NCBI GenBank assembly: GCA_025603075.1
Contig: MU626291.1
Location: 62,001 to 126,000, forward strand
DNA from: Neoconidiobolus thromboides FSU 785
Lineage: Eukaryota; Fungi; Entomophthoromycota
DNA length: 64,000 bases
Direction: 5' to 3'
Numbering within the stretch: the stretch's first letter is position 1; the number at the start of each line of letters is the position of its first letter. The translations under genes and the position numbers were made by a program. Under the pieces are notes generated by a model. It was not told where the DNA came from. It saw only the letters and a program-made list of their open reading frames with translations, and did not search any database. Of this stretch, positions 1 through 64,000 are shown piece after piece.

Positions 1-436
1 CGGATTTCTTTACTAACAATAAAAATCTCAATAGAGTTTAAATTTTCAATGATAACAATATCGTAGTATCTTAATTTCTAGAGAATTTACTAGTCCTTTG
101 ATTAAATATAAGTAATAATCCAACAATAAGGCCAAAAAGACAAGGAACTAAAAAATAACATGAGTCAAATTGTAGTTACTTTGATAAGATGCTATAATTT
201 TTTATAACTCCAATGATTTTTTTCAAAAGAAACAGCAGATTTGTGAAGATATGCATTTTCTAAAATGATGTGAGAGGCTTCAATAGCCTTGGTATAAAAG
301 CTATATTTATATTACATTAATGCTATATAATATAGTTTAGCTTACTTTCAGATTTCAAAATAAGACTGTGATTTCTGTAGTGCCTCAAAATATCAATTGG
401 TTAGATTTCTAATGAGTCATTTATTAATTAGGATAT

Positions 437-533
437 AGGCTGTATTTTTCTGTTTAAGAATTTTACTAATAACTTTTTCACCCAAATAGTGCTTAAAGGA
501 TGGAAAAACCGATGAAACCAAAAAAACATTACC
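437..533 (-). mobile_element. ~98-bp MITE copy (degenerate TIRs)
   Basis: Reverse complement matches the family core (TAAGCACTATTTGGGTGAAAAAGTTATTAGTAAAATTCTTAAAC); ATAT on both sides (433-436, 534-537). Confidence 0.85.
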
Positions 534-1592
534 ATATAATTTAGTTTGATTTTTTATATTTCACAAGTTTTTTATTCCACTTTTTTCAGGACAAATTCGC
601 TTGAGCATATGGGGTTGTCCAAATTGGTTTCAGAATTTATTTGGAAGTTAATTCAAATTTTAAATTTGTGTCTAATGTGATGGTTAAATCTAAAAAGCCC
701 AAATTAAATCTCTCTATTTAAAACTTACTTTAATTGTTTCCTTTTCTTAAATAGCTAATTTTCCTAATTATATGTTTTATGTTATTTCTATTAGATATTT
801 AATAGATATATAATATATAACTATATGTTTATACAGTTATATAAGTACAGTTATTTGGTTTTATTTTTTGTTGAAATAAAAATAAAATGCGAATTTTCAT
901 AACTTCGAAATGGAATTTTTGAAAATCTCAATACAATAGGGAGGAATACACAATATAAACATTGTAATTCATTTACACCAATTTTAAGAGCTACTTGTAA
1001 CAATCCAAGGTTTATGAAGTTTTATAATAAAATAAAACAAAGAAAAGATATATTATCAAAGTTTACTATTGATAATAATAAACTTAACCAAGTAATGTAT
1101 AAAATTAGTGCTTTGAGGGAAACAGGAAATAAAAATCAATAAGTAGTGTTATTATTAACTATAACTTCAGTATATTCTTTTGATGAATGTAAAAGTTTTG
1201 GGCTTAATATAAATAGAAATCAATATGATTATTCAAAAATAAGTAATAATAGTAATAAAATATTAACGGTAAAACCTATCTATTATTAAAAATACAAAAA
1301 AAATTAAAGATGACCAAATTGAGACTATTATACAATATTTACTAAATGATCCAACTATTTTATCAAGATTTAATAAAAAAAATAATGACAGTAAATATTC
1401 ATCAGATAATATATATTAAATAAAAGTAGAAGAATAATATATAGTAAATATTTTAATGATTTAAAAGATAAAGCAGTAGCTAGGTCAACGTTTTTTAAAT
1501 ATGTACCAAGTAATTTCAAAAATCCAGCAAGAAAAATAGGTCCATGTAATATGTGCCCAGTATACAGTTAGAAAAAAGTTATTTGAAAATAT

Positions 1593-1690
1593 GGGAATGA
1601 TTTTTTTGATCTCATTACTTTTTCCATTTTTAGGCGCTATTTAAGTGGAAAAATTGTTAGTAAAACTCTTAAATATAAAAATACATCACC
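1593..1690 (+). mobile_element. 98-bp MITE copy nested in transposase
   Basis: GGGAATGA...ACATCACC flanked by ATAT (1589-1592, 1691-1694). Confidence 0.9.
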
Positions 1691-2028
1691 ATATAATAAA
1701 TACAACAATAAAAAACAAAGCAGAGATAGAAGAAATTTTTAATGAAGAAGAAAGATTATACAAATTACACAAATCCTGTGTTGATGCTCAAAAAAACACA
1801 TTTAATGAAACTATTAAAAAATTAAATAATAAAGGTTGTATAATAATGTTAGATTTTAAACAAAATATGGAAATAGGAACAAGACCAGATTCAATAAATC
1901 TAGATCATTATAATAAACAAGCTATATCAGTATTAGGTTTTGGTGTTTTATATTTAGAAGATGATAAAACAATAGGCAAAGTTTACTTTGATTATTTGTC
2001 TGAAATATTGAATCATGGTTCAGCATAT

Positions 2029-2126
2029 GGGGATGTTTTTTTTGATTTCATTACTTTTCCGTTTTTTAAGCACTACTTGAGTGGAAAGATTGTTAGTAAA
2101 ATTGTTAAACAAAAAAATACATCCCC
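2029..2126 (+). mobile_element. 98-bp MITE copy nested in-frame in transposase
   Basis: GGGGATGTTTTT...AAAAATACATCCCC flanked by ATAT (2025-2028, 2127-2130). Confidence 0.95.
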
Positions 2127-2249
2127 ATATGTAGGAGATTGTTTAATCTATTTAGTCTCTACAGAGCTTTTATTTAAGAAGTTTACAAAAATTAATATAT
2201 GGGCAGATACAGGAAATCATTTCAGATCTCAAGAGTTCCTACATTATAT

Positions 2250-2348
2250 GGGGATGTCTTTTTGTATTTAAGAATTTTACTAACAAATTTTCCGCTTAAA
2301 TAGTGGTTAAAAAATGGAAGAAATAATGAAGTCAAAAAAAATACTCCC
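2250..2348 (-). mobile_element. 99-bp MITE copy nested in transposase
   Basis: Reverse-orientation family core, flanked by ATAT (2246-2249, 2349-2352). Confidence 0.95.
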
Positions 2349-3739
2349 ATATGTTTAAAGAAATTCATAAAATAAATAGTAGTTTGAATGTTAATCTTAA
2401 TTTTTTTGCTGAGCATCATGGAAAAAATATAGTTGATGGACATTTTGGAAACCTTTCAAAATGGGAAAGTAGTTTTAAAGCATTATGTAAAATAGAAGAT
2501 ATCAATCAGTTAATTTCAAGATTTGAGGCTTTTATTTGCGAGTATAATAAAATTAATAACTCGACTGTTAATAATGGGAAAACAGATATAATTTTTAAAA
2601 AGTATAAAAGAAGCAAAAATACAAAAAGAATAATAGAGATGTAGGGCATTAAGAAGTATTTACACTTTATTAAGCATAACAATAAACTACATTGTTATCC
2701 AGTATCCGATATATCAAAAAAAAGCGATATAGTCCCAATTAAAGTTATAGAGTCTATAGAAAATAGAAAAATTAAAAGATCAATCCCAGCTTATCTTACG
2801 AAAATAACAGAGAATTTAGAAATTTCGATATTTACTAAGCAAGTAAGTAGTTTGTTGAATGATAGAAATAGATTATTAAATGTTAAGATTACTTAAGTTA
2901 TTAATAGCTGAGTCAATAAATGGTCAAAGAACAAGTAATTGTAATAATATGTAAAAACTATTATTACTTGTACTATATAGGGATGGTTAATTATAGTTTT
3001 GGGGCTGACCACTCCCTCCCATGCAGCTATTTATTAACTTGGCAATATATTAATAATATAATTATAACATTAAAATAGTTTATTTATTTGATAACAAATC
3101 TGCAATGTTGGTTATAAAGCAGTCGATAATAAATATTCCTCAATAAAGTTTTATAAGAATATGTATTTAAGATCTAGTAAGAATTTAACTAACTTACAGT
3201 ATAAACTATAATAGAATGATTTAGAACTGTTTCCGGGTACTTTTGTTTTGATAAAAGATTTGATTTTATATAATTTTAAGCGAAGTATTTAAAATACAAA
3301 ATTTTAAAAATTGGATAAAATAATGAAACTAATCCAGACAACCTCATATAATGGTTAGTATTGCTAAGCATAAATTTGATTTTAATGTATATTTGTTACA
3401 AGAATATACATATTTGAATATCAAATTATTACATAGTTAAAAGATTTTTGTAAGAAATTTCTGTAACTTTCAATTTCAAGTATTTTGTAAATGATGATAA
3501 AGTATAAATGTTATTTTAAGGTCTCTATTTAATATTTAATATTAAATATTTAATGTTTAATATTTAAAACAATAAAAAATTTGAAAGTCAAGTAATTGAT
3601 TTTCTTAGGTTACATTGAAATATGTTTTGATTTTGTGACTTAGTTAAAAAGACTGATCTGGAACTATAAACACCTTTCAATTTAAAACTAAGTAATTTAT
3701 AATAGGGATATCCTACCTAAAACTTTAAAAACACTATAT

Positions 3740-3846
3740 GGGGATGTTTTTTTTGGCTTTGTTACTTTTTCTATCTTTTAAGCACTATTTGAGTAGAGGA
3801 ATTGTTAGTAAAATTCTTAAATACAAAGATACAAAAATACATCCCC
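3740..3846 (+). mobile_element. MITE copy with small internal duplication (107 bp)
   Basis: GGGGATGT...ACATCCCC, ATAT TSD, duplicated TACAAA(G/A)A near the right end. Confidence 0.95.
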
Positions 3847-4183
3847 ATATCATTACAGTTAAATTCTTAGTTTAAGATTAAATAAAGCTATAAACTAAAT
3901 ATGTGCGTTTTATTTATCAATCTAAAAACATTATGTGTTTAACAAGTTATTTCAATATAACAATTTTCAATAAATATAAAGATCCCAATTTAGTTACTGA
4001 CAGGTTTTATTTTTATATAGTTATGCGTTAACAAATACAGACTTTAAATTAAAATTAGGAATATTACAATTAGCTTAATTATTAAAAACGAAAAACAGCT
4101 AACTTTAAATGTTTATTATTATCAAAACATAAACTTATCTAAAGTTTTAATATTTGCCTTCATTTCATTACTGGATTATCAAA

Positions 4184-4909
4184 CTATTCGGGCCTGTTAG
4201 ACTTACTAATCAAATCTTGGTTAGCGACATCAATAGCGTGAGTAAGTTCTAATAATTTGTCCCAGTCAATCACAACTTCAGGTAACTCATCAACTTTTCC
4301 ATCATGATCTTTGTCATCAATTAAAAAGGCTTGGCAAGCTAATTCGTAACCTCTTTGAATCTCTTCAAGCACCTTTCCTTCAAACACAATAGCAGTTGGA
4401 TCATTTTTAGCAGTATCATTTTGCTTTTCTGGATGGATTAAATGAGTAATAGAATACAAATATTCTCTAGCTTGGAAAAGTTTTGGACCGTTAAGTTTAA
4501 TAGGACTAGACTTTTGAGGATTCTCTGGTTCTAATACTTCAAAGACAATTTTTAAACCTTTGATACCTTCTTCAAGCTGTTGTGGAGTAAGATAAATGGC
4601 ACTTGGATCTGTACTTTTATAACTTTCAGGCTTATTAGACCCTTTAGTAATATCAAACATACCGGGCCATTTATCGCATTGTTTACCTGACTTATATTCA
4701 TAGCAATCATATTTACCACCATTTTCAATCCAGCATGGTGGGACTTTAGCATCAGTTTTATTAACCCAGCCATAATTCAAGTTATTGGCTCTGAGGCATT
4801 TATTAACATCCAGTTTTGAAGCTTCTCTGCGGCCTAAAGGCTGAGCTGAAATAGACTCAATTAAAGTCAAAGCAATGACGAAAGAAGTATAAGTAAAGGT
4901 AGATTTCAT
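4184..4909 (-). CDS. Secreted protein of unknown function, Cys-containing N-terminal module
   Basis: 241-aa intronless ORF; signal-peptide-like N-terminus (MKSTFTYTSFVIALTLIESISA), possible RR processing site, four clustered Cys, DKDHDG motif near the C-terminus. Confidence 0.8.
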   Translation of the reverse strand: MKSTFTYTSFVIALTLIESISAQPLGRREASKLDVNKCLRANNLNYGWVNKTDAKVPPCWIENGGKYDCYEYKSGKQCDKWPGMFDITKGSNKPESYKSTDPSAIYLTPQQLEEGIKGLKIVFEVLEPENPQKSSPIKLNGPKLFQAREYLYSITHLIHPEKQNDTAKNDPTAIVFEGKVLEEIQRGYELACQAFLIDDKDHDGKVDELPEVVIDWDKLLELTHAIDVANQDLISKSNRPE

Positions 4910-5633
4910 TGTAATTATGTATTTAACTATCGAAGTTTTAGTTATTGTTTTATAATTTGTTTGATTTAGTTATCTTGCTTTTTATACTTTTTGTTTCCTC
5001 GTCTTACTTTAATTGCAACCATCGCTGTTGTTATATGGTAAGCATCGGTTATATCAAAAATTAATTACACATTTTTTAAATGACACCAAATAGCAGCTTT
5101 TTGTTCTTCAAATACTATTTGGTTCCATTAAATATATCTCACTGCTAAAAGCTTCTAAATTTGCAAATATTTGATTTGCCAGGCTCTAACACTATAGACA
5201 TGAACAAAAGAACATAATTAGAGGAACATAATTGCTTTTTGTTTAAATGATCTTAAGTATATCAAAATGAAAAGTTCTTGTATTGTATACCTTATATCTT
5301 TGTTTAGGATTTTGCTTAAGTATCCATGGTATCGTATTATTTTTGTCAAAATATTTGAAATACTTTTCTAAAACATCAAAAAGCTAAATTATAAAGCAAT
5401 TTTGTTAAATACTACTATACTAAATTAGCAAAGTTTTGGCTGTTATACTTTAATATTAATTTGAAATAACAATGATTATTGTTCTAGGGCTAGATTAACT
5501 AATTATAGAAACAATGAAGAAACTTTTGTTTTATGGCTTGTCCGCCTTTTTATTGACTACATTTAATGTTATTCGTTCTCAACCCTCTTAGGAGCTTATT
5601 ACTCCCTTCAAGGATTTATAAAAAATAGTACAT

Positions 5634-5730
5634 GGGTGTTTTTTTTGATTTCATTACTTTCTCCATTTTTTAAGCGCTACTTGAGTGGAAAGGTTGTTAA
5701 TGAAGTTCTTAAACAAAAAAATACATCTCT
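5634..5730 (+). mobile_element. MITE copy
   Basis: GGGTGTTTTT...ATACATCTCT with family core; flanks ACAT/ATAT. Confidence 0.85.
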
Positions 5731-6520
5731 ATATCTTTTAGCCCCAATTAAAAAATAAAATTATGAACTCAGAGAAGATATCTAAGTATCCTTGAGTAAG
5801 AAAATTTTCATATATGCAGATAAACCAACAGCCATTTGTCATCAATTTTTATGTACCTGTGTTTTAAAAATAAAATTTAACATCATTTATCTATAAAAAC
5901 ATAGTTTATTATGTTTATCTTTGATAAATGAATCAGTATGAATTTTAAAATATCAAATCTACAAAAACTCATTAACAACTAACTCACAATTAATCCCTTT
6001 CACATTCTATCGTCATAGTGTTAATAAATTAACTTACTCTACAGTATCGTTTTAGTGTTGATAAACAGAAAAGTATTTTTAGTGCTTTGACCACTTTTTT
6101 AATCCACTCAAAGTTTAATAAGGATCTTTAGCTAAATTCTTAAAATAATTCTCATGTTTTCTATTTACGATAAAGCTTCATAATTAAACTATTACATAAT
6201 GGGTTTTATAATACACTTTGTATGAAATCTCCGTTTCCGTGCATCATCCTTATTCAAATAAAAAATGAAAACTATATTTTAGTATTTCAAAATCTATCTT
6301 TATATTTACACCATAGTTATTTTAACTAAATAGTATAAAATAATAGAAAGGCTAGCATAAATTTTTAATGACGTTTCAAAGTGGAAATTAAAAAGCTGGG
6401 GGAAAAAGGGTAGTAGCCAATGAGTCAAAACTTATAACATATTAAAATGGAGATTAAAGTATAAAAGATTAAACAGATCAAACTAAAAAGTATTATTTCT
6501 TTAGAATAAACATTTAAAAA

Positions 6521-7657
6521 ATGATCAATTTGCGCCGAAATAATATATATGTAATAATATTGATCATAGTAATGACCATAAGCGTGTATTTGATCTTTAA
6601 TACAAGTAATAAAAAGGCAGGAAAAGAGATCCTGAGTCAATTGAATATCGAACCGGAAGTAGCCAACTATAAACAGGTAGAAGGGCTAAAGCAGATAATT
6701 CATTTTAATAACACAGAGAGAGAAAACGCGTGCTTTTTAATTTTGATCCGTAACAAAGAATTGAAAGATTTTAAACGTAGTATGAAACAATTGGAGGATA
6801 GGTTCAATAAACATTATAACTATCCATATGTGTTTTTAAACGATGTTCCATTCACATCGGACTTCAAAGAGCAAGTTCAAGCGTTAACGAGTGCTGAAGT
6901 AGAGTTTGGTTTAATTCCAAAAGAACATTGGGGTATCCCTTCTTTTATCAATGAAACAAAAGCAAAGCAGAGCTGGGAACAGATGGCTTCAGATGGCGTA
7001 TTATATGGAGGTTCTGAATCTTATCGTCACATGTGTCGCTTTGAATCTGGCTTCTTTTATCGCCATGAATTAGTACAAAAATACGATTATTATTGGCGAG
7101 TAGAACCAGAAGTTCAATTTTCTTGTGATTTACAATTTGATCCATTTCGCTATATGAGGGAGAATAATAAGCTATATGGGTTCACCATTGCACTTTATGA
7201 GTTTGAACAGACAATACCTACCTTATGGAAAACAGTGAATGAATGGATTAAGAAGTTTAATATTAAGCTACCTGAAGATAATGCCATATCGTTTATTTCG
7301 GATGATAAAGGAGAAACCTATAATCTGTGCCATTTCTGGACTAACTTTGAAATTGCTTCGTTTGATTTATGGAGAGACAAACAATATTTGGATTACTTCA
7401 CTTATTTGGATCAATCTGGCGGCTTCTTTTATGAGCGTTGGGGAGACGCACCCGTTCATTCTATTTATGCAGCGCTTACGTTGCCAAAAGATAAAATTCA
7501 TTTTTTCAATGAGATTGGATACTTTCATTCCCCTTTCACACATTGTCCAATCCAAAGTGAGTTAAATAAGTTTTGTCATTGTGATGTGAATGATAACTTT
7601 GATAACGAGGATTATTCATGCACTAAAAAATGGATAGAAATTAGTCAAGCTAATTAA
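6521..7657 (+). CDS. Alpha-1,2-mannosyltransferase, GT15 (KRE2/KTR family)
   Basis: N-terminal TM anchor; motifs YRHMCRFESGFF, YYWRVEP, YNLCHFWTNFEI, GGFFYERWGDAPVHS. Confidence 0.95.
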   Translation: MINLRRNNIYVIILIIVMTISVYLIFNTSNKKAGKEILSQLNIEPEVANYKQVEGLKQIIHFNNTERENACFLILIRNKELKDFKRSMKQLEDRFNKHYNYPYVFLNDVPFTSDFKEQVQALTSAEVEFGLIPKEHWGIPSFINETKAKQSWEQMASDGVLYGGSESYRHMCRFESGFFYRHELVQKYDYYWRVEPEVQFSCDLQFDPFRYMRENNKLYGFTIALYEFEQTIPTLWKTVNEWIKKFNIKLPEDNAISFISDDKGETYNLCHFWTNFEIASFDLWRDKQYLDYFTYLDQSGGFFYERWGDAPVHSIYAALTLPKDKIHFFNEIGYFHSPFTHCPIQSELNKFCHCDVNDNFDNEDYSCTKKWIEISQAN

Positions 7658-7915
7658 ATTTCACTACATTAGATCTTAGTTAAAATTATTTATATTTGTT
7701 AAATAAATATTATTATAACATTACTCTAGATATTTTTTGTTGATATTGATATTGATATTATATTAAGAAAGCTACTCAAGCATCTCCCAAAAATTCAGAT
7801 TTTGAAGTACAATTCAAATATTAAATAATGGTCAATTTATAAATCAAAAAAATAGGTAAGATAACACAAAAATATGAATTTATCAGGATATTATAGCATT
7901 TTTAGACAACTATAT

Positions 7916-8012
7916 GGGGATGTTTTTTTGATTTCATTATTTTCTATTTTTTGAGCGCTATTTGAGTAGATAGATTGTTAGTAAAATTCTTAAACACAAA
8001 AATACAGCCCCC
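7916..8012 (+). mobile_element. MITE copy
   Basis: GGGGATGT...ACAGCCCCC with ATAT TSD; between the convergent GT15 and DBP8 genes. Confidence 0.92.
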
Positions 8013-8464
8013 ATATAGTTTTTTGTATATTTAAAATTTTAAAAAAATTATTATTTAATAAACCAAATTAATGAATAAACAAAATATTTGAAAATTAAGA
8101 ACTTAAATAATATTATTTTAAAAGACTTCTCTCAGAAATTGTAATTAATTTTTGATAAAAACGTTATTGATTTAAATCAATTAACTTGAAAACATAAATG
8201 CTAATTTGAACAACTAATTCAACCAAATTTGCACATTTATTATCAAAAAGATCAATTACAATTTCTAAGTCTTTCAAAATAATAATATTTAAGTTTTTAA
8301 TTTCAAAGATTTAATTTAACTTGAAAATATTTGCCCATTAAAGTCAACAATTATCTCAAATCCTTAAAAAATTAAAGCCCAAAGAAATATTTCGAGATTA
8401 GCAACTCAATAATTAAATAATTAGAAAAATGCTTAATGAATCAAACAATTTAAATATTAAAAAT

Positions 8465-10126
8465 CTATTTTTTATTTCTATTAGGCAATGGATTATCATT
8501 CAAATACATAGCAGCAAATCGTTTGGCCTCAGCCACCTTGTTAAGTTGCTCAATAACAGCATCTTCTTCCACCGGATATTCGTTCATTTTAATGCCAATC
8601 TCTCCTTCAATGGCTTGTACAATCTTAATATCTCTTTCAGTAACCAGAGATAAAGCTAGACCACCTCTACCAGCACGAGCAGTACGTCCTACACGATGAA
8701 TGTAATCCACTGGGTCTCTAGGTAAATCTAAGTTGATCACCAGTTGTACCTTGGGGATATCCAAACCTCTACTGGCCACATCGGTACATACTAAGATCTT
8801 GGTATGATTTGCCTTAAATCTAGCCAGAGAATTCATACGATCCATCTGCTTCATAGCAGAATGTAAGGCGGTGCAAGGAATTTCTAATTTATTCAATAAG
8901 ATTTTAATAAGCTCACAGGTGTGACATTTATTGACAAAAATAATCATTGACTTCTCAATCTCTAAATTGATCAACTGGTATAAATAAGCCTCCTTAACAT
9001 ATCCTGGTAGAAAAATATATTTCTGTTCCAATTGTTCAACTGTACTTTGGTCGCTCTTAATCAAATAGACGAATTTTTCTTTATTGTTTTTGTTAATCAA
9101 GTTCATCACTTGTTCTGTCATGGTGGCCGTAAACAATAACGTTTGCCTCTTTTTTGGTAAAGTATCAAAAATTACTTTTAAATCTCTACCAAACGTTGGT
9201 TGGAGCAAACGATCCGCTTCATCTAACACAAGGGTATTCAACTTACTCAAATTCAACACATCAAAGCTAGAATTGATGATATCCGCCAACCTTCCAGGAG
9301 TGGCAATAACAATGTGTGGTCTTCTCTTTAATTCCAATGTTTGTTGAAGCATATCCATACCTCCTACAATTACACTATACTTCAAATTAATCCCTTCACC
9401 AAACCCTGCTAGCTGTTCTGCTATTTGTAATGCCAACTCTCTTGTTGGCGTCAATACTAAACCAAAAATCCCATATGGCTCTAAAGCTAGTTTGTGTAAC
9501 ATTGGTAATCCAAAAGCGGCTGTTTTTCCGGAGCCTGTTTTGGCACTGCCGATGACATCTTTACCTAATAGAATTAATAAAAATTCAAATCAATTTGATA
9601 AAAAGACTTTACCTTTTAATATTTCAGGAATACAATTCACTTGAATTTCAGTTGGTTCTTGAATGCCCAATTTTTTGATACTTTCAATCAACCATGAGCT
9701 AAGCCCTAAATCTTTGAAACTTTTGCTTTTTTTAATGTGCTGTTTTTTAACTTCTATCTCCCAATCTTGGGTTGTTTCTTTAGACTTATCATTCAATGAT
9801 TTTTCTACCCCTTCATCCCTTGAACTTTCTGTTCGTGCTCCTGAATCATCCGAGCCTTGTTCTAAGTTCTGTTCAATTTCTTCTTCTTCCGAACTTTCTA
9901 TTTTTTCATCCTCTGAATCCTCATCTATTTCTGAGTATTTTTCATCTTTTTCCTCACTTGAATCTTCTTCCTCTATTTGTATTACATCCTTTTTATCTGC
10001 TTTTTTAATGTCAATTTGCTCTACCTTGTTATCGTCATTATTTGCTGATACCAGTTTAGCTTTCTTATTTCGATTAAATTGATTTAAAGCCTTATTATTA
10101 TTCACTTTCTTTTTATTTAAAGCCAT
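8465..10126 (-). CDS. DBP8: DEAD-box RNA helicase DBP8/DDX49 (2 exons; intron 9565-9612)
   Basis: Q motif (FKDLGL...PTEIQ), AKTGSGKT restored across the intron, PTRELALQ, DEAD, HRVGRTARAGRGG. Confidence 0.9.
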
Positions 10127-10238
10127 GATAAATTATAAAAAATAAAAAGATAAAAAAATAAACCTCCAAAAAATCCATTTTTATTCGTTGTTAATTTCTA
10201 TTATAAAGCTTTGGTTTAAAAGAATTAATTTATAATTT

Positions 10239-11639
10239 TTATTTACTAATTTTTAGCGGATGAGCTTCCGTATTAAACACCCATTGATCCAAATCGACGA
10301 CTTCCCTTTCTTCAAATATAAGATAAAAATATTTCATAGTCTCAGCCAAAAAGAATGACTCCATAATATCTAACTGATTTTTACTTTTATCTACATCCAT
10401 AACATCCTGATAGACTGTAAACCCAGTTTCGGATTTGGAATATGTTAAAAAGCTTTGAAAGATACTCCAAGCCCAATCTTGATACTTTTTATCCCCAGTC
10501 ATCTTATAAGCATAAAATAATGATTCAATTAGCTCAGGGCGTAATGAGTTGTTTGGTACTCTCACAGATAAATCCCTGCTACTTGAAAAGCTTACCACTT
10601 CAGGCCCAAGCCCAGTGGTAGTGATTTGATACGCATGATAGCAAGATTCTAACAGTTCTAAACCCAATGCCTGATAATCACTTGATCCAGTGACTCTACT
10701 TGCTAAGGACAGCAATCCAGGTAGAAAGAAAGTAAGGTGATCCATATCCTGCTGAAAGTTTCCGTTATTATCGATCCTTCCTAAGTAAAGATAATCCATA
10801 TTGCCTCTTCTTAATAGCGATTTAAGTCCAACTATACTCTGTTGAAACATAGTTAAGTATTTATTATCACTCTGTGTGTTCCCTAACAGAATGTGTAACT
10901 TTAATAAATACTCATAATACGAGTCTCCAAGCGCACCAAATGAAATCTCCTTACTATCAAATTGTCCAGTGACGACATTCAGATATAAGGGATACAATCC
11001 AGTACTAGGCTTCTTCAACAAATCCAACAAATCATACACTTTAAGTGCAGCATTTTTATATTTTGGATCTCCAGTAATCACACTTAATCGAGTAAACTCT
11101 AATTGTACAGAGCCAATTTCTGCTAAAATCACTCGATTTTTATTATAATCAGGCTGTTTGCTACTAAAATCAATTCTATAAAATGGCAATCCTGATGGTG
11201 AATTAAATGCTGGTAATAAAGCATCTGCAAGTTGCACAGCTTTTTCTAATAGAACTTTATGTCCTGACAAATCATAGCTTGATACTAATCCCCCAAGATA
11301 ACGTATTACTGTCTCAAAAAATAACACCTGTCCATTCGATTTACTAAAGTTGACTTTACCTATCCTTTCTACACATTGGTCAAATTCATCATGGTACCCC
11401 ATGAGATATAATGTAGTCATACTGTCCACCATTGTTAAACCCCAGCCTTGGAAGCGATCATTGACGGTGGCGTTGGTCAAAGGGCGTAATTCATCATTAC
11501 CAAAAGCGTATCGCTTGTAGCCGCTCCAGGCGTGCATAAAGCCATTACGAATTTCATTAAGTTGTTCAGGGGTGGTTAGAACTGGATTGGATATAAATAA
11601 AATTGAAAATAAAACGTTAGTGATAGTGGTTAGTAACAT
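10239..11639 (-). CDS. Class I alpha-1,2-mannosidase, GH47
   Basis: Signal peptide; HAWSGYKRYAFGNDEL, FFETVIRYLGGL, GALGDSYYEYLLK, LRPELIES, MESFFLAETMKYFYL, VFNTEAHP. Confidence 0.95.
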   Translation of the reverse strand: MLLTTITNVLFSILFISNPVLTTPEQLNEIRNGFMHAWSGYKRYAFGNDELRPLTNATVNDRFQGWGLTMVDSMTTLYLMGYHDEFDQCVERIGKVNFSKSNGQVLFFETVIRYLGGLVSSYDLSGHKVLLEKAVQLADALLPAFNSPSGLPFYRIDFSSKQPDYNKNRVILAEIGSVQLEFTRLSVITGDPKYKNAALKVYDLLDLLKKPSTGLYPLYLNVVTGQFDSKEISFGALGDSYYEYLLKLHILLGNTQSDNKYLTMFQQSIVGLKSLLRRGNMDYLYLGRIDNNGNFQQDMDHLTFFLPGLLSLASRVTGSSDYQALGLELLESCYHAYQITTTGLGPEVVSFSSSRDLSVRVPNNSLRPELIESLFYAYKMTGDKKYQDWAWSIFQSFLTYSKSETGFTVYQDVMDVDKSKNQLDIMESFFLAETMKYFYLIFEEREVVDLDQWVFNTEAHPLKISK

Positions 11640-13137
11640 AATGCTATTTATTCAGTGATAAGATTGGTGGCGGATTAGTGAAGTAAAAAGACTGGTGGTT
11701 TCTTGTATAAGTAAAGGTTTTTACAATGTTTTTATATTTCATTTTATTAAGTTTTTAATGCACGTTGGTTTTCGAATGTCTGTTTGCTTATTTTGGGCTC
11801 AACTCACTCTTCCCCTGACCAAGATTAATTCATTTTTTTTAATGCTGTAACGGAATTTTTTATATTAAATTCTGGCTGCTATTTTTAGCTTTTGGTAGCT
11901 TAAAATGATTTTTAAAAGCCTTTGTAGGGGCTGATTTAGAAAACTAGGTCTAAATAAGGGATAGGCAAATTCATTATGAAATAAAATATATTTTTACAAA
12001 CAACTCATATTTCTAATAAAATGGTAAGTGGAATGTAATGAACACCATATCCCCAGTATTGAAAAAATCTATAAAAAGGGTATAGTTTTATAATTTCGGT
12101 ATTCACAATCTTTAAAGAATTACTAATTAAGTTCTCATTTCACCATTAATGAAATAAATATAAAAACCAATTCAGCTGATTGAAAAAAGGGTATTTGTTC
12201 ATCATGATAAGTATATGAATTGGAATAACATGTAAAACGCTAAATTAGGACGCACATAAAATTCTAGATTTTCAACTTTAATATTGAGTTTCAGATTTGT
12301 GTATTTTATTATTTTATTTCATATAAATAGTTATTGTAATATGAAGTTATGATCTTGAAATGTTGATATGAATTAATTTATAGAAAAAAGTGGTGAAATG
12401 TTATAAAAGTAACTATCCTCATTGCTGAGGTGTTAATATTGGGAACATAGTTTTAGAATAAATCATAGCCTTAATATAGTATTCGTATTAAAATCATTTA
12501 ATGAAAAATTATTAACTTGAACTATTAATAAAATATGATTATATGTTATCAAGTTTGACTTAGTCTAATTAAAAAGTGGAATGGTAATTTTACCATATAA
12601 ACCTATGTTAAATGGTAGCTTTTCTATTTCTAACTAAATTTATCCTAATGATTTTTAGTAACAACCCCATTCAATTGTTACAAGCATAGCTAAGTCAAAA
12701 TATAATATTCAATCAATAAACAGAACATTAAAGGGATGGCAAAGCACTTGAGTATAGTATATATTATTGTATTGGGGTAAATTATAGAACCTTTGTTGAT
12801 TAATGTAATAATTATATCGCATTTATAGTAATTTACTGCCGAACTTTGAGTTTATTAAGGCGAGTTATAATTAGTCACATTTAAACGAAGCTTCTTAAAT
12901 TTATCCATAGCTAAATAAACAAGTTGCCTTAATAAAATACTCCTAAACTAACCACATTAGTTTGCTCCATTTTATTTATTCTTCTTACTTTACGTCATTC
13001 TCCTTTTTTCCCCGTAAAAATTATGCCTGGATAATTTCTAGCATTTTAATGACCGATAATGCGTTTTAAAAAACTATATAAAGCAATGTAGATAGGAATC
13101 ATAAATTATTTTTTTACAAAATCTAATTAATTTTTAG

Positions 13138-14493
13138 ATGGTGGCCATTCTTAGGAAGTATCAACCAAGTGAACTCAATGTAATGAAGCCTAATAAACAA
13201 AAAACTTTATTAGATTTACCATTGGAACTGTTGGTGATGATATTAAATCATGTTGATAATTCGGATTTATTAGGTATGATATTAATGAATAAATCAATTT
13301 ATAATCAGTTTTTGCCTTTCATTTATTCCTCTTTTAAAATCCCAAATAAACAGTTTGATCTATCATTGATGGATAAGTATGCCAAGTATATTAATGAGAT
13401 TGAAATTAGTAGTACGAGTTATAATCAGGAGATAAATCTTTATTTATCTAAGATGATCCAACAAGATAAGGTATATTCTATAAAATGCAAAGACATATGC
13501 TTCTATTCTTTGATAAATCATCCACAAAGACAACAATTTAAATTTAAACATATTGATTTTGGTAAAGGAACGGCTTCGATGGATTTATTTTACTCTCATT
13601 TTAGCTTATTAAATCAAACACAAATATTAAATAACCTTAAAACAATACATTTGGAAATTAACGATGAACTAAATGTTCAACTATTTGATCTATTACCTCA
13701 TTCTATACAATCCATAGCCATCAACTCATCTATTGAAATAGATAATGGCTTACTAATGACAGAACTAACAAAATTGGATTTTATTACAAACTTATCCATT
13801 GAATTAAGCGAAGCAGATAGTAGTGAGTTTCAGTCGTTATTTGAAATTGGGTTTCCTTCATTAAAGTATTTAAAAATAATATGTGAATCAAATTCAAACC
13901 ACTCCAATTCAGTTAATGAAATAAGAATCAAATCAAATGGATTTCCAGTTCTGAAGTCATTAATTTTAAATATCCCAAATTCTAGTGTTATCATTGAAGA
14001 TCAAATGAACCATTTAAATGAGTTACAAATAGTCAAATATTCATTCAATGATCTTTCATTTAATCCCACTTTATTTCCAAGTTTGAAGTCGATACAATTA
14101 AACAGCAAAATTAACTTTCAAACATTTTATTATTATAATCTCACTTTATTAAATAATAATAGCTCCAATTTGAACTTATTAAAGAAATTAAGCTTATCAA
14201 GCGCCATTATCGATCCATACTTTATTGATTTTTTAACCCAACGCTGTACTAGCCTTGAAGAGCTCGAATTGATCTTCTGCAATAGCATTGTCACTAAGAA
14301 ATATAACTTGAGCATAAAAAAATTGATCTTCAAACTAAATAAGGACAATTTTGATTTTCTAATAAATTTACTTCTTTCATGTACTCAACTCCAATATCTA
14401 ACCTTATACACAGGTTGGAACACTTTTGATCAAAATAGTAATCAGATCCGACTCCAATTTCCTAACTTGACCTTAGAGCATAAGCGTTTCTAA
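13138..14493 (+). CDS. F-box protein with degenerate LRR-like C-terminus
   Basis: LLDLPLELLVMILNHV F-box motif followed by LxxLxL repeats (FPSLKYLKI, FPVLKSLIL, FPSLKSIQL). The start codon is uncertain because it follows an acceptor-like TTTTTAG. Confidence 0.8.
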   Translation: MVAILRKYQPSELNVMKPNKQKTLLDLPLELLVMILNHVDNSDLLGMILMNKSIYNQFLPFIYSSFKIPNKQFDLSLMDKYAKYINEIEISSTSYNQEINLYLSKMIQQDKVYSIKCKDICFYSLINHPQRQQFKFKHIDFGKGTASMDLFYSHFSLLNQTQILNNLKTIHLEINDELNVQLFDLLPHSIQSIAINSSIEIDNGLLMTELTKLDFITNLSIELSEADSSEFQSLFEIGFPSLKYLKIICESNSNHSNSVNEIRIKSNGFPVLKSLILNIPNSSVIIEDQMNHLNELQIVKYSFNDLSFNPTLFPSLKSIQLNSKINFQTFYYYNLTLLNNNSSNLNLLKKLSLSSAIIDPYFIDFLTQRCTSLEELELIFCNSIVTKKYNLSIKKLIFKLNKDNFDFLINLLLSCTQLQYLTLYTGWNTFDQNSNQIRLQFPNLTLEHKRF

Positions 14494-14711
14494 GTGGTTA
14501 TATCATACCTATTACTCATTACCCCATTTTGATTCTTATTTATGTTCTTTTTATTACAATAAATATATTTTATAACTAACAATTATTAATCCATCTACAT
14601 TAATAAGTATATCCTTTAAGATATTTTAACAACCCAAAACAAATCTACAATAACTACTTCATGTTACTAATTAATTTCGTTTTGCTAATACTAAATAACT
14701 AACTAACTAAA

Positions 14712-14779
14712 TAGCTGACCTTTTTTAATTTTAAGCAAATTTAGCTGACCTTTTTTAATTTTAAGCAAATTTAGCTGAC
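14712..14779. repeat. 30-bp tandem direct repeat, ~2.3 units
   Basis: TAGCTGACCTTTTTTAATTTTAAGCAAATT twice, then TAGCTGAC. Confidence 0.9.
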
Positions 14780-15752
14780 TTTTGCTTCACTACTATATCT
14801 CATGCTATTTCTAAGTTTTAAATCTATACTTTTGTTATTGCCCTTTATAACTTTCACATTCTACAAGAAATATTATAAAAAAACAAATCCTGTCTCAATA
14901 ATAACTTACAATTTTGTCCTACTTTATTAAACTTAAAACTCAACTTTAAATTCACTTGTATTACTCATCACACATCTTAATTAATTTATATAAAATAATG
15001 TTGCTTCTGATACCATAAACAATACTACAATCGATCTATAATTATGTTATTGTTTATTATCCTTCTTAAGCCAAATTTATCGTATTTTAAAGTGATATTA
15101 CCAAGTACAAGTAGCTTTATTATTACCCATTATCTACCCCTTAATGTCAAAACTTTGAATATTAAAAGGCTGTTTAATAACTTAATCACATGACTAGGCT
15201 AATGGTGAATCGAGCAATAATTTATTTAGTATAAGCCTTGTTTACCGGGTGATAGGGAACAATCTAAATTATTGAAACTTAAATGGATTAAATTGAATAC
15301 AAAGGCAGTTCAAATGCCAACTGCTTTTTACTTTTAGCTATATTTAAAGTTGATAGAATATAACTAAAGTTAAATGTTAGAATAATTTTGTATAAAAAAA
15401 ATTCTTTGTTTGAATTCTATCTATACTATCCATCATCCTTAATATGACTATTTACTACCTTTAATAATGCCCCAAAAAAGCATCTCTTTTATTGACACCT
15501 GTGTAAAGAGACTTAATAACTAATCTTACCATTGACGAAAATCAAGCCTAAAAACAGAATCAAGATAAAAAACAAACTTGATTGAAAATATAGCATATCA
15601 TAGAGACTTTGTTTAATCAAAAAGGGCTAAAGAATATTAAAAAAAATGTAAAAAAATTCAAATAAAAGAACATGGTATGGCGCGGTGATACTTAATAAAG
15701 TACCACAATTAGAACGATAACTTAATAGGAAAGGCTATAAAGCAAGTCAATG

Positions 15753-16202
15753 CTAATCAGAATTGATCCCTTCTGGCGTCTTGAGTACTACTTTCACCGA
15801 ATTTTCATGTCTTTGTTTAATGATCTGCGCCAATTTACCGCGTGAATAATCTTCCCAATGTGCCACAATGCTCGCATTATCTCCTACTTTATAGCTCACG
15901 CTGTATGGGTCCACCCATACTACAAACTCCCTAGGTAAAGCAACACTAAGCTGGTCTAAATTAATCCCTGCTTTCTCAGCTGTGTTCAACAAAATTGGGT
16001 CCACTTCCCCATTAAACACAGTTAAAGAACGAAACCCATTTCCTTGGTATGGGTTCTCGGGTGTCCAATGGTTCTGATACTTATGATACAATGTGTCTAA
16101 GAATATTTGACGCCAAAGTTGAATTTGAGCTGGCGTCAAGTTGATGCCTGGGGATATAAATCTTAGGATACAATCAAACGCTTGTAAAATTTCAAATTCC
16201 AT
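15753..16202 (-). CDS. BTG/Tob (antiproliferative) domain protein
   Basis: Box A-like YQNHWTPENPYQGNGFRSL and box B-like LPREFVVWVDPYSVSYKVGD. Confidence 0.88.
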   Translation of the reverse strand: MEFEILQAFDCILRFISPGINLTPAQIQLWRQIFLDTLYHKYQNHWTPENPYQGNGFRSLTVFNGEVDPILLNTAEKAGINLDQLSVALPREFVVWVDPYSVSYKVGDNASIVAHWEDYSRGKLAQIIKQRHENSVKVVLKTPEGINSD

Positions 16203-16858
16203 TGGGGTATAGTTCTCTTTACAATAACAAAGTTAAATCATTGTTTTTATAAAAAGTTATAGTTTTTTAGTTTCAGCTCAGTTTATAACTAATAATTTTA
16301 TTATAAAAATAGGAATAAATTTATTACCCATTTTTGGCGTCTAATTCCTAGCAAGCTTTGTTAATCAACTTTGTTTTTAATGGCTTATGTTTCGATTACC
16401 TTCAGTAACAGTCAATAATTTAAGTAAAAAGATAATGTTTAATTCTGTATTGTTGAGAGCTTTTGTTACTGTGTCATTGATTTAGCCATTCATTCGTTTG
16501 TGATTTTTATTTTTAGCAAATAAAAGCCTGATTTCAAAGCTAAAATGTGACCTATTGGCCATTATGATGGGGCTGTTGGACTTCATTGACCAATAAAGTA
16601 CAGCCTTTTAAATCGGGTTTACTAATATTGAACAAATAACAAAAAGCATAAATTTTGTGACTTAAGGTATATCTAGGCTTTGCTATAAAGCTAAACTAAG
16701 CGGAGCTGAGGTTTATTAAGAATAGGTAGGGTAACCGATTGTTAAAGCGGATTTAAATAATAAAAATAAAAGGCAACTATAAAAATTAAAAACTATGTTG
16801 AAAGATATTTTAATTTGAATCAATCTTGAGTATATATAAAAATTTTATTTGATCGAAA

Positions 16859-16952
16859 GGGGAGCATTTTTTTGGTTTCATTACTTTTACTATCTTTTAA
16901 AGCACTGTTTGACCAGAAAGATTGCCAATAAAATTCAAGAAAGTACATCTCT
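16859..16952 (+). mobile_element. Degenerate MITE copy with internal deletion
   Basis: GGGGAGCATTTTTTTGGTTTCATTACTTTT...AAAGCACTGTTTGA...TACATCTCT; TSD not clear. Confidence 0.7.
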
Positions 16953-17218
16953 AAATGATAGTGTTTTGGACAGCTTTCTTATTCTCAAAGACCATAACTT
17001 GTGAAAAAGATTTACAAATAATGGCTAACAAGGGATAAAATTATCCTAAATTTACCAATTATAAATTAGTGTTGAGGTCACACTTTGAGGAATAATTCAA
17101 TATGAAATATTAACTTGCTTTTAACAAATTCAACATTATTAGTCTTTTAACTTTATCATTAGAAGTAAAGTAAAAAACATATCATATTGGATACAAATAA
17201 CAATAAGAGTTTGTCAAA

Positions 17219-17870
17219 ATGAGTAGAAAGGTTAAACAATTACTGTTGTTAGCATATAATCGAGGTATGCTAATAAAAGTAGCATCTGAGCAGTTATATG
17301 TTGAATATAAAATACCAGAGATGATCATAGAGCAGGAAAGAGTAAATGCTAATGGTGATATAAAAGTAGAAGGATTGGAAGATGTTATTGTTGCCTTTTC
17401 AGTCGATCAAAGAAGTAATGAAATAAGCCAAAAGAAAAAGCATAGTGATACAAAAATAACAGGAGAGATATTCGATGCAATTGAAAACCTTCTTAAAGGG
17501 GATGTTGATTATACTTTAAGTCAACTGTAAAAGACACTAAAAACAACTAAATACTAATTTGCTACTTTTTCAGTTACTAATGCATTAGGGCTATTAAAAA
17601 GCCCAATCAGAAAAAATAAAAGGATAGAATATCAAAAAGCAATTAATGAAGTTAAAAACTTTTTTGATCAAAACGAGAAGTATACTGCAAGAAAAATTCA
17701 AAAGAAGCTGCATGGAAAAAGAAATAATACATTATCAATAGCTTTGATATCTAAAATTGTGAAGTGTTCAGCTACTGAAGCTAAAACTAAAAGAAATAAA
17801 TTAAAAAAAGGTTTAGAAGCAGAACAAAACAAGTTAGTAAAAGTTCTGATATTTGATGAAAAGGCATAAA
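17219..17870 (+). pseudogene. Disrupted ORF with two HTH-like repeats, probable transposon relic
   Basis: One frame continues through two in-frame stops; segments KITGEIFDAIENLLKGDVDYTLSQL and NEVKNFFDQNEKYTARKIQKKL...LSIALISKIVK resemble Tc1/IS630-type HTH helices. No termini found. Confidence 0.35.
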
Positions 17871-19032
17871 GTAGCAGATTAACTGGAGAGTCTTTATGAT
17901 TGTCAAATTAATACTCAAATAAACGAAGGAGTTGACAAAAATCGATATTTCTAAGCTATTATCAAAATAAGCAAGCGGTTATTCCAATAGATTCAAACTA
18001 GGTTCAAAGTAACCATTTAAGTTATGAGCTTTATTATAATAACGAGTGTTGGGTAGTAGCTGATAAAGTGACGCAAAATCCACTATTTTTATTAGATTAT
18101 CTAAAGAAGTCAATGACCATCTCAATATTTAACCTAAATGACGCATAATATTGGTTTACATAAGCATTTTACAATAACAAGTTAAATGTAGAAGTAAACA
18201 AAAAAGTTGATAAAATTTTAGCACCTCAAACCTATGTTCATAATATACTAATGAATAACCAAAAATACAAGTTGAGCGGAAAGCAATCTTAAAGAAAGAA
18301 CCACGCTAACATAAAGAACCTGGCAAATTATATGCGATAAAAGTAAAATAAACAACTTTAGTAAATAGCCAAAAAATACTAATAAAGAATCTTTTGGTTG
18401 ATAAGGAACTACAAAGTACTAACTTAAGTGAACATCTTTATGTTCCTAAAGAATGTGGTAAAGTAAATAATGAGACCAAAGAAAAGCCGCCTTTATTAGC
18501 GGATAATAAAGAAATTTTGATAAAAGAAACATCAAAGCAGCCGGATGTTAAAAATGATAATTTATTAAGAATTGATAAACAGGGAAAAAGGGATTCAAAT
18601 AAAGATATGAAAGCAAATCACAAAGAACAAGAGGGCAGTATGTCCATAATTGAAAAAGCAATCATTGAGACTAGCCAGCAGAAAGATCATGATAATATGG
18701 TGAGAATTATTGAATAAAAAAGGAACAATTTAAACAAAAATGCAAAAATAATCTTGGAAAATCAAAGCAACAAACTATGTACAGCTGAACAGATACTAGG
18801 AAATCCAAGCTAGCATAAACAAAATAGTAGTATACTTATATCAAAGCAAATATTTAATTTGATTAAAAATACTATAATGTATACTTCAAAGTACAACTTA
18901 GATAGATTATATTATGTATACTCCAAGGTACAACCTAGATAATTTATATTATGTATTAAATAATAAAACAGATATTGATATTTTATTTTTTTATAAACTA
19001 TCAAAAAAGCTAGATAATTTTATCAAAAAAAT

Positions 19033-19128
19033 GAGGATGTTTTTGGCTTCATTACTTTTTCCATTTTTAAGCGCTATTTAAGTGGGAAACTTGTTAGTAA
19101 AATTCTTAAATACAAAAATATATCCTTC
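19033..19128 (+). mobile_element. MITE copy
   Basis: GAGGATGTTTTTGGCTTCATTAC...AAGCGCTATTTAAGTGG...AAAAATATATCCTTC; right TSD degraded. Confidence 0.85.
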
Positions 19129-20096
19129 ACTTTATGCTTTTGATACCAAATTTAAATTCTCAAGGTTACATCTTGCACATAATTTTTAATTTTTAATCAT
19201 GAATTCTCAACTGTTCAATTTACAGTGAAAACTATCAAATAAGATAAAGGGAGCACAAAGGTTATTGAGCAAAACGATGACGGTAAACAATAAAGCACTT
19301 AAAAAGATAATGGCAGCAAACCGAATTTTGACCAGAATAATAGTAATTTTGCAAATAACTAAAATATTGACACCAATAAAAGTATTTAGCATAATAAATA
19401 CAGAAAGCAAACCATTAATAAGCATCAAAACTATGTCAAGGTCAACAATGAACTAAAAAAATTATTACTACTGATAAATGTCAAGGGATGTCGATAAAAG
19501 AGACACTAAATCAATTATTTATTGAGTACGGTAATGCAAAGACAGTAATCGAAAAAGAAAGTGAAGTTATAAAATAAGAATAATAATGGAAAAAAAGTGG
19601 AAGAAAAAAGTCCAATGACGCTATTATACGTTAGCAGTACTTAGAGAAGTCAAGAAAGTTTATACAGAGAATCTAGCACTAAGTTGCAGCAGATACATAG
19701 TGAGCACTACCGAAGAGGTTGTATTAAAGTGATTTCGGATTCAATTCTTAGAGTGTTGAAGTCACTGGATATAATGTTTAAAAGAAATAAAATAAAAATA
19801 GGTATGAGGTTGGGATCAAAAACGAAAAGTATAGTAATGTAGTTATAACAGGAATTAAAGAAATTTGAAAGTTTTTTAGAAATAATAATAGTTATGCTTT
19901 AAAGCAAATATAGATACAAATAATACTAAATATGTAACTGGACATTAATCCATCTTTAGCCACTATACCTATGAAAAAGCAATGAATATTACCCCTTTAA
20001 ATAAAAACAAGTGGTAAATAATCTATTTAACTTTAGTTTTAGGTTTAAAAGTTTATTTAAAATATTTAACTTAACTTTAGAACAAAATGATAAAAT

Positions 20097-21507
20097 TTAA
20101 AGCTTAGGAGGAGCCAAACTCAATAAATCTGCTTTACGCTCAGCTTTTCTGAGGTCAGCAGACGCAGCAATAGCCTGTTCTTCTGGTGAAACTGGGACTA
20201 ATGGCTGCAATTTATTTAGCTGATGGTTTGAGCCATGCTGCATTGTAACAAAGGTAAAGAAACCATCATTAGTGAATTCTTCAACAGAACTACCAGGCTC
20301 CAGCTTTGTAACCATTACATAAACCTCCATACTTTTATTGAATACTTTGGTCACTAGACTACGTAAAATGATAATATCACCAACCCGACTTGGTTTCACA
20401 AATTGAATCGCATCGGAGCTAATATTTTTTTAAGTGTTTTTTTAATTGGAAATTAATTTATCTGGGCTTACCTCGCTGACATTACAACCCCTTTTGCATG
20501 CCTTGTGGCCGATACTGAAGCGCAAGATTCCATCCAGTTCATAATTTGACCACCAAATAAAGTATCTATATTGTTTGCTTGGGAAGGCAAGATAGTATGT
20601 GCAGACTCTGCGTAAGTAGAGCTCGCCTTTGCAGTTGAGGACTAAACAAAAACATAAATCAATATGTAAATAAAGTAAAAGCTAGTCACTTACTAATAAA
20701 TAAGATCTAAAATTTTCTAATTCTTGGGAATATTTGGCAGTTTTTCTAAGTTGCATTCTTTTATTACGCCTCACTTCTGCCTGCTCATAAAGCTGTGTTT
20801 GAAACGAAGTCTCTGGATATAGCTTTGGTAATCGTAATACGTTGTTTTCATCCCTTGGCCCATTGACCAATACAAAAGTTAATAATGAAGAGCAGCCTAT
20901 GTACTTATTAATTAAATTATTTTAAAAGTTAAATTGAAGTTACAAAACCTTGGACCTAAGCCATTGAGGTCATCCACTTCTACAGTTACTTGAACTTCAA
21001 TTGAAGTTTTCCAGCTTCTATTTATTTGGCCTTTAAATATGATAATGGAACCAACCTTTATTGGGGACATGAAATGGACTGCGTCCATACTACGTGTTGG
21101 CTAATTGAAATAGAAGGATTAAGATTGAATTTAATTTAATCAAATACTTGAGTTTACACAAATTATAGCACCTCCCAGTTTACGAATAGCATGAGTGGCC
21201 ACCAAATCGATACTAGATAATATGGAACCTCCTTTTATATAGCCATTGATGGAATCAAACCCTGAGTTGGCCATATTCATTGAAGTTACTCTTAATTTCA
21301 AGTTAAATGTTAGTATACTTAAATTATAATAGCAAATTACTGAGTGGAAGTGATACTCTTTGGTTCAAAATACTTTTGAATTAAGCTTAAGCTCATGGTA
21401 TTATTAAGTATCTCTTGATTTCTTTGTGTAGACATGGTGACACGATTTAATAGAGTTGGTCGTAAAAGCGATTTTATTGATTTAATAAAGGGTTTTATAC
21501 GTTGCAT
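20097..21507 (-). CDS. Acyl-CoA thioesterase with two HotDog domains (multi-exon, possible mitochondrial presequence)
   Basis: GGSILSSID, SMDAVHFMSPIKVGS, ANNIDTLFGGQIMNWME, SSDAIQFVKPSRVGD; first intron 21291-21340 joins TQ|VTSMNMA. Confidence 0.85.
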
Positions 21508-22000
21508 TAATATTATTAAAAATTCTAATTTTAGTTGGTCTTTTCGGTATCTTTTTCCTTTTCGTATCAACTTAATTTTTTACGTGTTTATTATTTGCGG
21601 ATTTCAATTATAATAAGTGTAAAATAGTAGAGACACATTCGACTTCTAATTAGTACATTTTATTAAAAAATAAGGATTACCAATTAAGTTTATAAATAGT
21701 ATGAATTTAAATATTTAATTGGCTATCACTATTTTTACAATTATGAGAATTCTAGCGATTGAAAAAATTAAAGTGCCCATTATTTAGTACTTAGCTATGT
21801 TAAGTGTATATTCTATTTATCAAAGAATAATTCAAGAAGCTATAAGCGTTGATTATTAATTAATATATTTTCAGTAAACTATTAATATCGCTATAGTAAT
21901 AATGCCGTATTTCTTGATATTTTAAAGTATTAGTATATCAACCATTACTAAATGTAGCAAAAAAAACTAAAAACTGAATTTATACTTTGAATTTGTTTAT

Positions 22001-22092
22001 AGGGAGTATTTTTTGGTTTCATTATTTTCTATTTTTTTAAACGCTATTTGAGTGAAAAAACTGTTGATGAAACTCTTATAAAATACATTCCC
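22001..22092 (+). mobile_element. Degenerate MITE copy
   Basis: AGGGAGTATTTTTTGGTTTCATT...AACGCTATTTGAGTGAAAA...AATACATTCCC, between the divergent thioesterase and CDC7 genes. Confidence 0.8.
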
Positions 22093-22374
22093 AATAACTA
22101 TTCAAAGTATAAATTCAAAATTTTACTCAATTAGTTACTTTGACTTACACTTTGGCAAAAGTTGCGAAAAATACACCAGTTAAAGTGAACTAGACCAAGT
22201 ATTATAAATTTATATAAAAATAAATTCTTTGATGCCATATGTTAGTTTAGATTTAAAAAATATTGGATTTTGTTCCCTTTTTATAAATAGAACATCAATT
22301 TAGTCGTAACTAAGTTTAATAAAAAAGATAGCCAATATTTCTTTTTAAAATTATAGTAGAAACAAAAAACATAT

Positions 22375-24410
22375 ATGGAAGGAAGAAAGCAAAAAAAACA
22401 GGATCTAGGCAAGAACTACGTTTTTTCAGTATCAAAAAATGCATCTCAAAGTAAAGAAAAAGGTATTTGAGTCCAATATCGCTAAAACATTAATAACAAA
22501 TATTATTTAGTGCCAAAACATGTAGCTAAACCATCTCTTCCATATCAACCAAACGCTAATTACCCACCATTAGAAAAACCAAGGCAAGAAGTGGGAAAAA
22601 TACCAATGCCAATAGGTTATCAGCCATTAAGTCATGAGTTAGCAAGGAAAAATAGAGGTCCAACCATGAAAATGGAAGAACCGTCTCCTTTAACGTTTAT
22701 CCAAAAGAGCAGAGGCCCAATAGTAAAAATGGAAGAGCCACCAGCCTTAAAGTTTATCCATGAGAATGGAGAAACACAAACGGCAATGAACATAGCTCGT
22801 TACACACATACCATAAGTTTTGATCAAGCACAGAAGAGCAGCAAAATAAAGTCTGGATTGCTTCCTGTCCAGCCAATGCCTCACCATTTTTCAGTTCCAG
22901 AAACATATTTAAAACATTTAAAACAAAAGTTTCCAATTAATCCAGTGCATAAAAAAGAAGTGGAACAGATATCTAGAATGTTTAGTCATCTAAGTCAGGA
23001 CTATTATATCTATGATAAGATCGGGGAGGGTACATTCAGTTCAGTTTACAAAGGAGTGGATATCAAGTTTGATTTATATGATAATTCAAGTTGGGATTTA
23101 TTTGATGATGCGGATGATGAGGAAGAAGAATTTAACTTTAAAAAGGTACCTCAACCACCACCAAATTTAGTCTGGGATTTACCAAACTCAAACGATCATC
23201 CAGTATATGTCAACCCTAATTCTTTAACTAGAAGTAAAGGCTCAGCTAAGTATAAGTTAGTAGCAATCAAAAAGATTTATGTTACTTCTAGTTGTTCTAG
23301 AATTGAAAATGAGATTGAGTTGTTATCTATATTAAGGTAAGACACAAAATCGTAAACTTTTGTCGTTATTTATTTATTAATTTATAGTGGCCACCCAAAT
23401 GTAGTTTCTTTAATTACTGCTTTACGGCATGAGGATCAAATTATAGCAATAACTCCTTACTACCGCCACCATGATTTTAGAGTAAGTTCAGTTTAACATT
23501 ATATAAATTATAAGAACAAATTCATAAACTAACTTTAGGACACCTTTTTACTATTTTCATTTCAAGATATGCAAAGTTACTTACGTTGTTTATTACGAGG
23601 TTTACTTCGATGCCATCAACTAAAGATTATTCATCGAGATGTTAAACCTTCCAATTTCTTATATCATATGACCAAACGTAGAGGTCAATTAGCAGATTTT
23701 GGCTTGGCCCAAAGGATTGAAAATACTAATAGAGAAGAAAGATTGGATTTTGATAAATTAAGAGAAGAAGCACCCAAATCTAATGACCCTAATTTACACA
23801 AAAATCCAAACGGGGCCTATGGTTCATTTATGAATGATAAGGGGATACCAGGAGTAGTTAAAAATGATCATCGCCCTTCGATTAGAGCGAATCGAGCTGG
23901 TACCCGTGGATTTAGAGCACCTGAAGTGCTTTTTAAGGTGGTTAATCAGACTTCAGGTAAGTTTTAGTTTAATTTGACATTTAAATTGAAATTAAAATAA
24001 CTTTTTTAGCCATTGATATTTGGTCAGCTGGAGTGATCTTACTTTGTATGCTAACTAGAAAATTTCCATTTTTTAATTCACCTACCGATCATGATGCCTT
24101 AATTGAAATCGGAATTATTTATGGAAAAAAGAGAATGCAGGAAGTAGCTAAAATATTTAGTAAGTATCATTTACATTATTTGATTAACATTTATTGACTG
24201 TTTTATTTAGATAGAACATTTGATACTAATGTACCATCTGTTACTGAGGATGGTATGACTTTTGAAGAATTAATCCATTTCAACAACCCAGGTGAATATA
24301 ATATCATACCTTATCAAGCCATCGATCTATTGAAACGATTATTGATGTTGAATCCAGCAGAACGGATTTCTGCTGAACATGCCCTTCAGCATCCTTTCTT
24401 ATCAGAATGA
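22375..24410 (+). CDS. CDC7: Cell division control protein 7 kinase (multi-exon)
   Basis: IGEGTFSSVYK, VAIKKIYVTSSCSRIENE, IIHRDVKPSNFL, LADFGLAQ, RANRAGTRGFRAPEVL; first intron 22463-22510. Confidence 0.93.
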
Positions 24411-24766
24411 AAATTGCTGCTGTGATGAAGGTGTGTTCATTTTAAAGTGTGTTTATTAGTGTTTTTTCAAAATCAAATTAAGGACATTGACTGATTAAAA
24501 TTTTTTAATTTTATTATTACTTATTTGTTGTTTTATTTTTATCAACTGAAGAGAACTATTATTAAGATTGATTTGATTAAATTATACAAATTAAAGAGAA
24601 ATCCATTAAAAAACTCAAGTACTAGCAATACTAATAATAATCAATTTATTTTTGTTTCTATGTGAAAAAGGTAGATAAAGTCAAAAAGCTTCAGTTAATT
24701 ACAACTACAACTTGCGATAAAGATAAATAGCAGAATGACATGTTCCTCAATATAATCTAAGGGTTC

Positions 24767-26633
24767 TTAATCTTTCTTCTTCTTTTTCTTTTTCTCTCCC
24801 TAAAAATGAATGAGTATTCAATTTTATGTAATAAAAATTTTAAACTTACATCAGTTTCAGATTTACGCTTAGACTCCTAATAAAATGCATTAATTTTCTG
24901 TTGTATTTATTTAATTAGTTATTTTACCTTTTCTTTCTTTTCTTTTTTAGATTTCTTTTCTTTAGTTTCTTCATCTTTAGTTTCAACTACTATTTTGGCT
25001 TCTTCCTTAATCTAAAAATTTATTAGTAAAACCCAGCTAAAATATATTTTAATTTACTTCAACAATAGGGGCAAGTTCAACTGGAGCTGGGATAGGGTCA
25101 ACAGCATCATTTTCTTCAGGTCTAAAAATATGAATATTACATTGCAAAAAGTTGAGTTGCTATTTACCTATGCAAATCTTTGTAAGAGGTAGCCCAGTCT
25201 TTAGGTGTGTTTTCATTCTTTTTACCATATTTATCAAGTTTTCCTTCTTTAATAAGTGCTTTCTTTTTGGCAGCCTAAAAACAATATTAGTTATTGATCC
25301 AAGATATTATAAATATTGATTACAATTGGTCCTAATCCCCAACGACGTGGATAAGTATCACGTTCCATAATGACACGCTTAATCTTAGCAGCAACACCAT
25401 GTTCACAGGTAGCCAAAACAGCAGTGTTCATTTGAGCGATAGCAAGAGCAACAGCTTCACCTTTGGTTGTAATAATAACTACTTCATCGTTAACTTCAAT
25501 ACCAGCTTCATATCTTAATACACCTGGAATCATAATCTTGGCTCCATAACATACGGCGTTGATAGCACTATCTTTTAATACAATACGCTTATAACCAGTT
25601 AAAAGGGATTCAAGTGGTCTAATGACACGACGTAAATAAGATTCTAAATTGAAAAAATTAAAATTTAGGCAATCGTATATAATTTTGTATTTACCATCAT
25701 TGGAGCTTTCGTAAACCCATTGAGCATCAAGAACATCATGCATAGTGACCATGTTATCCTAAATAAAAAATTAGACAACATAACTTTAAATTTAAATTAA
25801 ATTACATCTTCTCCATTAGAACCTGAACGTACACGACGAAGTTCTTGCATATGACCACCAACTTTAAGGAGCAAACCTAAATGTACACAAAGGGTACGAA
25901 TATAGGTACCAGCTTCACAAGAGACCCAAAATACAGCGAGGTTGCGTTCGTTATCAAACTCAATAAGTTTAGATTCATTAATGGTACGTACACGAAGTTG
26001 TCTCTTAACAGCGGAAATAAGAGGAGGACGTTGGAATAAAGCACCAGTTAAGGTTTCGATAGCCTAATTAAATTATTAATTTATGAACTCAAGTATGTTA
26101 AAAGTTAATCTTTTACATTTGGTAAAGCTTTCTCGTTTTCAAGAGCATCATGGAGACGTAAAACAGCAACGTATTCTTTACCAGCAGATTGTTGGGATTT
26201 AACTAAACGGGTGGCACGGTCAATGCAGACAATCAAACATCCAGTGACTTTGGGATCTAAAGTTCCACTATGTCCAGTTTTCTCAACTTTAAGGATTCTA
26301 CGGATCCAAGCTACAACTTCATGGGAACTTGGGTTAGAAGGTTTATCTAAGTTGATAATACCATAACTTTTTAAAAATTAACATACTGCTTAGTTAATTA
26401 GAAAACGAATTACCGTAAATAATTTTTTAAGTCTCTAGCAAGAGGAGAAGAACCGCTTGGGATAGGGGTAAAGTGACCAGTACGAGCTAAAAGTTGATCA
26501 TAGTTCTAAATAGATTAGTTTTAAACATTTGTATATATCTTGTTTGTTTGAATATTACTTTTAATAATAATGGCCATTCTGAAGTATTGACAGCTGGTAC
26601 ATCTTTAGTTGGTTTGATAACATGTTCACTCAT
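24767..26633 (-). CDS. CBF5: H/ACA snoRNP pseudouridine synthase Cbf5/dyskerin (multi-exon)
   Basis: [56 protein letters not shown] domain, Lys/Glu-rich tail. Confidence 0.97.
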
Positions 26634-27508
26634 TTTAGTATTATTTTTTTTTGAAAAAAATGGTAGGCTATTTAATTTGACTTATTTTGTTAGTTTTATG
26701 TTTGGAATATTTATTATGGGAAGTCTCAAGTTTAATCCCTTTTTTTGAATTATGCAATTATTAGCAAATTTTAAACTGCGGAAAGAGGAAATTATCCTGC
26801 GTTATTTGGATTGTTTAAGTTAATTTTGTTAGTAAAAGTTGGTCTAAAACAAGTTTTTTTTTAAAAATTCTGCTTACACATTTTTTAGTTTTAAATTTTA
26901 TAAAAAGTGGACAACTTATTTAAATAAAAAAGGGAATTCTTTTGTGTTAAAATGAATATTTAAGAGTGTAGTTCTATTTTTTCTGAGTTTAAAAAATAAT
27001 TGTAGTAAAAATTCAATTTTTATCAGAATTAAACAATAAAATCTAAAGCCGTTAAAGAGCTATTTGTGCCTATAGCTTTTTGATTTCAAAATAAGTATAA
27101 CAACATTACCATATTAACTCTACTATTAGATATTTACATATGTTTCTTCCTTTTTGAGCAAAGATGGTGGCAAGCATCTTATTGGCTATAATAGAAATTC
27201 GATTCTATAAGGATATTTAACAGAAATCTAATTTTTAATAATTTTAGCTAATATTTAAAATATTCTATTTAATAAAAACAGCAATTTAATATTAATTTAA
27301 TTTTAGTTTGATTTTAGTTTGATTTTAGCTTGATTTCAATTTTATATTAGTAATAGTAAAATACTATTTATTATAAAAAAAGATTTAAAGCAAAAACAAA
27401 TTCTTATTTTATCTTTTTGACTAAATATCAAACTTTAGATCAAAAATTAATTTTACTTTGATTCTGCAAGTCTTCATAATCAAGATTTGCCCAAAAAAAG
27501 GAAGAAAT

Positions 27509-27606
27509 GAGGATGTTTTCTTTGGCTTCATTGCTTTTTCTATCTTTTAAGCGCTATTTTAGTAAAAAATTGTTAGTAAAATCCTTAAATATAAAAATAC
27601 ATCCTC
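27509..27606 (+). mobile_element. MITE copy with GAGG termini, AAAT TSD and tandemly reiterated right end
   Basis: GAGGATGT...ACATCCTC; AAAT at 27505-27508 and 27607-27610; right terminus repeated at 27607-27628. Confidence 0.92.
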
Positions 27607-28205
27607 AAATATACAAAAATACATCCTCAAATATATAAAAATACCTAATATTTAAATTAAAATATAAACTTAATTTTTATATCAAACTTCAAAGTATCTA
27701 TTTTTACATCAAACTATAAACTTGACTTCATATTTAATTTAACTAAATTTTCTATGATTCAATACCACATTAAATAAAAACTTATTTTTAACTTTTATAA
27801 TGTCTAATAATAAATCAATAAAAATATAGTTAAAAATAGTCTAATTTCAATAAAAAAAATCTATTACTAATAATATATATTGATAATTCGCATCTACCAA
27901 TACTCGGAATATATAATAAATCAACTACCAGCTTAACAGCTCGAATAAAACCTCAGGGTAAGTACAGCCACAATTGATAAAAGCCAATGAAAGAAAGTAA
28001 TTAACGAATCAGATGGTTAGGAAAACAAATCAAAATGAAAAAAGTCGCCAAATTAAGAGGGGAAAGAAGAATAAAATTGATAAAAATTATGATGGAATTT
28101 CAAAATAAATAAAATAAAAAATTTATCCATTTTTATAATTAAAGTTTTTCAGTTTTTGTTACCCTTTTAAAATTGTGTTATTTAAGAGTTTAAATAAAAA
28201 TAAAA

Positions 28206-30112
28206 ATGAATACTGCAGTTGTTAAAGCTACTAAACACGATGGTAATATTCCTAAACAAAAACATGTTATTGGTAAGGATTAGTTTATTCATTATTATTA
28301 ATACAAAATATGTTATAAAATTATAAAATTAATTAATATTTTAATTCAACAGCATTATGTTCTTTCAGTTGGGAAAATAAGGTTACTGTCAAAAATATGT
28401 TAGATTTATTAGGAGATAGATTGAGAGATAATAATTGGGATGTAAGTAGAACTGAAACTAAAACTAAACTAAACTAAATAAAATTAAAATCGTATTTTTA
28501 GGTAGTTTATAAAACATTAATAGTTATTCATACAATTATGAGAGATGGATGCCCAGAGAATGTATTCGATTATTTAATAAGAGCACGTAGTTTATTAGAT
28601 ACATCAAGCTTTCGACCAAAAAATTCGAATATTGGTAAGTTTCATTTATGATTTAATCCTTTCTTCATTTTTAAATTTTCAAAATTTAGGTTTTAATCAA
28701 GTTAAAAATATACGAGATTATAGTACTTATTTAGAACATAAAGTATTAGTTTATTCTCAAAAAAAAATAGATTTTTGTACTACACATAATAATACTAAAA
28801 TCAATGAGATGTTTAGTTTAGCTATTAATAATGAACTAATTGATAATATCAATTTAATTCAAGAACATTTAGAAGTTTTATTAGCTGCTAAGGTAATAGC
28901 CTTTATAATCATTTTATATTTATATTTATATTCAATGTTTCATTTAGATATCAGAAAATGATATTGATAGTCATATAAGTTTATATGCATTTAAAATGTT
29001 AATACGAGATATGTTAAAAATATATCAATTTTTAAATCAAGGAGTAATTACTATATTGAAAGGATTTTTTGATTTAGATTTGCCATTAGCAAAATTATGT
29101 CTTAATATCTATAAAAGATATATATCATTAACAGAACAGGTTATCAATTATTTAAACAAGGCAAGAGATATTGAAAATTATTTACAGTTTACAATTCCAG
29201 AATTAAAACATGTAAAGTTTTTATTATGACATTTCTTAGTATATTTCTTAATATTGATCTCATTAATTAATTTTCTTAGGCTCCAGTTTCATTGTTAAAT
29301 GCATTACAAGATCATTTAAATTCGTTACAAAACAGTCAAGTTAAGGTTCCTAATGTTACTTCGAATAATACGCAACATACAGAAATATCAAATCAACAAC
29401 AACAACAACAGAAGCAAAAAGGTAAAGTTTTATGTAATGATAATAATATTTTTATTAATTTTATTTCAAATAATAGTAATTAAAAAAGAAGCTATTGATT
29501 TCTTTGCATCCTTAGATGATGAATTAAATGTACAAACAAATAGTAATATTAGCAATAATAATACTTCATTTAATCCATTTAATAATGGCAATAATAATAA
29601 TAGTATAAACAATAATAACATAAATAATGATTTATTATCATTTAATTCTAATAATAATAATAATAATAATATACCATTTAATCCATTTAATCAAAATCAA
29701 CAAGTATTAAATCGAAGACAAACAACAGTGATTCCACAATTTAGCCAGCCAATAAGGACTTCTACAATGCCTAATAGTTTTAATCCATTCAGCACTACTT
29801 CCAATCCATTTGCTACAATGGGAAGTAATACTAGTAATAATGGAATGAATATGAATAGTATGAATAATAATATGAATAATATGAGTTTAGGAAATAATCG
29901 AAATACAATGAATCCCTTTTTAATGGATTCAGCTACACAAAGTTTAAATAGTAATTATCAACTGAACTCTATGTTTAACAATCCAATGACACATAATACA
30001 ACTATGAATACATCATCAAGTTTTAATACATCATTGAATCCAAGTTTTAATTCATCAAGTTCATCTACTTCTTTATTTGATATTAGTAATTCTAACAATA
30101 ATAATTTTAGTT

Positions 30113-30151
<39 letters not shown>

Positions 30152-30243
30152 GAATGAATAATAATAATTCTTTATTTAATACAAATAATGGAATGAATAA
30201 TAATATAAGTAACAATTCTAATAATAATATAAATTTATTTTAA
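28206..30243 (+). CDS. ANTH-domain clathrin assembly adaptor (AP180/CALM/Yap180 family), multi-exon, Asn-rich tail
   Basis: AVVKATKH..PKQKH, NWDVVYKTLIVIHTIMRDG, YLEHK, FKMLIRDMLKIY, DIENYLQFTIPELKH; tail with five NPF motifs. Confidence 0.9.
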
Positions 30244-30675
30244 AAAATATTAATAATTCATCATTTATTAATATCTTTGATAAATAAGATTTTTTCTGGA
30301 TTTCTTTTGTTTCTTATATTTCTTTTATTGTTCATTTTCAAATTTTACCCTGTTCCAAATCATTTCCTTATCCTCTCTTTCGCTAGCTCTTTTAAAATTC
30401 AAATAAAAATCGATTTTTTATATTATTAATAATAATATTAACAATTAGACTTATTTTATATGAATTATTTAATCCACTGTGTTATTTTTTTCTAATATTG
30501 CTATTGTTATAAAAATAATAGCTGAAGTAACATAAAAATGATTAAAAGATATAAGTCTATTTTGATTTGTTTTATAAAAATGGAATATTTTTTGAAATAA
30601 TTGAAACAATCTTAAGAAATAAATATAAAATAAAATAAAAATAAAATAATGGTATAAACCAATCAATCACTATAT

Positions 30676-30774
30676 GGGGATGTTTTTTTTGGCTTCATTG
30701 TTTTTTTAATCTTTTGAGCACTATTTAAGTGAAAAATTTGTTAATAAAATTCTTAAATACATACATACATCCCA
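30676..30774 (+). mobile_element. MITE copy
   Basis: GGGGATGT...ACATCCCA with ATAT TSD; between the convergent ANTH and SER3 genes. Confidence 0.92.
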
Positions 30775-30972
30775 ATATTAAATTTTCTATTTCTATTTAT
30801 AAATCTTATTAAATTCTAATATTAATTCAAAATATTAAAAAATAAACAAATTTAACTATTACTTAATCAATATAATAATATACGTTAATATCTTTATTTT
30901 TCATTTAACTACTAATATATTTAATATTTAATATTCATAGACAATTATTGTTTAGATATTATAAAAACTTAA

Positions 30973-31583
30973 TTAAATAATAAGTCTAGTTAAGATCCCA
31001 TGTTTGACTTTTGAAATTTGATGATATAACTCATGTAAATGGGATTTAATTTCTTCTTCGGATTTAGTTGGTGGTACAATATCTGCAATTAAATAAGCGA
31101 CAGAACCTTTTGAATCTGAACTTTGTCTTTCAACATTGTAATCCGATAATAAATTATTAATTTCCTGAATTAAATTAAATTAAGTATCAATTAACTACTC
31201 TAATTATTAGAAACTTACTTTTAACACACCAGGTACATTATCATGCACAAAGATAACTCTTACAATATTGCCTTCTTGTAGTACCCGAGGTCTTAATTCC
31301 AAATTAGGGAAATTAACAGCAGATAAAGTAGTCCCAATATTTAAATATTTAGTAATAGAAGTGCCCACTTCAATACCAATCATAGATTGTGCTTCTTCAG
31401 TAGAACCACCAATATGAGGTGATAAGATAGTATTTGGACATCCAATTAATTCATTTGTAAATGCTTCCCCATTTTTAGATGGTTCGACTGGGAATACGTC
31501 AATGGCCGCTCCAGCTAAATGTCCTGATTTTAACGCTTCAGCGAGATGATTAAGTTGTACCTATGAGTTAAAATAAAGTATTA

Positions 31584-31625
<42 letters not shown>

Positions 31626-32582
31626 AATATATACTTACCACTGTACCCCTTGAATAATTAATCAAATAACTTCCTTTTTTCATTAATTTTAATTCCCTTT
31701 CACCAATCATTTCTTTAGTATCCTTCGTTTCCGGTACATGTAATGTAATAAAATCACACATTCCCAATAAATCTTCTAATTTCGTGATTTGAGTTGCTGT
31801 TCCTAAAGGCATAATTTGCAATATATCATAAAAATAAACTTGAATTCCTAAACTTTCCGCTAATACAGAGAGTTGAGAGCCAATGTGACCGTAACCAATA
31901 ATACCTAATTTTTTGTTACGAACTTCATAACAGTTTTTACTAACTTTGTTCCATAATCCATTATGCATTTCTTGATTACGATCCCCCATTTGACGAGAGA
32001 GATAAATGATATGAGCAAGTACAAGTTCAGCTATGAGTAGGAATAAGATTAATATAAATATTAAACTAAGTTAAATTATCTACTTACCTACTGATCTTGA
32101 ATTGGAAAAGGGTGAGTTAAACACTGGAATCCCTCTCTTTTCTGCATAATTTAAATCTACTTGATTGGTACCGATACAAAAACAGCCAATGGCTAATAAA
32201 TTCCGGGCCGAAGATAATACTTTCTCAGTAAGTTTAGTTTTACTCCTAATAAAAGATTTAAGTAATTGTTAGTATGTGAGTTGAAGATAAGATATAAATA
32301 GAGAGAAGTAGGGATGAAATCAAATTACCTTATACCAATGACATGAACAGTTTGTATCTTTTCAATTAATTCTTCTTCCGATAATGCTTTAGTATGAGAT
32401 TCTACCTAAAAATCAAAGTTAATTGAAACTTAATCAATAGATATAAATACACTTACATTAAACCCTTGTTTATTAAAAATATTAATAGCAGTTGGATTAA
32501 TATTTTCTAATAATAATATATTTAATTGATTTTTTTGAATATTATGTTCTAATTGATATTTATTTTCAGTATTGAATATCAT
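30973..32582 (-). CDS. SER3: D-3-phosphoglycerate dehydrogenase (multi-exon)
   Basis: ILLLENIN, GIRSKTKLT, GCFCIGTNQVDL, LGIIGYGHIGSQLS, LHVPET, INYSRG, HIGGSTEEAQ, C-terminal ACT domain. Confidence 0.95.
31584..31624. repeat. (ATT)n microsatellite in a SER3 intron
   Basis: About 13 uninterrupted ATT units. Confidence 0.9.
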
Positions 32583-33504
32583 ATTTGAGAGAATTGAATA
32601 TAAATTGTTTAAATATAATAAGAGAGGAGTGAAATTAAATTTAACTTGTTTTTATACTTTCTTATCTTATCTCTTATCTTATTATTAATAAATTTGAAAC
32701 CATCAATAAAACTCACCTAACCTTAAAATCTCCCAGTTTTTATTATTCTTTTTGAAGTTAATCATTTAACTTATTTTAATGAGTCATCAAGATTAATTGA
32801 AACATTAAACAATTTTTTTCAATAGATTTCTTCTAATAAACTTCCAGCTCATTTATTATTATTCAATCCTAATTTGATATGATAATCAATTGTAATATTA
32901 CTATAAACGTTATTAAATAGAATATTTACCCTTTATTTTATTTATTTTATTAATCATATGAAAAATAGAGGTGAAATTTTTATTAATAAATAATAATAAT
33001 ATAATAGCTTTTTGTATTTATTGAAATAGCTCAAATATCAATTTAGTTATATAGTTAAGATTAATTTACTTATCACTTTTCATTAAACAATTATATTCAG
33101 CTTTATTTCAATACTTGAAATTCTTTATTTATTCTATTATATTATAATTTAATAAATATTATAACATAATATCCTTCTAAAACCCTATTTATCATCACCT
33201 CATTCAGTAATCTAATTTCATCATCTTTAGTTATGACAATAAAGTTAAAAATTAACTTCTAAAAAAATAACTTAAAAAGAATAAATCAATGTTATTTCAA
33301 TTTAAGCAACTTAAAAATGAAGAATTGAAAAGTAAAGAATTTAATTCCAATCAAAAAGAATGAGTAAAAAGAAAGAATCAGATTGAAAATGTTGGTTGGA
33401 TTTGAAATGAAATTCTAACAAATTTCCATTTTCAATTCATTATTCAACAATTTCAATTTTCAATTCAATTATAAAGCTTTATTCAGTTAACAGTTAATAA
33501 AATC

Positions 33505-34504
33505 ATGAACTTCACTACTCTCAATGATCACTTAAATCTTCCTAATGATTTACCCTTACCAAATACCACTTGGACTATTATTGATCATAGTTTACGTACA
33601 AATGGAGAATTTTTATTATTAAATTTTATCAAAAGTGGATTGAAATTAAAGAAAAACATATTATTTATATCATTTAATAATATATATTTACATTATTCAA
33701 CGCTAATTAAAAAGATGGTAAGTTTAATAAAGAAAGAAGAGAAAAAAAAAGTTTTTTTTAGTTTAAACATTAAAGTTTGAAAAAATATTAACTATTTTCT
33801 TTTGTTTTGTTTTTTTAGGGTTTAAATCCATCTGATGATAATTTAACATTTTTATCTTTATTAACAGAAACAAAAGAAAAATTAAATTATGATATTCTTC
33901 TTAATCTTATTCAACAAAAGATAGTATTTGAAAAACAAATTAATATAATATTTGATGATATTACCCCATTAATTTATCTTGGTTTAACTTTTTCTGAAGT
34001 ATTAAAGTTAGTTAATTGGTGTAAGAATTTAACTTTCAAAGTAAGTATTATTAATTTTATTTATTAATTTTATTAATTTTATTATTATTATATAGAATAA
34101 TGGCTTTTTTATAATATTAAAACATGGGGATTTAGAATTTCAATCTAATACAATAATCAAAAATTTATCTTTATCATTATGTCATTTAAGTAATTTTATT
34201 ATTAAATTAACTCCATTAGCTACTGGTTTCTCAAGTGAAATTCATGGTCAAGTAAGTAATTTCTTTTATATTTATATATTTATATATTTATATATTTATA
34301 CATTAATACATTAATATTGTTTTATATTGTTATTGTTATTATCAAATATTAATATGTTTATTTTATTATTATTAGCTATCCATTCATCAAGGACCCTTAC
34401 AATTACAATCTCAACGTCATGGTCAAGGTCTAATTTATCATTATAAATTAACAGATAATCAATTTCAATTATTTGTTAAAGGAAATAGTCATACAGTATT
34501 ATAG
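33505..34504 (+). CDS. ELP6: Elongator complex subunit 6 (multi-exon)
   Basis: GEFLLLNFI, HYSTLIKKM|GLNP, IIFDDITPLIYLG, LTPLATGFSSEIHGQL, YHYKLTDNQFQLFVKG. Confidence 0.8.
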
Positions 34505-34619
34505 ATAGAATAATAATATGATAATAAAAATAAAAATAAAATATTAATTTTAAAATTCTTATTTTATTTTATTTACTTTATAATTTACGATTATGATTCC
34601 CCTTAACTCAAGCTTTAAT

Positions 34620-37501
34620 TTATCCATTTAATAACTCCACAATTTGCTCAGGTATATTAGGTATTTGGTTAGCATGAGTAACATTTTCTTCTTCATTATT
34701 GCCTTCATTATCACATTTTGAATGATCAAAATTCCAAGAATGATTCATATCGGAATGTGTTGGCACTGAAAAGGGTAATAAATGATTGGGATCTTTAAAT
34801 AAAGTAAATAGATTATATTGTACAAAAGAATTCATTAATTCATTCGAATTTTCTCTAGAGTGACTTAATGGAATAACTGGTAATGGCTTATTGATATTAT
34901 TGGAAACAGTAGTGGTAGTAGTATGATTTAATTGATTCTCCTCCCATTCTTCTTCAGTAATTATATTCACTTTAGGTATGGGTGAATGTTCATTTGAAGG
35001 AGGCACAATTTGAATTTTTAACTGGCTATTATTATTATTATTATTATTATTTCCATTATTTCCATTTTCATTCCCTGATGTATTATTAATACTTGTATTA
35101 CTATTACTTGAAAGTACTGAATCTGGCTTTGGAGAGTCAGTTCTAGATAATGGTAAAGGTACTTTTTCTGGATCAAGAAAAGAAACTCTTCTAGAAATTC
35201 TACTTGTAACTTCATCTTCTAAATCTCTTACTACAACAATCGATTTACCGTTTTTATTATCTTTATTTTTATGTCTTCGTTCAATTACTCGATCCGCTAC
35301 TTGTTGTATATAAGCTAATATTTCTTCAGGTACATTATCTTCTTCATTTTCATATCGATAAGTTTCAGCAATTAATTGAATTTGTAGAGGAGAAATGGTA
35401 TCTAATGTTTGTAATGTTTCAATAAATTCAGCTAATGATTTATGAGATGAATAACATTGAAGAAATTGTAATAAATGTAATAAAGATTTAAAATGAGAAG
35501 ATAAATTAGCTACAATCGGTGAAGTAGCATGGGTTCTTATCCATTCTTCTAAGACAGTAACACTCATTCTTATTTGTATAGCTCGTGTGCGTGAACAATA
35601 TTTTTTAGTATCTAATATTCGATTGAATAATTCGCTAGTTATATAATAAATTAATTGATTTAATATATGATGAATTAATATAACATGAACTTGATAAGAA
35701 TGTAAGATAGCTAAAGCAGAAGATAATATTGAAGTTATTTTTTCTGGATTACTATCTTTTTTATTTAAAATATTATTCTTATTATTTTGATTATTATTAT
35801 TGTTAATTCTTCTACGTATTGATAATCGTTTTCTTAAAGGTGTTAAACCATTGGCTAATTTTTCATCATCATCATTAAACGAACTAGTTATTGAAGATAA
35901 AAAACTTTTTCTTTTTTCTTTAAATTTTGATTCATCGTTTAAACCAGGTATTGATTCACATTCTAATATACAAGATTCTAATTCAGATTCTAATTTACTT
36001 TGTATATTTCTTACTAATAATTGATAAATTTCATGAATTAATTCACTTAAAGCTAATTGATGTTCCACTGTAGATGATACTAACCCACTATCTTTTTTTA
36101 AATAATACAATAATTGAGAACAATTAGCTAGCCAAAAGGATAAATATTTTAATTCATTAAATTTTAACTAAAAGTAACAATAAATAAATAGAATATAAAT
36201 AGAATATAAACGGAATATAAATAGAATATAGACTTACTTTAACACAATCAGCAATTAATTTTAATGCACTTTTTAATAAATCTTGTAATAAATCGGGAGT
36301 TGAAAAATAGAAAGCAAATCTGGAACATAAAAATAATACATTAGAAGGTACAAATCGTTGTTCTTTAGAATGATTTGGATTCATTGTTGTTATTATTGTT
36401 GTTAATATATGCGGAATTTGTTGATTTGAAAATACAAACATTTGATCAGGTAAACATTGATCCCATACAAATTCTTCTACTGTTAATTCTTCTAATGTGT
36501 CCTATAACAATAAAGTATTAATCTATTATTATTAATTTATTATTATCATTTAAATTACCTCATGATATCCATAATTATCTGAATTATGAATATTTTCTAA
36601 ATTATTACCTAATAATTCCAATTGATTAAATTTATCATTAATTTTAATTAAATAATCTTTATCATTTCCTTCAGGATCAGTTAAAGGTAAAGATTTAAAA
36701 CTAGCTGAATCATCATCCAAATAATCATTAACATTAAATCCCGAAAAAGATTGAATAGATTGCCTCACTCGATGTTGATGATTATAACTTAATATTTCTT
36801 GTAATTTAACACTTTTTTCATTTTCATTTGTATTATTTAATCCATGATTAATTATATCTAATACAGTTCTTCCTTTAGTTGTACGTGCCCCTGGTGAAGC
36901 CCCATGATCTAATAATAATTTGACAATCTTTTCATGTTGATTACTCATTGCCCACATTAACGCTGGCCAGCCATCTAATTAGTAAATAAAGACAAATTAA
37001 TACCTCTTCTTAACAATAATAAAACAATAAAAACTATTTTTTACTTACTTTTATCCTGTAAATCAAGACTAGCCCCATTTTTCACTAACACTTCTGCTAC
37101 TTCAAAATAACCAAAACAAGCTGCATAGATTAAAGGGGGTGAACCATCTTCATCTAATACATTAATATCGATATATTCTTTTAATATGTCATTTCTAAAT
37201 AATTGCAAAACAGAAGTATCATCTCCACTAGATACCATACGATGTAATAATTTTCCAATTAATTCTTTTTTTTCTTGTTTCGTGTAGATCCCTTGGGTGC
37301 CAATTTCAATAGCTTCTTCTACTTGCAGAGTTAGATCTTCAACTGGAATATTAGAATCTGAAGTTGTTTGTTCTGAAGCTAATGAAACTTTGGGAACTTG
37401 TTCTATAAGGGATTAATAATTAATTGTTGTTATTTTTTATTATTGCTTAAATTTTTTAATAAAAAAACAAAAGACTTACCATTTACTATTATATCACTCA
37501 T
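34620..37501 (-). CDS. Ankyrin-repeat plus Dilute (DIL) domain protein (multi-exon)
   Basis: Ankyrin motifs (GSPPLIYAACFG, GWPALMWAMSNQH), then NQLIYYITSELFNRIL, AIQIRMSVTVLEEW, LLHLLQFLQ (DIL-type); first exon MSDIIVN ends at a GTAAGT donor. Confidence 0.82.
36185..36231. repeat. 11-bp tandem repeat (AAATAGAATAT) x~4 inside an intron
   Basis: Directly visible; one unit carries a CG variant. Confidence 0.8.
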
Positions 37502-38789
37502 TTTTATTATTATACAATATAGCTTTAATTTTTACAAAAGAGATAAAATTCAATAAATTCTTATTTAATATATTTTATAACTGGAATTTTTAATAATCAA
37601 ATTAAGCCACCATCTTAAATCCTTACAAATCTAGTCAACCTTGATTGGTAAATTAGGATCTTATCCAATCAAATTAATTGGTAAAAATTTTAATAGATTA
37701 AGTTATTTTGCTCTTCTCCTCGTGGTGATTTCAAAAGTGGTGAGATACTAAGTTTTACAATGAAAAGATGGCGACTGGGGAAGATTATTATGAAAATTTT
37801 ATGACAAAAATAATTAAGCTCGACCTTTTATATCTTCTAGTTTATGTGGATAGCCTTTATTTATTTAATCTACTACTTTATTCATTAACACTTCCAAAAA
37901 CACTATTTTGAAGACTTTAATAGATTCTAATTACAACTTCAATAGTTACTCCTATTGGTAGATTTTAAGGCCATTACCATTTTTGGTGTCTTTTTTGATG
38001 AATTAGTATAATCTTTAATTTATTAATAGAGATTATTAAATTTTCAAAGTTAAATATTTTTAATATGAATTAATATTATGCTAATATAATAAAAACAGTT
38101 ACGAATCATATATATAACCTATAGTTAGTTAAATTATAATTCTATTAATAGGGATGAATCTAAAAAAGACAATGTTTTTGATTTCAGTACTGAATTATAA
38201 TTTTTTGGAATTTTGAGCGACTCAAAAAATGAGCAAAATGTTGATATTTGAAATAGTAGAGCACCTATTTTTTGCTAAAATTTCATTAATGATTTATCTA
38301 TCTTTTCGAATTTAAAAATAGATAAATTAGTGAAATAATAACAAACTTTGATTGCAGTTAAATGATTTTTTTGGATTTTTTAGTGTTGAATTCTACTTAT
38401 GCAAAATTGAGAGTTATAATGTATTAGTTTTTAATTTTGCAAAGTAATTTTTGAACAAACTAAAAAATTCAGAATATTAAGCTCCAGCTAACTTTTTTTA
38501 TTTTTATTTTCACTTGAATAATAAAATAAATATAATATTTCACATAAATCAAATGATTTCAAAAGCCAATTTATTTTATAAAAAATTTAATTTAGTCGAA
38601 AATTAAAAAACAAAATAAGTAAACAAATGATTTTGTATGAAAAAATATCAACTGACAAATAAAAATATTATAATAGTATATAATGCTAATATACTATCAG
38701 CTGAAAACATGATATGATAGATGGAAATAATTTATTATTTAAAAAAAATTTGTAATAAAAAAAGTTAGATAAAATAGAATATAGAATAT

Positions 38790-38888
38790 GGAGATGTATT
38801 TCTATGTTTAAGAATTTTGCCAATAATTTTTCCGCTCAAATAGCACTTAAAAGATGGGAAAAGTGATGAAGTCAAAAAAAATACTTCC
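38790..38888 (-). mobile_element. MITE copy (reverse)
   Basis: GGAGATGTATTTC...CTCAAATAGCACTTAAAAG...AAAAAAATACTTCC; flanks ATAT/ATTA. Confidence 0.88.
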
Positions 38889-38976
38889 ATTAGTGTTTTT
38901 AATAAAACAAGTCATGTTATTTATAAAAGTTCACCTATTAAAAAAATAATTCCTTGAACTTGCTCATAATATTATT

Positions 38977-39071
38977 GGGGGTGTTCTTTTTGGCTTCGTC
39001 ACTTTTTCCATTTTTCAAGCACTATTTGAGCAGAAAGGCTATCAATAAAATTCTTAAACAAAAAACACTTC
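38977..39071 (+). mobile_element. MITE copy with TATT TSD
   Basis: GGGGGTGTT...AAACACTTC; TATT at 38973-38976 and 39072-39075. Confidence 0.88.
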
Positions 39072-40097
39072 TATTGATAATAGTTCAAATTTAAAGTTTA
39101 AAAAGCAAAAAAAAATAGGCAAAAGTAACCGACTTTATTTACTTTTTATGGAAAGTGGGTTAATTTGAGTAAGTGTTTTCAATATACTTTTTTTATTATA
39201 AAGTTGTACTTTATAATAAACTAAACTTACAATATGACAATAATGTAAAAACTGATTTTTGTATGTTGAATTTGATTTTGGTTTTGGTTTTGATCTTAAA
39301 CAAAATCACTAGTATTAAAATCCGATATTTAAAAAAAACAAATGACCATTAAAACATACAAGGCAGTAACATGCTTTTGATACTTTGATTACTCGCGTTT
39401 TCTAGCTATACAAAAAAACTTATTTATTAATTTCAACTTAACGCCTCATTTTATACAAAAATAGAAATTTCCATTTCACTAAGCTTTTTAAAAAAATAAA
39501 CTCAAACCTTGAGATTAAATTTAGAGAATTAGCAATAAATTATAAAAAAATAATCCAAATAGAAAAAGCAAACTTTTATTGAATATTAAAAATTTCGTTT
39601 AAATGCTTCTTTCACAATTTGTTTCTCATATACGCCACTTCAATAGCACTTGGTTCCGCTATTCTTTACTCTATTATCTCTCTTGCAGCTACGAAAAAGT
39701 CAATTATACAGGGTTCAACAAACTGAAGATAAATCATTTGATCTGACAATTGCTAATCTATTCTGCTTCTGATGAAAAGCTGTTCATTAATTAGCCAATA
39801 GAATGAGTTGAAGAATCAAATCACCTATTATAATTGGCAAGTTTCTTGTATACCTATGCTATTTTCAATCAGAATAGGCAAGAGCATAAAAAATTCAATA
39901 TCATCTGATGCGGAATCACAGCAAACTGACGAAATTCAGAAATTTAATGAGCGCATGATCTAGCTATTCTTTAATTAAAAAGTTGGAACAAGAAATATAA
40001 AAGAAGAGTTGCAGACGATTGACTTTTAAAAAGTAGATCAACTTATCTTTTTTATTATTTTTTTTTTAAAAGCTTTTTTATAGCTTAACTAATTTTC

Positions 40098-42164
40098 ATG
40101 ATGAACTTCAAATCTTCTGTTGTTTTATTTGTAATTGCTCTAGTAGGTGGCAACTCCGTATTAGCTCAAGGTAAACATTTTACCCCAACTGATTTGGTTA
40201 CCATGGCCCGTCCAGGTTTCTTTGCTCCTTCTCTAGATGGTGATAAAGTAATTTATTCCGCTACCACCTATGATAAAGGAACCAATAAGAAAACTACCAA
40301 AATTAATCTTTTGGAAGTAGCTACTGGAAAAGCTAGTGATATCACTTCATTGACCACTACCGATTTCTCAGATGTTTCATTCATTGATAAAGATCGTGTT
40401 GCTTTTGTTTCATCTCGTTCTGGAACTCCTAATGTTTATACTTTAGACCTTAATAGTGGTGCCAGTTCTTTAAAACAATTAACTAATTTTACTTATGAAG
40501 AAGTTAATGGAGCTCAATTCAACTTTAAAGCTGGTAAAGTTATCTTTTCGACTGGTGTTTCTGTAAAAGAAAAGGAATCAGTGCATAAATATAGTACTGC
40601 TAAAACTTTTGATCAACTTTATATTCGTCATTGGGATACATGGTATGACTATATTCATCAACATGTTCATGTTGCTGATTTAAGTGTTGACAAAATTACC
40701 ACTGAAGCTAAGGATCTTTTAGTAAGTAGCCCTAAACTTGAATCTCCTATTCGTCCAGATTATGATTCAAGTAACTATGTCCTTTCTCCAGATGGTAAAT
40801 TGGTTGCTTTTGTTACTCGCCCAGATACTAGAACTCAAGCTTGGAAAACTACTCTTGAGCTTTACCTTGTCCCTACTACCGGTGAGCCTAAACTTGAATT
40901 AATCTCTGAAAAAGGATTAGGTGCTATTTCAAGCCCTAAATTCTCCCCAGATGGTAAATATCTCGCTTGGGTACAAATGAATAGTGATAACAATGAATCC
41001 GATAAAGGATTAATCACTTTGTATGACCTTAAAACTAAGACTAGAAAAGTACTTAACCATAAATGGGATGCTCAGCCAGGAGAGTTTACTTTCTCTAATG
41101 ATGGTAACTCCCTTTACCTTAGTTTAGCTGATGATGGACATAACAAATTATTCGAATTCAATATCAAAACTCAAGAATATAAAGCTATCGTAAAAACTGG
41201 AACTTCAGGTGTTTTAGCTGAATACAATGATAAGCTTTTAATTACTAAAGCTTCTACCAAGAGCCCTAATGAAGTTTATTCTTTAAGCAAAAATAATAAT
41301 GAACTTAAACGTATTTCTGATATTAATGCTAACTTCCTTGAAACTTTTAAATTCAATGGCTATGAACCTTTCTACTTTATTGGTGCCTTAAAGGAAAGAG
41401 TTCAAGGTTTCTTAATTAAACCACCAGGTTTTGACCCAAAGAAGAAATACCCAGTTATGTTTTGGGTACATGGTGGACCAGAATCTTCCTTTAATGATAA
41501 TTGGTCTAATCGTTGGAACTACCAAATTCCAGCTAATGCCGGTTATGTAGTTGTTTCTGTTAATTTCCATGGTTCTCCAGGATGGGGTAATAAGTTTACT
41601 CAATCTATCTTACGTAACTGGGGCTCTTATCCATTTGAGGATTTAATGAAAGGTCTTGATTTCGCACTTGCTAAATATAATTTCTTAGACTGTGAAAAGG
41701 TAGTTGCTTGGGGAGCTTCCTACGGCGGTTTTATGATGAATTATATCAATGGTCACACAGATCGCTTTAAGGCGCTTGTAGTTCATGATGGTACCTTTAG
41801 CACTGAAGGCTCTATCTATAACACTGAAGAACTTTTCTTTATGGAAAATGAATTTGGAGGTGTAGGATGGTCTAAAGAAGCTAGAGAAAACTTTAAGAAA
41901 TTCTCTCCACATAATTTTGTTGAAAATTGGAAGACTCCTGCTTTAATTATCCATGGTGGTAAAGATTATCGTCTTGTCGATACTGAAGGTATTAGTGCTT
42001 TCACTGCTCTCCAACGCAAAGGTGTTCCATCTAGGCTCCTTTATTTCCAAGATGAAAACCACTGGGTTCTTAAAAATGCTAACTCTCTTAAATGGATGCA
42101 TGAAAATCTTGCTTGGTCCGCTAAGTGGCTTAATTACACTAATCCTTATGAGATTGAACTTTAA
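40098..42164 (+). CDS. DPP5: Secreted dipeptidyl-peptidase V (S9 family)
   Basis: Signal peptide, WD40-like SPDG propeller repeats, VHGGPE, GASYGG nucleophile, IHGGKDYR, DENHWV. Confidence 0.92.
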   Translation: MMNFKSSVVLFVIALVGGNSVLAQGKHFTPTDLVTMARPGFFAPSLDGDKVIYSATTYDKGTNKKTTKINLLEVATGKASDITSLTTTDFSDVSFIDKDRVAFVSSRSGTPNVYTLDLNSGASSLKQLTNFTYEEVNGAQFNFKAGKVIFSTGVSVKEKESVHKYSTAKTFDQLYIRHWDTWYDYIHQHVHVADLSVDKITTEAKDLLVSSPKLESPIRPDYDSSNYVLSPDGKLVAFVTRPDTRTQAWKTTLELYLVPTTGEPKLELISEKGLGAISSPKFSPDGKYLAWVQMNSDNNESDKGLITLYDLKTKTRKVLNHKWDAQPGEFTFSNDGNSLYLSLADDGHNKLFEFNIKTQEYKAIVKTGTSGVLAEYNDKLLITKASTKSPNEVYSLSKNNNELKRISDINANFLETFKFNGYEPFYFIGALKERVQGFLIKPPGFDPKKKYPVMFWVHGGPESSFNDNWSNRWNYQIPANAGYVVVSVNFHGSPGWGNKFTQSILRNWGSYPFEDLMKGLDFALAKYNFLDCEKVVAWGASYGGFMMNYINGHTDRFKALVVHDGTFSTEGSIYNTEELFFMENEFGGVGWSKEARENFKKFSPHNFVENWKTPALIIHGGKDYRLVDTEGISAFTALQRKGVPSRLLYFQDENHWVLKNANSLKWMHENLAWSAKWLNYTNPYEIEL

Positions 42165-42253
42165 AAGGGTTGATTTTGTTATTAAAATTAATATGCTAAA
42201 TAAAAAATTAATTTAAATGTAAACTATTATTTTGTTTCTATAATTTAATATAT

Positions 42254-42344
42254 GGGGATGTTTTTTTTGGCCTCATTGCTTTTTCTATCTTTTAAGTGCT
42301 ATTTGAGTAGAAAAATTGTTAGCAAAATACAAAAATACATCCCC
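42254..42344 (+). mobile_element. MITE copy (91 bp, short deletion)
   Basis: Intact GGGGATGT/ACATCCCC TIRs, ATAT TSD. Confidence 0.95.
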
Positions 42345-42565
42345 ATATTTCAAAATAGATGAGTATCTAGTTAACCATGGTTTGTATAAGTTTTAAGGAT
42401 ACTTTTAAATACAAAGATATTATATGATTTGATATAGCCAAATGGTTTAAGTAATGTGTAATACTTAAGGGAAATAATTATATATTATATTTTTTAAAGG
42501 ACAATTTGTAAATTACAAAAATGAATTAAACTGAAACTTTAATGAGTATTATTTTAAAATTAGAA

Positions 42566-44099
42566 TTAGAAGAGTAATCTTAAAAGTTCATCGGCTTCGG
42601 TATTAACATAAAATTTTAAAGGCTGTTCGAAACCATTGCTAAAATAATAGGTCGTAAATAATGATGAATTATAAAAAATAAATTGTTAACTTACAACTCC
42701 ATATTAAAACAAGTAGAATAAGCCCCCATATTTTCAAAATAAAGCCAGTCATTTAACTCTAATTCTGGCAGCCTTAAGTTAGAATCTGTATTAATTTTAT
42801 CTTTAGCTCCTAACGCTGGTCCCCACAAAGTACAAAACTGTAAGTTTTGCTCTGTTATTTCAGGTAAATAGAGCCCATTTCGAAATAAAAGCTTAGGCTC
42901 GTATAAGATCTCTGGAATAAATGCCCCTTCTGAAAAGGATTTAAATACTCCATCATTCAAGTAATCTAAAATTTAATTTAATTTTACTATTATCTTTTAT
43001 AAATAAATTAGTACTTACACATAATAGATTTCTCTTCGCTATCATTATAGCACACTCTCTTACCAATGACAGTGGTAGCTAAGGTATAAAAAGAAGCAGC
43101 AAAAAAGCGACCAGGCTCAGCAATAAAAGTTAAATTAGCATCTTTAAAATAATCATTCAAAGATAGATTAACAACTTTTGCAATTTTAATAAATTGCTCC
43201 ACATTTTTAATCCCTGGAAAGCCACCACCTATATCCAATATGGACAAATTAAAGCCAACCGATTTAGCTTGATCATAAATGATTCTAGCCCTACGTATAG
43301 TTTCTTTATAACCTTCAGGGTCAAGGCAATCACTACCAACATGAAAGCTTAAGCCTACGACATTAAGGTTAAAATCTTTAGCAGATTGTAGTAATTGTCT
43401 ACAAGCTTCTAATTCAGCACCAAATTTAGAACTAAAAGGAACTTTGGAATGACAGTCCAATGGTAAAATTCTAAGAAATAACTCAGCATTGGGATAATGG
43501 ATATAAATTTTTATCAATTCATCAATGTTATCAAAGGTCATCTTTCGTACATTTACCTCTTTAGCATATTTCAGATGATTCAATTGTTTACACGGATTAG
43601 CATAGATGATTCTGTTCGTTGATATATTATGTTTTAATATTGTTTGAATCTCTTTTTTACTGGCACAATCAAAGCTCATTCCTAATTCTATCATCAATTT
43701 TATTAACATCTTATCCGGATTACTCTTCACTGCATAAAATGGAACCACATCTGGTAAATGTGTCTTCCATAGTTTAAACATTTTGTAAACGGCACCCAGG
43801 TCACCTACTAAAAAAGAGTCCTGTATATTTTCATTTAATAGTTTATATTTGATAAATGCCAAGGGGTCAGTCTTTGGTAATTTTAAGATGCCCTCTTCTT
43901 GATTTAAGAAATTCGGAGACAATAAGGCTTCGTGGATAATGCTTTTTGATATACTGTCTTCGTATTTTGGTACCTTTAATTTGGCGATATTCATAGCTTC
44001 AATATGTGGGCTTCTAACTATTTTTGGTGATTTAGGAGTTAAGTCTAGCTTAAACTCACTGTCTATGTTAGGGCTTCCTACCAATAAGTTGGTGTTCAT
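42566..44099 (-). CDS. Ornithine decarboxylase-like protein lacking the catalytic Cys/Asp loop (3 exons; introns 42966-43018, 42639-42694)
   Basis: PFYAVKSN, FDCAS, YANPCK, KFGA, FHVGS, DIGGGFPG, EPGRF, YYLNDG, GAYS...FNGF are present; WGPTCD is replaced by WGPALG. Confidence 0.9.
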
Positions 44100-44721
44100 G
44101 ATTCAGTTTTTTATAATAATAAAAGGCATTCTATGCTTTTTATTTGATATTTATATAATGTTGTATGCTTTGTTTTGATCATTTTAAAATCGTTGATCTT
44201 ATTTTTATTTTTTTGTAAATCTAATTTTACAATGGTTTATTTTAATTTGATGATTACGAAATTTAAATTTAGTTTGAATTAAAATTAATTTGAAACAGTA
44301 AGATTATTAATAACTTCAGCATTTTATTTTTAATCACATTCCTATATAAATTCTAGATCTTAATATAATGATTATATAGTAATTATATAATAATTTTACA
44401 ACTGATTCATCAATAGGCCTCTTATTTTCATTCCATAGCTTACATTATAAGTTATTATATTCCAACTGTTTATTTTTATATATATGTACTATATTTATTT
44501 ATACTGATTTAAGTTGTCACCGTTTGATAAAAAAAGATCAAGCCTTTTTATAGCAAAGTTTTTCTGAACCTAAAAAATATTATGAATTATAAAATTACAT
44601 AAAACAAAAATAACATTTGCATTAAGATTATGAATCTCGTTTTCAGTATTTTATAAGTGCATACACTTCTAAAAATATTTAGTAACTAAATAACAACTTA
44701 TAATTTTAATTAAATAAATAT

Positions 44722-44819
44722 GGTGAAGTTTTTTTGGCTTCATCACTTTTTACACCTTTTAAGCGATATTTGAGTGGAAAGATTATTATTAAAATTATTA
44801 AATATAAAAATACATCCCC
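44722..44819 (+). mobile_element. MITE copy
   Basis: Left TIR degraded (GGTGAAGT), right ACATCCCC intact, ATAT TSD; 52 bp from the ADH stop codon. Confidence 0.9.
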
Positions 44820-44871
44820 ATATATCAGAAATACTAAAAATTTTGATCTCAATAAAAAATAGTTTATTAAA

Positions 44872-45930
44872 TTAATTGTTAAGTACAACCCTATATCTAA
44901 CTTTACCATCGCGTACTAGTTGTACACCTTCATTACATTTATCCATAGGGTAGTTTTCTATCCAAGGGTAAACCTTATGTTCAGCAGCAAAATCCAACAT
45001 TTTACGGATTTCACAAGGGGATCCAATAGCTGAGCCACCAATAAAAATATTTTTCATAATTAAAGTAAATGGGCGAAGAGTAACGTTTGATTCTGGTACT
45101 GCTAATAATATAATTTTACCATCAATATCCATCCAATTTGCAAAAGTATCCCATTGAGAGTCATTAGCATTACTTGTGACAATAAGATATTTAAGAGTAT
45201 CTTTAATCTTATCTGCTTCTTCTTCATTACTATAAGCAATGAAATGTTTGGCACCCATCTTTTTAGCATCGTTTTCTTTGGAATGAGAATGTGATAAGGC
45301 ATAAACTTCACAACCCATAGCATTAGCAAATTGAATAGCTAAATGACCTAATCCACCAATACCAATGACACCAACTTTGTCACCTGATTTAAATCCATTA
45401 TGAAGCATTGGTGTAAACACAGTGGCACCAGCGCATAGTAATGGTGCAGCATAGTCCGAAGGAATGCTTTCTGGAATAAGGAAACAAAAATCTTCTTGGA
45501 CATGAACTGCTTCCGCATACCCACCATAGGTGGTAGATCCATCAATATCCCTTTTTGAATTATAAGTGAGTCCGCTTTTCTTACAGAATACTTCTCTTTG
45601 GCGCTTACAAGCATAGCAATCATCATTCATACATGCAGCACATTGTGCACCTACCCCTACTCTATCCCCTACTTTAAGCTTTTGTACCTTATCACCTACT
45701 GCGGTTATCTCACCTACAATTTCATGACCAACAATCACTGGGTAATTAGTTGGACCCCATCCACTGTCCATGGTATGAAGATCAGAACCACAAATACCGC
45801 AGTGACTAATCTTGATTTCTACATCATTAGGTTGAAGTGGGGCAGCGTCATAAGTATATTTGACTAATTTTTCATCTTTTCCATGACAAGCATAGCCACT
45901 GATTTTGTTGTATTTTCCTGTATTTGACAT
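44872..45930 (-). CDS. Zn-dependent NADP alcohol dehydrogenase, cinnamyl-alcohol dehydrogenase (ADH6/7-like) family
   Basis: CGICGSDLH, GHEIVG, structural Zn Cys cluster, APLLCAGATVF, GIGGLGHL, VRYRVVL. Confidence 0.95.
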   Translation of the reverse strand: MSNTGKYNKISGYACHGKDEKLVKYTYDAAPLQPNDVEIKISHCGICGSDLHTMDSGWGPTNYPVIVGHEIVGEITAVGDKVQKLKVGDRVGVGAQCAACMNDDCYACKRQREVFCKKSGLTYNSKRDIDGSTTYGGYAEAVHVQEDFCFLIPESIPSDYAAPLLCAGATVFTPMLHNGFKSGDKVGVIGIGGLGHLAIQFANAMGCEVYALSHSHSKENDAKKMGAKHFIAYSNEEEADKIKDTLKYLIVTSNANDSQWDTFANWMDIDGKIILLAVPESNVTLRPFTLIMKNIFIGGSAIGSPCEIRKMLDFAAEHKVYPWIENYPMDKCNEGVQLVRDGKVRYRVVLNN

Positions 45931-46602
45931 TTTTATTTAAAAATTTTGTTGTTTTTCCTCTCTTTATTTATACTTTTTGACTACTGTTGCATTTAGGTTT
46001 ATTAACTCCCAATTAGTAATTGCGATGATATGTTAAATTATTCAAGAAGCTTCACTGTTCTATTTGTTTCGGTATTACTTTAAGCATCCTTTTATTTCGG
46101 TCCTTCATTTCTCCTGTTTTTATGCGTTTATTTTTAATTTTCGAAATTTGATTGTTTAGTGTGTCGGGATTTTATTAAATTGTGTAGAATAAAAAGATAT
46201 TATAATTTGATTTCATTACTGTATTTATTAATGAATGATTAATAATTTTTCTTCTATTAACAAAATTAAGTTACTATAATAGTAATAGTTGAAGCCTGTA
46301 GCATTTAGCTTTATTATAGTTTTATTTATAGTAAAGTAGTACTTTTATTGTTAATTTATCAAATCATTATTGAGATTTTTGAATTATTTAAATTCAGTTA
46401 TTTATTTAATCGGATAAAATCGAATGTAGTAATTAATGGCAAGGCTGATTGATGAACATAGTAAAGTATCCTCATAGGAAACATTAAGGATCTTCTATAT
46501 AGTTATTTTTTTTATATCTTCATTAAGTATCATTTTCAATTATTTTCTAGTTGATACAAGATACTTATTAAAATTGTGTTTTTGAAGTTGATATAGCAAT
46601 AT

Positions 46603-46698
46603 AAGAAGATTTTTTGGTTTCATTACTTTTCCCATCTTTTAAGCGCTATTTGAGCGAAAAGGTTGTTAGTAAAACCCCAAAATAAAAAATACATCCTC
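46603..46698 (+). mobile_element. MITE copy
   Basis: Family core AAGCGCTATTTGAGCGAAAAGGTTGTTAGTAAAA, right end ACATCCTC, ATAT TSD. Confidence 0.88.
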
Positions 46699-48213
46699 AT
46701 ATATTATTTAGCTTTTCATCTGATCTTTTAGCTTTCATGTTTTTACTTATATTTAATAAAATCAATGCTAAATAATATAAAATTCTGCTTTATAGCTTAC
46801 TATTTTTAAAAAGCTCAATATCAAGTTTTAAATTTTATTGAGATAAATATAGGAGAATAGAAGATTAGTCTATGATAACATATAGCAATAAGTCAGATGT
46901 GTTTTTGAATTTAAACATGATAGAGTGGATTGTTTACCTTTTTGCTATTTGTTTTTTAAAAATGGCCCGATTTATTATTGAAAATACGTAAAAAATCTTT
47001 CTAAAAATCAACCTTACCTATCTAAAGGTTTATATCTTAAAATTATTATCTAAAATGATATTTTTATTTAGGATAATATTTAAATAATTATAAGCTATAC
47101 AGTAATTAAATCGTTAAATCTTTTTTGAAACAATTTAAATTAATCCGATTATTTGGGCAAATCCATTCCATTATACTAATATGTAGAATTGTTAGTTTAA
47201 CTTTTTGTTGGAAAATCATTCTATCTTCATATAAAAAATACTTCCTGTTGCACTTAATGCCTTAGAAGTTGATTTTGACCTAAAAAATGGTTAATTTTAA
47301 ACTATTTTATATTATTAGATCGGACTTTAGCAAAATACTTGTTTTATTTAAAAGCAACTTAGAACAAAAACTAGCAATTTTAATAAACCGCTTAGGTTAT
47401 GAAACTTATATTTCTTACCAAATCGATATCAAAGAGCTTTCGATTTAAAAAAGGAACTATAGTGCCAAAGTATACATAAATATATATAGTTTATTTTGGA
47501 AAATATTCAAAAAAAGTTTTACTTAATAAAACTACTGTCTATATATTAAATAGTTTATTATTTTTCAAGTTCTATTCTTACTAGCTTTGATTTTTTGTAG
47601 AAAGTTTATAAATTCCTAAATTAAATCAATTGTTTTTAGTTGATTATGTATAATAGCTAATATTCAAAAAATTGTTAATAAATGAGCAGCAACTTATTTG
47701 TACTACATAAAAGATCTTTGATCGGGAGTATCAGTATACTTCACTAGCCTCTTGCATCATCGTTTTTTTACCTTTCACTTATTAGAAGGGTTGATATTTT
47801 TGTCAGCTAAAACGAAGAAAGTTACCAATCGAAAGTACATCTGCTGCAACTCTATTGTGGTCTAGGTAACTGCTCATTTAAAAATAAAAGCTTTCTAAAA
47901 TCAGGCTAAAAAAAGATCAAGCTTTAAGAAAATAAACATACAAATAAGTAGCCCCAAAAATTATTGTAAATTAGGTAGAAATGGAGTTCAGTAGCTGTAA
48001 ATAGTAAAAGTCAAAAATATAACTCCAAATTGTGTTCATCTAAGTTCAAATGGGATTTGAAAGTTTTGTAGACCTAATTCATCAAATAATATAGGTAATT
48101 GATTTAAAATCTAAAGATTTTAGTTTCTACATTTTGGCCTAAAACTATATTAAAATTCAGTGTAATAAGTCAATAATATCTTGAGTTATATAATTGTCTA
48201 ATTCCAAATATAT

Positions 48214-48311
48214 GTGAATATTTTTTTGGCTTCATCACTCCTTCCATCTTTTAAGTGCTATTTAAGCGAAAAAATTACTAGTAAAGTTATTAAATACAAA
48301 AATGCATCCTC
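48214..48311 (+). mobile_element. MITE copy
   Basis: GTGAATATTTTTTTGGCTTCATC...GCATCCTC, ATAT TSD. Confidence 0.88.
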
Positions 48312-49436
48312 ATATACTGTATAGTTATAATTTTTACAATAATTTGTATGATTGTGCCGATTTAAGCTTGACACTTAAATTTTTATTTGAAAATAAACAT
48401 TCAACTGCATATATTTGATCAAACAATTGTATTTTATTTAAAATTGAAACACTATTACCAGGTTATTTTCTAATTGTTTATTGCTATTGAGTTTGATAGT
48501 ATAGTTCGAGTTTATTATTATGAGTGATAAATTATTTTGTATTGCTTCATTTGAATTGTTACCAAAGGGCTTAAAGTAATAATTCTTTTCATACTATGAA
48601 ATCAAATTTAAATTACTACGTTTAATTTGTACTTTAAGGAGAAATAATTAATAGTTAAAGTTAATTAATATTCGAACATACTTAATTTTGTATTCATTTT
48701 AATAAGTAATGTTTAATGAAGCGATAAAAATTATGTCAACTTATAAATAAACACTTATCATATTTAAGCTACAAACAAGGAAGATTAAATTGATGTAATT
48801 ATAGCCCAATTTCAATTTATATAATGAAAATAAAACAATTTTTAATCAGTTTAAATGTTTTTCTAGTCAAATTTGTTCACTTTTATACTGCTGAATAAAG
48901 ACTAATGCCTAAATTACAAATAAACTAAAAAGAGACTATATTTAAATTATAAATAAGTCAAAAAAAGGTTTAGTATGAATTTAATACATCTATATCGTTC
49001 TTTTAACTCAAACTTTAATTACTAAAATTGAGCCCTCAATAATTTGGATTTGATTTACGTTTCATACAAAATTAATTGAGTGTCTTTTCTCTAAATTTAT
49101 TGAAGCAAAAAGCCAATAAAAGGAAATTCTTTCTAGCCGTTTAAAACAAAGTTCTCATTTGAATTAAAAATGGACTAAATTTATTTTTTTGCTAACAGTT
49201 TCACCTATCTTTCTATTTTAAAATTAATGTTACGTGATTCTAGTATGTTTGGTATGGATGATCAATCCAAAAATGATGCTTTAAACTAATAATAGTTTAA
49301 TGGTACTACAATGAATATATAAATACTATTCTTTATACTCTTCATACTTCATTTTTATTTCAAAAATAGATACTATTATTTTTAAACCACTATTTCTATA
49401 ATATTATCTATTTAATTTAATTCAATCATTTAAAGA

Positions 49437-51107
49437 ATGAAGCTCAACTTACTTTTACTACTAGTTACTATTTTAATTTATCAAGCTCAGTCTATGAAGG
49501 TATTGATAAGTATGACCTTTGGTTCGCGTTCTCATATAAAAAATGTATTTGAAATAGGAAAAGTATTACAGGAACGCGGCGATCAAGTAGCATACATGTC
49601 ATTAAAGCCAATGTTACGCTTTGCTGATGGTTATAATGTAACTAAATTCCAAGTAGGGCCAGATGATATTCAAATTGATGATTTACGTGGAATAAGTGAA
49701 TTAAATCAAACACCTGTTAATCCATTAGCAGATACTGTTAATGCTTTAGTGGATGGACTTCCTATAGTTTTTCGTACTACTTTTGAGGATACTTTATCGG
49801 TTATTGATGAATATAAACCAGATGTTATGATTTGTGATTTCTTTTCATCTTCTTGTATTGAAGCTGCTTATCACCGCCATATCCCACTTATTGTAGGGTT
49901 CCAAACTTTGGATGGTCCTTATGTTCCACCCCCTTATATCACTGGAACTTTATCCTATTTCCCCACTACACTCGCCAATTTAAGCTTTGGGCAACGTTTT
50001 TACTCAACGGTCATACATCCACTTACTGTATTGCCTTCCTTTTTAGCACTCAATTATAGATTAAACGTTGAAAGAGCACGTTATAACTTACCAACTACTG
50101 TTGTAACGAATGTAGGCAATTGGGAAAATGCACTCAAATTATGCAACACTTTTATGGGTTTTGAAGGTGCTAGACCTTTAGATCCTAGCTTTAAATTGGT
50201 TGGCCCTATAATGTCAGAAGAACATGCTCCATTAAGTGACGGATTAAAACAGTTTTTAGATAAAAGACAAAAAGTAGTTTATATTGCATTTGGAAGTGGA
50301 GTTCAACTAAGCAGTAAAGATGTTAATATCATATTCAATAGTGTTAAAAAACTAGTAGAATATCAAAACGCTGATGGGATTATTTGGGCTTTAGGAAAAA
50401 CTCAAAAGGCTACTTTCAATCAAACTGATATTAATATTACTCATAATGGTATCAATCTAACCGCTGAGGACTTATTAAACAATGCACATCCAAACATTAA
50501 GTTTTTAAATTGGGCTCCTCAAGTTGCTATATTAAACCATGAGAATACTAAACTTTTTATATCTCATGGTGGTTTAGAATCTGCTTTTGAATCCATGTAC
50601 TCTGGAACTCCAATTTTAACCATTCCTTTCTTTGGTGACCAATATCGTAATGCTCGTAAAGTGGAAGAAATGGGCTTTGGTGGATATTCAGATAGATTTA
50701 CGCAAACATCGATCTCCCTTTATAATAAAATTGGCGAAATGCTAGTCGATAAAGACCAAAGTAGAGCCAATGCTATGCAAAAATGGCAATTGATAGCAAA
50801 AACCAATTCTAAAAAGAAATACGAAGCTGCCGATATTATTCAAGAATACGTTGCTCTCTCTAAAGTTTGTAGAAATAAACCTGGATATAAAAATAAAAAT
50901 CCAGGCTGCGAATTGGAACATCTTCTTCCCCTTTATCAATCAATTAATCCTTTGATCGCTTTTGGTGTCGATTCTATAGTTTTTGCTATTGCTATTATAA
51001 TTACTATAAGCTTACCTATTATTTATCTTGCTTCTATTCTTATCAAGCAGTTGCTTAAAATCATAAGAAATCATACTCATATTAAGAATAAGTTAAAATC
51101 TCAATGA
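49437..51107 (+). CDS. Membrane-anchored UDP-glycosyltransferase, GT1 (UDPGT family)
   Basis: Signal peptide, GSRSH, UGT signature WAPQVAILNH..TKLFISHGG.ESAFE..YSGTPILTIPFFGDQYRNA, C-terminal TM helix, KLKSQ end. Confidence 0.93.
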   Translation: MKLNLLLLLVTILIYQAQSMKVLISMTFGSRSHIKNVFEIGKVLQERGDQVAYMSLKPMLRFADGYNVTKFQVGPDDIQIDDLRGISELNQTPVNPLADTVNALVDGLPIVFRTTFEDTLSVIDEYKPDVMICDFFSSSCIEAAYHRHIPLIVGFQTLDGPYVPPPYITGTLSYFPTTLANLSFGQRFYSTVIHPLTVLPSFLALNYRLNVERARYNLPTTVVTNVGNWENALKLCNTFMGFEGARPLDPSFKLVGPIMSEEHAPLSDGLKQFLDKRQKVVYIAFGSGVQLSSKDVNIIFNSVKKLVEYQNADGIIWALGKTQKATFNQTDINITHNGINLTAEDLLNNAHPNIKFLNWAPQVAILNHENTKLFISHGGLESAFESMYSGTPILTIPFFGDQYRNARKVEEMGFGGYSDRFTQTSISLYNKIGEMLVDKDQSRANAMQKWQLIAKTNSKKKYEAADIIQEYVALSKVCRNKPGYKNKNPGCELEHLLPLYQSINPLIAFGVDSIVFAIAIIITISLPIIYLASILIKQLLKIIRNHTHIKNKLKSQ

Positions 51108-52902
51108 TTCCTATACTTTCAATTTACTAGATGAAATAAAAAATTAATATTAATTAATGCTGAGTTTTATTTTGTTTAATTTTAATAACTTAGCATTTGT
51201 TATAAAGTACTACATCACAAACCGAATCGATGACTTTCCTATAAAAATTCATTACTCACACTTAATATAATAGTTGATAAAGCTAATTTTTGATAATGAA
51301 GTCTAAAAATAATAAAAATTAGTGACAAGACATTTGAATAGAGAAATGATATAACTTAAACTACTCTTTGTCGAGAGTTTAACTATATCTCAAATTCTAC
51401 TCAAAGGCTCAAATTCGTCCATCAAAGTTATAACATAAATTTAGTTAAATTTTTAATAAGCTTGTACTTCAAACATTGAACATTTTGTCAAGTTAATAAT
51501 GTGTGTTGAACATAATTAGAAACCGCTTTTGATGTAAAAACTTTTATTTTCCTTAAAAAATTAGTAACAATATAGATCCAAACGATTGGGTTACATTGTT
51601 TTAAAAATTTTATTTCCTGTTTATTTCAACTAGAAAGTTAAAGTACAGCCACATTTTTTTCAAGAAATTATTAGGATTTTCCTAAAGTAATCTGATCTTT
51701 TTGATTTATAAAAATAGACTATATGAGCTACAATAACAACTTCATTTTTCAAAATTTTGTTAAGAATTATTTTAATTTAAATGTTTTAATTTTACTTCCA
51801 CTATAAAAATGTAGTTGGTTGTATTCCACAATCACCAATAATAAAACATTTACCAATTTATTATTGGCTTATAATAACTGTTTAAAAGATTGAAAACAAC
51901 ACTATAGTGGAGAATGTTATTTAATTATAATATTTTTTAAATCGGAGTTTACCTCTTTTGGCAATTATAACTAATTTTTATAAAATTAGTTTTATAGTTG
52001 CAGTTGGTTACTCTTGCCACTTGCACCACAAGGCCAGACTACTTTAGAAAAATCCTAATAATAGGAATTCAAAATATAAAAATTAACTTTAATATAGGAA
52101 TAATACAAAATATAAAGTAAGCGTTTTATAATTCCATTCTTTTCAATTTACAAAGTAATCAAGTAGTATTTTTACAGTTTATTGATCAACTTTACTAAAA
52201 TGCTAATGATAGAGAGCATCCTTGTCTTCAATTATATAAGTTATGAAAAAAACGAAAGCTCTGAGGTATTTATAAATATAAACATGGACTTTTATCGATC
52301 GTTTACCTATATCTAAAAAAAAGAAAAGTAATAACTTTTATTTAAGAGAAGGTGCTTTATTTACTAATAAGAAGCCCTTATAACTTAAAATATTTAATAT
52401 AAAGCATTTTGCTTATTAAAATAACATAGTTGATTAAAAATCAATGAGATTCTATTGCTGTTTTAAAGATTTTTATTGAATATTGGTTAAAAAAAGAAAT
52501 AGTAGAGCCTTGGGTAAATGAAATGAAACAGAAGTTATTAAATAGGAATAAAACCAAAATTTTATATTTTATAAATTCATAGTTTATTAACAACTACTTT
52601 AATGAAGAATGGAATAGAGTGAGGAAGTATTGGATTCTATAGTAGATAATCAAAAAAACGATATATATATAACAGTAAAATAACACATAAGTTGTTTTAT
52701 ATTTGAGTTCCAAATTTTTATTGTAAATCGTTTTAGTTTAATTTTAAATTGATACATCAAAAAACTTAGCTACCCTTTGTTCATTTACTAAAGATAAGTA
52801 GTTTACAATAAATTGTACCACTATATGGAATAAACCCTTGGTTTTAATTCATCTGTATATAAAAACTTACAAAAAAATAACAATCATTTTTATTCTATTA
52901 AA

Positions 52903-53995
52903 ATGAGTGTTATTAACCTCGATAACAAAATAATTCAAGAGTTAAGTTTAGGGATAGTTGAAAAACAATGGGAAGCAGTAGAAGTATTAAGTACTTTCGA
53001 CAACAGGCCCATTTAGCCCATGACAAAACAAATTGTATAACTGAGTTTATGGATGAATATAGTGAAAAGGCAGCTGAAGAAATTGATATCAACATACAAT
53101 CTGGTAAAGAGTATGATTTNNNNNNNNNNNNNNNNNNNNNNNNNNNNNNNNNNNNNNNNNNNNNNNNNNNNNNNNNNNNNNNNNNNNNNNNNNNNNNNNN
53201 NNNNNNNNNNNNNNNNNNNTCTACTAAGAAAAAAAGATTTGGGTATTTCACTTCTTGTGATAGTTTGCCTACTACACCAGCAGTTGAAAGAGCAGTAAAC
53301 GAAGCAGTACAAGCATTAGAAAATCAAGGGTATCAAGCAGTAGAATTTAAATCTGCACCAATGATAAATATCTTTTGTTTTGGTAGTGATATCCTTGAAG
53401 TTAATTCAAGCCAAGAGGCACTCAGTAAATTAGCCAATGAGGGTTACCGTCCATCAATTAGAGAAATAGTGTTTATGGGAAAATTACCAGAAGCTGTAAA
53501 GGCGAGTATCATTTATATATTGCACCTGTTTGGCGAAAATTTATTGGTCTATGCAGTTAATGTTCAAATAGAAAGAAGTGCTGAAGAGCTTTGGGAACTA
53601 CATCATAAAGTAGAAACTTATTTTGTTGTTTATAAAGCAATATGAAGAATCAGGTACTGGCTTTTAATTTTTCCAATGCATGTTTTACCTTTTCATAAAC
53701 ACGACGAATTTATAAAAACATTTTCTGCGACTTCTCTATATTCTATACTACATTCGTTTGAATTGAGTGATTAGCTAAGTGGTAAAATTATCAATGTACT
53801 TAACTTAGGGAGAGAGGTTTAAAAGATCTATGTGGCTGTTATGATACTATAGAAATCCAAGGACTTCCAGTTGGATTACAAATCAGTTTTAAAAAGTATG
53901 AAGATTCTAAAGTATTGGAAGCTATGGAAACGGTGGATGGTGCTTTAAAAGAATTTAACAAAAAGAGTCAGTACTTTTCCATAAAAAGTTCTTAA
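52903..53995 (+). pseudogene. Disrupted amidase paralogue spanning an assembly gap
   Basis: Colinear with the 55045 gene; apparent 1-bp frameshift near 52990, in-frame TGA at 53643-53645, ~50-bp deletion near 53745. Confidence 0.8.
53120..53219. other. Assembly gap (100 N)
   Basis: Run of N; the corresponding segment of the 55045 paralogue is 565 bp. Confidence 0.99.
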
Positions 53996-55044
53996 TATAA
54001 TACTTTTTTGGATTTCATTATTTTAATGGCTACTCAATAAATTTAATGCAAAAGAAATTTCAGATATTTTGTATATAAAATGTGAACTTATCATAAAATA
54101 CCAACTTTATTAAATTTAATCAATTCAACATGTTTTTATAGATTTTTCACCACTAGCTTCAACTTTATAAAAAATAGCAAATTTTTCATTACAAATACAA
54201 CTGATTTTAATACTGCTGATTTTTTTGCAAACTTTCTACTATTGCAATCTTATACCCTTATCGTTTATCAAATTATTTATTTAGAGTAAATGTTAAGTGT
54301 TAATATTGAAAGACATTGAAAACGAATTTTTCTTACAAAAGTAAAAACTTATCATTTTTTTGTAGACACTTCTTTTATAATATTAAGTCCTGACATACTT
54401 GGTTTCCAAGCTAATAAAATTAAACCTTTGGAGTTTTGTTTTTGGTAGAATGAGAGCAAAATAAGATTTAGTTGGCTAAAAAAATTCATTTTGGGAAGCC
54501 TATTTTTAGCATTTGTTACAAATCTCTGACTCAGTATTTATTTAAAGCAGTGACAGTCAATTCATCTTAGAATCCTTGAATTCACGAGGTTAACACAAAT
54601 CTAAAATGAACAGAATAACTATTCTAAAGTTCTTCACAGATGGTTATGAGTTGAATAACTTTTTAAAAATTAGACTTTAATTAACATCAAATTTAAGCTC
54701 GGGATTTAGTTGAATATTAACTCAATTCGCTAAAACTTAAAATTGCCATATTAGAAAGCTAACTAAATGAAATAGTCAGTGAGTGTCATGTAAAACTATA
54801 TGAAGTGAATAAATTGGACCTGTGGATAGAGTTGGAATCTGTCATTATTTATGCCTGCTAAAGCTCGCACTTTTCTATATCATTTAGCTATCCTTTAAGG
54901 TTGAATTTTTATTATAGTTTTAATTCATAAAGTTATTAATTTTTTCTGAAACAAGAACATTTGGTAAGTTTAAATTCTCTCACAAGTATAAAAACAAACT
55001 GTAAAATAAATAATTCTAATTTATAGTAAAATAAATAACAAAAA

Positions 55045-56640
55045 ATGTATACTATTAATTTCAGTGATAAAACGATCCAAGAGTTAAGTTTAGGGATAGT
55101 GGAAAACCGATGGAAAGCAATAGAGGTACTAAATCATTTTCAACAAAAAGCACATTTGGCAAATGAAAAAACAAATTGTATAACTGAGTTTATGGATGAA
55201 TATAGTGAAAAGGCAGCTGAAGAAATTGATATCAACATACAATCTGGTAAAGAGTATGATTTAAATAAATATCCTTTATTAGGTGTTCCAGTATCTATAA
55301 AAGATTTATTTGATGTACAAGGTTATGATACTGTTGCTGCGTATCAAATAAATATAGGAAAGAAAGCGAATGAAGATGCAGGTATCGTGAAACTGATTAA
55401 ACAATTAGGTGGTATTCCATTTTGTAAAACAACCATATGTCAATTTGCAATTACAAGTGAAAGTTCAAGTTCTTTACATGGGACTACATATAATGCCTAT
55501 AATCCAAAGTATTCAGCAGGTGGTAGTAGTTCTGGCGAAGGTCCTTTGATTGCTCTGAAAGGGTCTCCATTAGGTATTGGCTCCGATATAGGCGGTAGTT
55601 TAAGATATCCATCAGCATGGAATGGAATCTATACAATCAAACCCAGTTTTGATATTTTACCTAGCAATGGTAGCTTCATTTTTGAAAGGGGACAAAGTTT
55701 TATTAAAGCGGTAACGGGACCAATGGCTAGTAATGTAACTGATTTAAAATATATATGGGAAGCTTTGTTAAGCAAAGACTTACGAACTTTTGACCCGAAT
55801 TGTATTCCGTTGGCTAAAATGGAACCATCTACTAAGAAAAAAAGATTTGGGTATTTCACTTCTTGTGATAGTTTGCCTACTACACCAGCAGTTGAAAGAG
55901 CAGTAAACGAAGCAGTACAAGCGTTGGAAAAGGGAGGCTATGAAGCGGTAAAATTTCAACCCCACTCTATGCTTGAAGTGTTTGGTTTAGCTAGTAAGAT
56001 TTTTGGTGCTAACTCAAGCAAAGAAAGTTTTGAAAAAGTAACTAGTGAAGGATATCATTCAACCATTCGAAATTTAGTGTTTTTTGCTAAGCTACCAGGA
56101 ATAGTGAAATCGTTCTCAGAATGGGTTCTAAAATTGTTTGGGGAAGAATTAATAAGTTATGGAGCTAGCATTCAACATCAAAGGAAAGTAGACGAACTTT
56201 GGAAGCTGCAGCATGAAGTGGAAAGTTATTTTATAGAGTTTACAAACCATTATGAAGAATTAGATATCGAGTTTTTAATTTCTCCAATACATGTTTTACC
56301 TTGTCATAAACATGGTGAATTTATCAACACTTGTTCTGGGGCGGCCTATTCTCTATATTTTAATATTTTAAATATACCATCAGGCATAATACCAGTTACA
56401 AATGTAGATCCTAAAGTGGATTCTTTTGAATTGAAGGAATGGTTAAATGATAAGATCAGTAATGGCCTTAAGTTAGGTAGAAAGGGATTAACCGACTTTT
56501 ATGGTTGTTATGATGCTACAGAAATGCAAGGGCTTCCAGTTGGATTGCAAATCAGTTGCAAAAGGTATGAAGATTCTAAAGTATTGGAAGCTATGAAGAT
56601 TGTAGATGATACTTTAAAAGAGTTTAAAAAGATGAGTTAA
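55045..56640 (+). CDS. Amidase signature family enzyme (FAAH/acetamidase-like)
   Basis: GVPVSIKD (Lys), AGGSSSGEG, GSDIGGSLRYP (Ser-cisSer-Lys triad), GLPVGLQI. Confidence 0.95.
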   Translation: MYTINFSDKTIQELSLGIVENRWKAIEVLNHFQQKAHLANEKTNCITEFMDEYSEKAAEEIDINIQSGKEYDLNKYPLLGVPVSIKDLFDVQGYDTVAAYQINIGKKANEDAGIVKLIKQLGGIPFCKTTICQFAITSESSSSLHGTTYNAYNPKYSAGGSSSGEGPLIALKGSPLGIGSDIGGSLRYPSAWNGIYTIKPSFDILPSNGSFIFERGQSFIKAVTGPMASNVTDLKYIWEALLSKDLRTFDPNCIPLAKMEPSTKKKRFGYFTSCDSLPTTPAVERAVNEAVQALEKGGYEAVKFQPHSMLEVFGLASKIFGANSSKESFEKVTSEGYHSTIRNLVFFAKLPGIVKSFSEWVLKLFGEELISYGASIQHQRKVDELWKLQHEVESYFIEFTNHYEELDIEFLISPIHVLPCHKHGEFINTCSGAAYSLYFNILNIPSGIIPVTNVDPKVDSFELKEWLNDKISNGLKLGRKGLTDFYGCYDATEMQGLPVGLQISCKRYEDSKVLEAMKIVDDTLKEFKKMS

Positions 56641-57303
56641 ATTTTATTGTATTGAACTATTTTTACTTATGTGTCTATTTTTATCTAAATAAAAGCATCA
56701 AGTCACTGATTATTTGAGTTTGAAATAGAAATAGTTGTTCGTTGTTAAAAGAAGTATTATTAGTAATTATTAGATTATTTTTTTAAGTCTATAGTAACTA
56801 AAATTTATAACATGAAAGGTACTAAAAGGTATATCAACACTTAATAATGTTATTAATATTATTTTTTATTTTAAGAAATACATTAAACCTAATATTACTA
56901 TTTATACATTTTAGTAAAATAATATTGTCAGCTTTTTACTAATCAAAAATTATATCGATTTTCAAATTATATTATAGAACAATTATAAAAAATTATATAT
57001 TATCTATTCAATGTCCAAAATACAACTATTGAACAAATAAGTGAACCTGTTACTACACTCAGAGAAGGAGATACTAATAAACATAAATACTCAAATTATC
57101 GATCTTCATTGTCAATAAGTATTATATTTTTATCAATTATAGGTTGTTTCATCAGATTAGAGATCGTATCTTACAGTAATCTCAATTGGTTTAATACCAT
57201 AATAATAGAAGAAATATTAGGATTATGTAAAAAAGAATAAGAGTTGATTTCTATTTATTCCAGTTAAGTTACAAAAAATGAGAAATATAGTAATAAAGCA
57301 TTT

Positions 57304-57402
57304 GGGAGTGTCTTTTTTGACTTCATTATTTTTTCCAATTTTTAAGTGCTATCTAAGTGGAAAATTTGCCAGTAAGATTCTTAAATACAAAAATACATCC
57401 CC
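57304..57402 (+). mobile_element. MITE copy with ATTT TSD
   Basis: GGGAGTGT...ACATCCCC; ATTT at 57300-57303 and 57403-57406. Confidence 0.92.
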
Positions 57403-57598
57403 ATTTGGAATAATTAATAATTTAAGTTTACTAACAATTAAAATTGAGTTAAAATCAATTTTGATAGGTTCAAATCAATTCGTTACTATATGCCTATTAA
57501 GTAAATAATTTTGTAGAAGAATAATGATAATAACTCTTTTTAAAATAGTAAATTACTCCACTCCAAAAACGTATTTGATATCGTTGATATTCTATATA

Positions 57599-57694
57599 TG
57601 AGATGTATTTTAATCTTTAAGAATTTTACTAACAATTTTTCTATTCAAATAGCCCTTAAAAAATGAAAAAATAATGAAATAAAAAAACATCCCG
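57599..57694 (-). mobile_element. MITE copy (reverse, degenerate)
   Basis: GAGATGTATTTT...AGAATTTTACTAACAA...TTCAAATAGCCCTTAAAA...AAAAAACATCCCG. Confidence 0.85.
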
Positions 57695-58173
57695 ATACCT
57701 TGGCTTCCCTTTTATCACTTCAAATAAATTATCCCTTCCATTTAATTTAAGTAATCTTTAATCGAATTAAATATCATATACTACCTTTTTTTTGACATTA
57801 TTGAAAAATGTTAGTTAAAGATTTTTATTAATATATTAAATTTCATTTATTGATATTTTATTTTTTTGTTTTATTAAATATCACACTTGATTTTCTTTAC
57901 TCTAGCTCCTAATTTATGGTGCTATACCTTATCTTTATACTCTTAAAATAAAGGTAATTATTGATAGTTTTATGAATTTTTTAATAATATTTATCTTTGT
58001 AATATTTAGACAATAGTTGTAATGTACCTTATGAAGAAATGTGTGAGTTAGAAGTGGATAAATTAACATTAGAATTGGTCATTAAGACTAGTTACAAGTT
58101 AATAGATAATAAGGCTATTTTAGTTATAATATATAATATAGTCAATAATTTTACTAGTGGTTAATAAATATAT

Positions 58174-58269
58174 GGAAATATATATTTTTATTTAAGGATT
58201 TTATTAACAACCTTTCTACTCAAATAGTACTTAAAGAATGGAAAAATAATGAAATCAAAAAAAATCCTC
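58174..58269 (-). mobile_element. MITE copy (reverse)
   Basis: Reverse family core (CTCAAATAGTACTTAAAGAATGGAAAAATAATGAAATC), ATAT TSD. Confidence 0.85.
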
Positions 58270-59011
58270 ATATAGAATTTAAGAATTAAAAGAATTAAAA
58301 GATACATTAGATTACAACTAATATTTTAATTTACGCTCAATGACTCCAACTATATTAAACAATTTTAATAAAAGTGTATCAAATGTTTTATATTAATTTA
58401 ATAAGAGAATAATTACAATGGCGTTAATTTGATTATTTAATAGTATATTCAAAATTCAAACTTAAAGTAGCAACTATTTAATTTAATTATACAGGGCTTT
58501 TAAATATGAGGTATTTAAAATTCTATATTATTATTATAGGAATAATTGTATTAAATATTTTCCCTCTTAAAATTAGTTCTAATTTTTATCAACAAATTAA
58601 ATTTATTATTATTTTTAATACTTTATTTCATATTTAATCTTAACGTTATATTTTTTAATCATATTAAACAGTAAAAATTTATTAATTTTTAATCACTTTT
58701 TCGATCATTAAAAAATGACCAATAATAACTCTAAAAATTCCACTTTATTGGTAAAATTTTCAAAGTGAAGTAAGCCCTTTAAAAAAATTCTAATCAATTA
58801 AGAGGTTCCAATCCTCGGTACCTACGATGAATATTTCAATACTACAAATTCCAGAGGCTAACAATATAACAAATAATAAAACTTAATGAAGCGTATAAAA
58901 CAACTACCAAATACCTTCAATACTTTCAATACCTTTAATTTTTATTTTTTTCTTTATAACTACTTAATCTCATTTATTTTTTTACTCTGGCCAGTAAAAA
59001 AACATCTATAA

Positions 59012-61270
59012 ATGTATCAACTAATCTTAATAAGCACATTAATTCAAGCCATCAGTAATCATATTATTGATGAGGCTAGTATTAATTTAGGGAAAAAATT
59101 TCAAGATAGTAGTAAAACAGTATTACCCACAGATCAAGATATCACTTTAAAATCAGGAAAACGATATGAATATCCGTTTATGGCTTTAATTTCGGATCAA
59201 AAAACCCAATGTGGTGGAGCATTTATAAAACAAGATGTAGTATTGACAGCGGCTCATTGTATGAACAAAGATATTGATTATAATGTAAAAAATTTTAAAG
59301 TTATGTTACATCGTTTTCGATTAGATGTAGATTTAGATTCGGATAATTCAAAACCATTTTCAATTCAACAAGTAATTTTTCATCCAGAATACAACTTTAA
59401 TAAAAAATCAGGCACTCCAAATGATATTGTTATATTAAAAATAAATAATGATAATTTGAAAGAATATTTGGGCATCAATTTGAATAATATGATTACTTTA
59501 GATGATGGTAAATATTCTAAGGTAGGTGAAGGGGCTAAATTATTAGGTTGGGGTACAACTTATAAACAATTAGAAACTAATAAAAAAGGAAAACCAAGTT
59601 TAGTATTAAAAGAAATGAATTTAAAATTAGTGAATGAAAAATTGTGTAATTTTGTTGGTTATAAAAGAGGTTATAATTTATGTACCCAAGGCTTATCAAT
59701 GGATGATATTCCTTGTAAAGGGGATTCGGGTAGTCCATTGTTTCATTTATCTGAAGATACTACTTTACCTGTTTTGGTTGGTTTAGTTTCCTTTGGTGAT
59801 TTGGAATGTAAAAGTTATTCTGCTTTTGTTAAAATTTCAGCTTATTTGGATTTTATTAATGAATTTGTAGAATTACCTCAATATAATAAATCAATTAATG
59901 GGAATACTACTAATACTTCATCAGTAATAAATAAATCTATGGTTATTTCAGAATCTAATGTATCTAGTTCTATATCAACTACTTCAACCACTGTTATTCC
60001 TACTCTTATTCCATCCGAACCTAAAGCAACAGTTACTAAGACAGCCATTATAAATGAAACTACACCAACTATTAAACCAGCTGATATCAATACTCTTTCA
60101 TCTATTACAGTAACAGTAACTGAAAAAGAACCAATAATTACTTCATCAACTGTTTTAGAGTCAATGACTACTTTCGAGACATTGAGTAATTCTAAATTAA
60201 TTCCAGAGTCTGTGACTCCAACTTCATTAATTTTATCTCCCACAGAACTCAACTCAATTAAAGTTAAATCAACTGCTGATACTGATGAATTAAGTTCTAT
60301 TCGAGTCAAACCAACTAATGTAGTTAATGAACCTACCTCAACATTCTCAGAAATGCTTGGAGATCAAAAGGAGTTAATTCGTACTGCTTCGATAGAATAT
60401 GAAACGAATAAACCAATATTAAACAGTTCAACAAATAGAAGTAATAGTAATCTAAAACCAACCTCTATATCAGAGGATGCTTCTGTAATGGAATCTTCCG
60501 ATATTGTAAAACCAACTTCAATGTCTGAAGATATTTTAACTATGAAATCTACAAGTATTCCATCCAATGAAACTTCCAATATAGTTCAACCAACTTCTCT
60601 TTTGGAAGATAATTCTAAAACGGAACCTATTGCTGCTAGTACTGAGTTAACAAATGCGGCTACTGAAGGCAGTTCTAATTCGAGGACCAATAGTTTTAAT
60701 CAAACCCCCATTTCTACTAAATCTAGTTCCATTTTAAAAACTAGTAGTACAGACGGTATTGACATTGCTACTGATATTAGCTCTACTCTAAAACCTAGTA
60801 TCACTGGGTTAACAGATACACCTTTAAAAGCTAGCTCTACTTTGGAACTTAATGACACTGAATTGAGCTCTATTCCTACTGAAGCTAGCTCCAGTTTAAC
60901 AGCTAAGAATGCTGAAACCACTTCTATTCCTACAAAACTTAATTCTAGTTTGGAATCTGAGAATGTTGAATTGATTCCTACACCAACAGATGTTAATTTT
61001 ACTTTAAGTAAATTACCATCCATTAGAGTAGCAACTGGATCTGGATCAACCTTACCAACTGTAGCAACTAGTACTTTAAATTCCTTACCTAGTAAACTTT
61101 ATAAAACAAATAATGCTTCAATTACTTCATCTATACCTTCAGTTAATGAATTAGAACCCGTTGTTAAAGAAGTAGCTAAGAATATGGAATCCAACCCAAA
61201 GATGAGTGATAATCAAGTAAAGGAATTAATTCAATATTTACTTGGAAAATATACTCACAGTAAAAAATAA
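59012..61270 (+). CDS. Secreted trypsin-fold (S1) serine protease with long Ser/Thr-rich tail
   Basis: CGGAFI, LTAAHC (His), NDIVILK (Asp), GDSGSPL (Ser); ~450 aa of S/T/P-rich low-complexity C-terminus. Confidence 0.92.
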   Translation: MYQLILISTLIQAISNHIIDEASINLGKKFQDSSKTVLPTDQDITLKSGKRYEYPFMALISDQKTQCGGAFIKQDVVLTAAHCMNKDIDYNVKNFKVMLHRFRLDVDLDSDNSKPFSIQQVIFHPEYNFNKKSGTPNDIVILKINNDNLKEYLGINLNNMITLDDGKYSKVGEGAKLLGWGTTYKQLETNKKGKPSLVLKEMNLKLVNEKLCNFVGYKRGYNLCTQGLSMDDIPCKGDSGSPLFHLSEDTTLPVLVGLVSFGDLECKSYSAFVKISAYLDFINEFVELPQYNKSINGNTTNTSSVINKSMVISESNVSSSISTTSTTVIPTLIPSEPKATVTKTAIINETTPTIKPADINTLSSITVTVTEKEPIITSSTVLESMTTFETLSNSKLIPESVTPTSLILSPTELNSIKVKSTADTDELSSIRVKPTNVVNEPTSTFSEMLGDQKELIRTASIEYETNKPILNSSTNRSNSNLKPTSISEDASVMESSDIVKPTSMSEDILTMKSTSIPSNETSNIVQPTSLLEDNSKTEPIAASTELTNAATEGSSNSRTNSFNQTPISTKSSSILKTSSTDGIDIATDISSTLKPSITGLTDTPLKASSTLELNDTELSSIPTEASSSLTAKNAETTSIPTKLNSSLESENVELIPTPTDVNFTLSKLPSIRVATGSGSTLPTVATSTLNSLPSKLYKTNNASITSSIPSVNELEPVVKEVAKNMESNPKMSDNQVKELIQYLLGKYTHSKK

Positions 61271-61394
61271 CAAGTTGATATAAGGATTATGATGTCAATA
61301 AACATATAAAATATATAAAAAATGTATACTTTTCTTATTTTTAAACTCAATGTTTTTATTTTTATTACTTTTGTTCATTCTTTTAAAACCAAAA

Positions 61395-62685
61395 TTACCA
61401 CTTTGGATAACCAAATTGTTTAGTTGCTTGTAAAAAGGGAGCGTATGCTAAATAAATAAATATTATTATATTGTAAATATATATTATATAAACTTACTTG
61501 TATGACAATCACTATTTTCATAATGTAATAATGCCTTTGGCATCATTTGGTTTAAATTTTTTAATCGATATTCCGAACTTGGATGAGTTGATAAAAAACT
61601 TAATTTACCAAACATACCATCTAATTGAGACATTCTTTCCCATACTCTCAATGCTATTTTAATATTATTAATATTATGTATTGTTATTATAAACTATTAT
61701 AAATCATTATAAGTTTACCTTCTTTTGGATTAAAACAAGCTCTGGATGCCAATATTAAGCCAATTTCATCTGCTTCAATTTCGCATTTTCTACTAAATGG
61801 TAAAAATATACCTTTAATAATAAAAATTGTTGATTATTAATATTGTACTATTGGATTATTATTTACCTAATTCTAAAAAGTATTTATTAAACAAAAAGGA
61901 AGGATCTGTAATTAAAGATATTAAAAAAGTTCCCTATAACTTATTATTAACTCAATATTCTATTGAAAGTAGCTACTTACCAAATAAACTAATTGATTAA
62001 AGGACATCTTTTCAGCTGAATGTCGAGCAATTTGATGAGCTACCTAAAATAATAATAAAATAAAAATGCTCTACTATTATAATGAACTACTTACTTCATG
62101 TCCCAAAATAATCCCTAAAGCATCTTTGTTATCAGCTACTTCTAAAATACCAGTGAAAACAAAGATTTTGCCACCTAAAAAAAGCATCATCAATCTTCAA
62201 TCTTGCATCAATCTATTTCTTTTTAAAAAAAAATTAATTCTACCTGGTAAAACAAAAGCATTTGGTATTTTATCATGAATGACGTTCACTTCCCATTTTA
62301 AATCTAAACCAGAAACATTAATAATTCGTTCGGCTACTTCTTGCACATATCGACTAACTCGATGATTTTTATCCACTAGTTTATGACCATACTCTGATAA
62401 TACTTGTTCGTATGCTTGTATACTTAATTTTTCTTCTGCTTCTAAACTCATATTGATAAATCTCATACGCCCACTGATAGGTACGGGCTCAAGATGAACA
62501 TAGTAGTATACTCCTAATAAACCTCCTCCACCAAGGATAAGTAATCGACTGTCAATACCAAATTTCGTTTTATTAACTGTATTGAAGCGCTGATATTGTT
62601 GATTGTTACCGAAACGTCGCAGTTGAATGGGTTTAATATGGTGAGATTTAAGTGTACGCTGAAGGGATTTGAATAAAAGTGACAT
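61395..62685 (-). CDS. OMA1: Mitochondrial M48 metalloprotease OMA1 (multi-exon)
   Basis: Presequence, VPISGRMRF, PNAFVLPGGKIFVFTG, HEVAHQIARH zinc motif, EIEADEIG, STHPSS. Confidence 0.9.
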
Positions 62686-62930
62686 TTTGTTTGAAGTTTG
62701 ACTTTATGAAATACAAAAAAAGAAATGTTAGTGACGTAAAAATTAAAATTTTGATTTATTAAAATTTATTAGATTTGATGTTTTTGTTTGAAAAACTTCA
62801 ACAAAATTTCATGAAGAAATTAAAAATTATATATGATCCTAAATAAAATAAAATAAAATAAAATAATTATTTTTATTAATTTAAAATTTCATTATTAAGT
62901 TTTATTATAGTACTTATAATATTTAAATCA

Positions 62931-64000
62931 TTAATTTTTTGATTTAAATTCTTTTAAACATTTGTCCACAATCTGCATCCCTTTTACTACTTTAAGATCT
63001 TGATACCTTCTACCAATAACCTGAATACCAATAGGAATATCTTTCATTTTAATAGCATCATATTGGCTATACATAGCATGTAAGCCAAGTCTACCTAACT
63101 CAAATTGATTATTAAACTTATTACTTAACCAATCATTTAATTGAATAGTATCTTTATCTGGAATAACTTTAGTAACTGGAATACAACCAGCTGGTAAATT
63201 TAATAAATTAGCTACCATAGAATACCCTGTACCAAATACTACTTTAGAAAATTGTTCATGTTCATGAGTTGGATGAGTATGAACTGGACTTATAATAAAA
63301 TCTAAACTCAATTCATTTAATTGTTGATTAAATTTATCAAACAACAAATCCGCTTGATGATGTAATTGCCATAATTGGCCAGCCGAACGATTAGTTAAAA
63401 TATCAAAGGTATTACTTAATATTTTTTCACCCATTAAATTATTTAGTATAAAATATATAATAAAATGTAATAAACTTGGTAATTTTGATAAATTATTTAA
63501 AGCAGCAACTGCCTTATCAAATCCTTCATCTTGGATTTTACTAGAGGCTTCTCTATAACTATCTGATCCAAATATTTTACTAGTTGTATTAAATACTTGA
63601 TCAATTGGTAATGGATCAATTTCAATAACTTCATAACCTTGATCTTTCAATGCTTTTACAGTTTCTAATACTCCTCTTTCTACTGCTGGTGTAGTTGGTA
63701 ACTTACCATAACTACTATAATATCCAAACCTGACTTTTTTATCATTAATAATATCCTCATCTCCTTTACTAATTGGAATACAACTAGGGTCTACCTTCTG
63801 TCTATTTTTCGCCATCAACAAAGTTTCTACAAGTAAACTTAAATTTTCCATACTATTTGTCATTGGTCCAGGAGTTGGTTTAACATAGCCCTGACCCGAT
63901 TGAAATTTAAATGAACCTTTGGTTGGTAAATAACCGCTAGTTGGTTTAAAACAATATATACCAGTCCAAGTAGCGGGATATCTTAAACTGCCACCAACAT
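62931..64000 (-). CDS. Amidase signature family enzyme, 3' part (5' end outside the window)
   Basis: VGGSLRYPA, PGPMT, PTTPAVER, IPIGIQVIGRR; clear paralogue of the 55045 gene. Confidence 0.9.
   Translation of the reverse strand, partial: VGGSLRYPATWTGIYCFKPTSGYLPTKGSFKFQSGQGYVKPTPGPMTNSMENLSLLVETLLMAKNRQKVDPSCIPISKGDEDIINDKKVRFGYYSSYGKLPTTPAVERGVLETVKALKDQGYEVIEIDPLPIDQVFNTTSKIFGSDSYREASSKIQDEGFDKAVAALNNLSKLPSLLHFIIYFILNNLMGEKILSNTFDILTNRSAGQLWQLHHQADLLFDKFNQQLNELSLDFIISPVHTHPTHEHEQFSKVVFGTGYSMVANLLNLPAGCIPVTKVIPDKDTIQLNDWLSNKFNNQFELGRLGLHAMYSQYDAIKMKDIPIGIQVIGRRYQDLKVVKGMQIVDKCLKEFKSKN

What the first reader, a model, noticed from the sequence alone, without database searches (positions are those of the whole stretch)
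42566..44099. ODC homologue missing the catalytic Cys360/Asp361 loop: candidate fungal antizyme inhibitor or new-specificity enzyme
Seen: the gene is intact, with three exons, canonical introns and FNGF restored by splicing. It keeps the PLP-barrel residues (Lys in AVKSN, FDCAS, KFG, HVGS, GGGF, EPGR, GAY). The normally invariant WGPTCD(G/S)xD is WGPALGAKD, YGSFNC is FKSFSE, and no Asp332-like residue is evident in the specificity loop. Established: in eukaryotic ODC, Cys360 protonates the intermediate and Asp361/Asp332 bind the substrate amine; mammalian antizyme inhibitors are catalytically dead ODC paralogues that sequester antizyme. To my knowledge such inhibitors are not established in fungi. 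Inference: a pseudoenzyme regulator of polyamine synthesis, or a PLP enzyme with a different substrate or reaction.
Basis: partly seen in the sequence, partly recalled or inferred. Interest (0 to 1): 0.72.

Follow-up and report, generated by a model that had tools for sequence, protein, structure and literature searches.

The report
Remodelled ODC-fold enzyme family in Entomophthorales
This expressed, strongly conserved fungal gene is a copy of ornithine decarboxylase that keeps every cofactor-binding residue but has swapped the three residues that handle ornithine for non-acidic ones, so it most likely acts on a different amino acid and is not a dead regulator.

Summary
The three-exon minus-strand gene (44099..43019, 42965..42695, 42638..42566) is Neoconidiobolus thromboides KAI9296782.1. 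Spliced RNA contigs of a ~95% identical relative skip exactly both introns.

It is an ODC-fold protein (Pfam 2.4e-76; AF2 pLDDT 89, TM 0.9 to human ODC). It keeps 17 of the 20 classic ODC residues but has D332->Ile, C360->Leu and D361->Gly.

The same WGPALGAKDKIN and FKSFSEG motifs occur in a second N. thromboides paralogue and in two genes each of Entomophthora muscae and Massospora cicadina. They appear nowhere else among 1.84 billion representative proteins.

Selection is purifying: 34 synonymous against 6 non-synonymous differences, dN/dS 0.05-0.18. All 17 retained cofactor, dimer and carboxylate sites are invariant in the clade (P about 1e-7). The few clade-fixed changes lie in the segments known to form ODC's substrate pocket.

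Best reading (about 0.55): a lineage-specific PLP enzyme with a non-basic substrate or altered reaction. An antizyme-inhibitor-like or dominant-negative pseudoenzyme remains possible (about 0.25), because the antizyme-binding element residues are kept. Unlike AZIN1, it keeps the PLP and dimer residues and has no PPW uORF.

The scan's notes report a separate ODC and an antizyme in this genome; I could not verify either. The scan had already noted this stretch and both paralogues.

The parts
43019..44099 (-). Exon 1: N-terminal tail plus the PLP-binding TIM barrel (Orn_Arg_deC_N). The alternative start codon is at 43994..43992.
   Evidence: ORF and Pfam hit 2.4e-76. Matches P0001 from Met36 onward. 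RNA contigs lie on it and end at 44083-44085.
43725..43727 (-). Codon AAG for the Schiff-base lysine (Lys69 equivalent; K90 of P0001) in FYAVKSNPD.
   Evidence: Sequence. Invariant in all 17 aligned homologues.
42966..43018 (-). Intron 1, 53 nt, phase 1, GTAAGT..TAG.
   Evidence: Joint 42965/43019 in contigs of X2 and X3. Same position and phase in paralogue P0002.
42695..42965 (-). Exon 2: C-terminal beta-sheet domain carrying the remodelled substrate-pocket segments.
   Evidence: Pfam Orn_DAP_Arg_deC 1.9e-06. Sequence.
42925..42945 (-). FKSFSEG, replacing the canonical YGSFNC(I). Changes are Y323F, G324K, N327S and C328E.
   Evidence: Lys324 and Phe323 are fixed in all seven clade members.
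42916..42918 (-). ATT = Ile at the Asp332 position.
   Evidence: MAFFT alignment: Ile in all seven clade proteins, Asp in at least 9 of 10 canonical ODCs.
42799..42825 (-). WGPALGAKD, replacing WGPTCD(S/G)xD. Changes are T359A, C360L, D361G and L/I363K; D364 is kept.
   Evidence: Identical peptide in P0003, P0005, P0006, P0007 and P0010, with different codons.
42639..42694 (-). Intron 2, 56 nt, phase 2, GTAAGT..TAG.
   Evidence: Joint 42638/42695 in a contig of X3. One X4 contig retains the intron. Same position in P0002.
42566..42638 (-). Exon 3: completes FNGF (Phe397/Asn398) and the C-terminal helix; stop TAA at 42568..42566.
44872..45930 (-). Neighbouring gene, same strand, 772 bp upstream: an Adh6/Ahr/CAD-type NADPH aldehyde reductase. 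It is context only; a functional link is not shown.
   Evidence: Pfam ADH_N and ADH_zinc_N. NCBIfam Ahr 2.9e-100. PDB yeast Adh6 1piw 9e-76.

Best explanation
The gene encodes a dimeric, PLP-binding enzyme of the ODC fold that no longer uses ornithine. It belongs to a family that arose by duplication of ODC and is known so far only in Entomophthorales: N. thromboides (three copies), E. muscae and M. cicadina.

Shown: the cofactor cradle is untouched (Lys69, Asp88, Glu94, Arg154, His197, Ser200, Gly235-237, Glu274, Arg277, Tyr389). So are the dimer contacts (Lys169, Asp364, the aromatic residue at 331, Phe397) and the carboxylate site (Phe397/Asn398). The two acidic residues that hold ornithine's distal amine are now Ile (332) and Gly (361). 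The Calpha proton donor Cys360 is Leu. Tyr323 is Phe and Gly324 is Lys.

Inferred: the pocket formed across the dimer interface is now non-acidic and largely hydrophobic, with a new lysine at its rim. It would therefore bind a non-basic L-amino acid. After decarboxylation on PLP, with no Cys360, the quinonoid intermediate would be protonated by another group (Lys69 or water) to give an amine. Alternatively it would be protonated at C4' or oxidised, giving an aldehyde plus PMP or ammonia. T. brucei ODC C360A does this (own knowledge: Jackson et al. 2000). The substrate and product are unknown.
For: ODC-family membership and fold.

Residues: 17 of the 20 critical ODC residues (list from PMC5518511) are kept in all seven clade proteins. 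Only D332, C360 and D361 are changed, and changed identically. Within the clade 41% of core columns are invariant, yet all 17 retained sites are invariant (hypergeometric P = 1.2e-7).

Fixed changes: only 10 positions are fixed in the clade and differ from residues that are near-invariant in canonical ODCs. They are 70, one A->T change at P0001 residue 232, 323, 324, 332, 359, 360, 361, 390 and 394. Nine of the 10 lie in or beside the segments that line the ODC substrate pocket (pocket geometry from own knowledge, not measured here).

Selection and expression: 34 synonymous against 6 non-synonymous differences to a ~95% identical relative. Pairwise dN/dS is 0.05-0.18. Spliced RNA contigs exist.

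Distribution: the clade has 100/100 support on a long stem. No other protein with this C-terminal domain turned up in a word-based search or in an exhaustive scan of 1.84 billion representatives.

Regulation: none of the six clade loci examined has a PPW uORF upstream.

Precedent: mouse Gm853 is an ODC paralogue once suspected to be an AZIN. It is a leucine decarboxylase and does not bind antizyme (PMC6313458, PMC7671201).
Against: There are no biochemical data for any member. Loss of Cys360 strongly impairs normal ODC turnover, and recurrent ODC homologues lacking key residues have been interpreted as regulators (Ivanov et al. 2010, cited; the paper itself could not be read). The antizyme-binding-element residues K115, A123, E138, L139 and K141 are all retained, so antizyme binding is not excluded. 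Conserved PLP residues could serve fold stability only. Pocket geometry was inferred from alignment, not from coordinates. The gene neighbourhoods (aldehyde reductase, UGT and amidases here; P450 and tyrosinase near P0003) are not conserved between paralogues.
Confidence: 0.55

Rival explanations
1. It is a catalytically dead regulator of polyamine synthesis. Either it acts as an antizyme decoy like the animal antizyme inhibitors, or it is a partner that heterodimerises with the true ODC and spoils both shared active sites.
For: C360, D361 and D332 are lost. The five antizyme-binding-element residues and the dimer-interface residues are kept. The scan notes report an antizyme gene and a separate ODC with a PPW uORF in this genome (not verified here). 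Recurrent emergence of inactive ODC homologues is described in the literature (Ivanov 2010, cited).
Against: AZIN1 has lost PLP binding and dimerisation (S277, S331, E332, D389). This clade keeps all those residues invariant (P about 1e-7). A decoy has no need for a precisely conserved new active-site loop, yet ALGAKDKIN and FKSFSEG are identical in six genes. There is no PPW uORF upstream, unlike AZIN1 and many ODC mRNAs. Canonical ODCs also keep the antizyme-element residues, so their presence is uninformative. The family has two or three copies in each species sampled, which seems unnecessary for a stoichiometric decoy (inference).
Confidence: 0.25
2. It is still an ornithine or diamino-acid decarboxylase that works with an unorthodox active site, possibly the main ODC of these fungi.
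For: No canonical ODC of N. thromboides, E. muscae or M. cicadina appeared in the best 120 hits of either full-length search. NCBI names the E. muscae and Massospora proteins 'ornithine decarboxylase'.
Against: Both residues that bind the distal amine are replaced by Ile and Gly, and a lysine is added at 324. The scan reports a separate ODC gene with the polyamine-sensing PPW uORF in this genome. None of the three paralogues has one, so that gene is a fourth locus. The hit lists show only the best 120 of more than 7,700 hits, so absence there proves little. The NCBI names are automatic.
Confidence: 0.08
3. It is a decaying pseudogene or an assembly or sequencing artefact.
For: None beyond the loss of textbook catalytic residues.
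Against: The reading frame is intact, the RNA is spliced, the 40 listed differences split 34 synonymous to 6 non-synonymous, and dN/dS is at most 0.18. The identical motif is encoded by different codons in three species.
Confidence: 0.02

Closest known systems
Eukaryotic ornithine decarboxylase (EC 4.1.1.17; human 1D7K/7S3F, T. brucei 1F3T)
   Same: Same two-domain fold (TM about 0.9, 40% identity). Same PLP cradle, dimer-interface residues, carboxylate site and antizyme-element residues.
   Different: D332->Ile, C360->Leu, D361->Gly, Y323F, G324K and T359A. No PPW uORF. Sits on a long separate branch.
Antizyme inhibitors AZIN1/AZIN2 (animals)
   Same: ODC paralogues lacking residues needed for ornithine decarboxylation; the antizyme-binding element is conserved.
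   Different: AZIN1 does not bind PLP and is monomeric, with S277, S331, E332 and D389 (PMC6313458). This clade keeps R277, the aromatic residue at 331 and Y389 invariant. It has an independent, fungal origin. Antizyme binding is untested.
Mouse leucine decarboxylase Gm853/ODCrp
   Same: An ODC paralogue first suspected to be an AZIN. It is a homodimeric PLP decarboxylase of a neutral amino acid and does not bind antizyme (PMC5518511, PMC6313458, PMC7671201).
   Different: Gm853 keeps all 20-24 canonical residues, including C360, D361 and D332. The fungal clade has replaced them, so its chemistry may differ. The two are not orthologous.
T. brucei ODC C360A/S mutants and fold-type-I aromatic aldehyde synthases (analogy for mechanism)
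   Same: Removing the Calpha proton donor diverts a PLP decarboxylase towards decarboxylation-coupled transamination or oxidative deamination, giving an aldehyde. This rests on my own knowledge; related chemistry is reviewed in PMC7497351.
   Different: The first are laboratory mutants and the second are enzymes of another fold. No natural ODC-fold aldehyde synthase is known to me, and nothing here shows this activity.
PBCV-1 arginine decarboxylase (2NV9/2NVA)
   Same: An ODC-fold enzyme whose substrate changed through changes in the 332 region. It is a strong structural match (TMt 0.94-0.95).
   Different: It keeps the Cys-Asp pair and still binds a basic substrate.

Membership tests
Group IV (fold-type III) ODC-like decarboxylases | Orn_Arg_deC_N TIM barrel plus Orn_DAP_Arg_deC beta-sheet domain | tested here: met
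   Pfam 2.4e-76 and 1.9e-06. AF2 model with pLDDT 89; best PDB matches are ODCs, TMt 0.89-0.95.
Group IV (fold-type III) ODC-like decarboxylases | Schiff-base Lys69 and the PLP-binding set (D88, E94, R154, H197, S200, G235-237, E274, R277, Y389) | tested here: met
   All present and invariant in the clade.
Eukaryotic ornithine decarboxylase (functional ODC) | Cys360 proton donor in WGPTCD | tested here: not met
   Leu (TTA, 42813..42811). Leu in all six ALGAKD members; Cys only in paralogue P0002.
Eukaryotic ornithine decarboxylase (functional ODC) | Asp361 and Asp332 binding the substrate's distal amine | tested here: not met
   Gly and Ile, fixed in the clade.
Eukaryotic ornithine decarboxylase (functional ODC) | Decarboxylates L-ornithine; rescues polyamine auxotrophy | not testable with these tools
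   Needs an enzyme assay or yeast spe1 complementation.
Antizyme inhibitor | ODC homologue without ODC catalytic competence | tested here: inconclusive
   C360, D361 and D332 are lost, but the whole PLP machinery is kept.
Antizyme inhibitor | Loss of PLP binding and dimerisation, as in AZIN1 (S277, S331, E332, D389) | tested here: not met
   R277, Phe/Tyr331, Y389, K169 and D364 are retained and invariant.
Antizyme inhibitor | Antizyme-binding element (K115, A123, E138, L139, K141) retained | tested here: met
   All five are present in the seven clade proteins. Canonical ODCs keep them too, so this does not discriminate.
Antizyme inhibitor | Binds antizyme more tightly than ODC and releases ODC | not testable with these tools
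   Needs co-IP or activity rescue with the N. thromboides antizyme.
Antizyme inhibitor | Polyamine-responsive PPW uORF in the leader (AZIN1 and many ODC mRNAs) | tested here: not met
   No PPW/PPF/PSW peptide in any frame up to 2.4-4 kb upstream of the six clade loci examined. The canonical transcript L003 has one.
Leucine decarboxylase (Gm853) type | Keeps all canonical ODC residues; vertebrate orthology | tested here: not met
   Three residues are replaced. The clade is separate and fungal.

The most novel reading that the evidence does not exclude
The clade is a natural 'aldehyde synthase' of the ODC fold. Cys360 is replaced by Leu and the pocket is hydrophobic, so the enzyme decarboxylates a neutral or aromatic amino acid. 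It then releases the aldehyde, by C4' protonation or O2-dependent deamination, instead of the amine. In N. thromboides the Adh6/Ahr-type NADPH aldehyde reductase encoded 772 bp upstream on the same strand then reduces that aldehyde. Together they would form a two-gene, PLP-based route from amino acid to alcohol.
Probability: 0.1. Interest if true: 0.75.

Novelty: new variant of a known kind. Interest (0 to 1): 0.5.

Why it matters
ODC paralogues lacking catalytic residues are usually filed as 'inactive, probably regulatory'. This family shows a different pattern. The losses are exactly the substrate-specific residues, the replacements are frozen across three species, and the cofactor site is under clear constraint. 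That pattern is the signature of a new enzyme activity.

Finding the substrate would add a reaction to the ODC fold. It could also bear on the amine or aldehyde metabolism of insect-pathogenic Entomophthorales, a group that includes Massospora, which is known for producing unusual amines (own knowledge). The finding also warns that the 'ornithine decarboxylase' labels in the E. muscae and Massospora annotations are probably wrong for these genes.

Tried and rejected
1) Finding the canonical ODC of this genome. The scan's notes report an ODC with a PPW uORF, and an antizyme, on other pieces, but I could not fetch those pieces.

The best canonical hit, P0009, comes from transcript contigs L003/L004 and has WGPTCDSMD and a PPW uORF. 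It has no close named relative. Its GC is 41% in the coding sequence and 45% in the leader, against 26-37% for the genes of this window. It therefore probably belongs to another organism. Look-ups by sequence in the scan's notes were blank, which means nothing.

2) Conserved gene neighbourhood. The E. muscae and Massospora loci are gene-poor within +/-8 kb, and the three N. thromboides paralogues have different neighbours. This gave no support.

3) Order of events for P0002 (WGPSCAAID). The tree places it sister to P0001 (97/94) and the two share both introns. However, P0002 carries the canonical states C70, C360 and I363, and the AU test does not reject monophyly of the six ALGAKD proteins (p = 0.18). 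This is unresolved.

4) dS is saturated between genera, so only within-family and strain-level ratios are usable.

5) The Ivanov 2010 paper was not available. No paper linking ODC with Conidiobolus or Entomophthorales was found.

6) NCBIfam gave only sub-threshold hits to bacterial families.

Full report
**What is there.** The window is AT-rich (21-34% GC). The best protein match identifies it as Neoconidiobolus thromboides FSU 785 (Entomophthorales), contig MU626291.1 of GCA_025603075.1.

The finding is a minus-strand gene of three exons: 44099..43019, 42965..42695 and 42638..42566. The two introns are short, 53 and 56 nt, both GTAAGT..TAG. The exon translations are identical to NCBI protein KAI9296782.1 (P0001, 439 aa), which starts at the internal ATG 43994.

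I did not send a joined three-exon translation to any search. The database protein P0001 was used by reference instead. The only use of a joined sequence was, where a codon index across the exons was held in memory to classify differences.

**Expression and splicing.** Contigs of public runs were laid on 42400-44400. One run, X1, carries 100% identical fragments. Three runs of a ~95% identical relative (X2-X4, 'organism B') cover nearly the whole gene. Contigs of X2 and X3 skip exactly 42966-43018 and 42639-42694. These are therefore spliced transcripts, and both introns are confirmed. One X4 contig retains intron 2.

The contigs end at 44083-44085, 14-16 nt short of ATG 44099. It therefore stays open whether translation starts at 44099 or at 43994.

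**Family and fold.** Pfam finds Orn_Arg_deC_N (2.4e-76) and Orn_DAP_Arg_deC. The nearest solved structures are human, mouse and T. brucei ODC (E about 1e-90 to 1e-86), then AZIN1 (1e-69) and PBCV-1 arginine decarboxylase. An AlphaFold2 model (pLDDT 89, pTM 0.87; only residues 1-32 are disordered) superposes on human ODC with TMt about 0.9.

**The active site.** I used the list of 20 residues critical for ODC (PMC5518511, quoting Ivanov et al. 2010) and an alignment with ten canonical ODCs. The protein keeps K69, D88, E94, R154, K169, G171, H197, S200, G235-237, E274, R277, D364, G387, Y389 and F397.

It has Ile at 332, Leu at 360 and Gly at 361. Additional changes are Y323F, G324K, T359A, N327S and C328E. 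It can be sharpened on one point: Asp332 is not merely 'not evident' but is replaced by a conserved Ile.

**It is a conserved family, not an accident.** The same peptides, FKSFSEG and WGPALGAKDKIN, occur in:
- a second N. thromboides gene (P0003, intronless);
- two Entomophthora muscae genes (P0005, P0007);
- two Massospora cicadina genes (P0006, P0010).

The motif is encoded with different codons in these genes. A third N. thromboides paralogue, P0002, has WGPSCAAID. It keeps Cys360 but also lacks Asp361 and Asp332.

A search restricted to the C-terminal domain drops from 144 bits (these proteins) to 69 bits (ordinary ODCs). An exhaustive HMMER scan of 1.84 billion cluster representatives finds only one representative at E<=1e-30, the cluster of P0001 itself. 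The next-best hits that I fetched are all WGPTCD proteins. Among 460 fetched homologues the ALG motif occurs only in the six Entomophthorales proteins.

In a maximum-likelihood tree the seven proteins form a 100/100 clade on a long stem of 1.0 substitutions per site. The clade sits outside the fungal and animal canonical ODCs, a position that is probably a long-branch effect.

**Selection.**
- Of the 40 listed differences between the window and organism B, 34 are synonymous and 6 are not.
- Nei-Gojobori dN/dS is 0.18 (P0001 exon 1 vs P0003), 0.16 (P0005 vs P0007) and about 0.05 (Entomophthora vs Massospora). dS is close to saturation, so these ratios are rough.
- Within the clade only 41% of core columns are invariant, yet all 17 retained critical sites are invariant (hypergeometric P = 1.2e-7).
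- Only ten positions are fixed in the six ALGAKD proteins and differ from a residue that is near-invariant in canonical ODCs: 70, one A->T change at P0001 residue 232, 323, 324, 332, 359, 360, 361, 390 and 394. Nine of the ten lie in or next to the segments that form the ODC substrate pocket across the dimer interface. That placement rests on my knowledge of the ODC structures, not on measured distances.

This is the pattern of a redesigned pocket on an intact catalytic platform. Relaxation would look different.

**Enzyme or regulator?** Animal AZIN1 is a monomer that cannot bind PLP. It carries S277, S331, E332 and D389 in place of the ODC residues (PMC6313458). The fungal clade keeps all of these.

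None of the six clade loci examined has a PPW uORF within 2.4-4 kb upstream. Such polyamine-sensing uORFs precede AZIN1 and many ODC genes (my knowledge of Ivanov et al. 2008, which is listed), and one is present in the canonical ODC transcript L003.

Mouse Gm853 is a precedent. It was suspected to be a third AZIN and proved to be a leucine decarboxylase that does not bind antizyme.

On the other side, the five conserved residues of the antizyme-binding element (K115, A123, E138, L139, K141) are all present. The dimer-interface residues are kept, so heterodimers with the real ODC are conceivable. The scan's notes also report an antizyme gene and a separate ODC with a PPW uORF elsewhere in this genome.

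I could not fetch those loci. The presence of a canonical ODC therefore rests on unverified notes, plus one indirect point: none of the three paralogues has a PPW uORF, so the reported gene must be a fourth locus.

**Most likely mechanism.** Shown: a PLP-binding, probably dimeric ODC-fold protein under purifying selection, with Ile332, Leu360, Gly361, Phe323 and Lys324.

Inferred: the pocket no longer attracts a cationic side chain, and it binds a non-basic amino acid. Decarboxylation can still proceed, since K69, H197, E274 and the F397/N398 carboxylate site are intact. Without Cys360, the carbanionic intermediate has two possible fates. It may be protonated by another group to give an amine. 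Or it may be diverted to C4' protonation or oxidation to give an aldehyde, as in T. brucei ODC C360A (own knowledge).

The gene directly upstream on the same strand (44872-45930) is an Adh6/Ahr/CAD-type NADPH aldehyde reductase. A UGT and amidases lie further on. P0003 lies between a P450 and a tyrosinase. These neighbourhoods suit small-molecule metabolism. They are not conserved between paralogues, however, and cannot be assessed in the gene-sparse E. muscae and Massospora loci. I treat them as a lead only.

**Open points.**
- P0002 conflict. The tree (97/94) and two shared intron positions make P0002 the sister of P0001, which would mean Cys360 was regained. Its canonical-like C70, C360 and I363 suggest instead an early intermediate. 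The AU test does not decide (p = 0.18).
- Origin of P0009. The origin of the canonical transcript P0009 is unknown.

**Verdict.** Residual ODC activity (about 0.08) and decay or artefact (about 0.02) are unlikely.

It is a new, lineage-restricted variant of a known kind of thing, a diverged ODC paralogue. I found no description of it in the searchable literature. The scan had already noted this stretch and both paralogues in other windows.

Noticed in passing
window 44872-45930 (-): An Adh6/Ahr/cinnamyl-alcohol-dehydrogenase-type NADPH aldehyde reductase lies 772 bp upstream of the ODC-like gene on the same strand. A UGT (49437-51107) and three amidase genes or fragments follow. This could be a small-molecule metabolism neighbourhood.
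   Followed up: partly
L001:4001-5454 (P0002, KAI9293278.1): The third N. thromboides paralogue has WGPSCAAID: Cys360 kept, Asp361 and Asp332 lost. It shares both intron positions and phases with the window gene. It also carries the canonical-like states C70 and I363, which conflicts with its tree position as sister of P0001.
   Followed up: partly
L002:3758-4000 upstream of P0003: The NCBI model of P0003 starts at MEDSFLV. An in-frame ORF of 81 codons beginning MDYSLQ lies directly upstream, so the annotated protein is probably N-terminally truncated. This fits the 1407-letter note of the scan.
   Followed up: partly
L006 and L007 (E. muscae contig QTSX02002984.1, 137594-154835 and 158818-176059): P0007 is encoded twice, identically, in opposite orientations about 20 kb apart on one contig. 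This is a recent inverted duplication or an assembly duplicate.
   Followed up: no
L003:1-325 / L004 (Logan SRR5256710; JGI 3300003307): This transcript contig of unknown origin encodes a canonical ODC (P0009, WGPTCDSMD). Its leader contains a stop-terminated frame ending ..GAPPWSVA*, the PPW-type polyamine-sensing uORF. The nearest named relatives are only about 60% identical (Mortierellomycetes, chytrids, Basidiobolus).
   Followed up: partly
window 44083-44099: RNA contigs of the relative end at 44083-44085, just inside the ORF that starts at ATG 44099. The mRNA 5' end may lie downstream of that ATG, which would favour the NCBI start at 43994.
   Followed up: no
L009:4488-6005 and 19512-21164: A cytochrome P450 gene and a tyrosinase gene flank paralogue P0003 within 10 kb, as an earlier scan note said.
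   Followed up: partly
proteins P0302, P0341, P0357, P0384, P0388, P0376, P0449: Other ODC homologues in the hit lists have independently altered Cys360/Asp361 motifs (TLS, TLD, TGD, SGD, TSD, TCA). This is consistent with recurrent loss of these residues in other lineages.
   Followed up: no
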